Shown here one piece after another: positions 1 through 64,000 of a stretch of DNA of 64,000 nt (positions within the stretch are counted from its first letter, which is position 1; each line of letters starts with the position of its first letter). A program made the position numbers and the translations under genes. Under the pieces are notes generated by a model. It worked only from the letters and a program-made list of their open reading frames with translations, did no database searches and was not told the origin of the DNA. The stretch spans positions 64,001 through 128,000 of IMG/VR virus record IMGVR_UViG_641201006_000001, one strand, 5' to 3'. This DNA comes from a virus (lineage: Duplodnaviria > Caudoviricetes).

Positions 1-1979
1 ATAGAACGATCATTAAAGAACATCAAAAGATGATGCTTGTAGAAACTGGCGTATGGCAAGATTTACTTGGCCCCGACTTCTTATATACAGCGCTCGGTAA
101 GTACGGATTAAAACCGGTACTCGAAGCGCCGGGTTCCTTACTATCTACAATCGGTGACTTATTAGAATCAGCACCGCTAGGAGATACAATGGATGATGTC
201 GGTAAGAAGTTCCAAGAATGGGGCGAAGGATGGATTGAATGGTTAGATGCAGATAGTATTTTCACTCCTGGTCAAGTGCAAGCACGTACCGTTGCGATTG
301 GTGCATTGCAACGTAAGTTCATGGAAATGTATCAGGGCGAACTTGTTATCCTCGGTGATCCATCTATTAAACCGTGGGACATCTTCTACTTAGACGATAC
401 ACACATGCTGATGAACGGTACAGCGCAAGCAGGGAAAGTATCACACTCACTTAGTTTGCAGACAGGATTTACTACAGTTATCAAGCCGGACTTAATCACA
501 AGTCGTACCGATGGTAAGGGAATGCGTACTGGTGTTATGAACGGACTCATCCTTATGGGTTCTGCACTTGCTGTTATTACATCACGTAAAATCCTTATGT
601 CACGCTTCGTTAACTCGGTAGCGAGACTCGGATTAAAAGGTGCAATGAAAACAGGTAGTGGTGCAGGTAAGGTTGTATCAAAGTTCACACCAAAAGCTAT
701 CAAGCAAGCAAGGGTAGCGAAGTGGGGTGCGAAACAACTGAAGGCTGGCGGTACGTTCCTAAAAGAAGGAAAGTATTTAACCAAAGGTCTGAACTTGTTA
801 AAAGGTAATATCGTAACCCTCGTACTATTCGGTGCTGTATCAGAGTGGGTTGGCACTTGGTTCGAGAAGAATACGAAGTACAACAATATGATTTATATCT
901 ATCCATTATGGAAGATGGGTGAGCCATTCGCCGCAGGTATCACTGGCGGAGCGCACATCATTCCGGGCTACATGGATAAACGATTCTCCGACCCTTACTC
1001 AACTGGCAAATTCGTTCAACCGAAAATGCAGTTCATAGATGAGAAAGGTAGGGAGAAAAAGAAGAAAGGTGGATCATCGGGTAGCGGTGGTTCCGGTGGC
1101 GGAGGAAGCAGTGCTTCTCGTAATGCTATCGTTGAGGGTGGTAAATCATATGAAGGGAAACTGAAATACGTATTCGGTGGTACAAACATCGAAGGCGGTA
1201 CAGGTGACTGTTCAGGATTTACAAGCCACGTATTCAAGAAGTTCGGTAACCTAAACATTGGTCGTACGACAGGTGAACAGGTAAAGAACGGTACGCAAGT
1301 TGAGAACGGAAAAGAGCAACCGGGTGACTTAATCTTCTTCAAGAATACATATAACAGTACACACATCTACGGTGTATCTCACGTTGGTATCGTTATTGGT
1401 GATAAGAAGATGGTTCACTTAGGAGATAGCGGTTGTCAAATCTCCGACTATACAACGAAATATTGGAAAGAGCATTTCCTTATGTTCCGTTCGTATATTA
1501 CTGACATGGGTTCTATCGAAGTCATTTCAGGCGGAGCGTTCCGTCATCCACTTGAACGTCGTACTTCTATTACATCAGGCTTCGGAATGCGTAAAGGCGG
1601 TATGCATAAAGGAACAGACTTAGCTCCACTCGGATATGCAGGTAAAGGGCAAGCACTTGAAACCAAAGTCTATGCCGTTGCAGATGGTAAGATTATAGAT
1701 ATGGGACTAAGTGATTCAATGGGTAACTATGTAATCCTTGCTACAGCAAATAAAGCAGGTGCGCCGCACGTTATTACGTACATGCACTTTAGACAACATG
1801 CTCCGGGCGTTTCAAAAGGTATGCAAGTGAAAGCCGGTACGTTCATTGGATACATGGGTACGACAGGTGAATCAACTGGTGTCCATCTTCACATTGAAGT
1901 CAATCCGGGAACGTCACGCAATAGGGAAGGAAGGATTGACCCTGTTCCGTGGTTCCAACAACAAGGGGTGCAGTTATAA
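1..1979 (+). CDS. Baseplate hub / tail-associated lysin with NlpC/P60 and M23 peptidase domains (5' truncated by window)
   Basis: Frame is open from the window start (RTIIKEHQKM...). Hub-like GELVILGDPSIKP segment, Gly/Ser linker, NlpC/P60 motif (YVFGG..GDCSGF..PGDLIFF..SHVGI) and M23 motifs (HKGTD, YMH, TGVHLHIEV, IDP). Confidence 0.85.
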   Translation, partial: RTIIKEHQKMMLVETGVWQDLLGPDFLYTALGKYGLKPVLEAPGSLLSTIGDLLESAPLGDTMDDVGKKFQEWGEGWIEWLDADSIFTPGQVQARTVAIGALQRKFMEMYQGELVILGDPSIKPWDIFYLDDTHMLMNGTAQAGKVSHSLSLQTGFTTVIKPDLITSRTDGKGMRTGVMNGLILMGSALAVITSRKILMSRFVNSVARLGLKGAMKTGSGAGKVVSKFTPKAIKQARVAKWGAKQLKAGGTFLKEGKYLTKGLNLLKGNIVTLVLFGAVSEWVGTWFEKNTKYNNMIYIYPLWKMGEPFAAGITGGAHIIPGYMDKRFSDPYSTGKFVQPKMQFIDEKGREKKKKGGSSGSGGSGGGGSSASRNAIVEGGKSYEGKLKYVFGGTNIEGGTGDCSGFTSHVFKKFGNLNIGRTTGEQVKNGTQVENGKEQPGDLIFFKNTYNSTHIYGVSHVGIVIGDKKMVHLGDSGCQISDYTTKYWKEHFLMFRSYITDMGSIEVISGGAFRHPLERRTSITSGFGMRKGGMHKGTDLAPLGYAGKGQALETKVYAVADGKIIDMGLSDSMGNYVILATANKAGAPHVITYMHFRQHAPGVSKGMQVKAGTFIGYMGTTGESTGVHLHIEVNPGTSRNREGRIDPVPWFQQQGVQL

Positions 1980-2362
1980 TGAATCCAGTACAACAAAAGA
2001 TATTTGAAAGTGTCGTATCCCCAGCCTTATCTCAAATGGCTGGGATGTGCATTGGTACGGTAACGGATTTCGTACCCGGTCATAACTTCGGGAGTGTCGT
2101 GTATTCGACTCCCGATAGTGCTGACCAAATTGAAAAACAAGGTGTACCATATATGAACGTCATTGGCGTAAAGACAATGTGTCCAATGCCGGGTGATGAT
2201 GTTCTGATTGGTTTTATCAATAATAGCTACAAGCAACCTGTCATACTTGGTATCATGGATAAAGAGTATGCGTTTCAAACAAGACCGTTATATCAATCTC
2301 ATTTTCGTAACGGTAGTAACATACCTGATTACTATTCTGAAAGAGAAGGAGAGAGTTGGTAA
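1979..2362 (+). CDS. Baseplate spike N-terminal OB-fold-like protein (gp5/gpV-N type)
   Basis: TAATG overlap with the hub gene. PMPGDDVLIGFINNSYKQPVILG matches the gp5/VgrG OB-fold motif. Position follows the hub. Confidence 0.6.
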   Translation: MNPVQQKIFESVVSPALSQMAGMCIGTVTDFVPGHNFGSVVYSTPDSADQIEKQGVPYMNVIGVKTMCPMPGDDVLIGFINNSYKQPVILGIMDKEYAFQTRPLYQSHFRNGSNIPDYYSEREGESW

Positions 2363-2925
2363 TGTGGGTTGATCCATATGCAGTTAATAGACATCCGAGT
2401 AGATTCGGAGAGCATCATGATAAACAATTAGGTGTCGATATACAAGTTGATCCAATGGAAGAAGTCATGAGACGAGTGGAACATAAATTCCAGTATCGTC
2501 CTGAGGAGCAGGGGATATTCCATCCTCTGCTTCATCACGGTATGAAGCTACGAAATAATGGTGCAGTTGAAATCTTTACGAACGATGACACCGGTATTCG
2601 TATCGACAGAAACTCACAAAGCATTAACAACTTCGCCAACCATTATAAGAACCATGTTCACAATATGACGTCATGGCTGACGGGTTCCGAAGCATCTTAT
2701 ATTGAAGGTGAACGCAAGGTAAAGACAGGCGGGAAACATATCATCATATCCGGTGACACGATTGAAGTAACTGGTGCGAAAGATATGAACCTGAAAATTA
2801 GCGGAGATGTGAATGCAAACATATCCGGTCATGCTACAATAGAAGTTGAAAAAGACTTAACGCTTCATAGTAAACACCTAGAGGTAAAAGCAGATACCTA
2901 TCAAACGCCGTGGGGTAAGAAGTAG
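2362..2925 (+). CDS. Spike beta-helix-like protein
   Basis: TAATG coupling. C-terminal 8-residue-periodic repeats (IxISGDxxxxxxG..) typical of gp5/gpV beta-helix. Confidence 0.55.
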   Translation: MWVDPYAVNRHPSRFGEHHDKQLGVDIQVDPMEEVMRRVEHKFQYRPEEQGIFHPLLHHGMKLRNNGAVEIFTNDDTGIRIDRNSQSINNFANHYKNHVHNMTSWLTGSEASYIEGERKVKTGGKHIIISGDTIEVTGAKDMNLKISGDVNANISGHATIEVEKDLTLHSKHLEVKADTYQTPWGKK

Positions 2926-2934
2926 GAGGTACGT

Positions 2935-3360
2935 ATGGCTAGGAAAGATACGATTGATTTAGAACTTACGCCGGACGGTGACCTTGTACTTGACCGTAAA
3001 ACGAACGACATTGCTGTTGTACATAAACAACATTACATTGCGCAGTCGGCTCGTATTCGGATTCAAGTAACAGACCCCGAATGGCAGGATTACCAAGTAG
3101 ATCAAATCGGTGCGAACTTAGAAGATTTAATCGGGCTACCGAACACCCAAGAGACAGCGATTGAAGGAATCGAAAGAATCATATACACACTCACAAAAGA
3201 TGGCTTGCTAGACACAGAGGAGATTTATATCAAACCTGTACCAGTAAGTAAGTATGTGATTGCGTTCTATATATTCATTAAGATTCCGGACGTACCTGAA
3301 TCAATTGGGTTTGAAGTCCTGTTCAACCTAGCAACTGGGTTGGCAATAAGGAGTGTATAA
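2935..3360 (+). CDS. gp25/gpW-like baseplate wedge protein
   Basis: AGGAGG RBS. DLELTPDGDLVL...IGANLEDLIG motif, size, and position before the J-like gene. Confidence 0.7.
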   Translation: MARKDTIDLELTPDGDLVLDRKTNDIAVVHKQHYIAQSARIRIQVTDPEWQDYQVDQIGANLEDLIGLPNTQETAIEGIERIIYTLTKDGLLDTEEIYIKPVPVSKYVIAFYIFIKIPDVPESIGFEVLFNLATGLAIRSV

Positions 3361-3362
3361 CC

Positions 3363-4184
3363 ATGATTCTAATGCAAAAAGATTTAGAACAAATCATGCA
3401 AGAGACATTAGACGAGTTAAAAGGAATGAGTCTCGATGCAAATCCCGGTTCGGTGACACGCTTAATCTTGAACATCATGAACCAACAAATCAATGCGTTC
3501 TATGAAACGTTCACACTGAATCATGCACAAGCCTTTGTATCGAAAGCGAAGGGTTCGTTCCTTGACCAAATCGGTATGTTACTGAACTGTCAGCGATTAC
3601 CGGAAGAAGCACATGATGACGATGGCTATCGCTTCCGTATCACAAAGCAGATTCAAGTTGTAGCTTCTGCAAATGAAATGGCAGTACGACTGGCTGCACT
3701 ATCTGTAGATGGTGTGCAGGATGTGAAGATGAAACGATTCACACATGGCAGCGGTTCTTTTTCTGTCTATGTCGTTTCTGACAGTCCTATTACTCCTGAC
3801 TTCATTCTGCAAGCCGTACAACAAAAGATTGATGAGGTAGAATCATTCGGCGTACGAGGTGTTGTATTCCGACCTGAATTATTACCAGTCGATATGAGTG
3901 TTCGTTTAATCTTCAAGAAGACTGTCTCTGATCTTGAGCGTAAACTTGCTGTCGCAAAAGCACAAGAAACATTAAAGACTTACGTGAACAGCCGTAACGT
4001 TGGTGAGGCATTATCTGTCGCTCTTGTTGAAAGTGAATTAACAAACATTCATGAAGGCATTACGGACATCATCATCTATAACTTCAAGGTGAAGAATCGT
4101 CCGGCATTACCAGTCAATCAAACATGCGCATGGAATGAACGTTTCATCGAAAGCGATAAACCAAATGCCTTAATGGTAAGTTAG
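3363..4184 (+). CDS. Baseplate J/gp47-like wedge protein
   Basis: PGSVTR..A.G..LD.IG....R, E.DD.YR.RI and ALSVDGV.DV motifs of baseplate J. Confidence 0.8.
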   Translation: MILMQKDLEQIMQETLDELKGMSLDANPGSVTRLILNIMNQQINAFYETFTLNHAQAFVSKAKGSFLDQIGMLLNCQRLPEEAHDDDGYRFRITKQIQVVASANEMAVRLAALSVDGVQDVKMKRFTHGSGSFSVYVVSDSPITPDFILQAVQQKIDEVESFGVRGVVFRPELLPVDMSVRLIFKKTVSDLERKLAVAKAQETLKTYVNSRNVGEALSVALVESELTNIHEGITDIIIYNFKVKNRPALPVNQTCAWNERFIESDKPNALMVS

Positions 4185-4198
4185 GAGGTGAAAGCAGT

Positions 4199-4996
4199 AT
4201 GAAAGATACACAACTGGATACTCGGCAGATACAAGCATCACGAGATGGATTCAAGAGCTTGCACGAGCAACTTGAGTTCGGACGATTCAACTCGGTGAAA
4301 AGTGGTGCTGCTCCTACGATGTTTCAGGAGTTACAAGCAACAGATGGTCAGACTGTTTTCACACTTCCTAACGGAACGTTTACAGTAGGCGACCATAGTT
4401 TGCAGGTCTATGCAAACGGAATGCTAATGAGAGAGGGTAAAACAAATGACTACATCGAAATCGACAACCGAACAATCGAGTTCTTATTCCCGCTTACTAG
4501 TCGGGACATCATTGTGTTCCGTGTGGCAGGTGGCACAAGCGGCCCATCACTTAGTGAGCGACATCAAGCAGTGGCTAATCAAACCGATTTTAAATTGGCA
4601 GGTAGCTATTCAACAGGTAATGATTCACTCATCGTCTTCGTCAGCGGGGCATACCAAACGCTAGGTGAAGATTACATCGAGGTCGATGCGAAGACTGTTC
4701 GCTTCTTACAACCTTTAGAAGAAGGTGACCTTGTAACATTCCGTGTCGAAGGGTTGCCCGCAATCGAAAGTAAATATAAGAATGTTCATATCCATCGTCA
4801 GTATGATTCCAACAAGCAACTCATCAAAGAGGAAATCACTGGCGATGAACGTCTAAGTAAAGAATATATTTACGACGAAGAAGGTAAGCCGAAGATGATG
4901 ATTACAAAAGATAGCGGTTATACCATCACCAAGACATATGAGTGGGATGGATTCAACTGCATCAACATTAGCGAAACCGTGAAGGAGGGCGTGTAA
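4199..4996 (+). CDS. Virion structural / fibre-associated protein with two 'GQTVF' modules and a YD-like C-terminus
   Basis: Two internal repeats (ATDGQTVFTL...LQVYANG..DY.E.D..TI.F). Lies in the baseplate operon. Confidence 0.6.
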   Translation: MKDTQLDTRQIQASRDGFKSLHEQLEFGRFNSVKSGAAPTMFQELQATDGQTVFTLPNGTFTVGDHSLQVYANGMLMREGKTNDYIEIDNRTIEFLFPLTSRDIIVFRVAGGTSGPSLSERHQAVANQTDFKLAGSYSTGNDSLIVFVSGAYQTLGEDYIEVDAKTVRFLQPLEEGDLVTFRVEGLPAIESKYKNVHIHRQYDSNKQLIKEEITGDERLSKEYIYDEEGKPKMMITKDSGYTITKTYEWDGFNCINISETVKEGV

Positions 4997-6147
4997 TGGC
5001 ACAAGTCTTAGATGAGTTTGTAATCAACTACACCCTCCAACGTATGCAAGGACAACACGAAGCACTAGATAAACATACTAAAGAATACGAGGAGAAAACA
5101 GATGATTCTATATTACGGGTATCTAATCGTGTGGGGGATCTTGAGCAAAACGGCGTGGATTATTCGTCCGATATTAAAGACTTATACAAAGCTATCCAGC
5201 TTATGCAAAAAGATTTACGGGAAACTAAAACGGAACTGAATAAGACGAAGCTCATTAACTTGAAGCAGGAGATTATCATCCGTACACTGAACAACCTGAA
5301 ATATTTTGAAGCACATGATATGTTTACCGATACATTCGCTGATGGGTCGGGCATAGATTGGGAGAATAGTTTACGAGCAGAACTCTTAAACGGACAACAA
5401 GCCGTAGGGGTAACGCAGAAGTCGATTATCTCTGCACAACAAACGTCGCAGAAATCAACTCTACTTATCTCGAAGAATGGTTCTAGTGACGAAGCACTTG
5501 CACAATCATTCGTCGTTGATAAAACTCGTAAGCTAGATAAACTCGGCTTATGGCTAGAGCCTTTCAGCGTAGAAACATTCCGTCCGATTCATATCGGTAT
5601 TACGGATGTACTCGGTGGTTCATGGCTTCATAGTGTGACACTTGAAGTTGACCAAGTAGCGTCAGACTGGATGGAGATTGACTTCCCTGAACTATTACTT
5701 GAAGGCGGTAAGGATTACTACATTGTCATTCGTACAGATGATATTTACGGATACAAAGTCGGTATTGATCCGGTTGATAAATATATTGCTGGTTCTTCTT
5801 ACAGCTATTACAAGAATGTATGGACGGATAACAATCATGACTTATCATTCAAAGTATGGTGCTTCCTTGCTGATGATGAGAATGATGCGATTATCCTAAC
5901 GTATCCAAAAACATTGCCAACACTTCCTGAGATGATTGTATTCGAGAAGGAAGATACATTGTTTGATGGTACAGCTAACTATTACATATCACGAGATGGC
6001 GGAGCGCACTGGAAGATACTTCATCCGGGAATTGAAACAGACCTGAATGATTTACCTGCCGGGAAAACCGTTATTCTAAAAGCAATTGTTACAAGCACGG
6101 CACGTATTGAAGCGTGGGGCTATGTAATCAAAAGGAGTGAGGCATAA
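4996..6147 (+). CDS. Virion structural protein (coiled coil + beta-sandwich, Asp-box)
   Basis: N-terminal heptad region and SRDGGAHW Asp-box. C-terminal part is paralogous to segments of 6147-9785. Confidence 0.55.
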   Translation: MAQVLDEFVINYTLQRMQGQHEALDKHTKEYEEKTDDSILRVSNRVGDLEQNGVDYSSDIKDLYKAIQLMQKDLRETKTELNKTKLINLKQEIIIRTLNNLKYFEAHDMFTDTFADGSGIDWENSLRAELLNGQQAVGVTQKSIISAQQTSQKSTLLISKNGSSDEALAQSFVVDKTRKLDKLGLWLEPFSVETFRPIHIGITDVLGGSWLHSVTLEVDQVASDWMEIDFPELLLEGGKDYYIVIRTDDIYGYKVGIDPVDKYIAGSSYSYYKNVWTDNNHDLSFKVWCFLADDENDAIILTYPKTLPTLPEMIVFEKEDTLFDGTANYYISRDGGAHWKILHPGIETDLNDLPAGKTVILKAIVTSTARIEAWGYVIKRSEA

Positions 6148-9100
6148 TGGTAACACGCTTAAATCAGACACGAGTTAAGGGTGGCGATCCGCAGTACGAG
6201 AATCTACAAGAAGAACTGCGTGCAAGAACCTTCGGTGGGGATTATAAAATCCCTATCGGCGGTATACCTCGTAGTGACTTATCTGATGATGTCAGAACTG
6301 CACTACAAAAGGGCGAGTCCGCCTACATGAAACCAGAGGGAGGGATTCCAAATGGCGACCTTGATGTAAACGTCCGTAACTCGTTAACCAAAGCGAGTAC
6401 GTCCTATCAAAAGCCGAGTTTAGGAATCCCTCTTGCTGATTTAACAGAAGACTTACAGAAGCGTTTAAGCGACTTCTCGAACTTCTATGTGTATCCGAAC
6501 GGTGGTATTCCATTAGTAGACTTTGATACACAAGTAAAAGATTTATTGTCAAAAGCAAAGACTGCGTATCAGAAACCTGCTGACGGCATTAGCACGAAGG
6601 ATTTACACAAAGATGTACTCGATACATTAGGAAAAGCGACGACGGCATATCAAAAGCCTGAGGGCGGTATTCCATTAACAGACATCGCTGTTCCACTTGT
6701 GCAAGCTGGTGAGCTAGAACCGATGGAAGAACATATGAAGGATGCGTCAAAACATATCACTGACCATACGAAGCTGCTTAACGTTGGTAAGAAAACGCAT
6801 GACGAGATTGATACGTCGATAGACAATATGCAGAACGACATGATTCTCTTACAAAAAGAGATGTCCGATGCCCGTGATACATTCGTATCGCTTGATGGTC
6901 GTTTCAATGCTTCGATTGGTCGTAATACATCTTATGAAGTAAAGACTTATAATGACTGGCGCATGGGTGGATTCACGGGACTACAACCAACAAAAGAAGA
7001 TCTCGTTGTATTTAACTATCCAGTCGAAACAGTCATGACGAGTATTCATGATATATCGGGTCAAGAAACATTGACTGCTGATAACAAAGTTGGTGACCTT
7101 GCATTTCTATCCTACTCCGGATTCAGACCGGGAAGCGAATGGATAGCGGGATACTCGACAAATGTCGGTGTAAAAGTAAAAGCATTTGTATATGCACCAA
7201 TCACTGGTGAGTATCAATTCTCCATGCAGTTTACAGGGCGTTGCCGTCTACAAGTTGCAGGTAAACTCTTATTTGATACAAGAGATACATCAACTCCAAT
7301 TGATGCTTACACTGGTAAAGGCTCTGTATTCCTAGAGGGTGGTAAGTTATATCCAATCGTCGGTGAGGGTTGGTATAAGAGTACGAATACGAGAGTGTTA
7401 ACATTGCAATGGAGTACACCTGCAATGGCTGGCTTTACAAACATTCCATTAGAGAATATGAATATGTCGGGCTACACAAACAAAGATGGTGTCTATGAAT
7501 CTCATGTTATTGATTTAAAAGATGCGCAGGTGAATATGTGGTATCTGCAAACGGTGATGCGAGATTACTTGCAGGAAGATGATGTTACATCTGAAATTTG
7601 TACGAGTGATGATGGGAATGTATTCTCTGAATGGGTTGCAACAGAAAGCAACGGAGAGATACGAGTACCGCCGAAGCAGTATATCAAAGTTCGTCACACG
7701 CTTCATAAACGTGATGGACAATATACACCGGCTCTAATTAGTTACTCTATCCGTATGATCTCGGCTCGCAACAATGAAATCATCAAGGAACTATCTGATG
7801 CTCGTGCTACATTTGATTCCTTGCAAAAGCGATTAGACAACATGGCGGAATCCATTCAGACAATTGCTGAACTGTATGACAACATGGATCAATCGTTTAT
7901 TCATCCGGAACAATTTGCGAGTGTAAGACTACTTGCGATTGAACTGAACTTACTACAAACCTATGTCCGTGAAGCAAGAGCGAAGGCAGACTTTGTGCCA
8001 ATCGTAAATGGCTTCGTTGACCCGTTTAAGAATGACAAAGGTATTGATAGAAGTAAGAGTGATGCATTCAATATTACAGCGAATGGATTAGTTCAAGTCG
8101 AAACCAAAATGGAAATGAAGACATCAAATGATTGGGCGCAATGGGACTTAGATAGACTGGATTTCGCAAAAGGTGAACTAACACTGGGTGCAAACTATGA
8201 TGCATATCCGGTTTATGAATCAAAGCTAAGTAATAGAAAGTATGACACATCCTATGATGTTGATTACGGAGATGGATATAAACTAGCGCAAGCCTTTTAT
8301 CCAAAGGATGAATCGCAGTTTATTAAATCCTTCACCTTCTACGGAAGCATGAACGGGTATAGTACGAATGTTAGTATGACAATCTATGAAGATGTGAATC
8401 GTGGCTATTCTCCGGGCGGTAACTCTATCTTTTATAAAAGTTATGTAGGAGGAACAGAAACATTTATACTGAATCATAAAATCAAACCGGGTGCAAAATA
8501 TTGGGTTGTCTTTGATTTACAAAGTGCAAGTTCCGGTACACGATTCTACTGTAGTAATCTTGCAAATGCTGACCCTCGATTAATCAGCGATAACCCGGAG
8601 AAAGCAATGTTAAAAGCATGGTTCCGACCATTCTCCGGAAGAGAAGTCTTTGAACCTGTCAATGCGTGCTTAAACTTTGAGATTGTAGAGACAATCGGTT
8701 ACGAGCCGGAAGGTAATGGCGAAAAGATTATCGACCACGGCAGACCTCTTACTTATGTAAAGTCAGAAGTAACAGCAGCCGATGTCAATGACGGAGCAGT
8801 CAATGTAACCTACCAAAGTTCAGATAATAAAATCGACTGGTCACCTGAGACAACGAAGATTGAAGAGTTACCGTCAAGCCGTTATCTCAAGATTAAGGTG
8901 AACATGAAAAAGAGTACGAAGAAGTACGGTACACCACGACTGCAAAACATTACGCTCTACACACTCAAAAAGAATGCAGAGATTGTGTCTGTACCACTTG
9001 AGATAGAGCGACTGCCGACTCATACAATACTGTCGGCATCTACAAGTCGTGACTCGGCTGTAACATATGCCGTATCTCGTGATGATGGTAAAACGTGGCT

Positions 9101-9785
9101 TCCATGTTTACCTGCTCACTATGCAGAGCTATCGAAGTTACCTCCGGGTAAAACGATTCGCTTAAAAGCAATCATGGATGCGAAGTATCCTGATACAGCT
9201 TTAAAAGAGTGGGGCGTAATTGGACTTCACTACAGAGATGTAACGGGTCAAAACATTACAGCACTGTATGAAGAATACACAGCGCAGGATGGACAAACAA
9301 TATTCCATCTTGAGAATCCATACCCGGTGGGTAACCATGCATTGCAAGTATTCGTCAACGGTATCCGTCAATCCGAAGGTAAAGATTACAATGAGATTGA
9401 CCAGCATACAATTGAGTTCACAGAAGGACTGTATAATAACCCGGCTGGTATTGACCGTGTAACATTCGTTGTAGCGACAGGTGCTTATGATGTTCATGAT
9501 TCTACACTGGTAAGTCGCATCGAGAACATGGAGCGATTACATCAAGAAGAACTTGTGGATTATGAGAAGATACATGAGTACAATGAAGCAGGTCAGCTCA
9601 TTAAAACAAAGTACGAAGGTACGCTTGAGTATTATACAATTGAGTACACGTACTATGATAATGGGAAAGAACACTTCCGTATTGTCACAAAAGGAAATAC
9701 AATTAAGACAACGGAATACATCTATGACAAATTCAACAACATTGTCATGGAGAGAGTGAAAATTAGTGAGGTGACAAGTGCATGA
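6147..9785 (+). CDS. Long tail fibre/appendage protein (27-aa repeats, PA14-like domain, Asp-box, GQTVF module)
   Basis: 1212 aa. About six YxKPxxGIP repeats, PA14-like APITGEYQF...LEGGKLYPI, SRDDGKTW. Confidence 0.65.
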   Translation: MVTRLNQTRVKGGDPQYENLQEELRARTFGGDYKIPIGGIPRSDLSDDVRTALQKGESAYMKPEGGIPNGDLDVNVRNSLTKASTSYQKPSLGIPLADLTEDLQKRLSDFSNFYVYPNGGIPLVDFDTQVKDLLSKAKTAYQKPADGISTKDLHKDVLDTLGKATTAYQKPEGGIPLTDIAVPLVQAGELEPMEEHMKDASKHITDHTKLLNVGKKTHDEIDTSIDNMQNDMILLQKEMSDARDTFVSLDGRFNASIGRNTSYEVKTYNDWRMGGFTGLQPTKEDLVVFNYPVETVMTSIHDISGQETLTADNKVGDLAFLSYSGFRPGSEWIAGYSTNVGVKVKAFVYAPITGEYQFSMQFTGRCRLQVAGKLLFDTRDTSTPIDAYTGKGSVFLEGGKLYPIVGEGWYKSTNTRVLTLQWSTPAMAGFTNIPLENMNMSGYTNKDGVYESHVIDLKDAQVNMWYLQTVMRDYLQEDDVTSEICTSDDGNVFSEWVATESNGEIRVPPKQYIKVRHTLHKRDGQYTPALISYSIRMISARNNEIIKELSDARATFDSLQKRLDNMAESIQTIAELYDNMDQSFIHPEQFASVRLLAIELNLLQTYVREARAKADFVPIVNGFVDPFKNDKGIDRSKSDAFNITANGLVQVETKMEMKTSNDWAQWDLDRLDFAKGELTLGANYDAYPVYESKLSNRKYDTSYDVDYGDGYKLAQAFYPKDESQFIKSFTFYGSMNGYSTNVSMTIYEDVNRGYSPGGNSIFYKSYVGGTETFILNHKIKPGAKYWVVFDLQSASSGTRFYCSNLANADPRLISDNPEKAMLKAWFRPFSGREVFEPVNACLNFEIVETIGYEPEGNGEKIIDHGRPLTYVKSEVTAADVNDGAVNVTYQSSDNKIDWSPETTKIEELPSSRYLKIKVNMKKSTKKYGTPRLQNITLYTLKKNAEIVSVPLEIERLPTHTILSASTSRDSAVTYAVSRDDGKTWLPCLPAHYAELSKLPPGKTIRLKAIMDAKYPDTALKEWGVIGLHYRDVTGQNITALYEEYTAQDGQTIFHLENPYPVGNHALQVFVNGIRQSEGKDYNEIDQHTIEFTEGLYNNPAGIDRVTFVVATGAYDVHDSTLVSRIENMERLHQEELVDYEKIHEYNEAGQLIKTKYEGTLEYYTIEYTYYDNGKEHFRIVTKGNTIKTTEYIYDKFNNIVMERVKISEVTSA

Positions 9786-12592
9786 CGCAACGTGCGAATC
9801 TACACCAATTACAACGTACAAGCATCGGACACCCGACCTTCTATGAACAATACACACAGTTAGAAAAGAACTCGGCTCATCAACGTGAGCCGGTTCGTTA
9901 TGCTGGTGACTTACCTATGACGGGTAACCGTGATGGGAGTCAGTGTCTTGTACTGGATGAAGGTACGGTGTACTACTGGAATGATGGATTACAAAAGTGG
10001 CAATCTGTATTAGGGAAAGCATACGAGGTATCTAGTAATATGCGACGCTTCAAGCGTAAGTATACTGCCGAAGAAGGACAGACAGTCTTCCACTTAGACT
10101 TTATTTATGAAGTCGGTGCAGATGCTTTAGATGTTTATGTACAGGGGATGTTGCAAGATGTTAACCAAGATTATGAAGAGACTGATGACAGAACGATCAC
10201 GTTCCGTAACCCGCTTCCAAAAGATATTATCGTCACTGTCGCAACACCGATGGTAATTGAAGGTACATACGGTGTACGTGAAATCGAGAAGCGCTTAAAA
10301 GAACTGGAACACAATAACTATCAAATGATTATGTCCCAGTATTATAGCGGTAAGCCTGTAGAAGTTCGCGGCATACTATTCGACGGCTTCCTTGATACAA
10401 AATACATTGACTTTATGATGACATCATTAAACATGAAGTATGATAACATCTTAAAGACAATGCGGCTCGACGGAGAATCTATTGTGATGTTATATGAAAC
10501 ATTCGATAACAATACGCTCATAGATCCAACGTCAGAAGTATTACTAAAGAACTCGGAGATTACCTTGCCGATTGAAGCGGTCTACAAGGAAGTATTCAAA
10601 GATGACTTCTCAACTCGTCGTTATATCAATGAAGAAATGACAAATGCCTACCACGACCTTGAGAAACAATTGATTACAACAGTCGATACATTTGCAGGGG
10701 CGAACCATTACTATAAAGGTGACTTTATGGGTACGACAGGGAAGGCTGACCAAGTAGGATTTAACAGCACTCAATCTGTAAACAGAGTTTACTATCAATC
10801 TACTGCATACGATTTCACAAACCAAAGTACTAGAAGTACATCCCCTTACAATGTGTTCAGTGTTATTCCGACGCAGTATTATATATGGGGTGCTAGTGAT
10901 GAACATATCTATGGTAAAACGAAGTTTCCTTATGATACTAATTACTATTTACAAGGAGCAGAGAGCTACCGAAATGCAATCGTTCATCCCTTTGCAGGCT
11001 CGCCAGCTACGTACGAATATCGTTCATTACCTCTTGCATCTGATTTTGATGGAGGGAAATATAAGTACATGATGGTATATGTAAAAAGCGCTGATGCGAT
11101 TTATGCACTGTACCAATACGCCGAAGGGTCAGATAAATATTATCAAAAATTGATTACTAGTAAGATGAGAAATTCGTATGCCATCAATGACATGGTTAAT
11201 GCGGGAATACCAGCGAATCGACCACCGAATATATTTGGTTCCGATACAACAAATTTCACACAGTCAACTGATTACATCTATCAAATTGCTGCAACAGAAA
11301 AAGAAGTTTTACTTCGTACAAAAGACAAGGTACATTTCCTTGACGTTGCAACCAATAAGATTGTAAAGACATTAGACTGGTCTACATCTGATGTAAGACC
11401 TGCTATTTTCAATAGGGGTTCTCAACAGTTTGCGGCTGACGCTAGATACTTATATTTCCCGTCTTCTTATACCATCAATAGTGTAACTGGATATTACATT
11501 GAAGTGTTTGATATTAACACAGGTGCGTTTGTGAATCGCATCTTAGTATCACAAGCGAATCAAACGTATCTTACGACAGCTATGCATTTTGATTTCCATA
11601 CCTCCCGCTTGATACTAGGTCAGAATCAATCTGGTAAATATGGTTTAATGGGAAAAGAAGTAAATAGCTATACGGTGAGTACCAGCTATTTATCATTCGT
11701 TATATTCGATACGCCAAACGTAAACGAACGTATCGTTCAATCGAAACCAATCACAACGAATCTACCTGTTATTAACTATCGTCTGCGAGCTACACAAACA
11801 TTGAATGATGGATTGATAACATACTATATTCGTATTGGCGGAGGCGCATGGATTAAGATTGATAAGGACAAAGAGAACACTTATGTGAATCCGAATGGTG
11901 CGAAGGAAACAACGTTAGAACTGCGTGCGGTATTACGTACCACAAGTCAATCTACAACGTCGCCGATCTTAACGGACTGGACATTAGAAGTGATGCCTTT
12001 TAAAACAACTGGTATCTACAAATCTATCACAAAGCAAATGTCACTCAAGGATGGTACTGGCGGACGGTTAATCACAACAGAATCTATTCCTGTTACATCT
12101 TCCCTGCAATGGTCACTACAAGTGCAGAAGGATATGCCGGAGATTACATTCTCATCTAGTAAGGAGTTCACGATACCTGATAATGTATTTGAAGGTGATG
12201 TAACACTCTTTGCGAGACTCGGTACAAACAATGTACTGATGTCACCAGTCGTTCAAGATGCACAGATCCAACTATATAAAGTAAATGCTGGTATACTTGA
12301 GTCAACCATCTTCGAACAAACGGATGACGTAAAGAATGTTACGATGTGGGTAACGTCCGGTTCATCTAATGACTACTACAAAGCACATCTATCTCGTGAC
12401 GGAGGTAAGACATGGGAGCTTGGTAAGCGTGTGAATGCCGTAAAAGGAAACGACGGCAACGTAGAAACAGAGTGGAAGTTTGATATGAAGACAGATACAT
12501 CCGAAAAGCGTAAAATAAAAATTAAATTAGAGATGAACGGCGTAACAGAGATTCACCAGTACGGTGCTGTTATTAGTCCATCGAAGGAGTGA
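9782..12592 (+). CDS. Tail fibre / receptor-binding protein with probable beta-propeller insert
   Basis: 936 aa. GQTVF module, aromatic-rich central region with propeller-like blades (HFLDVATNKIV, EVFDINTGAFV), Asp-box. Confidence 0.55.
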   Translation: MTQRANLHQLQRTSIGHPTFYEQYTQLEKNSAHQREPVRYAGDLPMTGNRDGSQCLVLDEGTVYYWNDGLQKWQSVLGKAYEVSSNMRRFKRKYTAEEGQTVFHLDFIYEVGADALDVYVQGMLQDVNQDYEETDDRTITFRNPLPKDIIVTVATPMVIEGTYGVREIEKRLKELEHNNYQMIMSQYYSGKPVEVRGILFDGFLDTKYIDFMMTSLNMKYDNILKTMRLDGESIVMLYETFDNNTLIDPTSEVLLKNSEITLPIEAVYKEVFKDDFSTRRYINEEMTNAYHDLEKQLITTVDTFAGANHYYKGDFMGTTGKADQVGFNSTQSVNRVYYQSTAYDFTNQSTRSTSPYNVFSVIPTQYYIWGASDEHIYGKTKFPYDTNYYLQGAESYRNAIVHPFAGSPATYEYRSLPLASDFDGGKYKYMMVYVKSADAIYALYQYAEGSDKYYQKLITSKMRNSYAINDMVNAGIPANRPPNIFGSDTTNFTQSTDYIYQIAATEKEVLLRTKDKVHFLDVATNKIVKTLDWSTSDVRPAIFNRGSQQFAADARYLYFPSSYTINSVTGYYIEVFDINTGAFVNRILVSQANQTYLTTAMHFDFHTSRLILGQNQSGKYGLMGKEVNSYTVSTSYLSFVIFDTPNVNERIVQSKPITTNLPVINYRLRATQTLNDGLITYYIRIGGGAWIKIDKDKENTYVNPNGAKETTLELRAVLRTTSQSTTSPILTDWTLEVMPFKTTGIYKSITKQMSLKDGTGGRLITTESIPVTSSLQWSLQVQKDMPEITFSSSKEFTIPDNVFEGDVTLFARLGTNNVLMSPVVQDAQIQLYKVNAGILESTIFEQTDDVKNVTMWVTSGSSNDYYKAHLSRDGGKTWELGKRVNAVKGNDGNVETEWKFDMKTDTSEKRKIKIKLEMNGVTEIHQYGAVISPSKE

Positions 12593-12596
12593 TCGC

Positions 12597-13211
12597 ATGA
12601 AGCAACTTCACCCTGAACAGTTGCCGACAGAAATCATTGAGTTACTACAAACACTCAATGGTAAAATCGACAGCTTACAAACTGAACTAAAGGAGCTGAA
12701 AGACCTTATGGCAATTTCAGAAGCGAGTTTCAATTTACTACAGAACAAGGTAGAAACATTAGAGGGTCAGATCGTTGAGATAAACGAATCTGTATTCGAA
12801 CTAGAGAAGAAATTCACAAAAGACTTCACAGACTTCCATGATTCAACAACAGAAACAATGACTGCTTTACTGAGTCGCATTGTTGCAATGGAAAAAACAC
12901 ATCTTGAATTAGCGAAGAAAGAACTTGTAATTGGATTAAGTGGTGCAGAATTAATGGCGCTACAAATTAAACTACCTACAACAGATGAGTTCGGTTGTGC
13001 GATTACATGGAAATCTGATAAACCACAATACATTACAGATGCAGGTGCTATCACAAGACCTACTCACGAGGAGGGTACGCAATCTGTTACAATGACTGCA
13101 ACACTTGCTTACGGTGGTTCAACAGATACGAAATCATTTGTACTAGAAGTAATTGCATTACCTGCTCCGGAACCTGAGCCTGAACCGGAAACAGAAACAC
13201 CACAAAGTTAA
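12597..13211 (+). CDS. Coiled-coil protein with C-terminal Ig-like domain and Pro/Glu tail
   Basis: AAGGAG RBS. Long heptad repeat, LPT....ITWKSD..ITDAG.ITRP..VTMTATL..TKSF Ig-like motif, PEPEPE tail. Confidence 0.6.
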   Translation: MKQLHPEQLPTEIIELLQTLNGKIDSLQTELKELKDLMAISEASFNLLQNKVETLEGQIVEINESVFELEKKFTKDFTDFHDSTTETMTALLSRIVAMEKTHLELAKKELVIGLSGAELMALQIKLPTTDEFGCAITWKSDKPQYITDAGAITRPTHEEGTQSVTMTATLAYGGSTDTKSFVLEVIALPAPEPEPEPETETPQS

Positions 13212-13230
13212 GGCATCTCAATTCTGAGAA

Positions 13231-13239
13231 TGCTATAAT
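13231..13239 (+). promoter_or_regulatory. Extended -10 promoter element (TGnTATAAT), no recognisable -35
   Basis: TGCTATAAT in an intergenic gap ahead of a hairpin and RBS. Confidence 0.5.
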
Positions 13240-13240
13240 A

Positions 13241-13275
13241 AAGACGAACGTGAACCATGCGTTCGTCTTCTTTGT
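13241..13275 (+). terminator. Stem-loop (terminator or 5' leader hairpin)
   Basis: AAGACGAACG...CGTTCGTCTT inverted repeat with a weak U-tract. Confidence 0.5.
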
Positions 13276-13289
13276 AAAGGAGGAAAATC

Positions 13290-13673
13290 ATGCGTACCCA
13301 GTTAAACGATTGGCAAATACGAGCAAGGGAGAATGAAAACGAAATGAAGTACGTTCACATTCCGTATCAAACAGTTGCGCATAGTCCGGCGGAGATTGTA
13401 ACGTATCCAGTTCCATTCCCTGCCGACATCAAGGGTATCAACATCAAGACCATTCGCATTGTATCAGAAGAGTCCCTGAACTTCGTTGTGAGCTTGATGG
13501 ATGGAAACACCAATGATGTGATTTACGAAAGTCTAGATGAGTTAGGAATGCAATACGACCAAGTAGACATTCCGTACAAACCGGCGGAACAGAAACTATT
13601 TGTTCGCATACATAACAAAGGGAGCGTCGCTACACGCTTTACAATCGACGTTCGAGGATTAGAGGTGAAGTAG
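13290..13673 (+). CDS. Small virion structural protein
   Basis: AAGGAGG RBS. Beta-rich. N-terminus (MRTQLNDWQIRA) resembles that of 4199-4996. Confidence 0.5.
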   Translation: MRTQLNDWQIRARENENEMKYVHIPYQTVAHSPAEIVTYPVPFPADIKGINIKTIRIVSEESLNFVVSLMDGNTNDVIYESLDELGMQYDQVDIPYKPAEQKLFVRIHNKGSVATRFTIDVRGLEVK

Positions 13674-13674
13674 G

Positions 13675-14556
13675 ATGGCAATGTACAAAGGAAAGGTCAA
13701 GAAGTCAGACCTAGTTGGATTGCTCGTTGATAAATTAACAACTGCGCCAGTAGGTTCCGGTGAAGCATACTGGAAAGCAGTGCAGTCCGGAAAGGTCGAT
13801 ACAGAAGGCTATGTTCTTTTCTCAAAAGGGAAAAGCGGGAAGGATAAAATCTTTATTCGTATTAAAGACGATATGACGAATGGTCGTATCTTCATGAGTA
13901 TGATGGAAGATTACCAGCCTAATAATGTAGTAGGTTTAGCGGGTACGGCAATTAATGAATCGTATCAACAACACGTTTCTTATTACAACTCAACATACGC
14001 ATCAACGATGCCTGTTATCTATCTCTTAAACTTTGACCGAGATAAAATCATGCTTGTGTTACGAGGCGATCCGGGATACTCTACTAGTTTTCCGGGGTAT
14101 GTACTTGCGTGGATTGGAATGCCGGAGCGATTAAGTAATGAGCCTGATTCAACTGCGGTATCATTTGCGGTCAGTCGATATGGGTATCAATTAACTGCTG
14201 CTGGTTCATCTGCTGGTGGTGCTTATGCTACGCTAAAATCACTACGTAATCGTAGAAGATTAACACAGCAAAACTACAGTATGACTTACGTAGCTAATCC
14301 AAGAACAAAAGGTGCAGGAGGAATCATCTCTACATCTCCTATTTACTTACGAGATGGACAGGAAGGCGGACGCAGTAAGCTTGCTGGTGTTCTTCCTATC
14401 TTCCAAAGTACAACATTACCTGACTTTAAGAATGGTGATGAGATTACGATTGATTCCAAACGATATGTCATTTATGAGGTAGGACAAATCAGTGGCGCAA
14501 GTTCCGATGTAAACTGCTTCCCTTCTCCATACATGGCAATCGAATACTTAACGTAA
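13675..14556 (+). CDS. Virion structural/fibre protein, paralogue 1 of 3
   Basis: Shares MAxYxG start, S.G.SGKD.I.I, KDRI..(W/Y)xGMP.R and GDxIxxDG.xY motifs with the next two genes. Confidence 0.6.
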   Translation: MAMYKGKVKKSDLVGLLVDKLTTAPVGSGEAYWKAVQSGKVDTEGYVLFSKGKSGKDKIFIRIKDDMTNGRIFMSMMEDYQPNNVVGLAGTAINESYQQHVSYYNSTYASTMPVIYLLNFDRDKIMLVLRGDPGYSTSFPGYVLAWIGMPERLSNEPDSTAVSFAVSRYGYQLTAAGSSAGGAYATLKSLRNRRRLTQQNYSMTYVANPRTKGAGGIISTSPIYLRDGQEGGRSKLAGVLPIFQSTTLPDFKNGDEITIDSKRYVIYEVGQISGASSDVNCFPSPYMAIEYLT

Positions 14557-14568
14557 GGAGGGATTCTC

Positions 14569-15381
14569 ATGGCGATCTATAAAGGAACCATTAAGGCAGA
14601 CCAGTTCTATAATAAAATCTGCGAACTGCTCATTGCCGAAGGATACCAAGATGTAACCATCAATCAATCGAATGAAGGTCGAGTGTTTTATACACAAGGC
14701 GTGAGTGGGAAAGATACCTTCTATATCCAACTGTATAAAGCATACTTAGGTTCGATTAACATTGGTGTGTACGAAGGATATAATAACGACGGCACAGGTA
14801 AAGGCGCATTCCAAAACGGAAACCAATATGTATACATCAACTGGATGAACGATATATCAACAACTGAGTCTACTTATTCTGTTAAGTACGTTATCAATGT
14901 AAACAAAGATAGACTACTTATCTACGTAGAAGGTCTATATGTCAACTCAAACAAAATGGTTTCACTTACTTATGCAGGTCTTCCAAAGCGTTATGATCCA
15001 AAAGACCTAAGTGGGTATGCTGCATTTGTAACAGGAACATCTGTTGTAAAGACTGCCGTATCTCATCAAACAAGAATGCTTCGTGACCGTTCTCTTGCAA
15101 AGAATGTTGAGTATCTAGCAACAGCGATGGACTTAGGCGCACAACCCGGATGGACAAATAAATTGTTCCGTAGTCCTATCTATCTATATCATCGTACGAA
15201 TGGTGCGTTTGAAGGATTACGAGGAGAACTAGAAGGTATCTTCTACATTCCAAAAAACGATACAGTCAATGGTGACATCGTAACGGAAGACGGAAAACAA
15301 TATATGCTTGTTAGACCAACATATAATAGTACAACGACTGGCGTGCTATACGGGCAATGGTTCTACGCTATTGAAATATAA
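14569..15381 (+). CDS. Virion structural/fibre protein, paralogue 2 of 3
   Basis: Same motifs, including EGLRGELEGIF. Confidence 0.6.
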   Translation: MAIYKGTIKADQFYNKICELLIAEGYQDVTINQSNEGRVFYTQGVSGKDTFYIQLYKAYLGSINIGVYEGYNNDGTGKGAFQNGNQYVYINWMNDISTTESTYSVKYVINVNKDRLLIYVEGLYVNSNKMVSLTYAGLPKRYDPKDLSGYAAFVTGTSVVKTAVSHQTRMLRDRSLAKNVEYLATAMDLGAQPGWTNKLFRSPIYLYHRTNGAFEGLRGELEGIFYIPKNDTVNGDIVTEDGKQYMLVRPTYNSTTTGVLYGQWFYAIEI

Positions 15382-15395
15382 AGGAGGAATTATAG

Positions 15396-16199
15396 ATGGC
15401 ATATCATACTGGTACAGTACAAGCGAAAGACTTGCTTGCTACAATCATCAATAAAGTAACAATGGTTCAGCCGGGCGAAACTGATGCTTGGTGGAAGAAA
15501 GAATCATCTGTAGAAGCAGATGGTGTATACACATCAACAGGTTCAACAGGAAAAGAACGTATCGTAATCATGCTTCGTCCCGGTACAGATGGACAAACAA
15601 TTATCGTCGGTACAGCAAAAGATTATACACCGGGTGCAGCAAATGTTGCAGGTGCGTTTATCTCATCTAGTCTATTCTCGATGCAATATTATTCAGCAAC
15701 GCAAGACCCTGCTGTTCTTGTAAGCTATGATTTAAGTGTAACGAAAGACCGCATTATCCTACATGTACAAGGTGATAAACTAATCAATGGATGGTATAAC
15801 CCTGTTGCCTTTCTTGGTATGCCAGTTCGCTACGACATCAACGATAAGAATTGTATTGTTCGTGCAACAAACGAGAACGTTCCATCTGCTGAAAGCGTTG
15901 GACTTATGGTTGTAGAAAATAGTGTAGGAAATGTATGGTCGAAATACACATGGAAATACGTAGACTCACCAAGCAATCCATCATGGGGTAATACTTACTT
16001 CCTTGAGACATTCCACTTTAGTTTTCCGGGTGAAGGTCTTCGTGGAGAACTAGAAGGCATCTACGGATTACCATCAGATAATGTTAGTGACGGTGATATT
16101 ATAGATGTAGATGGTACGCAGTTTAAAATCATCAAGCGTACGAATACAGCTCAATATAACGGATTCCCACGAGATACACTTGCAATGAAAATGAAGTAG
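15396..16199 (+). CDS. Virion structural/fibre protein, paralogue 3 of 3
   Basis: Same motifs, including EGLRGELEGIY. Confidence 0.6.
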   Translation: MAYHTGTVQAKDLLATIINKVTMVQPGETDAWWKKESSVEADGVYTSTGSTGKERIVIMLRPGTDGQTIIVGTAKDYTPGAANVAGAFISSSLFSMQYYSATQDPAVLVSYDLSVTKDRIILHVQGDKLINGWYNPVAFLGMPVRYDINDKNCIVRATNENVPSAESVGLMVVENSVGNVWSKYTWKYVDSPSNPSWGNTYFLETFHFSFPGEGLRGELEGIYGLPSDNVSDGDIIDVDGTQFKIIKRTNTAQYNGFPRDTLAMKMK

Positions 16200-16212
16200 G
16201 GAGGGATAGATC

Positions 16213-16557
16213 ATGGCTGATGTAAAACATGGACGTATCCTTCGACCTATTACAAAAGGTGCAAGACAGATAACAGCCGTTATGACCTCTGTAGAATCTC
16301 GTTCTGTCGCGAACTTGATACCGACAGATATATCAGATGCTACACGTAAATATAAAGTTGTGAATCCATTGAAAGCCGGTATCAGACCATCACAAGGACT
16401 GGTAATGGAGTCACCGGAAGCACGCATACTAGCAGAACAAGTACCGGTGATTTACACAGGTAGAGGAGCAATGCCTCTGACAATGAATGACCAACCAACA
16501 ACAGAACGAAAACCGATTCGTCGCTGGCCTCGTGACTGGCACGGTGAAAACATGTAG
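16213..16557 (+). CDS. Hypothetical protein (structural operon)
   Basis: GGAGG RBS, 114 aa, ends at a terminator. Confidence 0.6.
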   Translation: MADVKHGRILRPITKGARQITAVMTSVESRSVANLIPTDISDATRKYKVVNPLKAGIRPSQGLVMESPEARILAEQVPVIYTGRGAMPLTMNDQPTTERKPIRRWPRDWHGENM

Positions 16558-16582
16558 CAGAGGTCTATCCTCTGCTCTTTTT
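16556..16582 (+). terminator. Rho-independent terminator
   Basis: AGCAGAGG-tctat-CCTCTGCT followed by a T-tract. Confidence 0.7.
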
Positions 16583-16596
16583 ATAGGAGGGATATT

Positions 16597-17715
16597 ATGC
16601 AATCACGTTTTGCAGAAATAACAGAAGTCATGCAGAAAGAATTACCAAGATGGTTTAAGATGCGTAAGGATAAGAATAGTATGGGTGCGCAGTTCCTTAA
16701 CGTATTCGGCTTACAATTCGATGACATTAAGTTCATGCTTCAATATGCATTAGACAATCAGTTCATCGGTACGGCTGATGTACATCAAATCGACATCATC
16801 TATAAAGCCAACATACCAGCTACGTTAACGGAAGAAGATACGTTCATCTTAATTGGCGGGAATACAAAGTTACAAACCTGCAACAGCTTAAAAGAGTTCT
16901 TCGAGGGAATCGACACACGTTTCTTAGAACGTAAAGAAATCTATTACCCAAATCCATATTACATCGACTGGGTGCAGCACATCGTTTATTTCAAACGTGC
17001 GTATGATCCAACGGAATCTTATCCGGAAGGAAGAGTCACACTGCGATTACTAGATGATGAATTTAAGACAATTGCAGAACACGAACTACCACAACACATT
17101 CATCATGTGCATAACTTCTTTGATGAGTTTGGGTTGCTACTAGATACAGCACGATTATATGGCGAGAAGAACCGTGAATACAAAGAACGATTACTTGATG
17201 TATTCCGTCACCCTGCTAACTCTACAAAGACTGGTTTAGAGTTTCACTTGGCTCGTGAGTTAGGATTATGGAAAGAAGTAAAGTGGTATGACGGCGGTGC
17301 AGAACTGGTATTAAACCAAAGTAATATCTTACCGCATAGCATTGAGGTCGATGGAATCAAGTGGGGAGAATCTATGATTAAATACGACCATAGCGGACGA
17401 GTGGTACTGAGCGCAGATGAAGAGTTCCGAAACATCTCACGAACAGTTCGATTTATCTCCGGACTCAAGATGCACACCTTCCACGATAAGCGTGACTACG
17501 CCTTTCAGCGAGAGTTGTATGACATTGATGGTACGCCGACGACCATGCTACAATACTATGTAGATGTCATAACAAATAAGATTCCGATTCTATGGAATCA
17601 CTTTGTATGGAACGAATCATTTTGGAATGTAGCTGACACAGAAATGAGTGGGTACGGAGCAATCCCTACATTTAACGATGCTCGCTTCTTAAATTGGCAG
17701 AAATATAAGGGGTAG
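16597..17715 (+). CDS. Putative baseplate wedge/structural protein
   Basis: FDEFGLLL...RL.GE.N.EYK.RL...P motif resembles wedge (tail protein I/J-related) segments. Strong RBS. Confidence 0.5.
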   Translation: MQSRFAEITEVMQKELPRWFKMRKDKNSMGAQFLNVFGLQFDDIKFMLQYALDNQFIGTADVHQIDIIYKANIPATLTEEDTFILIGGNTKLQTCNSLKEFFEGIDTRFLERKEIYYPNPYYIDWVQHIVYFKRAYDPTESYPEGRVTLRLLDDEFKTIAEHELPQHIHHVHNFFDEFGLLLDTARLYGEKNREYKERLLDVFRHPANSTKTGLEFHLARELGLWKEVKWYDGGAELVLNQSNILPHSIEVDGIKWGESMIKYDHSGRVVLSADEEFRNISRTVRFISGLKMHTFHDKRDYAFQRELYDIDGTPTTMLQYYVDVITNKIPILWNHFVWNESFWNVADTEMSGYGAIPTFNDARFLNWQKYKG

Positions 17716-17727
17716 GAGGAAACAAGC

Positions 17728-20700
17728 ATGGCTACTCGTAATTTTAATATGACGCTACAACTTGATGCGAAATACATCGGTGAGCGTTGGTGGGCGGGTG
17801 AAGAGATTCACCAGTTATGGAATGTAGAAAACATGAATACACTGCAACGTTCTGAATGGGGATTAGATAGAAACGGTTGGATACAATATCGTAGCCAACT
17901 GGATTCCTATTCGATTCGTTATAGTGCATGGGATACCATCTTAAACGATTACTACTTCGAAACAAAGATGCAACCTGCTGGTCAAGGGAACTATGAGATT
18001 GGGTTAGCATTCCGTATGAAAGACCGTTACTCATTCTACTACTTAACATATAACGGTGGATATGCAGACTGGGGCGGTAAGAACATTCGCCTGATGAAAG
18101 TAATCGGTACGCAACATGTAAAGCTGGCTGAGTATGAATGTCCTGTATTCGATACAAAGACCGTTTACAAAGTTCGTGTTGATTTAAAAGGTAACAACAT
18201 TAAGGTTACATGGGATGACCAAGTTATCTTTAACTTCAACGACCCAAACCCAATTCCAAACGGTGCATTCGGGCCACTTGTAATGGGACAAGAGTTTGCG
18301 AAGTGGGAAGGCTTCCAAGCGAAGAACGTAACGAAGTTCATCTTGCAAGAACGCTACAATGATTTAGGAGTAGAGTCCAACTACAATTCACCTGAAACTG
18401 GTAAGCTAGTAGACTCGAAAACTGTTGAAGACTTAATGCGTAAGCAACTTGATACATACTTAAACGGACGAGTATATGAACGTATCATCTATGATGCATT
18501 CCGTCTTGTATCGTCTGAACCAAGAGTCAAACTAGTCTTTGACCGTGTACCAAATAAAAACGTTACATCTGACCCGACATCTCGAATCTATGCTTATCAA
18601 GATGCGCCGTCAGTACCGCCTGTCGCTCCTATTAACTTACTGGGTAAAGCATTAAGTACATCTAGTATTCAGCTTGACTGGACGCATGTCGATGACAGCG
18701 AAGATGGATTCTATATACTAGATGAGAACGGTGAGACAAAAGGAATTGTCGGGGTAGACACATTCCAATTTATCGAGGAAGGCTTGGAGGAGAATACCAG
18801 TTACAAACGTAAAGTGGTTGCCTTCAACGTAGCGGGACGAAGTAAAGAATCAAATACAGTTATCGTGAAGACATTGCAGTCCGTACCAATTGCGCCATCT
18901 GACTTCGAGGGGAAACCAACAGGTGATGGTGAAATTACATGGACATGGAAAGACCATTCATTCAACGAAGCATCATTTGAAATTATTGAGTGGGATCAGT
19001 ACGGAAACATTCAAGTCATTGGTACAGTTGGTGAGAACGTAACAGTATTTGTTGAGAAGGGATTAATTCCGTTACAAGAATATACTCGTGCTGTAAGGGC
19101 AAAGAACCCTGCGGGCGTGAGTCCTCCTTCTAATAAAGCAACAGTAAAGACGAAAAAGGACGTACCACCAAAACCAAACAAAGCACCAATCAACTTCTAC
19201 GGCGTAGGGATTTCAGACGATACAATCGTTTGGTCATGGGAGGATGAAAATACAGTACCGATTGATGGCTACGAGTTATTGGATCCGGACGATAATGTTA
19301 TCGCAACAATTAAAGGCAAGATTACGAACTTCTACGAAAGCGGACTATATGCAAAGATGAAGTACCGCAGAAAGATTCGTGCTTTCAATGAAGGCGGAGT
19401 GGGGCCAGCATCTTTAATTGCAGAGGCGGAAACATTAGACTACGGTAGTAACTTTAAAGATAAGCCAGTTGCTCCGTTTAATCTATACATCATGGAAGTC
19501 GGTACAGACCGATGTAAGTTACGTTGGGAATACAATGACCATCCATTAATGCCGGCAGTCGGATTCAACTTATACAATGAGTTAGACCAAGTAGTAGATA
19601 CTGTACCACTTGAAGTACGTGAACGTAATATCCTGCACTTAAATCCTGACTCGGTTTATTACTTCTACGTAACGGCGTACAACAAGAATGGCGACAGTTT
19701 ACCGTCGAATAAAGTACGTGTTAAAACACTCAAGGTATATGTTGACGAAAATGAGAATAACGAAGATGACAAGACTCCTTCGAAACCTCTCGATGATCCG
19801 CTAGGAGATTTAACATATGACCAAGAGAAACCGGGCATGGAAAAGATTCGTGCATTCCAATCCGGTATTGGTGACCGCTTAGATTTAGCCGTACGTAATG
19901 TAATGCATACAGGCGGAGTCAATATGGAAGAGTTCGATTGTGCGATGTACATCAAAGGGTTGTATCAAAAAGAAGAACCGAAGTTTGTTGACGTGCAATT
20001 TAAGTTCCGTGTTACATGTAACGGTATTGATGTTCGTAACCGCACCGCTTACTCAAAAGTATCCGAATGGATGGGCGCAACAGTTCGCGGCGGTGAAGAT
20101 GGTATTACATTCAATACACCAACAAAGATGGAAACGCCGGACTATGTAACAGAGAAAATATACACAATCGAAGTGCAGGACATGAAAGGTAATACAATTC
20201 CGATGGACGGCACAGAGAAAGGCGATGTAAAAGTACACTGGACTCTTGACCCGTATGAAGCGAAAGACAAGATTGGATGGGTACAAGAAATCTATATGCG
20301 TAACGTATTTAACAACTGGAAGAAGTTCTCGCATAAAGGTGTATTTCAACCAGCGAATAGTTTAGAGATGAATGCATGGCGTTACAAAGAAGATACGGAT
20401 GAGTTAATCTGTACGCAGAATACAGATACATATGTTGGTGCAGTAAGTCCTGATGTATATGATGACTATTACATCAAAGCGCAGTTCCGTTCAAACAACT
20501 GGGACGATGATGCAATGGCATTCGTCGTTGCTTATACGCTAGATGAGTACAGCCGTGAACATACCATTTCAGCAGTACGTACACATTCATCTGCTATCAC
20601 ATGGTCGTTAGTTTATAACTACTCATCAACTGGTCAGAAGACATTAGCTTCTAACATCGAGGTTGATAAGGAACTTGTAAGTAATGACAATACAAAAGGC

Positions 20701-23700
20701 GGTTGGGCTGGCTTCTATCCAAACGGTACAATCATTGAGGTTGTTCGTGAAGGTACGAAGATTACAGCAAGAACATCGGCTGCGGGTAAAACAGAATTAG
20801 GCTACGAGTTAAAGATAGACCTAGACAGCTTACCTGAACTTGCGAAATTCAAGAAGCCTTGTCATATCGGCGTAGCATCTTTATCCCAGCAGGATTCAGC
20901 ACTCAAGATTCAAGAGTTCCGTGGGAATAAGACAGAAGTGTACACGATATATAACTTACGTGCATGGACGAACTACAAAGATAATGTAGGGAATCAAACA
21001 GAATGGATTGGATCTATTTCGAAAACGAAGCGCATGAAAGTAAAAGCATTTGAGCAATTACGATTCACTGGACGCATTCGTTCACCGAAGTATGAGATTC
21101 CGTGGCAGAAGTTAAATGAGAAATACTTCTTCGACCCAACGGGATATAAGGTTGTTGTGAACTGTAGCAATCCAAACGTGGATGTAACGCTAGAGTTTAA
21201 CATAACAGACTTCTTCCCGAAAGAATCAACGTACATTGACATTCCGATGATAGCGAAGATACTGAACCACACGCAAACTCCGTGGAATCCAAGTATCCAT
21301 CATGGCTATTACTATCTGAATCATAAGGAACATTTCTTATTCTCGAATCCGGAAGTGTTACCGAAAGAGACATCCAATAGTGGCGTCTATGTCTACAACT
21401 TCCCGTACAGCATTCGTCTTGTCGGACAGCGTGAGTATGCAGGAAAAGACATGGTGTACAGTGATGATACAATGGCACGATTCCAATTAGGGATAATGAA
21501 GGACACGAAGTATGATGTCGATAAGAAAGTACTAACGTTAGATACAGAACCGACTGGTACATTCATCTCTCGCATCTTTGACTTCCAATATGACCTTGAC
21601 ATGTTCCGTGCAGTTGACGTCAAGCTCAAGAAAGCATTAGCAGGTTCTAGCTATACACTTGAGGTTGGTATCCCTGATGAGAACGGTGATGTAGCGACAT
21701 GGGTAAAACAGAACGGTAATTTACCGGTAGAGTTTCGTGACAAGTTCAGCCGAGTTCGTTACAAGCTAACGCTAAACGAAGGACAAAGTAAAGAGCCTTA
21801 TGCTGCTACCTTCCCGTTAGATGCCTTAGCACTTGAGAAGGGTAAGAAGAAATACATCACTGTTGACGGTAAAACAATTTACATCGACGATCCAACATTC
21901 CGTGACGTTGGTACATTCTTAACAAGTCCAATGGAATACGGAAAGCAAATCGAAGAGATGGGTATTGTGGAACTGGATATGGAAATCCCTGACGGCGGAC
22001 GAGTAGAGTTATACTCTGTCACGGCTGATGAAGAAACGGCTGACTTTGAAAATCCATCAAGAGATATGCCGTGGATTCCGCTAGAACTGGTATCTCAAAA
22101 AGGCAAACGATTCACATACCGTGTGAAGTCGGCAATGAAGAGATACGTGGTACTTGTGGCGAAGCTATTCCGTGGACTGACTTATACCTCTCAAAACACT
22201 GTCACACTAAGTGCAGATACATACGTACCGCAGTGGGCTGATAATGTAACATGGGGCGTTAATGGTATGGAGTTAGTTGACGCAAGTAAACCGGGTACAT
22301 ATCAATCAAAGGCAACGAACTTAGGCTTCATCAAGTTCTACGATAAAGTTCAGCTAGAAACAACGATGAACAATGCGAACCATAAGATTGATATTTATAC
22401 GGTAACTGGTTGGACGGCAGAAGAGGTAGAAGAAGCTGCTAAAACAGAATCCAACTGGAAGAAGGTTGTAGATGGACAGATACAAAGTGACATTCGTTAC
22501 TGCATTATGTATCGTGTTGTTTTAACATCGGGTACAGGCACAACATCACCACAGCTACAGAAGATGACAATCACGCCACTGGTTGATACATACGTTTCAC
22601 CAAAGCTCGATAACATCGTAGCAAGTGCAACACTATTCAACTGGGTGAGAGATGTGCCGGAGATTACAAGCGTGAATGTATCGGGCTACATTGAAAAGGG
22701 TATCGTTGCAGAAGAATACTTCATGCCAATGACAGGAGAGTTAATTGCCAACGGTAGTGAACAAACAATCACGGCATTACCTACAGAACGTCTAGCATGG
22801 GAATGGGTACGTAGAGAAGGGATTCCAAACCCTGATGAACTCGTACTAAAAGACTTCTTCGCAGAGATTGACCCAGCTTATCCAGTAGACCTATACACAG
22901 ACATTGCTGGTACAGGATACGTAACAGGTAAGACGACGGCATCTGTTGGTGAGCTTGTGAAGAAGAAAGAGAAGTTATACTTCGACGAGAAGACACAAGC
23001 TATTGAAGTGAAACCAATCCCGCAAGCAGGTACACCAATCTTAATCACAAATGCACAAGGCACAAGACTTCGCCAAGTTCATTTCCGTGATAGTACGACT
23101 GGTAAACCAACGCTGACGAATATGGAAAACTTAAAAGCAGATGAGACACGTTACCTATTCTTAGAACATACAGGCATTGATCCACGCTCTGCTCATGTAT
23201 GGGTAATGATTGACGGGAAGTGGACAGAGATTCTAAACATCAAGGTTGTAGAGAATCGTATTGTGCTGCCTCACTTACTCATTCCGGGGTCGGATGTACG
23301 TGTAACATATAAACTGCTTGAGTCCTTTACCGTGGATTATAACTATAGTCCGAAGACGGATGTAGCGCAGATCAAACTGCATACTACATTTGATGTGAAT
23401 GAAAAGGAAAGTCGCTTACTGGATATTCAGTACGAAACGAATAAAGAGTCGGCGTACTATCAAGCGACAGAGGTAAATTTAAATCCGTTACATACAAAGA
23501 TTAGCTCCGGCTTCTTATACTTAACGGACGAGATTTACCCGCCTCATAAGTTAGACATCAAAGCAAATCCGACGACGCTATATCACGGTAAGAAGGATAG
23601 AGTAACCGTACATGGATATGTGAAAGATGAACACGGTAATCCAGTCGTTGGCGAACGAGTAGACTTCGATGTGAAGTACGGCTCACTAGAGATTATGAAT

Positions 23701-24159
23701 CCTTTATCAGATGTGAACGGAATGGTTATGGCAATCTACACTGCGCCAAACAATAACTCATTAACATCTGACACAATTGAGATGCATGTGGTCAGTCGTG
23801 ACACAACATATCATGTGACAAACAAAGTGACGATTAATCTTGTCAAAGAAACGTTCGAGGAGAAATTAGCCATTAAGCTAGAAAAACATATGGCAACTCC
23901 GGGAGATGTTGTACAATTGAAAGTGATAGCGATGGGTATCAACTACGAACGCCTGATGAATAAAGCTATTGAAGTAAGCTGTGACATTGGCTCTGTCAGT
24001 CCAGCGAAAGGTACAACCAACGCCGATGGCGAATTGTTCGTCAAATATACAGTTCCAAATACACAAGAGAAGTTCGCGACCATCACCGTGAAAGCAAAGC
24101 GTGAAGATGGACTGCAACTTATAGAACAAAACATACTAGGTATAAGTGGGGTGTCATAA
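17728..24159 (+). CDS. Giant (2143 aa) virion protein with lectin-like, four FN3 and C-terminal invasin-type Ig domains
   Basis: Tandem FN3 repeats (P.N....S...I.W.D....GF.....GL...T.Y...V.A.N..G.S), ConA-like N-terminus, C-terminal D.HGNPV.G..V.F / TNADG Ig domains. Confidence 0.75.
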   Translation: MATRNFNMTLQLDAKYIGERWWAGEEIHQLWNVENMNTLQRSEWGLDRNGWIQYRSQLDSYSIRYSAWDTILNDYYFETKMQPAGQGNYEIGLAFRMKDRYSFYYLTYNGGYADWGGKNIRLMKVIGTQHVKLAEYECPVFDTKTVYKVRVDLKGNNIKVTWDDQVIFNFNDPNPIPNGAFGPLVMGQEFAKWEGFQAKNVTKFILQERYNDLGVESNYNSPETGKLVDSKTVEDLMRKQLDTYLNGRVYERIIYDAFRLVSSEPRVKLVFDRVPNKNVTSDPTSRIYAYQDAPSVPPVAPINLLGKALSTSSIQLDWTHVDDSEDGFYILDENGETKGIVGVDTFQFIEEGLEENTSYKRKVVAFNVAGRSKESNTVIVKTLQSVPIAPSDFEGKPTGDGEITWTWKDHSFNEASFEIIEWDQYGNIQVIGTVGENVTVFVEKGLIPLQEYTRAVRAKNPAGVSPPSNKATVKTKKDVPPKPNKAPINFYGVGISDDTIVWSWEDENTVPIDGYELLDPDDNVIATIKGKITNFYESGLYAKMKYRRKIRAFNEGGVGPASLIAEAETLDYGSNFKDKPVAPFNLYIMEVGTDRCKLRWEYNDHPLMPAVGFNLYNELDQVVDTVPLEVRERNILHLNPDSVYYFYVTAYNKNGDSLPSNKVRVKTLKVYVDENENNEDDKTPSKPLDDPLGDLTYDQEKPGMEKIRAFQSGIGDRLDLAVRNVMHTGGVNMEEFDCAMYIKGLYQKEEPKFVDVQFKFRVTCNGIDVRNRTAYSKVSEWMGATVRGGEDGITFNTPTKMETPDYVTEKIYTIEVQDMKGNTIPMDGTEKGDVKVHWTLDPYEAKDKIGWVQEIYMRNVFNNWKKFSHKGVFQPANSLEMNAWRYKEDTDELICTQNTDTYVGAVSPDVYDDYYIKAQFRSNNWDDDAMAFVVAYTLDEYSREHTISAVRTHSSAITWSLVYNYSSTGQKTLASNIEVDKELVSNDNTKGGWAGFYPNGTIIEVVREGTKITARTSAAGKTELGYELKIDLDSLPELAKFKKPCHIGVASLSQQDSALKIQEFRGNKTEVYTIYNLRAWTNYKDNVGNQTEWIGSISKTKRMKVKAFEQLRFTGRIRSPKYEIPWQKLNEKYFFDPTGYKVVVNCSNPNVDVTLEFNITDFFPKESTYIDIPMIAKILNHTQTPWNPSIHHGYYYLNHKEHFLFSNPEVLPKETSNSGVYVYNFPYSIRLVGQREYAGKDMVYSDDTMARFQLGIMKDTKYDVDKKVLTLDTEPTGTFISRIFDFQYDLDMFRAVDVKLKKALAGSSYTLEVGIPDENGDVATWVKQNGNLPVEFRDKFSRVRYKLTLNEGQSKEPYAATFPLDALALEKGKKKYITVDGKTIYIDDPTFRDVGTFLTSPMEYGKQIEEMGIVELDMEIPDGGRVELYSVTADEETADFENPSRDMPWIPLELVSQKGKRFTYRVKSAMKRYVVLVAKLFRGLTYTSQNTVTLSADTYVPQWADNVTWGVNGMELVDASKPGTYQSKATNLGFIKFYDKVQLETTMNNANHKIDIYTVTGWTAEEVEEAAKTESNWKKVVDGQIQSDIRYCIMYRVVLTSGTGTTSPQLQKMTITPLVDTYVSPKLDNIVASATLFNWVRDVPEITSVNVSGYIEKGIVAEEYFMPMTGELIANGSEQTITALPTERLAWEWVRREGIPNPDELVLKDFFAEIDPAYPVDLYTDIAGTGYVTGKTTASVGELVKKKEKLYFDEKTQAIEVKPIPQAGTPILITNAQGTRLRQVHFRDSTTGKPTLTNMENLKADETRYLFLEHTGIDPRSAHVWVMIDGKWTEILNIKVVENRIVLPHLLIPGSDVRVTYKLLESFTVDYNYSPKTDVAQIKLHTTFDVNEKESRLLDIQYETNKESAYYQATEVNLNPLHTKISSGFLYLTDEIYPPHKLDIKANPTTLYHGKKDRVTVHGYVKDEHGNPVVGERVDFDVKYGSLEIMNPLSDVNGMVMAIYTAPNNNSLTSDTIEMHVVSRDTTYHVTNKVTINLVKETFEEKLAIKLEKHMATPGDVVQLKVIAMGINYERLMNKAIEVSCDIGSVSPAKGTTNADGELFVKYTVPNTQEKFATITVKAKREDGLQLIEQNILGISGVS

Positions 24160-27100
24160 TGTTCTTACCACCAAAAGCCCACACTAGAGAAATTGTAGAC
24201 GGTCAGTTCAAAGTTAGGCTAGGTAGCCGTGTCCCTAAGGATGCGGTTAACCTAGCTTATACTCATATACCGCCTGTTAAAGCGGATAACAACGTACTGA
24301 TTACGGACTTGTCGAATGCGATATTAGAAAACAATCGCAACACAACAGCCGTGGATGTCGTTACTTATCCCGACAGTTCTTTAGTGTTACAACTGGAAGA
24401 TGGACAAACGGAATTACCGACAGAAGATATTTACATTACAAACTTCTTCGAGAAAGGTGTTCCGTTATATTATGCGTACAAACTCGCATACAAACACTAC
24501 GATCAAAAAGGCCCTGATGAGTTTGGTGTATACCGACGAGATGGTATCTCCATCATTGACCAGCTAGGTAATCCAGTAACAGAACCGTATCAGATTCATT
24601 TAGTTGCAGACCCAAACAATGCCAATGTATATGATGTAATTATCTATACGTCATTTAAGGATGAGATAGGAAAGACTTATACCGTTATTTATAATGCTAT
24701 CTCATTTGAAAATAGCGGGCGGATGATAACGAAGGCAGGTCATCAAGAACCACTGAATGTACTGCGCTCCTTTAAACGAGTAAGTAACATCGGTGAGATT
24801 CTAAAGATGGTAAAAGAGGGCAGGGTTGAACCTGCTTACTATCAAGCAAACGGAAGCGTGCCGGGTACAAGTAAAATCTATGTACCATCACCGCATATCA
24901 AAGATACAAGAGAGTATCAGCGATTCCATTATCAGATTGGACTTGAGATTAAAACGGCGGAAGGTACGAAGGCCTATACAACTCCGTGGTATATTGACCA
25001 GGTAATCAATCCAATGTATCTCAACGGAGAAGAAGCCGAAGAGTATGAGAATGGCTATAAGCAATTAACAAAACTGACTGCCGAGGAAATGATGCATGAC
25101 TTTGTACCGAAGGAAGCATACGCAGACCGTAAGGCTTTGTTCCGATACTTTGTCAGAATTGACAACCCTAAGGTAGAAGAGTTCTTCCGTACCGATGGTT
25201 CATCTCCTATCTATGCTACAACGATGGTGGAAGATGAACGTAACGTACTCAAAGTTCCAGCGAGTGCGAAGAAGATTGATGTACCGGTAACCATCTCTAC
25301 GAATGTAGAATGTGTGGCTCGACCAACGAGAGCAAATCCACTAGACGCAGCTTATGTTACATTCGTCATGGATAACTCGGAGTCGATGATTACGAACGAC
25401 CCGAATAAAGCACTTCGCTTGCAGATCATGGACGGCTTAATTAAAAACTGTACCGACTTCTTTGCCCGCAACGGTATGAACGGTATGTTCTTTAATGATA
25501 AGGTGTGGCAATTCCAAAGCAACTGGAAGAAGGGTGATAAGGAGATTGTAGAAGCCTACTCGAAAACGATGAAGGACTTTGACATCACTAGACCACTCGT
25601 TGCTTTAGATAAGATGATTGCAGACTACAAGACGGTATCCAACAGCAATGGTTCGAATAAGAACTGGAAGATTGCTATCATGATTACCGATGGTCAGTTC
25701 TTTGAAAAGAAGACACTCGAAGATAAATTCATTGAAGCAAAGAAGAACAACATTATCCTAAACGTTATCTGCTTCAATAAGTATGATGAGATGAAGGCTC
25801 TATGTGATAAGTACGGAGGCATTTGCTTAAATGCAAAGTCACCACGTATCTTAATGGACATTCAGTATTTCTTCTTCAATATACTTGGCATCCATTCATC
25901 TACGCTGATTAAATCTATACCAGTTAAGATGAGTCCACTCGATAACGACAAACTGATTATCGAGGTGACAAAGGATACGTTCCAAGTTCCTGACTGGATA
26001 CGAAAGCTAGATGACCGTTACGGCATCGAGTTCCGTACGTCAAAGCCAATTGATACACTGAGCTTCTATATCATTCAAAAGGATACAGGAACGCCGTTAG
26101 GAAGTTATCAAGGTGCAACGTTAATCCCGATGAAGGATGTATTCAAAAATAAGACATACAAGGTGATGATGCATTCGATTGCGTGGGAACATTTCTATGC
26201 GAATAGTTATTCCTTGCAGTTCAATGATACACGCCGTATGTATATCGAGAAGCCCCGTCAACAGCTTGAAACACAAAGCTGGTACTTGCGTATTAAGAAC
26301 GGGCGCTTCGATAAACAGATACAGGATAAGTCACTAGGTAACCCAATTCATACATACGCTATTCCTGAATATTATCGTCAGAACTTTATCAAAGGTTCGA
26401 TGCCATATATGCAGGTACGAAATGAAAAGCCTGAGTTACTGAATACGAATAAGATACGAGTATCCTGCACACCACTTGTCGTTACATTCAACGGGGAATA
26501 TGCAACGAACATTTCCCTGCGGATCAATGGCAAACCAGTTCGAGTGATTAGCTGGGATGCATCTGACGGTATCATGACAATAGATGGTCACGTAACCGAC
26601 AATGACAATATGCTGATTGATTATCAATTCGAAGAGAGCTTCTATGAGTACCGTGGCTTCTACGATATTGAAACAGATAAGTTTTGGTCACTCGACCTAA
26701 ATCCAAGTAGCGGTCATTACATTACAATCCGTGACCCGGCTGATGGAGAAGTAAAAGACTTACCTAGCTTCAAGCTGATTGATAAAACAATCTACATCTA
26801 TGTGAAGCCAGCAGCCAAGATTACGAAGATGATAAACGGAGAGTTCCGATTACTAGAACCCGTTCGACCAAACACAATCTTCCATAGCTTTGAATTAATC
26901 GAAGGTACGGAAGCTATGTTACTCGGCGAAGTCAGAGTGCGACCTAGTTCGAATCAGCGTAGCATTCAGATTGTAGATACAAGGGTTCGAGGCGGAGGAC
27001 TTAAACCGGAAATCACAGAAGAGATCATGGGGATGTTCGAAAAAGAATCACACTTCTATTGGGACATTGGATACTGGGATGGTAAACCATTCCCTGAGAA

Positions 27101-27347
27101 TGCAGTCATCAATATCAAGATTGCGAAGAGTGTCCTAAAAGAGTACGGCGGTCACATGACCCGTGCCGAAGTAGAAGATAAACTTGAGAAGCATTTAGGA
27201 TACGGTGTATTCCCTATCATAGAGTTTATGGATGACCCTGATTCCTTACTACAGATTCCGGATGGTCTTGTGGTTGAAGTAATTGATATAGACGAACAAA
27301 CAACGGATATTGAGAAACCAACATTCCGTTTAGGATTGGAGGGGTAA
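24159..27347 (+). CDS. von Willebrand factor A domain-containing virion protein
   Basis: MIDAS motif FVMDNSESM (DxSxS) and downstream IMITDG. TAATG coupled to the giant gene. Confidence 0.75.
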   Translation: MFLPPKAHTREIVDGQFKVRLGSRVPKDAVNLAYTHIPPVKADNNVLITDLSNAILENNRNTTAVDVVTYPDSSLVLQLEDGQTELPTEDIYITNFFEKGVPLYYAYKLAYKHYDQKGPDEFGVYRRDGISIIDQLGNPVTEPYQIHLVADPNNANVYDVIIYTSFKDEIGKTYTVIYNAISFENSGRMITKAGHQEPLNVLRSFKRVSNIGEILKMVKEGRVEPAYYQANGSVPGTSKIYVPSPHIKDTREYQRFHYQIGLEIKTAEGTKAYTTPWYIDQVINPMYLNGEEAEEYENGYKQLTKLTAEEMMHDFVPKEAYADRKALFRYFVRIDNPKVEEFFRTDGSSPIYATTMVEDERNVLKVPASAKKIDVPVTISTNVECVARPTRANPLDAAYVTFVMDNSESMITNDPNKALRLQIMDGLIKNCTDFFARNGMNGMFFNDKVWQFQSNWKKGDKEIVEAYSKTMKDFDITRPLVALDKMIADYKTVSNSNGSNKNWKIAIMITDGQFFEKKTLEDKFIEAKKNNIILNVICFNKYDEMKALCDKYGGICLNAKSPRILMDIQYFFFNILGIHSSTLIKSIPVKMSPLDNDKLIIEVTKDTFQVPDWIRKLDDRYGIEFRTSKPIDTLSFYIIQKDTGTPLGSYQGATLIPMKDVFKNKTYKVMMHSIAWEHFYANSYSLQFNDTRRMYIEKPRQQLETQSWYLRIKNGRFDKQIQDKSLGNPIHTYAIPEYYRQNFIKGSMPYMQVRNEKPELLNTNKIRVSCTPLVVTFNGEYATNISLRINGKPVRVISWDASDGIMTIDGHVTDNDNMLIDYQFEESFYEYRGFYDIETDKFWSLDLNPSSGHYITIRDPADGEVKDLPSFKLIDKTIYIYVKPAAKITKMINGEFRLLEPVRPNTIFHSFELIEGTEAMLLGEVRVRPSSNQRSIQIVDTRVRGGGLKPEITEEIMGMFEKESHFYWDIGYWDGKPFPENAVINIKIAKSVLKEYGGHMTRAEVEDKLEKHLGYGVFPIIEFMDDPDSLLQIPDGLVVEVIDIDEQTTDIEKPTFRLGLEG

Positions 27348-27348
27348 C

Positions 27349-28614
27349 ATGGCACGTCGTGTACGATTATTTATAGATACAATTAATGCGGATAACGATG
27401 TGGTATTTGAAGTATACCGTGCAGAAGAAACCGGTGTAAGTGAGAAGTCCACACACGTTATGACAGTAGACGATGTGACAGCAAAGAAGGAGAGATACAA
27501 GGAGGTTACGGAAGTTTTACGCCGTGACCCCGATACTCCTTATGCATTCTTTGCACAACGTCACTTTGAGATACTACCGTTTCCAAGTGTAACCGTCGGT
27601 TCGAAAACCATTCGAATGAGTGATGTCGATGTATTCCCTGACGACAAGATGATTGAGATTCGTAATGAAGATTTCGGTCCCGGTGATGGCAAAACAGTTC
27701 GCATGTCCTATGAGTATTTAGCGATACCAGTATTCGATGATGGACGTATCGAAGTAGGGAAAGAATATATCGGGCCACCTGCTACGGGACTTAGAAAACC
27801 ACTAAGTTTACAAATCATGCAGGATCCGGCAACAAAGAAAATTAAGATTACCGTATCACCGGATGCAGCTACATCACACTACTTCTATAAGATATATGCG
27901 AAAGACAAATACGGAAACAAGTCACCGTGGTCTGATGAACATCATATCGCTTTAACACCGTCCCATGTATACTATCGTATTCAGCGTTCAAAGGACGGCA
28001 AGGATTGGGAAGAAGTAACGGTAACAGACTTGCAGGAATGGCTAGATGATTTACATGCATCTGACAATCCAATGAATGTAAAGAACATGCAAGCACTTCC
28101 GATTGCTTCTAAAATATCGAAGCTGACATTTGATAATCCGTGGTATGAAAATACGGACAAGCGTAACTCCTATCGTTACCGTGTCCGTGCAGAAGATAGC
28201 GACGGCATGGCAACAGACTGGGTATACATCGAACCAATCGAGATTAAGGTTGACCTAAGTAAACTTATCATTCGTCGTAAGCTAGACAATAAAGCACCGT
28301 CCTCATTCGATAAGACAGATGCGATTACCGTGTTTACGATTGAGAAGAAAGATGTAGATGTAACGCAGAAGACCATTACACTAGTCGATGACCAGTTAAC
28401 GGACACTTCTAAATATAGCTACACATTCTTTGCGATAGATGAACTAGGCATGATGGCTGACCCAGTATATGTTGTATCGGATAATAGAACATGGAAGAAC
28501 GTTATCCTGTTTGTGGGCGATACGGAAACAGATACAATCAAGGAAAAAGATTTCCACTTATCATTCGAACTGGCTGACCGCATCATAGAAATTGGGGAAG
28601 GAGATGGCGACTGA
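27349..28614 (+). CDS. FN3-like structural protein
   Basis: YRIQRSKDGKDW, YRYRVRA, YSYTFFAID. Paralogous to the next gene. Confidence 0.6.
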   Translation: MARRVRLFIDTINADNDVVFEVYRAEETGVSEKSTHVMTVDDVTAKKERYKEVTEVLRRDPDTPYAFFAQRHFEILPFPSVTVGSKTIRMSDVDVFPDDKMIEIRNEDFGPGDGKTVRMSYEYLAIPVFDDGRIEVGKEYIGPPATGLRKPLSLQIMQDPATKKIKITVSPDAATSHYFYKIYAKDKYGNKSPWSDEHHIALTPSHVYYRIQRSKDGKDWEEVTVTDLQEWLDDLHASDNPMNVKNMQALPIASKISKLTFDNPWYENTDKRNSYRYRVRAEDSDGMATDWVYIEPIEIKVDLSKLIIRRKLDNKAPSSFDKTDAITVFTIEKKDVDVTQKTITLVDDQLTDTSKYSYTFFAIDELGMMADPVYVVSDNRTWKNVILFVGDTETDTIKEKDFHLSFELADRIIEIGEGDGD

Positions 28615-29834
28615 TGGTAAAACGAGTAAGGCTTACATGGAATAGAAACTTAGACCCGGAAACGGATCACTATCGTATATTCCGAAAAGAAACGCCTGAC
28701 ATACTAGAACAGAATCGTATGGAATCTTTAGTCATGCGTGTCGCTCATCCAAAAGCGAAGAACCCCGTTCGCATGACCGGTGAGAGAGTCAAACGATTAT
28801 CTCCACGAACGTACCAGCTTGCGCATAAGAATATCTTACTGGCTTTAGACAAAGAGAAGTTCCCCTTTGAATTGCAAGTCGATGGTAAGATTTCTACACG
28901 CTATACACTGGATACGATTGACGGGAAGATTATGTTCGACGAAGATGTTGCGCCGGAATCAAAAGTCATTGCGACTGAATATACATTCGACGGCGTAGAA
29001 GCATGGGACTATGCTATCGAAGAAAAGAACAAAACGTATTATGGGCCGGACGCAAAAGATACTGCACCACCTAGCCCACCTACGAACCTTGAGCTTGTAA
29101 AAGATTTAGACAACAATAAGCTAACGATTAACTGGTCACCCTCTGTCACAAACGGCAAGACATTTTACTATCGTATAGATGCTGCGGCTAGTTCGAAGCG
29201 TGCTTCTATGCTAAGTGAAATGAAAGCAGCGAAGATTGCAGAAGGATTAACAGACCGACCATATATCGTTGAGCGTTCTGAGGATGGCGTACGCTGGCTG
29301 AAAGTAGCGAAGGTGAAGACAACATCATACAATGAATACATGGTTGATAGACAGGCTCCTGACATGGTTCGTAACTTCAAGAGTTCTGCATATCTACATG
29401 CGAACCAAAGTCTAGCGCAAGTGACACTAAACTGGGAGCGTGTAAGAGATACGGTATTATCTACGACAGCATTATACCGAGTGCGTGCGATGAATAAAAT
29501 GCAAGCTATCTCTGAACCAAGTAATATCATTGGCCCTGTTCCGTTCCAAGTGAAGCTAAAAGAAATTGTTATCCGTCGTAAAGTATTTGATGGTACACTT
29601 CCAACATTCGACGGAGCAGATGCCGTAACCGTTGCGAAGATTGGTGACCTAAGTGTTACGCAGTATGTAGAAGATGTAACCGACAATATCAAATATACAT
29701 ATGGTATTTGGACAGTCGATGCAGGTGAGAACGTATCACCAACAGCCTACACGACAATTGAAATCGGCGATGCAACTCCACCAGCGTTCCCAATGAATCT
29801 GACAGTTGAGCCATTCCAACTAATAGTAGGCTAA
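28614..29834 (+). CDS. FN3-containing structural protein
   Basis: DTAPPSPPTNL, YIVERSEDGVRW, DAGENVS. Paralogue of 27349-28614. Confidence 0.65.
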   Translation: MVKRVRLTWNRNLDPETDHYRIFRKETPDILEQNRMESLVMRVAHPKAKNPVRMTGERVKRLSPRTYQLAHKNILLALDKEKFPFELQVDGKISTRYTLDTIDGKIMFDEDVAPESKVIATEYTFDGVEAWDYAIEEKNKTYYGPDAKDTAPPSPPTNLELVKDLDNNKLTINWSPSVTNGKTFYYRIDAAASSKRASMLSEMKAAKIAEGLTDRPYIVERSEDGVRWLKVAKVKTTSYNEYMVDRQAPDMVRNFKSSAYLHANQSLAQVTLNWERVRDTVLSTTALYRVRAMNKMQAISEPSNIIGPVPFQVKLKEIVIRRKVFDGTLPTFDGADAVTVAKIGDLSVTQYVEDVTDNIKYTYGIWTVDAGENVSPTAYTTIEIGDATPPAFPMNLTVEPFQLIVG

Positions 29835-29848
29835 TGTATAATACAAAG

Positions 29849-29878
29849 TAGGGGCGATAACCTCGCCCTATTTTTCTT
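29849..29878 (+). terminator. Rho-independent terminator-like hairpin
   Basis: TAGGGGCGA-taacc-TCGCCCTA followed by TTTTTCTT. Confidence 0.6.
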
Positions 29879-29896
29879 ATAAAGAGGTGAAGCTTT

Positions 29897-31672
29897 ATGC
29901 CATCAGATGGACGTTACGTTCGTTTTGACCCAAAGCAAGATGATGCCAATCAAGTTATCTCTGCCGATCACGTTAACCTGTTGCAAGATACATCGGAACG
30001 TACTCAGCAGGGACTTTTTAAAGCACAAGACCGTGACTTCCTTGATAAAGCGTTATTCGTTTTAGAACATCATAGTTCAGTCAACGGTATGTGGCTCGAC
30101 ATGTTTGAGGATACGAACAAGATAGATTTACCTCGTACTAGTAACTTAGTATTCTCTCAAGTGGAGCAGGGCATTATCTTCCCTGACAATAAAGAAGTAT
30201 CAGAAGGCTATCTATACTCGAAGCCTTATGTGAATGAAAACCAAACCAACATGAAGAAGGTTATGGTGATTGCGAATGGATGGGTTCCGAACTTATCCAG
30301 CATTACAATCGAAGTGAGTAACAATAACGTAGATTGGTTCGAAGTTCCTTTATCTGAAAGTGAACTATTTGAGATTCCAACGAACGGTCACAAGCTGTAT
30401 CTCCGTGCAAGATTCTTGCGTGCGAATACGCAAGTGTCACCTCGACTAGATGCGTGGGCTATCTATTACTATGACTACCGCAATGATGTAATCGAGCTAG
30501 AGAATGGTGACGATATTATTATCGTTGACCCAACAGACCCGCCTGAGATTCCTGATGTCATTAAAATCATGCATCATCAGTTAATGGGTATTGGCCCTGA
30601 CGATCATCATCCGCAGGAACATAGTCATGATGGTTCAGATGGTTCCGGTACAATCTCGCATAACGTATTAACCGAAGTCGGCCCCGACGATCACCATCCG
30701 AAATCTCACTATCATGGTGAAGATGGTATCCCGTACGTTCGACTAGAATCAGATGTGGTTGGTACACTGCCGGTAGAGAATATGTCCTACCAAGTATGGA
30801 CAGGGAAGCCGGGCAAGACAGGATTGTACTTTGACCCGAAAATCGGTGACAAGTTAGTCTATGTCAAAACACCTGACGATGAAACGTATATGTTCTACGA
30901 CCTAGTGAATGACCGCTTATCACATACGATTACTATCGTACAAGGCGTAGCGAACTGGGAACAAATGATTTACGGAGAATACAATACGAGTACAGGTGAA
31001 ACAACAATCGTACTGCAAGGTACAAACAAGAAACACTTTGATGCAACGGACTCTGTTATCCGTCAAGAGATACAGAAGATTACAGCGCCGGAAGCACCAA
31101 AAGGTTTACGAGCAACAGACACAGGCACAGGTGGCACGGTAGACTTAACATGGTCACCAAACACAGAACTCGATGTAGTCGGATACAATGTATTCCGTTC
31201 ATACGACAAAGGTATCACTTGGATTCAAATGAACACGACTGGTGTCATTGCTTCTTCATCGTTCACCGTAACGAATGCAAAAGACGGTCAATCCGTTTTA
31301 TATTCTGTTACGGCATTAGATGAGATGGGCTTTGAATCACCACGCTCACAAGCAGTGGAGTGTACATCGACAACAAGAGATACAATTGCACCGAGCCAAG
31401 TTACAGGTGTTGCGATTAAGCCAAACTCAAAAGGTATTCTTGTTCTATCATGGACAGAGAATACAGACATGGACTTAAAGAACTACAAGGTGTACCGTTC
31501 TTATAGCGGAGCAGTTGGTACATTCGAAGTGTTGAACTCACCTGTTAAGGGTACAAGTTCTTACACACCAGCAGATTTAATTCCAAGCAATACATATTTC
31601 TTCTACGTAACAGCCGTAGATACAAGCGGAAACGAAAGCATCCCGTCTAACGTCGTTTCAGCAATCGCATAG
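29897..31672 (+). CDS. Fibre-like protein with His-rich repeats and two C-terminal FN3 domains
   Basis: GPDDHHPxxHxH x2. FN3 motifs (LTWSPNTE.D..GYNVFRS; VTAVDTSGNES.PS). Confidence 0.7.
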   Translation: MPSDGRYVRFDPKQDDANQVISADHVNLLQDTSERTQQGLFKAQDRDFLDKALFVLEHHSSVNGMWLDMFEDTNKIDLPRTSNLVFSQVEQGIIFPDNKEVSEGYLYSKPYVNENQTNMKKVMVIANGWVPNLSSITIEVSNNNVDWFEVPLSESELFEIPTNGHKLYLRARFLRANTQVSPRLDAWAIYYYDYRNDVIELENGDDIIIVDPTDPPEIPDVIKIMHHQLMGIGPDDHHPQEHSHDGSDGSGTISHNVLTEVGPDDHHPKSHYHGEDGIPYVRLESDVVGTLPVENMSYQVWTGKPGKTGLYFDPKIGDKLVYVKTPDDETYMFYDLVNDRLSHTITIVQGVANWEQMIYGEYNTSTGETTIVLQGTNKKHFDATDSVIRQEIQKITAPEAPKGLRATDTGTGGTVDLTWSPNTELDVVGYNVFRSYDKGITWIQMNTTGVIASSSFTVTNAKDGQSVLYSVTALDEMGFESPRSQAVECTSTTRDTIAPSQVTGVAIKPNSKGILVLSWTENTDMDLKNYKVYRSYSGAVGTFEVLNSPVKGTSSYTPADLIPSNTYFFYVTAVDTSGNESIPSNVVSAIA

Positions 31673-31685
31673 GTGGTGAGAGAGT

Positions 31686-33767
31686 ATGGTGCAAATTAAA
31701 CAGAATGCTGATGGTAGTTTCTCCAAAGGGTATAGTAACTTTGAGACAACGATCATCAAGAGCCTTCAAAAAGAAATTACGCAACGACAAGAAGCTGACC
31801 TTTCCCTTCAAGGAATTACGAATGGTTTGAATGAACGCCTGAAAGAACTTGAAGCAGGAAGCTTTAGTTTAGCTGACCTGCAACAACTTATCACGCAGAA
31901 CAAACTTACCATCGAAGACCATGAAAGACGTATGGTGAAGCTAGAGAACATCTCTCTTATCGAGTCTTATAGTAAGAGCGAGATGAAGAAGTACATGGTT
32001 CCGTGGCGAGTAGAAGTCATTCCGCACGCCTTTGACATTCCAACAAACAAAATGTTTGATACAGCTTCACTGGATGTAAAGCGTAGCGGGATTATACATT
32101 ATCCGAACGGTGACATCAATGAACCAAACGATATGCACGTTCCGGAAAACTCTATGATGCGTTTTACCATTTGGGCATATGCATCATCACCACGTAAAGC
32201 TGTACTGAACATTAACTACGCTGACCGTTGCGTTGTCATTGCTGATGAAGTAGTAGTCGCTACGTTCACAGATAGAGGCGGTAACTTCGGTCAAGTACCA
32301 AAAGGTGTGCAAGTTCCAATGAAGCAAGGATGGACTCGTATCCAGCTTCTTATTGCGAACGAAACACAGTCCGGTGGGTTAGTGGTGAAATCAGACCTGT
32401 ATGATAAGGCGGATTACTTAACGAGCCTTGATTACTTCGACGGTATGATTACGAACAAACATATCAAGCCGGGTTCGATTACAGGAGAGAACTTATCACC
32501 GAACATGGATTTAGTTGTACATACGATTCATGCAACGGCGACAGATGTTCCGGGTGTTATCATTGGTAACCCTGAGGAACAAGGTATCCTGCAAATCGCT
32601 GATGGTACAATCTCAAAATCCAAAGACGAGCCGTTTATCTTTAGTCATGGTATCCGTGTAAACGGAGCGATCCACGTTACGCAGTTACTTATTGACGAAG
32701 ACTTTATCCGTGCCGGCGATGGTATGATTGTCAAAACACTAAAGGATGAATACGGATATACAAAGATGTATGAAATCATCAATGACCTTCGTATGCATAC
32801 TGGTGGTGGTGTATCAGTCGATGGTAACGGGCAAGACGGTTACATCGTAACAAATACGATGAAGCTGAACGTTGACCCTGAGGGTGGTCTTGCAATCAGT
32901 GGTAATGCAGTAGATGGTTACTGGTTATCAAATGATATGCAGCTACATTCTGACGGCGGTATTTGGGTAGAAGGAAATGCCCGCAAAGGATACCGCATTA
33001 AGAATAACATGGGGTTACGTTCTAACGTAGACTTCCTTCGTATTTTCGGAACAGCGTGGGAAGGATATAGCATTTCACTGGATGAGGATGCATTCTACAA
33101 TCGTATCAAAGAAATCATCAAGAAAGAATCGCACGTAAAGGATATCATTTCTGACATTGACTTTATTAAGATTACTGACAATGGTGACGGTGTACATCGA
33201 CTTGCAATCCCTGATTACAATAAGATGATTCCGTGGATTCAGAAAGGACAGTCCGGAATGCTACATGCATCTCCAATGCCGAACTCTATCGGGCCGGGTA
33301 TGAGATTCAATGCAGGTAACCCAATGTTCGCACAGTCTCAAGATACGAACTACTCTGTACTTGGTTTTTGGGGCGGTGAAGTTCCAGCAAACACGGCTGA
33401 TGTCATCTGCATTAGTTCACAAGGTGGTTGGACAAATTCATGGTCAGCAGTAGACTTGAAGTTCGTTATCTCGATTGAAGACCCCGGCGTATCTGGTGGC
33501 GTATGGCGTAAAGAGTTCTATCGCACCATTACGAATCAGTTAGACGGCGGAGATTCACAATGGAACAATAACGAAATGATTCATGTCATTCCGATTCCAG
33601 TTCGCGACTATTGGAGACACTGGGACTGCACATTCTATATGCGTAAGTCTAGCGGAAGCGGTTGGGTAAATGCTCGTAGCCGTGAAGCATGGACGGATCA
33701 CTCTACTCATGCTGGTAGCGTGCATACAGCAGCAATGCGTACGCAAGAAAGCTATGGAGGTCGATAA
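31686..33767 (+). CDS. Tail fibre protein (coiled coil, beta-spiral-like repeats, variable C-terminal head)
   Basis: N-terminal heptads and ~23-25 aa GG(I/L/V)xxxGN..xGY.(I/L)xN repeats. Confidence 0.65.
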   Translation: MVQIKQNADGSFSKGYSNFETTIIKSLQKEITQRQEADLSLQGITNGLNERLKELEAGSFSLADLQQLITQNKLTIEDHERRMVKLENISLIESYSKSEMKKYMVPWRVEVIPHAFDIPTNKMFDTASLDVKRSGIIHYPNGDINEPNDMHVPENSMMRFTIWAYASSPRKAVLNINYADRCVVIADEVVVATFTDRGGNFGQVPKGVQVPMKQGWTRIQLLIANETQSGGLVVKSDLYDKADYLTSLDYFDGMITNKHIKPGSITGENLSPNMDLVVHTIHATATDVPGVIIGNPEEQGILQIADGTISKSKDEPFIFSHGIRVNGAIHVTQLLIDEDFIRAGDGMIVKTLKDEYGYTKMYEIINDLRMHTGGGVSVDGNGQDGYIVTNTMKLNVDPEGGLAISGNAVDGYWLSNDMQLHSDGGIWVEGNARKGYRIKNNMGLRSNVDFLRIFGTAWEGYSISLDEDAFYNRIKEIIKKESHVKDIISDIDFIKITDNGDGVHRLAIPDYNKMIPWIQKGQSGMLHASPMPNSIGPGMRFNAGNPMFAQSQDTNYSVLGFWGGEVPANTADVICISSQGGWTNSWSAVDLKFVISIEDPGVSGGVWRKEFYRTITNQLDGGDSQWNNNEMIHVIPIPVRDYWRHWDCTFYMRKSSGSGWVNARSREAWTDHSTHAGSVHTAAMRTQESYGGR

Positions 33768-33768
33768 T

Positions 33769-34251
33769 ATGGAGAAGGAATTTATAGACGTAGGCGTGCT
33801 TACCTTAAAGGGTAAGCGCCTCTGCGGTTTTACAACCAAGATGGTAGAAAAGAAAGAAAAGCGTTACTTATTAGATACGCATGATGGCATGTTTACTCAT
33901 ACACACGTTGACATGAATATTATTAATCTATTAAGTCAGCGCATGAATATGTACTGTTACTATGAAGATGGAAAGATCAAGAACCAAACGAAATTGTATG
34001 GCTCTATCGACAAGAAAGAAGTTGTCGCAGAAGGTGATGACTACCTGACTTACACACTGGAAACAGATGAACAGACAGATGTGTTCATTACGTTCGTTGT
34101 TGGCAACAAAGCACAAACATCTCATGCTACCTACCATCCAGTGGACGGCGTAGTCACAGTTGAGATTGACCCTAAAGCCATTGGGGAGATTCGCATTTGC
34201 ACCATCTCGGATACAGCATATTCGGAGGATGTTACAGCAAAAGTGATATAG
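33769..34251 (+). CDS. Putative fibre assembly/accessory protein
   Basis: GGAGG RBS supports ATG at 33769. Directly follows the fibre gene. Confidence 0.5.
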   Translation: MEKEFIDVGVLTLKGKRLCGFTTKMVEKKEKRYLLDTHDGMFTHTHVDMNIINLLSQRMNMYCYYEDGKIKNQTKLYGSIDKKEVVAEGDDYLTYTLETDEQTDVFITFVVGNKAQTSHATYHPVDGVVTVEIDPKAIGEIRICTISDTAYSEDVTAKVI

Positions 34252-34261
34252 GAGTGATACG

Positions 34262-34423
34262 ATGAAATTCACAGAGAAGAATGGACGTATCGTAATTGAG
34301 CCGGAAACTATCGACGCAGAATCTATTGAGTTAGAAGAACTTCGTCGTGACAAGGATGCTCAAAAAGAAACAGAACGTAAACTTGCTATTGTATTAGATA
34401 AGTTAGGACTTACAGATGTGTAG
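34262..34423 (+). CDS. Small hypothetical protein (53 aa; missed by ORF track)
   Basis: GGAGTG RBS. MKFTEKNGRIVIEPETIDAESIELEELRRDKDAQKETERKLAIVLDKLGLTDV* fills the intergenic gap. Confidence 0.7.
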   Translation: MKFTEKNGRIVIEPETIDAESIELEELRRDKDAQKETERKLAIVLDKLGLTDV

Positions 34424-34428
34424 GAGAC

Positions 34429-34437
34429 TGTTATAAT
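34429..34437 (+). promoter_or_regulatory. Extended -10 element TGTTATAAT
   Basis: Intergenic, ~20 nt before the RBS/ATG of 34458. Confidence 0.5.
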
Positions 34438-34457
34438 GACAGTAGTGAGGTGACGAG

Positions 34458-36725
34458 ATGAATAATATAAAACAATCTACGGCGAGTATGGATGACACTC
34501 GCCGTAATATGATATACAAACTCTTAGAAGAACGGTACAAATACAAGGAAGTACCGAAGTATTACATTGAGCAGGAAGTAGACTTCTTCTTAGAACAGCT
34601 CAAGGACGGTAAAGCAATTTTAACAACACGACCACAATCAGAACTGACAAACGCCGAAGACATTAATCTTGAAATGTTGGAGTCGGAGATTGATATACAT
34701 ACAATCTATGCGCAGTTAGAACATGTTGAGAGTCAAATGAATCAACACCAAACATTAAACAGTTCTATCATTAATGATATACAGGCTCGTGTTTATAAAG
34801 CAGATGAACGCATGGCTGAAATCTCATGGCAATTGCGTGAAGATGCGGTACACGTTGCTTACTATGATACGTTCCTTGATATGGGTAACATGGAGAAGGA
34901 CGGTAAGTTTTATACAGACCGTGATGGTGTGCAGGTTGCACCGGGTTGGTATTCTACACTAGACACGAACCATAATGCAATTAAGCTACCAATGATCTAC
35001 ACGGAGAATCAGCTTATGAGTTTTTCCGGTGTGAAGTTAGCAGAAGTGAAAATCAATAAGCAACTTGGCGGAGGATTCATTCGTAGACGTAACCCGGAAC
35101 ACACGCCTGATAAAATGATTGACGACAGTATGAATACCTATTGGAGTGAATCGGTGTACATGGATGAACCGTTCAGAGTCAATATGGGCATTGACAATTA
35201 TGACATCAATTTCGGAGCGATGTGTGAATTAGAAATCGTATTCGATTATGTATCCAATGTAAATGAGATTACCTTCACGCCGTTCACTGAGTTCCCGATG
35301 CAAGTCGTGGCAATACTGGCTTACACAACAGATAATCCTGATGAGGAGCCGTATGAACTAATCAGTCCAACGAACGTGAAGAAGGGAAAAGAAAGTGCAG
35401 ATGTGATGAGCTTCCAGTTCCAAAACATCGTAGCCAAACGAATGAAAATTATCCTGAACCAACAGCACTATACAAAACGTGATGTACTGATTGATGTGGA
35501 TGATAAGACGTTAGTCGATGCGTGGCTAGATGTACAAGAGAAGCCGAAGATTGCACCTGACACAATCTTTAAACCTGTTTACCATGACCAGCTAGAGATG
35601 AACCCGCAGTGGGAATACATGAAGCGTTACTTGTCACACAAAGATATTGCAGAGGAGATTCAGAAATATGAAGATGCTGATGCAAAGAATAAGATGCAAG
35701 TTTCGAAGTATGAATACCAGTACGGATTATACAATGTGGCAATTCGTAAAAACAATTATTATCATACCGGTATTAACGTCACAAAACCTTTGGCTCATGC
35801 AAACGTTAGATACGTATCGCTCGAAGCAAAAGAAGAACACCCAATCCTAGAAGAGATTGAGATTCCTGTTACGGGTGTTGAATACTATATCACCGATACA
35901 GAGAATCCAACGAAGGACGACTGGATTCCTATCTTGCCGAAGAATATCAGACGCATAGGATCAGAGCGACTTATCGTTGAGTTCAAGAAAGAGAAGTACC
36001 AAGCGATGACGTTGTTCCCGTCTAAACATACGTATGCAGTACGTAAGAACGGCGGAGACTTATTACCGATTACAGATTACACGGTAAGTGGTCGTAACGT
36101 TGTGATTAAAGAGTATGACCCAACGGCAATGTACACAATTGATTACGAGCCGGATGCGTCTGCTTATGAAGTAGACTTCCTAAAACGATATACGAAAACA
36201 GAACTGATTCCATCTGAGAAGAAAATCATTTCGTACATCGACCCTCGTAAGAACATTGAGACATTCAAAGAGTTCGAGAATGGTAATGTCGTAACATTAA
36301 AGTATCATCCATTCATCGACAAGGATAAACTGAACGTTCAGCCGATAGATTGGAATCCAAGTATGTTGTCTAGTAAGTACCTACCGGTTGTCGTACGTGT
36401 TACACTGCCGAATGGTAAACTTGTTCAGCAACGTACAGACAAGTGGGATAAGACAGACATCTACCTTGTGAACCGCACAGACTACTTTGATACAAACAAG
36501 AGTCTGCTGGAACCATTCACAGGCAAGAACTATCAGTACCGTGTAGAAGATAACAAGATTAAATTTAATACAGTCCTACCAAAAGGAACAAAGGTTACAG
36601 TAGAGTATCCGTATTTAACTGGCCCTATTCGTTTGAAGACGATTCTAAGACGTAACCTTCCTGATGCAGAAGGATTAACACCGTTCTTGCATGAGTATAA
36701 AATCGGACTACAAACATTACGATAG
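34458..36725 (+). CDS. Virion structural protein (helical N-terminus + beta-sandwiches), paralogue family
   Basis: Shared architecture with the next genes (D....T.W domain; YEYxYG/F motif; TP.L..Y C-terminus). Confidence 0.55.
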   Translation: MNNIKQSTASMDDTRRNMIYKLLEERYKYKEVPKYYIEQEVDFFLEQLKDGKAILTTRPQSELTNAEDINLEMLESEIDIHTIYAQLEHVESQMNQHQTLNSSIINDIQARVYKADERMAEISWQLREDAVHVAYYDTFLDMGNMEKDGKFYTDRDGVQVAPGWYSTLDTNHNAIKLPMIYTENQLMSFSGVKLAEVKINKQLGGGFIRRRNPEHTPDKMIDDSMNTYWSESVYMDEPFRVNMGIDNYDINFGAMCELEIVFDYVSNVNEITFTPFTEFPMQVVAILAYTTDNPDEEPYELISPTNVKKGKESADVMSFQFQNIVAKRMKIILNQQHYTKRDVLIDVDDKTLVDAWLDVQEKPKIAPDTIFKPVYHDQLEMNPQWEYMKRYLSHKDIAEEIQKYEDADAKNKMQVSKYEYQYGLYNVAIRKNNYYHTGINVTKPLAHANVRYVSLEAKEEHPILEEIEIPVTGVEYYITDTENPTKDDWIPILPKNIRRIGSERLIVEFKKEKYQAMTLFPSKHTYAVRKNGGDLLPITDYTVSGRNVVIKEYDPTAMYTIDYEPDASAYEVDFLKRYTKTELIPSEKKIISYIDPRKNIETFKEFENGNVVTLKYHPFIDKDKLNVQPIDWNPSMLSSKYLPVVVRVTLPNGKLVQQRTDKWDKTDIYLVNRTDYFDTNKSLLEPFTGKNYQYRVEDNKIKFNTVLPKGTKVTVEYPYLTGPIRLKTILRRNLPDAEGLTPFLHEYKIGLQTLR

Positions 36726-36735
36726 GAGGCACAGC

Positions 36736-38511
36736 ATGAATACTGATTTATTAATTAAGAAACGTATGGAACTGACGAAAGATCGTATGCTGCAAATCCT
36801 AAAGGACTTACGTAACCAGTATCAGCGGGGGCAAATTCAGTCACCCGCTGAACTACAGCATAAGGTATATCGTGAGTTGCAAAAGTTCTATGACACGATT
36901 GGAAAGTCCACTCTTGAAATTATCGAAGCATGGGGGCCTCCGTATAGTGAAGACCACAATGCCATGATGGAACAGATACTTAATGACTTCGTTATGTTGT
37001 ACGGCGAGATTACGATGTTAACGGACGATGTAAAAGCTGGCTTTGACCAAACAGAGGTAGAGCGCAAAAGCTTTGAGAAGCAAATGCAGGAGATTGAATC
37101 GAACATTAATAACCTGATGCCCGCAGCGAAAGACGTATCCGACATCATGGTATTCCGTGAGGACTTTACCACAACGGATAAGTTCGACAAGGATGCAGTA
37201 GATGGAACGGTTGCGACGATTATGACAGACGGTGGTATTTTAACACTCGGTCATATGATGGCAGAACACTTTAATGAGTATGCCTACATTCGACTGAAAA
37301 GCGGTAACGGATTCCCCGGTAACAGTCGCATCATTCGTTCTACAGGGCAAGGGTTAAAGTATGACGGTGAAGGCAACCTGCATTTAACACTGTCTCATGT
37401 TCTCGACCAAAATGCTGATACATGGTTTGAATACGAGAACTTCCAATTAACAAGGCAAGCCGATGACAAAACAAAGCGTATGAACTTTACATACAAAGAA
37501 GGAATGAAGTGGGCGCAGGATGAGTACATCAAAATGGATCCGCTTGAACTTGTAGTAGAAATCTCATTCCCGAAAGAGCGTAAGCTAAACTGGTTTACGA
37601 TAGACCCGTACATTCCGCCGGAGCGTGGGTCAGTTGGAGCAAAGATAAGTAAGATAGTAGTGGATGATGGTAAGGGTCACATACAGGCAATTACATATGA
37701 AGAAATGATGGAGAAGAAGAAGGGGTATCTATTTGAAACGCAGAATGTGTCCACCATTACCATGTATCTTCGTCAAGACACGCATTATATGACGAACATA
37801 GGTCACGTATTCTATCTTGACTCCAACAAAGATATATTGAAAGCACTAGAGGATTTATCAGAATGGGCTGGCGCTCGTGTATATGGAAAGGAAGTACCGT
37901 CGGTCACGAACCTCGGCGTAAGATTCCATAGTAATACAAATACAATTGAGTATCCGGGCTTGAAGTACGGAGAAGAGATTCCAAACGATGCAGAGCGCAA
38001 ACGTGCGTTATACACAATTCCGAAAGTAGATAGTACAATGCTTGTCGGATTAGAATCGGTAACAGCGAAGCGATGGATGATTGGACTTCGTGATGCATCT
38101 ATGTCTTGCTATCAGTTCGCTGACGTAAGCCAATACATATCCAAGCCGTTCTACTCGGATGCACCGATTGAAGAGTTACAGCTTGATGCTAACTACAGTT
38201 TCCCTACATCGTTTGCGGAAGGGGATTACGTAGAGTTTCATATTAGTATCGACGACGGTCAGAACTGGCATCGCATTCATCGTAAGAATGAACACATCAA
38301 AGATACGAAGATTAAATATCTCATTAACTCTGATGTGCCGGAGGAAGCACGACTACCTGACGTTGGCTATTTAGAAAGCCTTCATGAAGTCCATGAAGTA
38401 CGAGTGAAGATAAAACTCACACGCCCGAATACGAAGTATGATTACAACTTCTATTCACCGATGGTATTTGATTATGAGTTGTATGCGAAAGTAACAGAGG
38501 GGGCGATCTAA
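36736..38511 (+). CDS. Virion structural protein, paralogue family
   Basis: AGGAGG RBS before ATG 36736. LDQNADTWFE, SIDDGQNW Asp-box, SPMVFDYEL end. Confidence 0.55.
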   Translation: MNTDLLIKKRMELTKDRMLQILKDLRNQYQRGQIQSPAELQHKVYRELQKFYDTIGKSTLEIIEAWGPPYSEDHNAMMEQILNDFVMLYGEITMLTDDVKAGFDQTEVERKSFEKQMQEIESNINNLMPAAKDVSDIMVFREDFTTTDKFDKDAVDGTVATIMTDGGILTLGHMMAEHFNEYAYIRLKSGNGFPGNSRIIRSTGQGLKYDGEGNLHLTLSHVLDQNADTWFEYENFQLTRQADDKTKRMNFTYKEGMKWAQDEYIKMDPLELVVEISFPKERKLNWFTIDPYIPPERGSVGAKISKIVVDDGKGHIQAITYEEMMEKKKGYLFETQNVSTITMYLRQDTHYMTNIGHVFYLDSNKDILKALEDLSEWAGARVYGKEVPSVTNLGVRFHSNTNTIEYPGLKYGEEIPNDAERKRALYTIPKVDSTMLVGLESVTAKRWMIGLRDASMSCYQFADVSQYISKPFYSDAPIEELQLDANYSFPTSFAEGDYVEFHISIDDGQNWHRIHRKNEHIKDTKIKYLINSDVPEEARLPDVGYLESLHEVHEVRVKIKLTRPNTKYDYNFYSPMVFDYELYAKVTEGAI

Positions 38512-40571
38512 TGATACGAGATACACAACGAGCATTAGTTCAAAAGGAAGTATTACAATCCAAGTTGCGTGAAGGCATTAGCCCTAGCGCTCTTGTGATT
38601 GACCAATTGGTACAGGAAGCATTCCGTGTAAAGCCTGAGGGCGTACCACGTTTTACTTACCGTGAAATGCCAAAGGGTCAAGTATCTTCCGTTGAAGATT
38701 ACAATACTCTATTTAAAGAATTGGGATTCGATTTAGAGGTAGCCTTTGAAGAGAATCGTTATTTAAACAATCGTCTGATGGCGGTTACGTCGTACTACGA
38801 AACAGAACGTAGACGTATTAATAAAGAGTTAGCACGTATTACAGAAAAGACGAAGTGGGTACAGATGAAGCAAGAAGCTGCTACGAATACAGAAGTAGTT
38901 GGCGATACGTTGCAGAACTTCCTGCACATCGACTTTCACGGGGACGAGAAGCGTAACATCCCGCAGACAAATGCATTCGTTGATTTAGTCAACAGCAATG
39001 TACAGATGATGCGAGTAGCGAAACAGACGATCAAGCACGACTTAACAAAGGCGAAGCTAAACTTCTACGCTGAAAGTCCGGAGTTCCCTATCATTCATTT
39101 AACACCAGTCGAAAGTGCCATGCAGGATACCATCTATGATTCATGGAGAGCTATCGTGATAAATAAACTGGCTACCAATCTCAATTCATTCCTTGATGCA
39201 GAACTGCCTGAACCAGTGCCGGCAACGAATGTTTCGATTGATACGCAAGTCGGGAATCCCGTATTCGTTACACTCTTCTTATCAAAGGACGGGAAAGTAT
39301 TCTTACCACTGGAACGTAGAAAAATTATTAACACGTATCAGTGGAACTTTGAACGACAAGAGGTAAAGGCAATACGATTCCAATTCGAGAAGAAGGAAGA
39401 AGATAGAGCGAACGGCAGTGACTATGAATACTTATTCGGAGCGAAGAACATTACACTCATGGAAGAGAAGTACATGGATAAGTCCTATTTTGTATCACAA
39501 CCATTTGACCTACCTGACCATGAAGACATTGAAAAGGTATCACTAGAAATTGATGACCTAACACCAGCAGGTACAAACATTCGCTACTATGTGGGACGAG
39601 ATTACGAGGATAACGTAATTGAATGGGAAGAGTTGCGTAAGGATAGACCGATTGTCAGTGACCAAATCAAGAGTCGTCGTATTGATATTAATAAGTACAC
39701 GCCGGGATACGGTAAGCTGATTAATGAAACGTTCGGTCAGAACTTCCATGCGATTGCAACACTACCGCACCGACCACTCAAGAAAAGCATGAAGCTGATG
39801 ATTGGTCGTAACATGTGGCTACGTGAAACGATACCTGCACCTTTTACACACGATGCCAATGATGATACAAACAAGACTGTTTATCAAACATCGGTAAAGG
39901 ACTGGGTGAGGATCGGCACGCCGAAGAAAGAATATGTACGTGTAAACAACAGAGTAGACTACTTGCAGAAGGATACCTTCCAGCGTTACACGACATTCAT
40001 CTACATGGATGACCCGCAGAACTATCGTGCGATTATCAGTACAGGAGAGAACTCCTCACACATTGCTTTATTAAACGGAGCAGAACTGAAACTTGTGGGA
40101 GACAATTACAACCTATCCTTACAAAAGGGATGGAACAAACTACAGGTGTATGCATATGCACAAGACATTGGAGAAGAGATTGTTTTAGACTTCTTTACAC
40201 CGCAAATGTCATCACGTATCTATGCTGATAAAAACCCTCTTCAACAGGTGTCAATGTATGATATGCTAAATAATACGAACAGTCGTCTGAATGGACGATT
40301 CGCCGTAGATGAGAACAACAACGTCGTCGTGAACTATCACCCTCGTATTGCAGATGTCGCACACGGTTTAACAAAACCAATGGGGCAAACACTAGAGGAA
40401 GCACAAAACGGCGTACAGCTTGCAGAGGGCGTGGAATACACGCTTCAATATAAGTATTCTCTACGTAAAGAACGACACCATAAGCTACGCTTTATGGGTA
40501 TCTTAACGAAAGAGAAAGAACGTATTGAAACAACTCCTAGCTTCAAAGGTTACAAGTTGATTGTGGAATAG
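38511..40571 (+). CDS. Virion structural protein, paralogue family
   Basis: TAATG coupling. YEYLFG, YFVSQPF, TPSFKGYKL motifs shared with neighbours. Confidence 0.55.
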   Translation: MIRDTQRALVQKEVLQSKLREGISPSALVIDQLVQEAFRVKPEGVPRFTYREMPKGQVSSVEDYNTLFKELGFDLEVAFEENRYLNNRLMAVTSYYETERRRINKELARITEKTKWVQMKQEAATNTEVVGDTLQNFLHIDFHGDEKRNIPQTNAFVDLVNSNVQMMRVAKQTIKHDLTKAKLNFYAESPEFPIIHLTPVESAMQDTIYDSWRAIVINKLATNLNSFLDAELPEPVPATNVSIDTQVGNPVFVTLFLSKDGKVFLPLERRKIINTYQWNFERQEVKAIRFQFEKKEEDRANGSDYEYLFGAKNITLMEEKYMDKSYFVSQPFDLPDHEDIEKVSLEIDDLTPAGTNIRYYVGRDYEDNVIEWEELRKDRPIVSDQIKSRRIDINKYTPGYGKLINETFGQNFHAIATLPHRPLKKSMKLMIGRNMWLRETIPAPFTHDANDDTNKTVYQTSVKDWVRIGTPKKEYVRVNNRVDYLQKDTFQRYTTFIYMDDPQNYRAIISTGENSSHIALLNGAELKLVGDNYNLSLQKGWNKLQVYAYAQDIGEEIVLDFFTPQMSSRIYADKNPLQQVSMYDMLNNTNSRLNGRFAVDENNNVVVNYHPRIADVAHGLTKPMGQTLEEAQNGVQLAEGVEYTLQYKYSLRKERHHKLRFMGILTKEKERIETTPSFKGYKLIVE

Positions 40572-40582
40572 GAGGATGGAAT

Positions 40583-40831
40583 GTGAAGTATCCTGAGATT
40601 GTAAAAACCAATGCTCGTTACCGTGGCCCACGAGAAAGTCGTAAGCAAAGTAATTCCAAACGTGACATAGAAGCATCTCTCTCGGTGCTTAGAAAAGAAC
40701 TAAGCGTGAGAAGAAAAGTTGGAGAGGAACTACGTAAAGACATGTTTACATTGTATAATGAAACTATACCCCGTCAGCGTACCGAAGTAATTAACGGGGT
40801 ACTCTCTGTGAAAGGAGGTGAGTTACAATGA
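40583..40831 (+). CDS. Small basic hypothetical protein
   Basis: AGGAGG RBS + GTG. RYRGPRES motif echoes RFRSKAES of the next gene. Confidence 0.55.
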   Translation: MKYPEIVKTNARYRGPRESRKQSNSKRDIEASLSVLRKELSVRRKVGEELRKDMFTLYNETIPRQRTEVINGVLSVKGGELQ

Positions 40832-42024
40832 CACATGCGCCGTTTTATAGCGGACAATCAGAACGCTTTAGAAGTAAAGCAGAATCCAGTAGGTACAACC
40901 AGCACGTTGACGAAACGCTATACGACATCACGGAGCTATGTAATATAGCAAATGAGCTAGAAAGGGAACAGGAACGGACAAGAGCATTCTTCGAAGTCGG
41001 TTCTCATTTCGCTCAAGAGCAGATGGATCAGATGAAGCGTGAGCTACAAACTCTACAGGAAGATATGACTGCGCTGCAACGTCCCGGTAAAGAATACATC
41101 AAAGTATTATTACCGTCCGATGCAAGGCACGACAGTAGTGTTGATGAATATGAGAGAGCCTTAATCGACTTACAACATGACATCATCACGCTTCCGTTCT
41201 CATCTTATTCCAGTTCCAAGCTATATATCCACGACGATATAGACTCGGAGTACATCGTACCGAATACACTTCGTTATGACATTACACCGAAAGCGGATGG
41301 AATCACAATCAAGGAGAACGACTTCATTGATGCGTTAACCCCGGATGACACTAAGTTTTGGCATCGTAGTTATACATACTTCTCCGGTTTAAAGGACTCG
41401 GTAGATGCACAGATCATCGTGGAACTACCTGACGACATTATTTCAAACCGTGATGTAAACACGATATTTATTCATCCGTTTCCATTAAATACGATGGACA
41501 TCATGAATGTAGAGTATCAGTTGGATGCAGGTTGGAAATCTGTACCCGGATTTAAACCAATCGAGAATGCAGGGAATGTAAAGTTCTGTTTCCCACCAAC
41601 TGAGATACGACAAATACGTGTTAGCCTTCGTCAGCGTCACTTTGTTACAAAAGGGAATCAACATACATTCCATATGGGGATTCGTGAGATTGGCGTTTCA
41701 CACAGTGACTATCAGCTTGAGGTAGCACGATTTGAAATACCTGTCTCATTCAATAATGCTTTTCTAACAAAAGAGATTCTCGATATACAACCGGTATACC
41801 AAAACGAGCAAGCATTGTCTGTATACCAAAAGGAAACAAAACTCACATCCTTTAAAGTATATGAGATAGGAGAGAACGGCAAAGAACGATACTTAAATGA
41901 TACCTTCCCTGTTCAAGTGAGAGAGAAGAAAATACTCATCAAGTGTCTCATTGCCTTCGACCCGAACACTCGAACCGCACCTGCGATAAGAGGCATCGAG
42001 TTGACATACAAAGGCGACTCGTAA
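40828..42024 (+). CDS. Virion structural protein, paralogue family (short member)
   Basis: Coiled-coil N-terminus and VNTIFIHPF / IRVSLRQ motifs like 34458-36725. Confidence 0.55.
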   Translation: MTHAPFYSGQSERFRSKAESSRYNQHVDETLYDITELCNIANELEREQERTRAFFEVGSHFAQEQMDQMKRELQTLQEDMTALQRPGKEYIKVLLPSDARHDSSVDEYERALIDLQHDIITLPFSSYSSSKLYIHDDIDSEYIVPNTLRYDITPKADGITIKENDFIDALTPDDTKFWHRSYTYFSGLKDSVDAQIIVELPDDIISNRDVNTIFIHPFPLNTMDIMNVEYQLDAGWKSVPGFKPIENAGNVKFCFPPTEIRQIRVSLRQRHFVTKGNQHTFHMGIREIGVSHSDYQLEVARFEIPVSFNNAFLTKEILDIQPVYQNEQALSVYQKETKLTSFKVYEIGENGKERYLNDTFPVQVREKKILIKCLIAFDPNTRTAPAIRGIELTYKGDS

Positions 42025-42048
42025 TCTTCCCTTGAGGGGGTTAACACA

Positions 42049-42456
42049 ATGAAACCATTACGAAAAATACGAGATTGGTATAAGCGTGCCTTTCACAATG
42101 TAAAGATTATCGAATCAGCAATCGTAGGTTGCTTATTATGGTGGGCTTTCATTTTGATTGTGCCGTTAAATACATTTGAAACAAGTATTGCATATGAAGC
42201 GATGGCCGGAATCGCAAGTGAGGAGGTGTGGTCTGGTGCATTCTTCATTGTTGGAATACTGGCACTCTATGGTATGCTGACAGAGCGTTATTGGATCCGG
42301 CAGGTTGCGTTAGTTTTATCTAGCGGGCTATGGTTCTTTGTAGCGTCCATGTTTGCCATTAGTACATTGGCAACGACAGGAACTGGGATTTATTTCATAG
42401 TAGCCTGTTTAAATGCCTACGTGGTATATAAAGTAGGTGAGGAATATGGGAACTAG
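42049..42456 (+). CDS. Four-TM membrane protein (possible holin/antiholin)
   Basis: Four hydrophobic segments. Located at the end of the structural operon. Confidence 0.5.
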   Translation: MKPLRKIRDWYKRAFHNVKIIESAIVGCLLWWAFILIVPLNTFETSIAYEAMAGIASEEVWSGAFFIVGILALYGMLTERYWIRQVALVLSSGLWFFVASMFAISTLATTGTGIYFIVACLNAYVVYKVGEEYGN

Positions 42457-42730
42457 CGTAATCGTTTCTATCATATCTGGACTTGGCGTAATCGGTGCTG
42501 CTATTCTTTCTTACTTCGGTCAGAAGAAAGGTTCCGTTGCGACGTCCGAGCAAAAATTCCGTGAAGACATTCTTGCACAAAACGAGAAGTTACAACGGAG
42601 AGTAGATGAACTTGAACAGACAATAACCAACATGCGAATTGAGAACCGTAAACTTCAACTCAAAGTCATCGACCTTGAGGATGAAAGGAAAGGTGGTGCG
42701 TCTCGTGAAGTGGCTGACGTTTCTGAATGA
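42446..42730 (+). CDS. Single-TM + coiled-coil protein (holin-like)
   Basis: N-terminal TM (VIVSIISGLGVIGAAILSYF) followed by a coiled coil. Confidence 0.5.
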   Translation: MGTSVIVSIISGLGVIGAAILSYFGQKKGSVATSEQKFREDILAQNEKLQRRVDELEQTITNMRIENRKLQLKVIDLEDERKGGASREVADVSE

Positions 42731-42950
42731 CGAGGATGGATTCTCATCTAAGGACTTCATAATGGTCGCATTCATTTGTACGTACTTGATTGAGCAGACG
42801 GCAGTATTTATATACTCGTTATATGGTACTGTCGATTCTGACACTCTCAAGATTGTATCTTCATTAGATCCAATCGTCATGACGGTTATTGGTGGTATAT
42901 TCTCTGTTCATGCAGTAAAAGAATTTAAGAAAGACAGCGAGTCAAAGTAA
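42705..42950 (+). CDS. Two-TM holin-like protein
   Basis: AAGGTGG RBS + GTG at 42705. Two TM segments and a charged C-tail. Confidence 0.5.
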   Translation: MKWLTFLNDEDGFSSKDFIMVAFICTYLIEQTAVFIYSLYGTVDSDTLKIVSSLDPIVMTVIGGIFSVHAVKEFKKDSESK

Positions 42951-42969
42951 TACATACTCCTTTCACAGA

Positions 42970-43000
42970 GTGGCAGTCCTTCGGGGCTGTCATTTATTTT
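42970..43000 (+). terminator. Rho-independent terminator ending the structural block
   Basis: GTGGCAGTCC-TTCG-GGGCTGTCAT (cUUCGg loop) + T-rich tail. Confidence 0.8.
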
Positions 43001-43032
43001 TATGTCATAAATAAAAAATGTTACAAAAACCG

Positions 43033-43061
43033 TTGAAAAAGGTTACATAAAAAGATATACT
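43033..43061 (+). promoter_or_regulatory. SigA-type promoter for the replication block
   Basis: TTGAAA-N17-TATACT with an A-rich upstream element. Confidence 0.7.
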
Positions 43062-43098
43062 ATAGTTAGACATCTATTACCTGAAAGGGGCAAATACT

Positions 43099-43797
43099 TT
43101 GAACATAAACGAGTGTTTTCAAGTGTCGCATTATGAGGTTGATAAGAACCTTCGCAAGCTGATTGATGAACCAGTAAACGAGGATTTAATCGACAAGAAT
43201 AAATATGCTAATAATAGCGAGTTTGTACCTGATAGTATTTACAAGCGTGTGCTAAATAAAGCAACGAACTATCAATGGTCATTCGTACCGTACGACATCT
43301 CTACAGTAGAAGGGAAATACGTACAGTTCATTGGCTTACTGATCGTACCGGGCTACGGTGTACATACTGGTATTGGAACACAGAAACTACAAAAGACGGA
43401 TAACTCCAATGCACTATCGGCTGCTAAGACATACGCCTTCAAGAATGCTTGTAAGGAGATGGGTATCGCACCGAACGTTGGCAACGATGACTTTGATGAA
43501 GCATTGTTTGAGAACTTCGACGATGATGAAATTGAAGTAGAGGAAAAGCCAAAGAAGAAGCCGGTCAAGAAGGAAGAAAAGAAACCGGCAAAGAAGCCAG
43601 CTAAGAAAGAAGCCAAGCCTTTAAAGGAACGTATCGAAGAGATTCGACAGGCTTATGAGTTGGACGATGATGACTTCGTAGCATTCATTCAGATTTGGGA
43701 TGAGAATATCATTGACCTAAAAGATATGGATGATAAGAAATGGAAAGCATTCTTACAAGATGTAGAAGAGAATCCAGAGGAATACGAAGACTTCTAA
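43099..43797 (+). CDS. Rad52/Sak-like single-strand annealing protein
   Basis: KRVLN....WSF...G.GTQ....ALSAAKTYAFKNACKEMGI pattern of the Rad52/22 family, Lys-rich linker, acidic C-terminus. TTG start. Confidence 0.7.
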   Translation: MNINECFQVSHYEVDKNLRKLIDEPVNEDLIDKNKYANNSEFVPDSIYKRVLNKATNYQWSFVPYDISTVEGKYVQFIGLLIVPGYGVHTGIGTQKLQKTDNSNALSAAKTYAFKNACKEMGIAPNVGNDDFDEALFENFDDDEIEVEEKPKKKPVKKEEKKPAKKPAKKEAKPLKERIEEIRQAYELDDDDFVAFIQIWDENIIDLKDMDDKKWKAFLQDVEENPEEYEDF

Positions 43798-43800
43798 AAT

Positions 43801-43830
43801 GGGTGGCCTTAACGGGTCACCCCACATTTA
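43801..43830 (+). terminator. Hairpin after the annealing-protein gene
   Basis: GGGTGGCC-ttaacg-GGTCACCC with a weak U-tract. Confidence 0.45.
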
Positions 43831-43858
43831 TACCTAATTTTACTAGGAGGAAAACTAG

Positions 43859-44548
43859 ATGACATCTATTTACGACATCGTGTATGATTATATGGATTTG
43901 TTTTATAGCGGTGTTCCGTTGGATAAGGAACAAAAGAAGACCATCCATCAAGAAGTAAAGAAACTCCTTCAATCTGGATGGTGTTCTTCTGAGCTTTCTT
44001 CAACATTCAAGATGGTGAAAAGAAAAAGCCCAGACCTGCAAACACTTAAAGCGTCCACGGTGGTGAGAGGTAAGCGTAAAAAGGAAGTGAATTTACTAAA
44101 GCAAGGTAGGTTCTATTTCCACAATGCTTTACGATTGACAAGTCCTCCGCCGAAAAGGGAGATCGACTACGATAGCGGAGAGATTACTTCTATCAGCACA
44201 CCGTACTTTCTCGAAATGCGTGCAAGCTACACCGTGGATGAGTTGGTCGAATACTACGGTAGGCAAATAGGGATTAAACTCCGTAGCCACGAGAAGGCGA
44301 GATACATAGGCAGCTTCAAGTGGCTCCTTAAAACATATGATGTAGAAATGATATTATTCATGATAGATGCAACAGTCAACATGTGCATTGCAGAAGATAT
44401 GCCAATGCCATACAGTCCGCTTGATATACAAAAGTATATGAAGGAAGCGGAACTTGCTTACAACCAAAAGCAAACAGAAACGGTAGTGTCAGGGGGAAAG
44501 AAAATTGTCAGGAAGAAACGGGTTAGACGAAATCGAGTTCGGCGTTAG
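43859..44548 (+). CDS. Hypothetical protein (possible replication initiation/loader accessory)
   Basis: AGGAGG RBS. Basic protein overlapping the primase start. Function inferred from position only. Confidence 0.45.
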   Translation: MTSIYDIVYDYMDLFYSGVPLDKEQKKTIHQEVKKLLQSGWCSSELSSTFKMVKRKSPDLQTLKASTVVRGKRKKEVNLLKQGRFYFHNALRLTSPPPKREIDYDSGEITSISTPYFLEMRASYTVDELVEYYGRQIGIKLRSHEKARYIGSFKWLLKTYDVEMILFMIDATVNMCIAEDMPMPYSPLDIQKYMKEAELAYNQKQTETVVSGGKKIVRKKRVRRNRVRR

Positions 44549-45557
44549 GCTTCCGTCGGGGAAGTTCATACGTAACATATTTAAAACGATTGCTGACATT
44601 CCTGCAATGAGAAAGCGCTATAAGAATCAAGGCGTATACATATCAGCTTACAGCTACGAGAAGGCAACGAAAGAGAAAACAGATGACATGCTTTTATATG
44701 GCAATCTCTACATCGACCTTGATGCTCCTGATATGAAAGATGCAAGTAAGGAAGACGAAGCATTCGAACAGATTAGGGAGGACGGCATTAAAGCCATTAG
44801 CTTCCTATCTGCTATTGTCGGTATCGACGAGGAAATGATTAAGATTTATTACAGTGGTCAAAAAGGAATACATATCGTAGTACCTGCAAAAGTATTCGGC
44901 ATTAAGCCGATGAAAGAACTGAACCATGTGTTTAAGTGTATGGCGAAGGAAATACTCAAGATGAGTAAACATAAAACAATCGACACGCAAATATACGATA
45001 ACGCCCGGTTATTGTCATTGCCGGGAGGTAAGCATCCTGCAACGGGACGCTATAAAATACCTCTAACATATGACGAGTTTCGAACGTTAGACTTTCAAAC
45101 GATTAAGAAGATGTCTCGTAAAAAGAGAAAGCTAACTTATAAACCTGCTAGATACAATACGAAGGCTCATCGAATCTTCCAAACTTACATAACGGATTGG
45201 GAACGTGAGAAACAACAACTATCAAGCAAGAGCAAGAAGGGATATAAATCTACACTGGACTTCTGTCCTCCGTGCATTGAATCTATTCTGAATCGTCCAT
45301 GCCCCGAAGGGTTCCGTAACCATACTGCGGCGGCACTGGCAAGTTACTTTAAGCAACGTGGATTCAGTAAAGATAAAGGATGGAAACAGATTGTACAGTG
45401 GAACGATGAGTACGCCAAGTTACCTGCTAGTGAACTACAAACAACATTCGAGAGTATGTACAACGGGGAGTATACATATGGATGTGCGACACTAGAAACA
45501 CTCGGTGACTGTCAAAAGAACAATTGTAAAATCGGTAAGAGCAAGGATAAGAAATAG
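44505..45557 (+). CDS. Archaeo-eukaryotic primase (AEP) with Cys-rich PriL-like C-terminal domain
   Basis: Motif I YIDLD, motif II YSGQKGIHI, motif III TIDTQIYD..RLLSLPG. C-terminal CPPCI..EGFRN...YGC..C..C. Confidence 0.85.
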   Translation: MSGRNGLDEIEFGVRLPSGKFIRNIFKTIADIPAMRKRYKNQGVYISAYSYEKATKEKTDDMLLYGNLYIDLDAPDMKDASKEDEAFEQIREDGIKAISFLSAIVGIDEEMIKIYYSGQKGIHIVVPAKVFGIKPMKELNHVFKCMAKEILKMSKHKTIDTQIYDNARLLSLPGGKHPATGRYKIPLTYDEFRTLDFQTIKKMSRKKRKLTYKPARYNTKAHRIFQTYITDWEREKQQLSSKSKKGYKSTLDFCPPCIESILNRPCPEGFRNHTAAALASYFKQRGFSKDKGWKQIVQWNDEYAKLPASELQTTFESMYNGEYTYGCATLETLGDCQKNNCKIGKSKDKK

Positions 45558-45568
45558 GGGGAGCAGTC

Positions 45569-46609
45569 ATGCCAGCAGTTGCAGAACGTAAACAAAGAAA
45601 GAAACGTCCAATAGATAGAAAGTATATCAAGAAAGCGCCAAGCGATTTAAGAGACTACGAGTTAGAACAATGGGAAACACTAAATGACTTTGAAGAGAAA
45701 GCATGGAGTGAACAGAACAAAGGTTTATCAATGGGTTGGAAGTCAATGGATCAAGCGATAGGTGGACTCCAAACGGGGTTCCACGTTATCGGCGGTGATT
45801 CCAACATTGGTAAAACATCATTCATTTCACAGATGGCATGGAACGTAGCAACGGTTAATCCTGATGCATACGTTATCGACATTTCGCTCGATGATCCTAT
45901 GCTTGATAAAGTATCTCGTGTTATTGCCGCAGGTCAGAAGGTACTGATTAACTCGGTAAAGACACCACGACTATACAAGAAGTATCCGAAGATGCTACAA
46001 CGTCGTGCAATTGGACTAAAGCAACTGCGTGACATGGTTGACCGCTATAAGACTTATGACCAAAATCATAGCTCTAATATCGAGGACATTAAAGAGACTG
46101 TCAAACGTCACATCGTAGAGTTAAAGCAAGCAGGAGAAAAACGTAAGGTTGTTGTCTTCATTGATAACTTCCATGACTTAACGACAGAAGCTCGTGAAGC
46201 ACAAGGCAGTGACAAAGCAAAGTATACATACCTAGCATCATTCGTTGCAGATATGGCGACTGAGTTAGACATTCCTGTAGTATGTTCATGTGAGTTCAAG
46301 AAGATTAATGGTTTCCGCCGTCCATCTATTGATGATATGCGTGAAGCTGTTAAAATAAAATATGAAGCGAAGTCAGTTATGCTTTGCTACAACGAAGTAT
46401 CACTAAAAGGTGAAGCTGCTTCCGTTTACTTTGAGAAGGCTAACGACCCTGAGAAACAACCTGTATACGAAGTGAAGTTCGCGAAGAACAAATACAGCAA
46501 GTTCAAAGGTCGAGTATTCTTCGAGGGGTATCCTGAAATGGCGTACTTCGTAGAAGCCGACGAAGCTTCATCTCAACGCTATAACAATGTTATCTATAGC
46601 AATGAGTAA
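45569..46609 (+). CDS. dnaB: DnaB-like replicative helicase (SF4)
   Basis: Walker A GGDSNIGKT, Walker B VFIDNF, ELDIPVV, RRPSIDDMRE, AKNK motifs. Confidence 0.85.
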   Translation: MPAVAERKQRKKRPIDRKYIKKAPSDLRDYELEQWETLNDFEEKAWSEQNKGLSMGWKSMDQAIGGLQTGFHVIGGDSNIGKTSFISQMAWNVATVNPDAYVIDISLDDPMLDKVSRVIAAGQKVLINSVKTPRLYKKYPKMLQRRAIGLKQLRDMVDRYKTYDQNHSSNIEDIKETVKRHIVELKQAGEKRKVVVFIDNFHDLTTEAREAQGSDKAKYTYLASFVADMATELDIPVVCSCEFKKINGFRRPSIDDMREAVKIKYEAKSVMLCYNEVSLKGEAASVYFEKANDPEKQPVYEVKFAKNKYSKFKGRVFFEGYPEMAYFVEADEASSQRYNNVIYSNE

Positions 46610-46623
46610 GAGGAGGTGACAAT

Positions 46624-46848
46624 ATGAATGACCAATTCTTTATCGGCGTACTTCTCCTAATGTTCTTTTGTGTTCTATTAGGAGTATGCGCAACGATGGC
46701 AGTGTATAAAACATACCTCTATCGCAAGAAGAGGGAACTATCACTACAGATCATCGAAATCAAATTGCTTAACAAGCAGAACGAACGCAATCAGAACGTT
46801 GTCAAACCTGACTATGATGAAGATGACTGCGAAGGCTTGTTACCATAA
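46624..46848 (+). CDS. Small membrane protein
   Basis: GAGGAGG RBS. N-terminal TM helix. Confidence 0.6.
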   Translation: MNDQFFIGVLLLMFFCVLLGVCATMAVYKTYLYRKKRELSLQIIEIKLLNKQNERNQNVVKPDYDEDDCEGLLP

Positions 46849-46865
46849 ACTAAGGGGAGGAATAC

Positions 46866-47159
46866 ATGATGAAAACGAACCAAAACTTTTTTGAGGAACG
46901 TATCACGGATGAGCAGTTTGAAACATTGAAGACAAAAGGTCTTCGAGGGGAACTAGAAGCTGCTAATCCGATTGATGCTACGAAGGTTACATTTGAAAAA
47001 GCAATCTTCGAAAGCGAGAAGCATCTCCGTGCTAAAGAAGAACAGTTGGATGAGCTTCTTAATAGTTTAACAAGTATGCACAGCGCTATTAAGAAGGAAA
47101 AGGTTAAACAGGATACGCTGATTAAAGATTACAAAAAGAACTTTCCGGAGGCGAAATAA
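46866..47159 (+). CDS. Hypothetical coiled-coil protein
   Basis: GGGGAGG RBS, operon packing. Confidence 0.6.
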   Translation: MMKTNQNFFEERITDEQFETLKTKGLRGELEAANPIDATKVTFEKAIFESEKHLRAKEEQLDELLNSLTSMHSAIKKEKVKQDTLIKDYKKNFPEAK

Positions 47160-47160
47160 T

Positions 47161-47424
47161 ATGAGAGCAAAGGGGCGCATTAATCTTACAGGTGAATTAC
47201 TAAAAGGGATGCTTGGCATTCCAAAGAATATCTCGTTAGATAAAATCTACATTGATGATACTCGTGACGTTGTAAGTGTTGTTGTATCATCTGATGCACC
47301 TGCTTACGTTGGTGATGGTGTACATAATATTCGTCCAGTGACGTTCGATGTGAAAGAAGGACAAGAAGTTCCTACTTGGCAGATTGATACGCTGAACGGA
47401 TTACGTAAAGGGGAATTGAAATAA
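47161..47424 (+). CDS. Hypothetical protein
   Basis: GGAGG RBS, operon packing. Confidence 0.6.
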   Translation: MRAKGRINLTGELLKGMLGIPKNISLDKIYIDDTRDVVSVVVSSDAPAYVGDGVHNIRPVTFDVKEGQEVPTWQIDTLNGLRKGELK

Positions 47425-47726
47425 TGTTTGGTACACAAGTTCAACAAACTGGTTCTAACGCAAAAGAAATCAACAAGGAACTATCGAACAACTGCGACAT
47501 GTATGAGCCATGTCCAATCTGCTTTAAGTGTCAAAACAAAGCAACTCATTTATATCAGCGATGCGAGGAATGTCCAGTGCAGTTCTGCGGGCATAGTCAC
47601 AAACAACGTTCATTCATTATTCGTCGTGAGAACTTCGCCATCAAAGTAACAGATGAGACTGGTGAGAAGTTTAAAGAAGCGGCGGAGCAGGTTAATCAAA
47701 CTTGCACATGCAATAAGGGAGAGTAA
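47424..47726 (+). CDS. Cys-rich putative metal-binding protein
   Basis: C-x5-CxxCxxC...CxxC-x4-CxH cluster. Confidence 0.6.
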   Translation: MFGTQVQQTGSNAKEINKELSNNCDMYEPCPICFKCQNKATHLYQRCEECPVQFCGHSHKQRSFIIRRENFAIKVTDETGEKFKEAAEQVNQTCTCNKGE

Positions 47727-47732
47727 GAGACG

Positions 47733-48002
47733 ATGAAAGCTAAACGAGGGTCATGGAAGGCAGTTCCGAAGATTACACCATTCGAAAGAAGAAATGCGAA
47801 TGAAGTTGGGGAAATCATATGTAAGGGATCTAATCCGCTAGGTGTCACTGTACATTCGGCGGAGGGTTCATATACATATACATACAAAGATGTAGCACAC
47901 TACTATGAGCGCAGCCATAAACCGTTCAGCCAAACGGTATCTTTATTTATTATGAAGGATGGTAAAAATGCGAATGACTACAAGCGGAAAGCTATATGTT
48001 AA
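47733..48002 (+). CDS. Hypothetical protein
   Basis: RBS and operon packing. Confidence 0.5.
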   Translation: MKAKRGSWKAVPKITPFERRNANEVGEIICKGSNPLGVTVHSAEGSYTYTYKDVAHYYERSHKPFSQTVSLFIMKDGKNANDYKRKAIC

Positions 48003-48180
48003 TCAACTACAGAAACAAATGGATTTAGATATGGAGGAACTGCTTTCTTATGAAGCTCGACAGTACGATGTGGGAGATGACCGCAAAGTACAACCAGCTT
48101 TCATGTTAGGGGATTACTTCGAAGAGAAGAAACAAGAGTCGAAGATGAGAGCATTACGAAGAGGTGAGCAGTATGAGTAA
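47959..48180 (+). CDS. Hypothetical protein
   Basis: Fills the gap between neighbours. Start uncertain. Confidence 0.45.
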   Translation: MVKMRMTTSGKLYVNQLQKQMDLDMEELLSYEARQYDVGDDRKVQPAFMLGDYFEEKKQESKMRALRRGEQYE

Positions 48181-48502
48181 ATACAAAGCAGGTTCATCTA
48201 TACAACAGATGGCACAGCGTTCTCGTAAGGAGCGTATTGCACCAACTGAGTATAAGAACTATGATGACTATTTAAAAGCGCAGAAACAAGTGCATGACCA
48301 CTTACATAGCAAACCTGCTATCAGTTGTGAACTATGTGGTTACCCACTAACGTATAACGGTCATAAACCAACTGAGCGTGAACAGAAGTGGAGTATCCAT
48401 GATGTGTGTCAAGAAAAGATGAATAGAATGCTAGACCGTGAGACTGGTATTGCGAGAGAGCGTAAAGCACTAGCAAACCAAAACACGGGTAAACGATTCT
48501 AA
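48173..48502 (+). CDS. Putative zinc-finger protein
   Basis: GAGGTG RBS. CxxC...HxxC ligands. Confidence 0.55.
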   Translation: MSKYKAGSSIQQMAQRSRKERIAPTEYKNYDDYLKAQKQVHDHLHSKPAISCELCGYPLTYNGHKPTEREQKWSIHDVCQEKMNRMLDRETGIARERKALANQNTGKRF

Positions 48503-49311
48503 TGCGTATACACATTGACCAGGTAATAGATTATGTTAGTTGCCCTGCGTTGTACAAGTTTCGTAACGTAGATAAGTTGGAACCGCCCCAGCCTAAAAAG
48601 GGGCGACCAACGAAGAACTCTATCGTAGAACTGTACGACGAGGCACTGCATAAGGCTGTTGCCTATATTTTTAACTCGGTACAAGACGGTAGGTATCCAT
48701 CTCTTACTAACATGAAAAATAGATGGGGCAAGTTATGGATCGCTCCGAGAGCGAAGCAAGAAGATATTAAGTTCAAGCAGGTAAGCTGGCGTGACACACA
48801 CGAGTTAAAGCGCAAGCAAGGCTGGGATAAGATAGAGAAACTATGGCTTCATTACAAAGAAGACCCCGGTTCTCCTATCATGGTAAATTATCCGTATACT
48901 GTACAAATTGGTAAGCATACATTAGAAGGAACGATTGACCTTGTTCGAGTTGCCAAGAAAGAGAATGGTAGAGAACATATTGAGATGGTCGAGTTTATCA
49001 CTGACGAACGGAACGCACCATTCCTACACACTCGCAGGGATTGGAGAGTCACTGCTGCTTCCTATGCTTTCAGGAAAATTATGAAAGCGAATGAGGAGAA
49101 AATAGTGTATCATGGAATTATAAGCGGGAAGTTATTAGATACCACAAGGGATGAACAGGATTATAAGCAACTTGAACATCTTCTAGATGCAATTGAACAT
49201 ATGCAAACTCATGAGATATATTATCCCGTATTCAACGAGAGATGTAACTCATGTTCATATCAAAAGTATTGTGAGAAAGGATGGTTCGATGTTAAAACTA
49301 GTAAACAGTGA
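48502..49311 (+). CDS. Cas4/AddB-like PD-(D/E)XK nuclease-family protein with Fe-S cysteines
   Basis: N-terminal SCP, LH, GTIDLV, C-terminal CxxC-x5-C. Confidence 0.75.
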   Translation: MRIHIDQVIDYVSCPALYKFRNVDKLEPPQPKKGRPTKNSIVELYDEALHKAVAYIFNSVQDGRYPSLTNMKNRWGKLWIAPRAKQEDIKFKQVSWRDTHELKRKQGWDKIEKLWLHYKEDPGSPIMVNYPYTVQIGKHTLEGTIDLVRVAKKENGREHIEMVEFITDERNAPFLHTRRDWRVTAASYAFRKIMKANEEKIVYHGIISGKLLDTTRDEQDYKQLEHLLDAIEHMQTHEIYYPVFNERCNSCSYQKYCEKGWFDVKTSKQ

Positions 49312-49426
49312 TGGTGCTGAAATCATGCGCCTCCATGACAATAACACAGAGGAATACGCAGATAAGAAGATTGAGGAACAAGCGAAAAAGGCAATACAAA
49401 AACAGGAGCAAAAGGACGGAGAATAA
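49289..49426 (+). CDS. Small hypothetical protein
   Basis: AAAGGA RBS before ATG 49289. TAATG coupling to ruvC. Confidence 0.45.
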   Translation: MLKLVNSDGAEIMRLHDNNTEEYADKKIEEQAKKAIQKQEQKDGE

Positions 49427-49959
49427 TGCGAATCATGGGCATTGATGCATCACTATCGACAACTGGATATGCGATTTACGATACTGAAATCGGTGACTTC
49501 ATCTTAATAGATAAGATACGTACTTCTATCAAGAAGGCAACACCAACTAGATCCAAGCGTATACAATATCTTTGTGCAGAGCTTAGTCATATTATGTTCT
49601 GGAACTATGTTGACGTCGTTGTAACCGAGGACATTTACGTTGCGCAGAAATCCGCCGCACTTCCATTAGGGATGGTTCGTGGAGCGATTGAGCAACTTGT
49701 ATATGATTTAGAGTTCGAAGGCTTACACATCATCGAAAGTACGAAGATGAAGAAAGCTGTTACTGGCAACGGTAATGCGAACAAACTACTGACATACGAA
49801 ACGCTAAAAGAAATCTACAAAGACAGTCCGCTTGTAATGGAAGCACTCGGTAAAGAGTTGATTAGTGATAACAGTGCCAAGAAGAATGAAGACATGGCTG
49901 ATGCCGTCGGACTCGTTCACGCTTATAAAGCCGACCCTTCACAAGCTCACATTGCCTAG
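49426..49959 (+). CDS. ruvC: RuvC-like Holliday junction resolvase
   Basis: MRIMGIDAS..TGY, VVTED, MKKAVTGNGNANK, EDMADA catalytic motifs. Confidence 0.9.
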   Translation: MRIMGIDASLSTTGYAIYDTEIGDFILIDKIRTSIKKATPTRSKRIQYLCAELSHIMFWNYVDVVVTEDIYVAQKSAALPLGMVRGAIEQLVYDLEFEGLHIIESTKMKKAVTGNGNANKLLTYETLKEIYKDSPLVMEALGKELISDNSAKKNEDMADAVGLVHAYKADPSQAHIA

Positions 49960-49985
49960 TTAGTAGTGAAAGGTAGTGTTACGAG

Positions 49986-50849
49986 ATGAATCATAATATC
50001 AGCTATGAAGAACTCACACTATTGGTTTCGGCCTACCAAGATGGAAGTACAGATGCAGCAGAGCAAATCGTTGCAAACTATGACGGATACTTCCTTAAAT
50101 TTATGTCTGTCATGCATCCCGTTCGTTTTCGTATGAAGGATCGCACCCAGCGTAACTTCTTAAAGTTATTCTGCGGTGACGAATCCGTACGAAAGAATGC
50201 ACATCTATACGCTATTAACGAAGTGATTTATCGTAAGCTAATGGAAACGTTATCGAACGTTCGTGATATGTTTAGACACTATCATGAAGATGAACTCATG
50301 AGTGAGATGGTCATCATCTTACTTGAAATGGCGAGAGAACATAATGGAAAAGCTCCGTTTCATATTTACGTTGCTCACTACTTCCCACGCAAACTATACA
50401 AACGTCTGCGTAAAATGGTACAAGGGGATGTAAAACCAAGAGAAGTGTATTATGACGAGGAGGACATTCGTGTAGCGCATTATGATGATGAATACACGGA
50501 CGACAAACCACGTTATTATATCGAACCAACTACACCGACGGACTATGATGAAAACTGGGTCAACGGCTATGGTTGCGGAGAAGTGTTTGAAGATTTAACG
50601 ATTTACGAACGTCGCCTTATTAAATGGTATTACGAAGCGAAGGCGTTGAATCCTGAATCAATGGACAAGGATATTTACTTAGAGCGTAGAGCCGCTTGTA
50701 AGTGTACGGAGTCCGACATCGCAGATCGTCTAGGTTGTAACCGTAAAACAGTGAACCTAAAACGTAACGATGCAAAACGTAGAGTCGAGCAATATGCATC
50801 CGACCTACATTTACTTACGGGTAGCCAACCCAAAGCACATAAGGAGTAG
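49986..50849 (+). CDS. Phage-encoded RNA polymerase sigma70-family factor
   Basis: Region 2-like LVSAYQDGSTDAAEQIV..Y and region 4 HTH LT..ERRLI..YY...TESDIADRLGCNRKTV. Confidence 0.7.
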   Translation: MNHNISYEELTLLVSAYQDGSTDAAEQIVANYDGYFLKFMSVMHPVRFRMKDRTQRNFLKLFCGDESVRKNAHLYAINEVIYRKLMETLSNVRDMFRHYHEDELMSEMVIILLEMAREHNGKAPFHIYVAHYFPRKLYKRLRKMVQGDVKPREVYYDEEDIRVAHYDDEYTDDKPRYYIEPTTPTDYDENWVNGYGCGEVFEDLTIYERRLIKWYYEAKALNPESMDKDIYLERRAACKCTESDIADRLGCNRKTVNLKRNDAKRRVEQYASDLHLLTGSQPKAHKE

Positions 50850-50860
50850 GATGTGATTGT

Positions 50861-51373
50861 ATGAAGTATACAACTTGCACCGAGTGTGGAAACAAAGTTG
50901 GCTACACAACGAATCGTCCAAAGCGATGCACAGCTTGTAAAGAAGAACGTGAAAAGAAATTCACGTATAAGAAACGCAAGCCACAGCGTTCTAAGAAAGA
51001 AGGTTTAATGCAGAAAGTATTAGATGAACTTCTTCCTGACGCTGAATACATAGATAACGGTTACTACTCATGGATGCGTTCTCCTAGAGGAGCGTGCTTG
51101 CAGTTAGACCGTTATTACCCTGACCTAAATCTCGGATTTGAGATGAACGGCAGACAGCACTATGAATTTAATCGTTACATGCATAAAGACGAAGAGGCAT
51201 TTGAATACTTACAAGAATGCGATAGAAGAAAACGCAAAGAATGTAAGAGAAATGGTGTCACTTTGATAACGATTAAGTATAATAAAACTATCACGAAAGA
51301 ATATCTTGTGAAGCGATTCCGCCAAGCAGGTATCCTATCTGATATTAAAAAACAAACTACAGTGATGGAATAG
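50861..51373 (+). CDS. Zn-ribbon + Vsr/DUF559-like endonuclease
   Basis: CxxC..CxxC followed by LQLDRY.P..NLGFEMNGRQH..DRRK...C...GVTLITI. Confidence 0.7.
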   Translation: MKYTTCTECGNKVGYTTNRPKRCTACKEEREKKFTYKKRKPQRSKKEGLMQKVLDELLPDAEYIDNGYYSWMRSPRGACLQLDRYYPDLNLGFEMNGRQHYEFNRYMHKDEEAFEYLQECDRRKRKECKRNGVTLITIKYNKTITKEYLVKRFRQAGILSDIKKQTTVME

Positions 51374-51395
51374 GGTGTCTTCGTGACACTCTTTC
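51372..51395 (+). terminator. Rho-independent terminator
   Basis: AGGGTGTC-ttcgt-GACACTCT + TT. Confidence 0.55.
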
Positions 51396-51416
51396 TGTCT
51401 GATAAGGAGGGTTCTT

Positions 51417-51725
51417 ATGTTAGCTCACAACAATAAGACTGGTGTAACGGCACAGCCGAACCAAGAAGCACTCATCGCAGAATGGACTGCTGATGGATTC
51501 AGTTACTTAATTGGATTCACAGGTACAGGTACATATTCGGGTGAGTTTCTATTATATGTAGGCGGTGAACCACACTACGTATATCAAACATCACCGGGTA
51601 ACCGTACAGCTTACATTGCAGATCGCGGCGTACGATTAGATGCAGGTGTGAAAGTACAACTGAAAGTAAAACACGAAGACGACGAAGCACAAACATTCAA
51701 AGGAACAATTCTTGGAGGACGTTAA
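51417..51725 (+). CDS. Hypothetical beta-rich protein
   Basis: AAGGAGG RBS. Confidence 0.6.
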   Translation: MLAHNNKTGVTAQPNQEALIAEWTADGFSYLIGFTGTGTYSGEFLLYVGGEPHYVYQTSPGNRTAYIADRGVRLDAGVKVQLKVKHEDDEAQTFKGTILGGR

Positions 51726-51726
51726 C

Positions 51727-52284
51727 ATGAAGTATGTAGGTAGACTAGATGTAGAAATGGGTGGAATGTTCAGTGGAAAATCAGAAGAACTTATTCGTAA
51801 ATGTAGACGAGCAGAAATCGCTGGTAACAAAGTTCAAGTGTTTAAGCCGAAGCTTGATGACCGCTATAGTGATACAGAAGTTGTTACTCACTATGGTCGA
51901 TCCATCGAATGCGAAGTTGTTACTAACTCGCAAGACTTATACCGCAGGGTTCAACCTGACACAAGCGTAGTTGCCATTGATGAGGTACAATTCTTTGATG
52001 ATAGAATCTACGAAATCATCATGCATCTCAAACGTGACAAAGGCATAGATGTCATCGTAGCAGGATTAGATATGTGGGCTTCGGGTGAACCAGTGATGAT
52101 TGTAGCAAAGCTGGCTGCTGTATCGAATGATGTTCAGAAGTTCCACGCTGTCTGCCAAGATACAGGAGAGGATGCCTACATCTCCTATTGCACGGTAGAA
52201 AAAGATGGTGACGTACTCGTTGGTGGCACAGACAAATACATTGCCCTTTCAGAGAAAGCGTACCTGAAACGACTAAACAAGTAG
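51727..52284 (+). CDS. tdk: Thymidine kinase (type II)
   Basis: GGMFSGKSEEL P-loop, FKP..D.RY, IDEVQFF, VIVAGLD, VLVGG..Y. Confidence 0.92.
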   Translation: MKYVGRLDVEMGGMFSGKSEELIRKCRRAEIAGNKVQVFKPKLDDRYSDTEVVTHYGRSIECEVVTNSQDLYRRVQPDTSVVAIDEVQFFDDRIYEIIMHLKRDKGIDVIVAGLDMWASGEPVMIVAKLAAVSNDVQKFHAVCQDTGEDAYISYCTVEKDGDVLVGGTDKYIALSEKAYLKRLNK

Positions 52285-52293
52285 GTGATACCT

Positions 52294-52530
52294 ATGAAAT
52301 GGAACGAAGCATACACGAAGGTATTTACAACAACGGTTGCTGGCGCAACAAAGACAGTCTCAACACCGTACCGTTTTCACATGGGTCAAGGTGATGTACA
52401 AGTATTCGTCAATGGTGTATACGCACCACTCGGAAAAGAATACAAAGAGGTGTCACCGTATTCGATTGAGTTCTTTGAATCACTTGAAGCAGGAGACAAC
52501 GTGACATTCCATTATCAGAAAATGTGGTGA
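52294..52530 (+). CDS. Stand-alone 'GQTVF'-type structural module protein
   Basis: VQVFVNGV....GKEY.E....IEF.E.L..GD.VTF matches the repeats in 4199, 6147 and 9782. Confidence 0.6.
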   Translation: MKWNEAYTKVFTTTVAGATKTVSTPYRFHMGQGDVQVFVNGVYAPLGKEYKEVSPYSIEFFESLEAGDNVTFHYQKMW

Positions 52531-52534
52531 TACT

Positions 52535-52942
52535 ATGATATATGTCGGTCAGAGTTTAGTTGCTTTAGACCATAAGTCATGCCGCCTCAAATGGGCGGCC
52601 GTGACCGATAAAGAAATAGACGGTTACTATGTATACATGAGCGAAGACAACGAAAAGAACTACAAAAGAATGGTCGATAAGCCACTTACTGCTCTCGAAT
52701 GGGTGAGTCCTCCTCTACGTTCAGATCGTCGTTACTTCTTCTACATTACAGCCGTAGACCGGTCAGACAATGAGTCACGACCAAGTGCAACCGTACTATT
52801 TTCAAACGAAAGTGAAGTGAATAAGAGTTTAATTCCTGTACCTGCTCCCGTGAACAGGCTCCTTAACGGACAGGAGAAGGTAACAGATAATCTACCTGCT
52901 CAAGACTTCATGCTTTCGTTTCAGTTAGGAGGAAACTCATGA
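52535..52942 (+). CDS. Single FN3-domain protein
   Basis: LKW....GYYVY...YFFYITAVDRSDNESRPS. Confidence 0.65.
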   Translation: MIYVGQSLVALDHKSCRLKWAAVTDKEIDGYYVYMSEDNEKNYKRMVDKPLTALEWVSPPLRSDRRYFFYITAVDRSDNESRPSATVLFSNESEVNKSLIPVPAPVNRLLNGQEKVTDNLPAQDFMLSFQLGGNS

Positions 52943-54399
52943 ACTACAAGTTTATTATTGGCGGAGATGCCAAACATTATGTAGAGTTTTTCTTAAATCA
53001 AAACGACTACACGATTACAGGGCGTTACGCAAAGGCTGGCGTCATTGAGATGGAACACAAAGTAGTTGTCGATGATGTATTATCTGTAGAGCCTACCATC
53101 AACCCACGCTTTGAAGTGTCCAAGAAAGGACGCATATGGGACTTCCATGTAAGTAAACATGATGTGTATGGTAAAGAGTACCGCCGAAGCGTAGCCGTGT
53201 TTACAGCAGAAGATGTAAGTGCTGATAAGGTAGAACTATACAACGATACACAAACCGTGATGACATTAAAAGATTATTCCGTTCATCCACTCGATGTGTA
53301 TAATAGTCAGCTTTCCATCGGTAACTTTGAGTTCCGTACTGTCGATGGCATTACAGGTCAGTCCTCAACGCAGGACGGGAAACCAAAGCTAGGCACAGAC
53401 AGTTTACTCATGGGATTCGGCGGTGACATTCAGATTGATCTATTCGGCGAAGGCGTACTTGATGAAACAAAGATTCCATTTGTGATGATATTAAAAGTGG
53501 ATTCATTAGCGAAGAATGATAGTAGTGGGCAACACCAGTTAGGATTCCAACTAGGTGATAATATGTTTAAAATTGATACGACAAAAGGTATCATCTTGTC
53601 TCGTCCTGATACGGCAGACAAAACATTGTTCACAAAAGATAAGATTCCGACTGACCCGTTTACACTACGTCTATTCGTAAGCAAGACAGAGGCGAAACTA
53701 TTCTTGAATCACACATCTGTATCTATTCCGGATTATAACCGCAGTACACGAGTGGACTTCTTGAAGTTATATAGCTTCTGTAACAATGGTTCGTATTCGA
53801 TTATCGACCTTGTGCAGTTCCATGCACTGACGAACTTTAGACAAGATACAGTTCCTCCAAAAGCCGTTCGAGGTTTAGTAGCTACCGCAGGTAATAAGAA
53901 AGTATCCTTACAGTGGTTACCAAATACGGAGAACGACTTCAAAGGCTATCGTGTTTATGTCAACGGCAAGCAACATAACATCTCGCCGATCGCACTGAAT
54001 ATGTATGATGTGAATGCATTAGAAGATGGTAAGCCGGTACGTATCTCTGTAACCGCAGAAGACTTAGCTGGTAATGAAAGTGTAACGTCATCTGTTATCA
54101 CTATCGCACCGATCTTAGATGTGGCAAAAGAGGTTTCCAACTTCTCTGCACAGGTGACAGAAATCGGTGTACACTTCGATTGGGTTCCGCCAGTCTATAC
54201 AGATATGCAAGGTATTAAAGTATACCGCTTAAATCCAATTGATGGTACACGTATTGAATTAAAGAAACTTCCAACTGATGCGAAGACGTATTCTGATGAA
54301 CCAAAGCCGAAGCCGGGGATGTACACGTATATCGTTACAACCTACGACAAAGCAGGTACAGAGACATACGGTGTGCAAAAGACAATGGAAGTCTTATAA
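52939..54399 (+). CDS. FN3-containing protein (lectin-like + two FN3)
   Basis: DTVPP.A..GL.ATAGNKKVSLQW..GYRVY..VTAEDLAGNES. Confidence 0.7.
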   Translation: MNYKFIIGGDAKHYVEFFLNQNDYTITGRYAKAGVIEMEHKVVVDDVLSVEPTINPRFEVSKKGRIWDFHVSKHDVYGKEYRRSVAVFTAEDVSADKVELYNDTQTVMTLKDYSVHPLDVYNSQLSIGNFEFRTVDGITGQSSTQDGKPKLGTDSLLMGFGGDIQIDLFGEGVLDETKIPFVMILKVDSLAKNDSSGQHQLGFQLGDNMFKIDTTKGIILSRPDTADKTLFTKDKIPTDPFTLRLFVSKTEAKLFLNHTSVSIPDYNRSTRVDFLKLYSFCNNGSYSIIDLVQFHALTNFRQDTVPPKAVRGLVATAGNKKVSLQWLPNTENDFKGYRVYVNGKQHNISPIALNMYDVNALEDGKPVRISVTAEDLAGNESVTSSVITIAPILDVAKEVSNFSAQVTEIGVHFDWVPPVYTDMQGIKVYRLNPIDGTRIELKKLPTDAKTYSDEPKPKPGMYTYIVTTYDKAGTETYGVQKTMEVL

Positions 54400-54438
54400 A
54401 AAGGAGCAGGGGCGCACTGGGATATGCGCCCCTTTTTC
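54398..54438 (+). terminator. Terminator (possibly bidirectional) between convergent blocks
   Basis: AGGGGCGCA-ctgggata-TGCGCCCCT flanked by A- and T-tracts. Confidence 0.7.
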
Positions 54439-54520
54439 AAACTTGTTAGAGAGAAAACCAAGTGACACTCACAAGCAGCAAGCTAGGAGTTAATGATAGT
54501 ATAAACACAAAGTAAATTCT

Positions 54521-55372
54521 TTATGCTTGTAGATTAATAATTTTATCTCGGAATTGCCCCACAGGTAGAAAATTGGATTTGCACTCGACTTCTTCCGCAT
54601 GTTTACTGAATACCTCCATCCGTCTATTTACCTTTCGCTCGTTACCTGAAAATAAATATAGTACAGTAGGAAATTTCCTTCGGTAGAATTGCGACCATTC
54701 CTCATTGATCCATTGACCACTAAGCTCCCAATCTCGGTAACGTTCCAGTTTCTTAATTTCATCACTCTCTTTCTTCTCACACGTATCCACCTCAATGAAG
54801 TACCGGTATCCGTAGTTCCCTTTACGGAAGGCAAGAATAATATCCGGTTCAATGTTATAAGTTTTCGGCTTGTGTGTATAACAAGGCATGATGTAGTCAA
54901 TACTGATAGTGCCGTCTAGTTCGAGCAACCTCGCTGACGTGTACACATCAAGTATGTTTGAATGATGACGGTATTCGATAGACAATTGCTTGGGAGGTCT
55001 TCCTCCCTTATCTAACAATCTGTACCCGGCTCGGTCAAGCCAAATGTATTGCGGTGCTGTACCCTCCCCTAACGGAAGTCTAGGGGAGTATTTATTTACA
55101 AAATGGTAATCATATAACTTACGAATGCGGTCACGACATATTTGTCGTCCCTTCAATAATGTATAAAATGGTGCAAGTTCTCTCCCGCTCCTGAGAGACG
55201 TCGGTGGTGTAAGCCAAAATAGATGCTCTGTTTTTACAACAGGAAACTGCGCCATGATTCGAAGCATCTCCACATCACGGGGTGTCAGGATAAACCGATG
55301 CTGGTCTACCCAGTCGTCTGTTATCACTGACACTTCTTCTCGTTCTGAGCGACCTCTACGTATCTTCCCCAA
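54521..55372 (-). CDS. Replication-relaxation (Replic_Relax) family protein, putative relaxase
   Basis: LTPRD..L wHTH N-terminus, R.R.L...V....R, Y.LD..G, HH..., PD and FIEVD motifs typical of PF13814. Overlaps the ATPase stop. Confidence 0.8.
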   Translation of the reverse strand: MGKIRRGRSEREEVSVITDDWVDQHRFILTPRDVEMLRIMAQFPVVKTEHLFWLTPPTSLRSGRELAPFYTLLKGRQICRDRIRKLYDYHFVNKYSPRLPLGEGTAPQYIWLDRAGYRLLDKGGRPPKQLSIEYRHHSNILDVYTSARLLELDGTISIDYIMPCYTHKPKTYNIEPDIILAFRKGNYGYRYFIEVDTCEKKESDEIKKLERYRDWELSGQWINEEWSQFYRRKFPTVLYLFSGNERKVNRRMEVFSKHAEEVECKSNFLPVGQFRDKIINLQA

Positions 55373-57764
55373 GTCTCACACCCTCCTCGTCATCTATATC
55401 GTCATATGATGCTAGTAGTTCTTTGTATTGTTTGATATTCATCTTGAGATTCCGTGCGTTATTGTGAAGCCTTACTTCATCATAGCTTCGTGGAGCAAAA
55501 TGCATTCGCCACTTCTCCTCTAATTCCTTGTCACGACCAAACTCTTCCGGAACATCTAGACCATGAAAGATAAATGGAGGCAGTGCGCTCTTACCAACAT
55601 ATGTTTTAAAGTACCAGTGGTATTCCAGTTGTTCTAATTGCTTTAGTTCTTCGACGCTGATGCTAAGTTCTTGCGCCATAATCTTTAGGTTCTTTAAGTC
55701 GAGTCCACCACCAACTAATATATGAGGATTCATCCCGATGATTTGTTGCCATAACGCTTCGTTCTTTGATGACACTTGCGATGGATTCTGTATGAGGAAG
55801 TTGTCGCTCACGCCGTATTTCCGTGACTTCGATATAGATAGTTCAAAGATAGGTGTCGCATCCATATAGGTCTGCGGTTCGTCGTACATCTTATGATGAA
55901 TCGGCGGTAGCTTTCCTTGTTGCAGTAATCCTTCTCGCATAAGTGTCGCTGTCCAGTAACCATAGTTTAGGAAGCTCATCATCATGCGCTGCTCATTCTC
56001 AAGGAAGACACCGTTCGATAAATTGTACAGTACCCACTTGCCTTGATTCATCCAGTTGAAGATGTCGAGCTTACCTCCTGTTCCGCAGAAGATCGGGCCG
56101 AGTCGTTTGTTATATTGCAAATTATCTAATCTGTATAAAATAGGTTGCAGGATTTCAGTTACCTGACTATCACTCTTTACAATCTTCGGAAACTCTGTTT
56201 TCCACCAAAGGAATAATTCCGGATTACTCTTTCGTATCGTAGGCAAGAACTTACGACGGTACTCTTCATCTCGCATAAGAAGAATCAGTTCTAAGAAAGT
56301 CGCATCCGGATTACTAAAGACAGTCATCGCTGCTTTCCGTAAGAAACTATTCATCCGGTGATTGTGTGCTGTTTTAAAATACACCTCAAAGAACTCTGCA
56401 AACATCGCCCCTATTGTATCGCTATCTCTACCCAACGAGGAGAAGTTAAAGATATGGGGATATTTTTCGTCTGCGAAATTAACAAGTACAAGTTTTCCAC
56501 GCTCCTCTTCCGGTGTAGATTCGATAGCTTCGAGATAAAGTCTGCCGTCAGCAACATCGAATATTGACCCTCCGTGACCAGCTTCCATTGCTCCGTTTTT
56601 GAAGATTTTAACCGCTGTAGATTTACCACTTCCGGGAGGTGCAATCCAGAGTCGGGCTTTGCTCGCAGTGTCACGGTTAGCGACACTAAATCCCACCAAT
56701 GATCCCTCGGTAGCATACTCAATGCTATGTCCAATTGGGATAATATCTCGTGTAAGTCTTTCATCGACAGTCGTTTCATCCGGCTTCATCCTCTCTAACT
56801 TTCGTGTTGTAATCTCTTTAGTTGGAAGGCGAAGTAATACTTGTAGTTCATCATCACATAATAAACTTGCTGTCGTTAGCACCGGCATCTTACGTGTACG
56901 CATTGCCTCTAGTGTAGACTTCTTTCTAATAACAGGAGACATTTGCCAGCTATTATAATAGCCCGTACTTTTAAAACAAGATGCGATGGATTCAATGATG
57001 TCATTTCGGCGCTCATACGTATTCGCATAGACAGCTACTCTCACAACAACATGATATCCAGTCTGACGTACCTTCTGATTGAACTCTTTAATTTCACGAT
57101 GACGTTTTAGTTTCAAGGAAGGTTCTTCTTTTCCGAAGGACGATACAAGATGTGTGATTTGTTTATCGAGTTTGCGTCCGCCACTTTTGAGAAAGGAACC
57201 TCCGCTATCGGCATCACCTCCATTAATATAGAGTTCGTAGGCACGTTCTATCTCGTCTTGCCATCCATCCTCTACCGGATCAATCAGCAGTTGTACAAAA
57301 ACTTTTTCATCCTTTTGTAATTCTTCGGTAACGTACAAGATGTCTTTGCATAACATAGAAGTGTCCATCCTGTTAGGGAAGAAAGGTGCTTTGGTTGTGT
57401 GAAGGTAAGAGATGAGCGTGTTTTGACAGTCTGATACGAACGGCCAAGATGAGTGGATGTATTCCTTCACCCCGCTTCCTTTATAGACAGATTGAATCTT
57501 CTCTTTCAGCATGGTACGGTTCCCTACTGGGACGGTATACATGTAGAAACTTTCGTTGCTATCTGCGTACAGTTCTTGTGCAATGATGGGTTGACCGTCC
57601 CTTAGGGATTTAAACATTTGATTGTTACGTATACTTGAGAAGGACTTCATGAGTGCATGTAAGTCCTCATTTGTGTTGTCTGTAGCAGGTGCAACCTTAT
57701 ACGATACATAGTCATGTGTTTTAAATAGACCAGGAGTGAATTTACTTTTGATTGAGTTTTTCAT
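55356..57764 (-). CDS. VirB4/VirD4(TraG/TrwB)-type conjugative ATPase
   Basis: Walker A APPGSGKST, FN..(S)L, DEPQ Walker B, SRKYG...LIQNPSQ, C-terminal PPF. 802 aa. Confidence 0.8.
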   Translation of the reverse strand: MKNSIKSKFTPGLFKTHDYVSYKVAPATDNTNEDLHALMKSFSSIRNNQMFKSLRDGQPIIAQELYADSNESFYMYTVPVGNRTMLKEKIQSVYKGSGVKEYIHSSWPFVSDCQNTLISYLHTTKAPFFPNRMDTSMLCKDILYVTEELQKDEKVFVQLLIDPVEDGWQDEIERAYELYINGGDADSGGSFLKSGGRKLDKQITHLVSSFGKEEPSLKLKRHREIKEFNQKVRQTGYHVVVRVAVYANTYERRNDIIESIASCFKSTGYYNSWQMSPVIRKKSTLEAMRTRKMPVLTTASLLCDDELQVLLRLPTKEITTRKLERMKPDETTVDERLTRDIIPIGHSIEYATEGSLVGFSVANRDTASKARLWIAPPGSGKSTAVKIFKNGAMEAGHGGSIFDVADGRLYLEAIESTPEEERGKLVLVNFADEKYPHIFNFSSLGRDSDTIGAMFAEFFEVYFKTAHNHRMNSFLRKAAMTVFSNPDATFLELILLMRDEEYRRKFLPTIRKSNPELFLWWKTEFPKIVKSDSQVTEILQPILYRLDNLQYNKRLGPIFCGTGGKLDIFNWMNQGKWVLYNLSNGVFLENEQRMMMSFLNYGYWTATLMREGLLQQGKLPPIHHKMYDEPQTYMDATPIFELSISKSRKYGVSDNFLIQNPSQVSSKNEALWQQIIGMNPHILVGGGLDLKNLKIMAQELSISVEELKQLEQLEYHWYFKTYVGKSALPPFIFHGLDVPEEFGRDKELEEKWRMHFAPRSYDEVRLHNNARNLKMNIKQYKELLASYDDIDDEEGVRLGEDT

Positions 57765-57861
57765 TTGTTATCACCTTCAGTGTGCCGTAACCAATCATAA
57801 GTAGTACCATCGTATTTACGCCAAGCAGAATCGTCTGCATAAAGATAAGTGTCTGTAACAT
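57742..57861 (-). CDS. Small single-TM peptide (39 aa; missed by ORF track), VirB3-like position
   Basis: AGGAGG RBS. MLQTLIFMQTILLGVNTMVLLMIGYGTLKVITNEKLNQK* overlaps the ATPase start. Confidence 0.65.
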   Translation of the reverse strand: MLQTLIFMQTILLGVNTMVLLMIGYGTLKVITNEKLNQK

Positions 57862-57871
57862 TGTCATCCTC

Positions 57872-58750
57872 CTATCGTTTCAGTATGGCGAATCGTGCAA
57901 GCCTTCCGATTGTTTTGAGTGGTGCTAAACTGTTTGCGCCTGAGTCCATCATGCCGCGAACCCATCCCGGAGGATTCAGCATCATGTGTAGCCCGCCAAT
58001 CGCAAGCATAATCTTGATAATACCGTACTCCATACCTTGCCATGCGCTATGAGTGGGAAGCAGATTCGGACTATAAAGTATGATGGCAATCAGTCCAAGC
58101 ATAAAGCTATGAGCGACCTGCACAAAGAACTTATGAATGTTATCTTTCGTCCACATAGATAAGATACTTTCAAATGGTTTGAAGATATAGCTGACCATCA
58201 CAAACGGTGTGACCAGCATATTAAACATGAGTCCGAACCAACGATACGCATGATAGAGAAGTATTTTAAAGAGGTAGAATCCGAGTGCGAGTAAGAAGAA
58301 GAATGTAAGTACAGACATGAATATACTATTGCTAAGACCTGTTAGATGATTCACGAATACATCGTTACCTTCCATTGCTCCGCCTGTAATCAGACCCATA
58401 TACGATACGAGTTCATTCACGCCAATCGCCGTGTAATAAAAGATAAAGGGTACAATAGCAGATACAACAATCGCAATCGGAAAGCGTACAGCGATTTGAC
58501 TCATTGGTGTATAGCTGAGAGATAACGTGCGTTTAAGTCCTTCTATCATCGTAAGTACCGTAACGACTGCCATAGAGACTCCGCTCATCTTGAGGAGTAT
58601 ACCAATCATAGCAGGGTTCTTAAATAACTCGAAGGGAGTAAAGAGTACGTACTTTAACATATCGGTAAATATCCAGTTCACGAACTCGACTACGAACCCT
58701 CTTTCTCTTACGATAAGATCCGGTGCGCTCATACAACCCGATAAAAACAT
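57872..58750 (-). CDS. VirB6/TrbL-like polytopic membrane protein (start uncertain)
   Basis: 6-7 TM segments with R...L.....(V)TPF...., W......FVQV.H pattern typical of VirB6/TrbL. Lies between pilin and ATPase. Confidence 0.65.
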   Translation of the reverse strand: MFLSGCMSAPDLIVRERGFVVEFVNWIFTDMLKYVLFTPFELFKNPAMIGILLKMSGVSMAVVTVLTMIEGLKRTLSLSYTPMSQIAVRFPIAIVVSAIVPFIFYYTAIGVNELVSYMGLITGGAMEGNDVFVNHLTGLSNSIFMSVLTFFFLLALGFYLFKILLYHAYRWFGLMFNMLVTPFVMVSYIFKPFESILSMWTKDNIHKFFVQVAHSFMLGLIAIILYSPNLLPTHSAWQGMEYGIIKIMLAIGGLHMMLNPPGWVRGMMDSGANSLAPLKTIGRLARFAILKR

Positions 58751-58776
58751 CGGTGCAATGAGTACCGCACGTTTCT

Positions 58777-59301
58777 TTAGTTTGTGTAGTTGGGGAATAA
58801 GGCTAGAAAACCTCTTACAATAGTAGCTATAACCCCTAACACTGCTGGTGCAGTAAGAACCATCGTCATGCCCGCAACGGCATCCTTGTAACGTTTCTTC
58901 GCTTCTTCTCTTAAACCAATCATACGGAAGAATCCTGCTACCATTGCCATGATGATTGCGACGCTGACACATACGCCTAAACAGATTATCTGTACCTTGA
59001 GCAGCACTTCGTCTACTTCCGGTGGTAGCTTTGCTTGATCTACTGTCTCTGCTGATGTTGGCATTGCTATCATGACATTCGTCCAAGTGGCAAGAACGGT
59101 TGTGTAGATGTATACGATAACCTTGTTTCGTTTTTTCGTACGTACCGCCTTGCCCTTTAGAAAATTTACAACATCCTTCGTGTCAGAATTGAGATTTTGT
59201 TTTGCATGGGTGAGAATATCTTCCTTGCATACAGAAACCATGTCATGCTCTACAGTTCCTTTTCGACCACGTATATTGAATGCAGGTGTCACTTTCTTCA
59301 C
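58777..59301 (-). CDS. VirB2/TrbC-like pilin with long N-terminal leader
   Basis: AGGAAGGA RBS + GTG. Signal-like segment ending TSA-E, then two TM helices separated by a charged REEAKKRYKD loop (G.R..G..E.AK......G..(V)L.AP). Confidence 0.7.
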   Translation of the reverse strand: MKKVTPAFNIRGRKGTVEHDMVSVCKEDILTHAKQNLNSDTKDVVNFLKGKAVRTKKRNKVIVYIYTTVLATWTNVMIAMPTSAETVDQAKLPPEVDEVLLKVQIICLGVCVSVAIIMAMVAGFFRMIGLREEAKKRYKDAVAGMTMVLTAPAVLGVIATIVRGFLALFPNYTN

Positions 59302-59327
59302 GTCCTTCCTGTGGTTATCTACATCAT

Positions 59328-59358
59328 ACTGTATGACAATATTCCCTCGTCTTATGAC
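59328..59358 (-). promoter_or_regulatory. SigE-like (mother-cell sporulation) promoter of the conjugation-like operon
   Basis: Minus strand GTCATA-N17-CATACAGT. B. subtilis SigE consensus is ~(G/T)CATA..N..CATAcanT. Confidence 0.65.
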
Positions 59359-59394
59359 TGATAGTAGTTTAAAATAAATATAAGGAGGTGGAAA

Positions 59395-59913
59395 ATGATG
59401 GTTCAAAGTAATCGTGATGTAAGTAATCAAGGTGTATACAATAACAATGGATTATTAATTGGTGCAGGTCTTGCAGGTGCAGGAGGTTTAGCGTGGGCGT
59501 TACTTCGCCGTGGTAAAGGTGCAGGAAAGATGATGGGTCACGCTGATTCACAAACAGCATCGTCCGTTGTAGCTCCGGTAGAGCAGGGATTTCAACCACA
59601 AAACTTTCTAAAGAATGCTGTTGAATCTGAAAAGCTAAAAGAAACACGAATTGGTTTAAGTACCTACTTATCTAAAAATCCTGCTAATGTAGATGGTGAA
59701 GTATCACATGCACTAAAATACAGTCAGGATAAATTCGGTGCTAAACTATGGGATGAATATGATGGTAGACCATTAGAACAAGACAAGTCGAAATGGACAA
59801 AGGATTACTTAGGATACTTAAAAAGTGACCTACGCAATAACTTCGCCGAAGAACGATTTAATCACATTCTAGATGTGGGAAGACAAGTGAGAGGGAAGCC
59901 AACACAATTATAG
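59395..59913 (+). CDS. Hypothetical membrane-anchored protein
   Basis: AAGGAGGTG RBS. Gly/Ala-rich TM (GLLIGAGLAGAGGLAWALL) followed by RRGK. Confidence 0.65.
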   Translation: MMVQSNRDVSNQGVYNNNGLLIGAGLAGAGGLAWALLRRGKGAGKMMGHADSQTASSVVAPVEQGFQPQNFLKNAVESEKLKETRIGLSTYLSKNPANVDGEVSHALKYSQDKFGAKLWDEYDGRPLEQDKSKWTKDYLGYLKSDLRNNFAEERFNHILDVGRQVRGKPTQL

Positions 59914-59919
59914 CCGGAC

Positions 59920-60186
59920 TCAATCGAACCCGGCTAAGATGTTATCTATGACTACGCCTTCGGATGCACTTGTAACACCCGGCATTCGTATTTTAATTTG
60001 CTCTTTAGGTTTTGGTTTAAGAGGGGGAGTCGGTATCGTCTTTTGGTCAAGTCGCATCATCGCTTCGTACTTTAACCCATACCTGACCAATTGACGTAGC
60101 CTCTTTGATCTATCCTCTATATTTTCAAACGCATCTATAATATCCTTATCTCGTTTCGGGGAGAGTCTTGCTTGTAAATCAGCCAT
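59920..60186 (-). CDS. ParR-like ribbon-helix-helix adaptor
   Basis: Small gene overlapping the parM stop. ARLSPKRDKDII..FE...DRSKRLRQLVR N-terminus and Pro-rich linker. Confidence 0.65.
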   Translation of the reverse strand: MADLQARLSPKRDKDIIDAFENIEDRSKRLRQLVRYGLKYEAMMRLDQKTIPTPPLKPKPKEQIKIRMPGVTSASEGVVIDNILAGFD

Positions 60187-61171
60187 GTGCAATCAGCCTT
60201 CCATACTTCGCAAAGCCTCGTGCATTACCGAACTCCGGATTATCATGCTTCAATATAATATCTCCGAACTGACTTTGGAAGAATGGTGTTAATCCAGTAG
60301 ACCCGCCACCAGTGAGTAAAATCTCATGAACATCATCCGGATTCACCCACACTGGAATCTCTCCGCTAATACTTCCAACATGCATATCAATTGCAGAAGT
60401 AATTAATTCACTGATGTCTGTTGCAATACCTTTAATGTATACCTTGCGCTCACGGTAGATTTCATCTATCTGTGTCAGGTTCTTACGAATACCATACTCT
60501 TTAGCTAATAAACGACGTAACTCTTTATGGAAGTTGTTTGTAGCGGTATACAGTGTTGTAGATTCACTACGACTAAACCGACCATTGTTCATAGTTACAA
60601 TCTCTGTCGTGCGGTAACCAATGTTTACAATTACCGTTTTCGGTTTAACACGTTCCGTAATGACCTGCCCACTTTCATCGAGAATGTAATCGTAGTAGTC
60701 TCCGGCTCCTTGCGGAACGACAACCACTTTCTGAATCGTGCTACGGCACTTGCGTCCTCGGAACGAATAGTCATAGTCCCTGACAAATTCAGTTTCAATC
60801 TTATCTTTAACAAGGAAGTATTCTTCCACCGGTACGCCTGTAACCATAAGGTCAATCTTGTTCTGTCCTGTCTCATACAATAGCCCCAGTCCTGTAAGTA
60901 ATTTTACTGTCTCGTCTATTGTATCCACTTTGTTAGCTAGGAATGTATACCGGTGATTGGTAGCAAATTCGGAAGCCTTATCTCCTACGTAATACGTTTC
61001 GTCATCATACGTAAGCCACAAGTCTTTCATTGTCTCTCCATGATCTGTAGCGTTCTGTATCTCAAGTGAGGTAGGGAAGCCAATAATATTCGGGAACTTG
61101 AACTCAATGTCATCCTCTAAGTTAATGCCTTTAAACTGTTTGAAACCAATGTCGCAACCAAATATATACAT
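60179..61171 (-). CDS. parM: ParM/StbA-family actin-like partition ATPase
   Basis: GCDIGF phosphate-1, YYVG, VTGVP, VVPQG, NIGYRTT phosphate-2, LTGGG adenosine, NARGF. Confidence 0.88.
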   Translation of the reverse strand: MYIFGCDIGFKQFKGINLEDDIEFKFPNIIGFPTSLEIQNATDHGETMKDLWLTYDDETYYVGDKASEFATNHRYTFLANKVDTIDETVKLLTGLGLLYETGQNKIDLMVTGVPVEEYFLVKDKIETEFVRDYDYSFRGRKCRSTIQKVVVVPQGAGDYYDYILDESGQVITERVKPKTVIVNIGYRTTEIVTMNNGRFSRSESTTLYTATNNFHKELRRLLAKEYGIRKNLTQIDEIYRERKVYIKGIATDISELITSAIDMHVGSISGEIPVWVNPDDVHEILLTGGGSTGLTPFFQSQFGDIILKHDNPEFGNARGFAKYGRLIAHG

Positions 61172-61192
61172 GGTAACACCCTCTCATGATTG

Positions 61193-61270
61193 TTGTACTA
61201 CATATCTATGGCATAGGAATTGTCCATTATAACCATTACGCAAAAATAACAGGAATATTATGTAGTACAA
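61193..61270. repeat. Perfect 12-bp inverted repeat (TTGTACTACATA / TATGTAGTACAA), candidate operator
   Basis: Arms at 61193-61204 and 61259-61270 in the parM/padR divergent intergenic region. Confidence 0.75.
61203..61233 (-). promoter_or_regulatory. SigE-like promoter of parMR
   Basis: Minus strand GTTATA-N17-CATAGATA. Same geometry as the 59328-59358 promoter but a weaker -10 match. Confidence 0.45.
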
Positions 61271-61282
61271 GTGGATAGACTA
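61253..61282 (+). promoter_or_regulatory. SigF/SigG-like (forespore) promoter of padR
   Basis: GAATA-N15-GGATAGACTA versus SigF consensus GYATA-N15-GGnnAnAHTR. Confidence 0.55.
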
Positions 61283-61323
61283 GCAGTAAGTGACATTCTC
61301 AAACATGACAGGAGGAAATAAAA

Positions 61324-61755
61324 GTGACAGCTAAAGCAAAGAAACCTAGATATGCAGGTGCATATAATCGGTTATTCCCGGTTAAAGTATCTACGAGTAC
61401 ATTCCTGACAATCTATATTTTACATTTGTTAACACGAAAGGAACGTTTATATGGTAAGGAAATCATCAACGAAATCGAGAACCGCTTCGCCGGTGAGTGG
61501 AAACCTTCGCACGGTTTGGTATATCCGATACTCCGAGAACTTGAAGCGGAGGGTCTAGTAAAAGGTCATTGGATAGGTGAAAGTTCTAAGAAGACGATTC
61601 GTACGTATAGCATCACGAAAAAGGGTAAAGCAGCGTACATAGAGGAGAAGGAGAAGCACAAGGATGCATTCTCGAAATCATTCTTTATGATGGAAACGTT
61701 GTTGGGGGATTTGTATACAGACTTTGAGATGATAGATATAGAGGATTTAAAATAG
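61324..61755 (+). CDS. PadR-family transcriptional regulator
   Basis: AGGAGG RBS + GTG. ILHLL....YG.EI..I......S.G.VYP.L..LE.EGLV...Y.IT.KG. Confidence 0.9.
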   Translation: MTAKAKKPRYAGAYNRLFPVKVSTSTFLTIYILHLLTRKERLYGKEIINEIENRFAGEWKPSHGLVYPILRELEAEGLVKGHWIGESSKKTIRTYSITKKGKAAYIEEKEKHKDAFSKSFFMMETLLGDLYTDFEMIDIEDLK

Positions 61756-61778
61756 AGGAGCGAATGCTCCTCTTATTT
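61750..61778. terminator. Bidirectional terminator between convergent genes
   Basis: AGAGGAGC-gaat-GCTCCTCT flanked by A/T tracts. Confidence 0.7.
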
Positions 61779-63530
61779 GTTGTAGTACGGTTGCAGACAC
61801 ATACGCCAGTGTTTATCGTTTAGGTTCTTGTTACCTGCTTCAATCATAAGTTGTATTACATCTGTGTTCGGAGCGCCACCAATAAAGGTAAAATCCTGTA
61901 TACCACGTTCTTGAATGTAATCACCTAATGACCACGGCAACTTCGCTGCTTCGAACTGCTTATGATAATTCAGCATCGGCTGATTGCGAAGACCAGCAAC
62001 AACCGAACCGCAATAACAATCTGACCAGTGTGCATCTGTTGAAACATAAATACCATTACTGTAATTTGTTTGTACTGCTTTATGGAACTCCACGGCTGAA
62101 CGGTTTCTGTCAGGTGCAGATAGTCGCTCCGGATTCGGTAAGTTCCATTCTACATTCTGACCGACATACCTTTCAATACCAACGATGATAGATGCTTTGA
62201 ATCTACCAGCCATAGCCTTTGTATAGTCGGTTAATGTACCTTGACGGGTTAATATGATTGGTGTACGTGTTTGAGCAGCGTACGAGGCAATGCCGTACGT
62301 CATAAGATGTTCCTCGCCATTTACAACGAGTACCTTCTTCTCACCTGTACCAAACCATGTGGATACATTCCCTGATAGTTCATACCGATCATTCCCGTTA
62401 ATGCGGTCTACCTGTAGTCCCATTGCACGAAGCTCTGCTTCTACGTTACCGCCGATTGACCACTTTGTTCCTACGACAATGGCACGATTTGCGCCAAGTC
62501 TACGTATCTCATTCTTGATTGGCGTTGGTACGCCGTCATATGGTACAGGGAATAGTGGCCCATTAACGGTAGCGGCAAGTGGTACGGCACATAACATTTC
62601 AGGAGAACCTTGCTCGCCTTCCGGTCTAACACGACGCTTCTCAAGTACATCGTACTCTAGAGAAAGCATAGTTGGTAAATCGACTACGCCGTCCTCACGC
62701 TGAATGTTAAATGGATTACTACCACGACGTTGCTTCGCTTGGTATAACCATACGGCTACCTTCGTCGCAATATCGAAACGACCATTTACCATTAGACCAG
62801 CTTCAAGGTTACGCTTTGTAATGTCACCAACCCAGCGACCTTGCATGTCGTCACCTTCACCGCACATCTCATTAAACATCTTCACGCCAAGCAGTGGCCC
62901 CGAACCATACTTACCATCGTACTGAATACTACCGTCAGGTGAACCCATCCATAGACCAAACAATCCGCCCGGATATTTATCTAAGCGTTTCTGTAAGTCG
63001 ATTTCCCATTGACTGCGGTAATCATAACGACCACCACCGATTGTTTGATGGATACGATAACCATATGCAGATTCAGGAGCATAACGTAAACAGATATACC
63101 ATTCTCCCGACCAACGTCCAATGGCACGATTCATCCACGGATTCGTGAATACAGCGTCCGGCATAATTCTATCCCAAACACCTGCGTCACCTTGATAGTA
63201 TTTGTTCCAGTTAAACTTGATTGGATCCCAACCCATTCCCACTTCACGAAGACGTTGTTGTAATTGTCGTATCGCTGTTGTTTGCGGTGCTTCAATACAA
63301 CGTGGGTCTAGGTTCTGAAATTCAGGGCCATCCCAATCCGTTTGTCCAATGTGTAAGTTAAGCGGCCAGTGAAATTCTTTATGCACATACACATCTGTTA
63401 CTTGCTCTTGTGGTTGGGGTAATTGAAGCGGTGCAAGTACGACTGTACCTGTTCCGCCACCCCAGTGATGCCGTGATACAGCAGCAGCCGTTTCATATAC
63501 ATCGGCTCCACTCACAACTTGAAATCCCAT
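61773..63530 (-). CDS. Cell-wall-binding repeat 2 (CWB2) protein with inserted peptidoglycan-binding-like domains
   Basis: Three CWB2 starts (SGADVYETA, NGNDRYELS, SAPDRNRSA) with PIIL / IVG motifs. Insert has IRQLQQRL..G and NGRFD..T..AV..YQ...DGVV. Confidence 0.7.
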   Translation of the reverse strand: MGFQVVSGADVYETAAAVSRHHWGGGTGTVVLAPLQLPQPQEQVTDVYVHKEFHWPLNLHIGQTDWDGPEFQNLDPRCIEAPQTTAIRQLQQRLREVGMGWDPIKFNWNKYYQGDAGVWDRIMPDAVFTNPWMNRAIGRWSGEWYICLRYAPESAYGYRIHQTIGGGRYDYRSQWEIDLQKRLDKYPGGLFGLWMGSPDGSIQYDGKYGSGPLLGVKMFNEMCGEGDDMQGRWVGDITKRNLEAGLMVNGRFDIATKVAVWLYQAKQRRGSNPFNIQREDGVVDLPTMLSLEYDVLEKRRVRPEGEQGSPEMLCAVPLAATVNGPLFPVPYDGVPTPIKNEIRRLGANRAIVVGTKWSIGGNVEAELRAMGLQVDRINGNDRYELSGNVSTWFGTGEKKVLVVNGEEHLMTYGIASYAAQTRTPIILTRQGTLTDYTKAMAGRFKASIIVGIERYVGQNVEWNLPNPERLSAPDRNRSAVEFHKAVQTNYSNGIYVSTDAHWSDCYCGSVVAGLRNQPMLNYHKQFEAAKLPWSLGDYIQERGIQDFTFIGGAPNTDVIQLMIEAGNKNLNDKHWRMCLQPYYNK

Positions 63531-63576
63531 GTCATCACCTTGTTTCTTATGTAGTAAGGCGGGTTTGCCTCACTCT

Positions 63577-63585
63577 ATTATAACA
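63577..63585 (-). promoter_or_regulatory. Extended -10 element TGTTATAAT
   Basis: Immediately after a terminator and before a small hairpin and RBS of the CWB2 gene. Confidence 0.5.
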
Positions 63586-63586
63586 A

Positions 63587-63614
63587 GAAAAGAGGCATCC
63601 GAAGATACCCCTTT
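63587..63614 (-). terminator. Rho-independent terminator
   Basis: Minus strand AGGGGTATC-TTCG-GATGCCTCT-TTT. Confidence 0.75.
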
Positions 63615-63616
63615 GT

Positions 63617-64000
63617 TTAAGCGTAATACACTGATGGTGGTTCTTTCATCGGCTGTACATTCATCTTCTCTACTTCATCCACTGTAAAGAACTTTTTGTT
63701 AGCAACCGGAAACCACTGATTTGAAAATTTCCAGTTTGGTGATTGTGAACGAACATCATATCTGTTCGAGTTTAAATTAATAATGCGAACCTGTAACCCG
63801 TATAGTCTTGCGTTTAATAGCGCTATACGATACGCTAGTAAGTCCGGCTCTGCTCCGTAATAAATCAGTGCCTTCGGATCGTTGACCTTCTTCGCAACCG
63901 CTAAGATTAAGCGTCCAGTTCCGCAGTATGGATCCAGTAGCGTTTCTGTATTGTCGTAAAGAGTTACGGCATAATGTAGGTCAACATACTGTGTTACCTT
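63617..64000 (-). CDS. SAM-dependent (N6-adenine DNA methylase-like) protein, C-terminal part (5' beyond window; not in ORF track)
   Basis: Open frame from 64000: ...LLDPYCGTGRLILA...YYGAEPDLLAYRIALLN..., i.e. motif I DPxCGTG and motif II. Confidence 0.7.
   Translation of the reverse strand, partial: KVTQYVDLHYAVTLYDNTETLLDPYCGTGRLILAVAKKVNDPKALIYYGAEPDLLAYRIALLNARLYGLQVRIINLNSNRYDVRSQSPNWKFSNQWFPVANKKFFTVDEVEKMNVQPMKEPPSVYYA

What the first reader, a model, noticed from the sequence alone, without database searches (positions are those of the whole stretch)
54521..61755. Phage-borne minimal conjugation-like + ParMR module wired to sporulation sigma factors: candidate machine for moving phage DNA into the forespore
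Seen: inside a myophage genome lies a tightly overlapping operon of VirB2-like pilin, VirB6-like protein, 39-aa TM peptide, a single VirB4/VirD4-type ATPase and a Replic_Relax protein. Next to it are parM/parR and a divergent padR. The transfer operon is preceded by GTCATA-N17-CATACAGT and parMR by GTTATA-N17-CATAGATA (SigE-like), while padR has GAATA-N15-GGATAGACTA (SigF/G-like). Established: SigE acts only in the mother cell and SigF/G only in the forespore. Gram-positive conjugation systems normally also need a separate coupling protein plus VirB4, a VirB1-like wall hydrolase and VirB8-like proteins, none of which is in this operon. Inference: the stripped-down channel may not mate between cells but translocate phage/plasmid-prophage DNA across the thinned sporulation septum/engulfment membranes (spore entrapment), with ParMR positioning the DNA and a forespore PadR keeping it silent.
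Basis: partly seen in the sequence, partly recalled or inferred. Interest (0 to 1): 0.92.

Follow-up and report, generated by a model that had tools for sequence, protein, structure and literature searches.

The report
Known phage DNA-transfer and partition operon
This stretch is the already published, laboratory-dispensable "DNA translocation operon" of Bacillus thuringiensis phage 0305phi8-36, and the idea that it pumps phage DNA into the developing spore is attractive and testable but so far rests only on indirect sequence clues.

Summary
The window is bases 64,001-128,000 of a 218,948-bp virus record with terminal repeats. That length matches Bacillus thuringiensis phage 0305phi8-36. The finding covers orf200-207, which Pathria et al. 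2012 (PMC3357382) published as a "DNA translocation operon". Deleting it caused no growth defect in plaques.

My searches confirm most of the gene content:
- A Replic_Relax/MobC-type relaxase.
- One T4SS-type ATPase, the only one in the genome.
- A polytopic VirB6-like protein, a VirB2-like protein and a 41-aa membrane peptide. Their family hits are all below threshold.
- ParM (solid), a ParR assigned by position only, and PadR (solid).

The same module occurs in many phages of endospore-forming hosts, including the lytic phage SPO1.

All three promoter strings are present, but they differ in weight:
- The SigE-like box before the operon is a single match. The genome holds 3 such matches against 2.8 expected, and none lies before 7 distant homologous modules.
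- The parMR "SigE" box is weak and overlaps a perfect TATAAT.
- The padR SigF-like box belongs to a truly enriched family: 9 found against 2.5 expected.

Transfer of phage DNA into the forespore remains an untested hypothesis, with circumstantial support only. I did not find it in print.

The parts
54408..54433 (-). Intrinsic terminator closing the transfer operon
   Evidence: Stem of 10 pairs (7 G-C) followed by a T run.
54521..55372 (-). orf200: Replic_Relax / MobC-type relaxase, with a winged-helix N-terminal part and a PD-(D/E)XK-like C-terminal part
   Evidence: phrog_9381 at E 4.5e-102. Pfam PF13814 at 23.6 bits, under the 25.3 cut-off. Homologues pass Pfam. P176, D177, E194, D196 and K208 are invariant in 4 phage homologues. 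Published HHpred link to CloDF13 MobC (PMC3357382, Results).
55356..57764 (-). orf201: T4SS-type hexameric ATPase, with a soluble DUF8128 N-domain and a VirB4/TrwB-like C-domain; no TM segment
   Evidence: Walker A G378-K381 and Walker B D628-E629 are conserved. The AlphaFold model has pLDDT 89.2. The C-domain aligns to VirB4 4ag6 at Z 27.8 and to TrwB at Z 25.7. Of 60 family members, 29 hit TrwB_AAD_bind. No TM segment.
57742..57867 (-). 41-aa single-TM peptide overlapping the ATPase start; possibly VirB3-like by position
   Evidence: ORF; one hydrophobic segment at residues 7-25. No family hit.
57872..58786 (-). orf203: polytopic membrane protein (VirB6-like in the literature) with a lipobox L-S-G-C; start codon uncertain
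   Evidence: phrog_3750 at E 1.8e-94. A signal-like segment plus 5 further hydrophobic segments. The lipobox is conserved in relatives. Of 10 relatives, 1 hits TrbL at E 0.011. The structural model was too poor to use, pLDDT 43.7.
58777..59292 (-). orf204: VirB2/T4SS_pilin-like protein with a leader and two TM helices
   Evidence: PF18895 at E 0.0017, 18.9 bits, below the cut-off. phrog_3528 at E 7e-49. TM segments at 102-120 and 148-166. Similar sub-threshold hits for SPO1 gp29.1, Shanette gp157 and LysYB1.
59328..59358 (-). SigE-consensus-like box GTCATA-N17-CATACAGT, about 35 nt before the GTG start of orf204
   Evidence: Sequence. One of 3 strict matches in the genome against 2.77 expected. 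No second gene-proximal example.
59395..59913 (+). orf205: inverted gene, published as a minor capsid protein (moron); not part of the machine
   Evidence: ORF. PMC3357382 Results.
59920..60192 (-). Putative ParR (adaptor), assigned by position
   Evidence: Overlaps the parM stop by 14 nt. No family hit. The nearest named Atlas cluster is Plasmid_stab_B at score 0.85, which is a lead only.
60179..61171 (-). orf207: actin-like ParM
   Evidence: ALP_N 60.5 bits and MreB-like_C 38.3 bits, both above their cut-offs. phrog_691 partition protein at E 4.8e-70.
61193..61270 (.). parM-padR control region: a 12-bp perfect inverted repeat (61193-61204 and 61259-61270), the weak SigE-like box 61205-61233 (-) and TATAAT at 61226-61231 (-)
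61253..61282 (+). SigF-consensus-like box GAATA-N15-GGATAGACTA before padR
   Evidence: It is a member of a pattern family enriched in this genome.
61324..61755 (+). PadR-family regulator, divergent from parMR
   Evidence: PF03551 at 68.5 bits.

Best explanation
IDENTITY (near certain). This is orf200-207 of phage 0305phi8-36, the published accessory 'DNA translocation operon'. It sits beside an actin-like ParM/ParR cassette and a PadR regulator.

ANATOMY (shown).
- A MobC/Replic_Relax nuclease-type relaxase.
- One soluble T4SS-type hexameric ATPase.
- Three membrane proteins: a VirB2-like protein, a polytopic lipoprotein-like protein said to be VirB6-like, and a 41-aa TM peptide.
- These five genes overlap tightly and end at one terminator.

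MECHANISM (inferred).
- The relaxase nicks phage DNA.
- The ATPase docks on the membrane proteins and drives DNA across a membrane.
- ParM filaments push phage genomes towards the cell poles.
- PadR, acting through the 12-bp inverted repeat, sets the level of parMR and of its own gene.

CONTEXT (inferred; I commit to this at modest odds). The module is not used in ordinary lytic growth. It serves when the host stops growing and sporulates, and it raises the share of spores that carry a phage genome (virospores). Polar positioning by ParMR is the most likely step. Active pumping into the forespore is a less likely added step.
For: IDENTITY.
- The window lies at 64,001-128,000 of a 218,948-bp record with terminal repeats.
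- The published deletion 118,397-124,982 maps to window 54,397-60,982 and removes orf200-207 with no growth defect (PMC3357382, Results).

PARTS.

ONE ATPASE ONLY..

DISTRIBUTION.
- The ATPase has homologues in 86 phage records, all from Bacillus, Geobacillus, Lysinibacillus or Brevibacillus phages.
- With SPO1 gp27.4 as query there are 144 records, and 143 are from phages of endospore-forming genera.
- Relaxase homologues: 56 of 56 records are Bacillus phages.
- The same gene layout occurs in unrelated phage lineages: SPO1, Shanette, Sophrita, YungSlug and D6E.

LINK TO SPORES.
- SPO1 is reported to form virospores, and its ParM gp27.9 is suggested to affect entrapment (PMC12991052, passages).
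- A good SigE-like box lies before the operon.
- A SigF-like box family is enriched and includes padR.
Against: - There is no expression, localisation or phenotype evidence for any sporulation role.
- The SigE box is a single match at chance frequency genome-wide: 3 against 2.77.
- The SigE box is absent within 250 nt of the relevant gene starts in 7 of 7 distant homologous modules.
- The sigma consensus patterns I used are recalled, not taken from a tool.
- The host association is confounded. Phage lineages and their gene exchange follow host clades.
- The wider ATPase family (DUF8128) also occurs in non-sporulating phyla.
- The phage encodes a YonO-like RNA polymerase (PMC2147016 and PMC7824862, passages) and a sigma-like ORF. 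The boxes could therefore be read by phage factors.
- A 9-of-12 SigA-like pair also lies upstream of the operon at 59406-59377.
Confidence: 0.35

Rival explanations
1. Cell-to-cell spread without virions (the published idea). The relaxase and ATPase mobilise phage DNA, or other DNA, into neighbouring cells in chains or biofilms. This happens either through the phage's own minimal channel or, as with CloDF13 MobB/MobC, through the mating pore of a resident conjugative plasmid.
For: - All recognisable parts derive from conjugation machinery, whose known role is transfer between cells.
- A published HHpred link ties orf200 to CloDF13 MobC, and the authors propose propagation by translocation in biofilms (PMC3357382, sections read).
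- Borrowing a helper pore would explain the missing second ATPase, VirB8-like protein and hydrolase.
- An M23 wall peptidase sits inside the module in Sophrita and YungSlug.
Against: - No transfer has ever been shown.
- Strictly lytic phages such as SPO1 keep the module. A transferred lytic genome gains little over a virion unless receptors are lacking.
- This reading does not explain the constant linkage to ParM.
- It does not explain the restriction of close homologues to phages of spore-formers.
Confidence: 0.25
2. A SigE-timed channel, made in the mother cell, pumps phage DNA across the sporulation septum or the engulfment membranes into the forespore. PadR, made in the forespore, keeps the genome silent.
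For: - The SigE-like box lies at 59328-59358, at a suitable distance from the first gene.
- The padR box fits the SigF pattern and belongs to an enriched family.
- Host distribution and published SPO1 virospores (PMC12991052).
Against: - The same points as listed against the best explanation apply.
- The parMR 'SigE' box departs from the recalled consensus at two -10 positions and overlaps a perfect TATAAT.
- No SigE-like box occurs in 0 of 7 homologous modules.
- The SigF-like family precedes at least 7 other phage genes of unknown function in the right arm. It may simply be the phage's own promoter class (PMC2147016).
Confidence: 0.12
3. An episome kit with no transfer. Replic_Relax acts as a nicking replication initiator and ParMR partitions a plasmid-like (carrier-state or pseudolysogenic) form of the genome. 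The ATPase and membrane proteins anchor or resolve DNA at the membrane.
For: - PHROG names the relaxase family 'replication initiation by nicking'.
- The same layout, with a tyrosine recombinase, sits on a 162-kb circular Bacillus 'plasmid' record and in Sophrita.
- The phage does not lyse liquid cultures (PMC3357382, abstract).
Against: - The PHROG name is an annotation, not a test.
- T4SS-type ATPases with pilin-like and polytopic partners are not known replication parts.
- The phage is published as genomically lytic.
Confidence: 0.15

Closest known systems
The 'DNA translocation operon' orf200-207 of phage 0305phi8-36 (Pathria et al. 2012, PMC3357382) and its SPO1 counterpart gp27.3/27.4/27.9
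   Same: It is the same DNA. The relaxase, the ATPase, the VirB6-like protein and the actin-like protein were already named there, and the deletion phenotype is known.
   Different: Points added here:
- The pilin-like first gene, also present in SPO1 (gp29.1) and Shanette (gp157).
- The 41-aa peptide and the lipobox of the VirB6-like protein.
- ParR and PadR.
- The structural class of the ATPase.
- A much wider spread among phages.
- The analysis of the promoter boxes.

The paper never mentions spores, sigma factors or promoters (0 occurrences).
CloDF13 MobC/MobB mobilisation pair (MOB-C relaxase plus its own coupling ATPase)
   Same: A relaxase of the same family sits next to a T4SS-type ATPase. 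The channel is incomplete and could be borrowed (published HHpred E 4.4e-22, PMC3357382 Table 2).
   Different: The phage ATPase has no membrane anchor and carries a DUF8128 N-domain. The phage adds its own membrane proteins and ParMR.
Minimal Gram-positive conjugation systems (ICEBs1 Con, pCW3 Tcp, pCF10 Prg); composition recalled
   Same: A VirB6-like polytopic protein, small TM proteins next to a soluble ATPase of about 800 aa, and a wall hydrolase in some relatives of the phage module.
   Different: One ATPase instead of two. No TcpC/VirB8-like protein. No hydrolase in this operon.
Actin-like plasmid partition systems (ParMRC of R1; AlfA/AlfB and Alp7A/R of Bacillus plasmids)
   Same: ALP_N and the C-domain score above threshold. 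A small downstream adaptor gene overlaps parM.
   Different: No array of direct repeats of the parC type was found upstream, only one 12-bp inverted repeat pair. The carrier is a lytic phage.
Spore entrapment of virulent phages (phi29 with host Spo0J/parS; SPO1 virospores)
   Same: The same biological problem: getting a non-integrated phage genome into the forespore (PMC12991052, passages).
   Different: The known phi29 route uses host segregation proteins (recalled). No phage-encoded transfer machine has been tied to entrapment in the papers I could search.

Membership tests
Replic_Relax / MOB-C relaxases | Match to the family profile | tested here: met
   phrog_9381 at E 4.5e-102 over the full length. 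Pfam PF13814 gives only 23.6 bits against a 25.3 cut-off for this protein, but 47.5 and 41.9 bits for the homologues SPO1 gp27.3 and Sophrita gp247.
Replic_Relax / MOB-C relaxases | Conserved acidic, nuclease-like core in the C-terminal half | tested here: met
   H136, P176, D177, E194, D196 and K208 are invariant in 4 phage homologues. Mapping these residues to the PD-(D/E)XK motif is recalled.
Replic_Relax / MOB-C relaxases | Site-specific nicking at an oriT | not testable with these tools
   No oriT was identified.
T4SS ATPases (VirB4 / VirD4-TrwB) | Walker A and Walker B motifs conserved | tested here: met
   G378, G380 and K381, and D628 and E629, are invariant or nearly invariant in 19 close and 60 diverse relatives.
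T4SS ATPases (VirB4 / VirD4-TrwB) | Fold of the motor domain | tested here: met
   Model pLDDT 89.2. VirB4 C-domain 4ag6: Z 27.8, rmsd 3.4, 341 residues aligned. TrwB: Z 25.7, rmsd 4.4, 365 aligned. HerA: Z 26.3. These rows are tied, so the subfamily is not resolved.
VirD4-type coupling protein specifically | N-terminal transmembrane anchor | tested here: not met
   No hydrophobic segment in 802 aa. The same is reported in PMC3357382.
VirB4 specifically | Match to VirB4 profiles and to the VirB4 N-domain | tested here: inconclusive
   No AAA_10 hit in the genome, and 5 of 60 relatives hit AAA_10. Full-length R388 TrwK aligns over 560 residues at Z 20.8 but with rmsd 10.5. The N-domain is DUF8128.
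VirB6 / TrbL | Match to the family profile | tested here: inconclusive
   No hit for this protein. Of 10 relatives, 1 hits PF04610 at E 0.011. The structural model was unusable, pLDDT 43.7. The published claim of homology gives no statistics.
VirB6 / TrbL | Polytopic membrane protein with five or more TM segments | tested here: met
   Six hydrophobic segments, including the signal-like one.
VirB2 / T4SS_pilin | Match to the family profile | tested here: inconclusive
   PF18895 at 18.9 bits against a 26.6 cut-off. Similar sub-threshold hits occur in 3 other modules. Of 22 relatives, 1 carries PF18895.
ParM / actin-like partition ATPase | Match to ALP_N and to the C-domain above the cut-offs | tested here: met
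   60.5 bits (cut-off 26.3) and 38.3 bits (cut-off 27.8).
ParMRC system | Adaptor protein and a centromere of iterated repeats | tested here: inconclusive
   The 90-aa downstream ORF has no family hit. Only a 12-bp inverted repeat pair was found upstream, with no repeat array.
PadR regulators | Match to PF03551 above the cut-off | tested here: met
   68.5 bits against a 27 cut-off.
SigE-dependent promoter | Match to the consensus ATA-N16-18-CATACAnT (recalled) | tested here: met
   59328-59355 (-).
SigE-dependent promoter | More frequent than chance, or conserved in homologous operons | tested here: not met
   3 in the genome against 2.77 simulated. None in 0 of 7 distant modules. Near relatives could not be read at these positions.
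SigE-dependent promoter | Transcription that depends on SigE in the mother cell | not testable with these tools
   This needs an experiment.
Complete Gram-positive conjugation system | Two ATPases, a VirB8/TcpC-like protein and a dedicated wall hydrolase | tested here: not met
   One ATPase. No TcpC. No AAA_10 or FtsK_SpoIIIE. The only M23 domain lies in the tail frame.

The most novel reading that the evidence does not exclude
Phages of endospore-forming bacteria carry a dedicated 'virospore machine'. It combines a ParMR polar-positioning device with a conjugation-derived, one-ATPase channel made in the mother cell under SigE. The channel delivers relaxase-nicked phage DNA into the forespore. 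This would explain how strictly lytic phages such as SPO1 and 0305phi8-36 survive inside spores.
Probability: 0.12. Interest if true: 0.9.

Novelty: already known. Interest (0 to 1): 0.45.

Why it matters
How the genome of a virulent phage gets into a spore is an old and still open question. Virospores are now being measured for SPO1 (PMC12991052). This module is a concrete and deletable candidate:
- A deletion mutant of exactly this block already exists for 0305phi8-36.
- SPO1 carries the same layout in a host with good genetic tools.

If the module proved to raise spore carriage, it would be the first phage-encoded machinery for that purpose, and a new use of conjugation parts. If it did not, the published idea of virion-free spread between cells, or a plasmid-like carrier state, would remain to be tested.

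Tried and rejected
DNA OF CLOSE RELATIVES, TO TEST PROMOTER CONSERVATION.
- The search for related loci found nothing in viral contigs or in genome contigs.
- It found two metagenome loci without the upstream part.
- The record behind L005 is not held.
- Laying contigs of 4 of 22 listed runs gave mostly relatives about 99% alike. 235 difference rows were not shown, so conservation of the boxes could not be judged.

STRUCTURE OF THE VIRB6-LIKE PROTEIN. The model had pLDDT 43.7 and was not searched.

COMPLEX PREDICTION. I asked for the ATPase with the 41-aa peptide.

PHAGE SIGMA FACTORS. There are no Sigma70_r2 or Sigma70_r4 matches in the genome. Only a weak sigma-like ORF exists at 49986-50849.

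A SHARED PHAGE PROMOTER MOTIF BEFORE THE OPERON. I looked for one (AAACTAA-type words) and found none convincing.

THE SIGA-TYPE SCAN. It lists a 9-of-12 pair upstream of the operon. Such matches are fewer here than in shuffles (14 against 23.4), so it counts neither way.

PAPERS NOT HELD. The SPO1 genome paper and the 0305phi8-36 genome paper. Their promoter maps or annotations may bear on these claims. Supplementary files were not opened.

NOT IN PRINT, AS FAR AS SEARCHED.
- No paper holds phage + forespore + entrapment + relaxase.
- The 8 papers with '0305phi8-36' + spore were seen as a listing only. Of the 8 with 'DNA translocation operon', I read passages of 4: PMC3357382, PMC4113786, PMC12991052 and PMC11988461.
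- One search was badly framed and says nothing.

RNA RUNS. Three runs hold 55-57% of the sampled words of the stretch.

Full report
WHAT THE WINDOW IS. The window is bases 64,001-128,000 of a virus record of 218,948 bases with direct terminal repeats. That is the published length of Bacillus thuringiensis phage 0305phi8-36 (218.948 kb; PMC3357382 abstract; accession and length also listed in PMC12474458). Adding 64,000 to the finding's coordinates gives genome 118,521-125,755.

Pathria et al. 2012 isolated a deletion of 118,397-124,982 that removes orf200-207. They found no change in plaque size or yield. They described the deleted block as a "DNA translocation operon":
- a relaxase (orf200, linked by HHpred to CloDF13 MobC);
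- a coupling ATPase without membrane helices (orf201);
- a VirB6 homologue (orf203);
- an MreB/actin-like protein (orf207).

They gave SPO1 gp27.3, gp27.4 and gp27.9 as the closest counterparts. They described orf205 as an inverted gene for a capsid protein (Results). That paper never uses the words spore, sporulation, sigma, promoter, forespore or pilin (0 occurrences each).

THE GENES, CHECKED. The ORFs lie as described. The five transfer genes overlap or abut, and they end at a strong terminator.

Relaxase.
- It matches phrog_9381 over its full length (E 4.5e-102).
- It falls just under the Pfam Replic_Relax cut-off, 23.6 against 25.3 bits.
- Its homologues in SPO1 and Sophrita pass.
- An alignment of four phage homologues keeps H136, P176, D177, E194, D196 and K208.

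ATPase.
- It has no Pfam hit of its own above threshold.
- It belongs to a large family: 1921 representatives at E up to 0.001, and 386 at up to 1e-10.
- Of 60 aligned members, 29 hit TrwB_AAD_bind, 25 DUF87, 22 TraG-D_C, 14 T4SS-DNA_transf and 5 AAA_10.
- Walker A and Walker B are conserved.
- The AlphaFold model is confident, with pLDDT 89.2.
- Its C-terminal half aligns about equally well to three folds. VirB4 C-domain: Z 27.8, rmsd 3.4, 341 residues. HerA: Z 26.3. TrwB: Z 25.7, rmsd 4.4, 365 residues.
- Foldseek ranks full-length TrwK/VirB4 first, at E 2e-16.
- The soluble N-terminal 330 residues are a DUF8128 domain.
- The protein has no hydrophobic segment.
- It is therefore a T4SS-type motor, but it cannot be assigned to VirB4 or VirD4.
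- A profile of the family finds only this gene in the genome.

Three membrane proteins, less certain.
- The first gene, 171 aa from a GTG start, has a leader and two TM helices. It hits T4SS_pilin below threshold.
- The first genes of the SPO1, Shanette and LysYB1 modules give similar sub-threshold pilin hits.
- The polytopic protein has six hydrophobic segments and a lipobox that relatives keep. Only 1 of 10 relatives touches TrbL, at E 0.011. Its model was too poor to use.
- The 41-aa peptide has one TM helix and no relatives that I could name.

Partition and regulator genes.
- ParM and PadR are solid.
- ParR is assigned by position, with one weak lead.

WHAT IS MISSING.
- The genome has no AAA_10, TcpC or FtsK_SpoIIIE match.
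- Its only M23 peptidase domain lies in the 1930-aa tail frame.
- In relatives the module is sometimes fuller. Sophrita and YungSlug carry an M23 peptidoglycan peptidase between the membrane genes and the ATPase.

HOW WIDESPREAD THE MODULE IS.
- tblastn with the ATPase finds 86 phage records: Bacillus 76, Geobacillus 5, "Deep-sea" 2, Lysinibacillus 2 and Brevibacillus 1.
- With SPO1 gp27.4 as query there are 144 records: Bacillus 131, Geobacillus 5, Deep-sea 2, Lysinibacillus 2, and one each of Alicyclobacillus, Brevibacillus, Clostridium and Microcystis.
- All 56 records with a relaxase homologue are Bacillus phages.
- The layout is pilin-like gene, ParM, small ORFs, ATPase, relaxase. It recurs in lytic myoviruses (SPO1, Shanette) and in large siphoviruses (Sophrita).
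- Partial forms occur in YungSlug, LysYB1, D6E and PBC5.
- A 162-kb circular Bacillus "plasmid" record carries it beside a tyrosine recombinase.
- So 143 of 144 phage records come from hosts that form endospores. This is suggestive but confounded, because phage lineages and gene exchange follow host clades.
- The broader DUF8128 ATPase family also occurs in phyla that do not sporulate.

THE PROMOTER BOXES. All three strings exist. The consensus patterns against which I judged them are recalled from the literature on Bacillus subtilis and were not checked with a tool.

Box before the transfer operon.
- It fits ATA-N16-18-CATACAnT exactly.
- That pattern occurs 3 times on both strands of the genome against 2.77 in 30 simulated genomes.
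- The other two hits are not in front of genes.
- One such hit anywhere in the 9.1 kb of upstream DNA is expected about 0.04 times. Given that several sigma patterns could have been tried, this is mildly unusual and no more.
- No other gene has a SigE-like -10 with a -35.
- Within 250 nt of the first, ParM and ATPase gene starts of 7 distant homologous modules there is no strict or relaxed SigE box. There is not even a bare CATACAnT.

Box before parMR.
- CATAGATA departs from the -10 consensus at two positions.
- Its "GTTATA" lies inside GGTTATAAT, a perfect TATAAT.
- TATAAT is enriched before genes in this phage: 12 observed against 6.3 simulated.

Box before padR.
- The pattern G[TCA]ATA-N14-16-GGnnAnAnT[AG] occurs 9 times in the genome against 2.5 expected (maximum 6 in 30 simulations).
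- It occurs 5 times in upstream regions against 0.10 expected (0 of 200 simulations reach that).
- At least 7 of the 9 sit 10-45 nt before a ribosome-binding site. They share further letters: TTACA in the spacer and AAGTAA after the -10.
- This is a real promoter-like family of the phage, and padR belongs to it.
- Hardies et al. 2007 described 14 phage-specific promoter candidates with 21 bp of self-similarity. They tentatively gave them to the phage's own RNA polymerase (orf99) (PMC2147016, passages). This may be the same family, but I could not see their logo.
- Whether host SigF/SigG, a phage factor or the YonO-like polymerase reads these boxes is open.

WHAT IT MOST LIKELY DOES. The following points are shown:
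- The anatomy.
- Dispensability in plaques.
- Wide conservation, including in strictly lytic phages.
- Linkage of the transfer genes to ParM.

The function has to be inferred. A conserved module that is useless in plaques must serve in a state that plaques do not sample. Three published or recalled facts point to sporulation:
- SPO1, which has the module, forms virospores. Its authors suggest that ParM gp27.9 may affect entrapment (PMC12991052, Discussion passages).
- Actin-like partition systems push DNA to the poles, where the forespore forms (recalled).
- The close homologues are confined to phages of spore-formers.

I therefore put "raises carriage of the phage genome into spores" first, at about 0.35. 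ParMR positioning is the likeliest step.

The published alternative is virion-free spread to neighbouring cells, or mobilisation through a resident plasmid's pore as with CloDF13 (PMC3357382, section "Biofilms"). It fits the ancestry of the parts and the M23 peptidase in relatives, and I give it 0.25. A plasmid-like carrier state with no transfer gets 0.15.

COMPARISON AND NOVELTY. The feature itself is already known. My searches add several details:
- The pilin-like first gene and its counterparts in other phages.
- The peptide and the lipobox.
- The unresolved VirB4/VirD4 class of the ATPase, with its DUF8128 domain.
- The host distribution.
- The statistics of the boxes.

I did not find the spore hypothesis for the transfer genes in print. 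The nearest statement is the 2026 remark on SPO1 ParM. The hypothesis is cheap to test, because a deletion mutant and a virospore assay both exist. That is the main value of the finding.

LIMITS.
- No DNA of relatives 57-92% identical could be read at the promoter positions.
- The SPO1 and 0305phi8-36 genome papers and all supplements were unavailable.
- No experiment on expression was possible.

Noticed in passing
Genome positions 157266, 164000, 171309, 177324, 181759, 189485 and 193979 (- strand, outside the window), plus window 61253-61282 (+): A family of boxes like the SigF consensus (G[CT]ATA-N14-15-GGnAAnAnTA, with TTACA in the spacer and AAGTAA after it) lies directly before right-arm genes of unknown function. 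There are 9 hits against 2.5 expected. It may be the published 14-member phage-specific promoter class, whose likeness to forespore sigma promoters is not mentioned in that paper.
   Followed up: partly
Genome 164-212 kb, outside the window (for example 164701, 181418, 198200, 205127): About 16 intergenic hairpins share the loop GTTCGCAC and are followed by a T-rich run and TGTA. They look like a stereotyped terminator, or terminator-promoter, cassette of the early region.
   Followed up: no
window 58735-58786 (-): The VirB6-like protein has a lipoprotein-type signal (…LIAPMFLSGC) that relatives keep. In this phage, however, no ATG, GTG or TTG lies just upstream of it, and the codon at the expected start is CTA. 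The true start is therefore unclear.
   Followed up: partly
L002 4531-5253; L008 4977-5861: An M23 peptidoglycan peptidase sits inside the homologous module of phages Sophrita and YungSlug. This phage has none in its operon.
   Followed up: partly
window 49986-50849 (+): A 287-aa ORF matches phage sigma-factor family phrog_351 (E 1.3e-12) and, weakly, sigma-70/ECF (23.2 bits, below the cut-off). The 2007 paper stated that no sigma factor was recognised in this genome.
   Followed up: partly
window 61773-63530 (-) and its leader 63531-63616: The neighbouring 585-aa protein has CWB2 wall-binding repeats and no recognisable catalytic domain. Its leader has TTGTTATAAT (an extended -10) directly after a terminator hairpin.
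   Followed up: no
window 54400-61800: Three metatranscriptome runs from food fermentation hold 55-57% of the sampled words of this stretch, and several metagenomes hold close relatives.
   Followed up: no
window 59375-59912: One low-depth contig of run X1 joins 59375 to 59912 and so skips orf205. This would fit orf205 being a moron absent from a relative, but the flank is only 30 letters at 80% likeness (table 5).
   Followed up: no
L018 (NZ_CP076118, 162-kb circular record): A Bacillus amyloliquefaciens 'plasmid' carries ParM/StbA, small ORFs, the T4SS-type ATPase, a replication-relaxation protein and a tyrosine recombinase, in the same order as phage Sophrita. It is possibly a phage-plasmid.
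   Followed up: no
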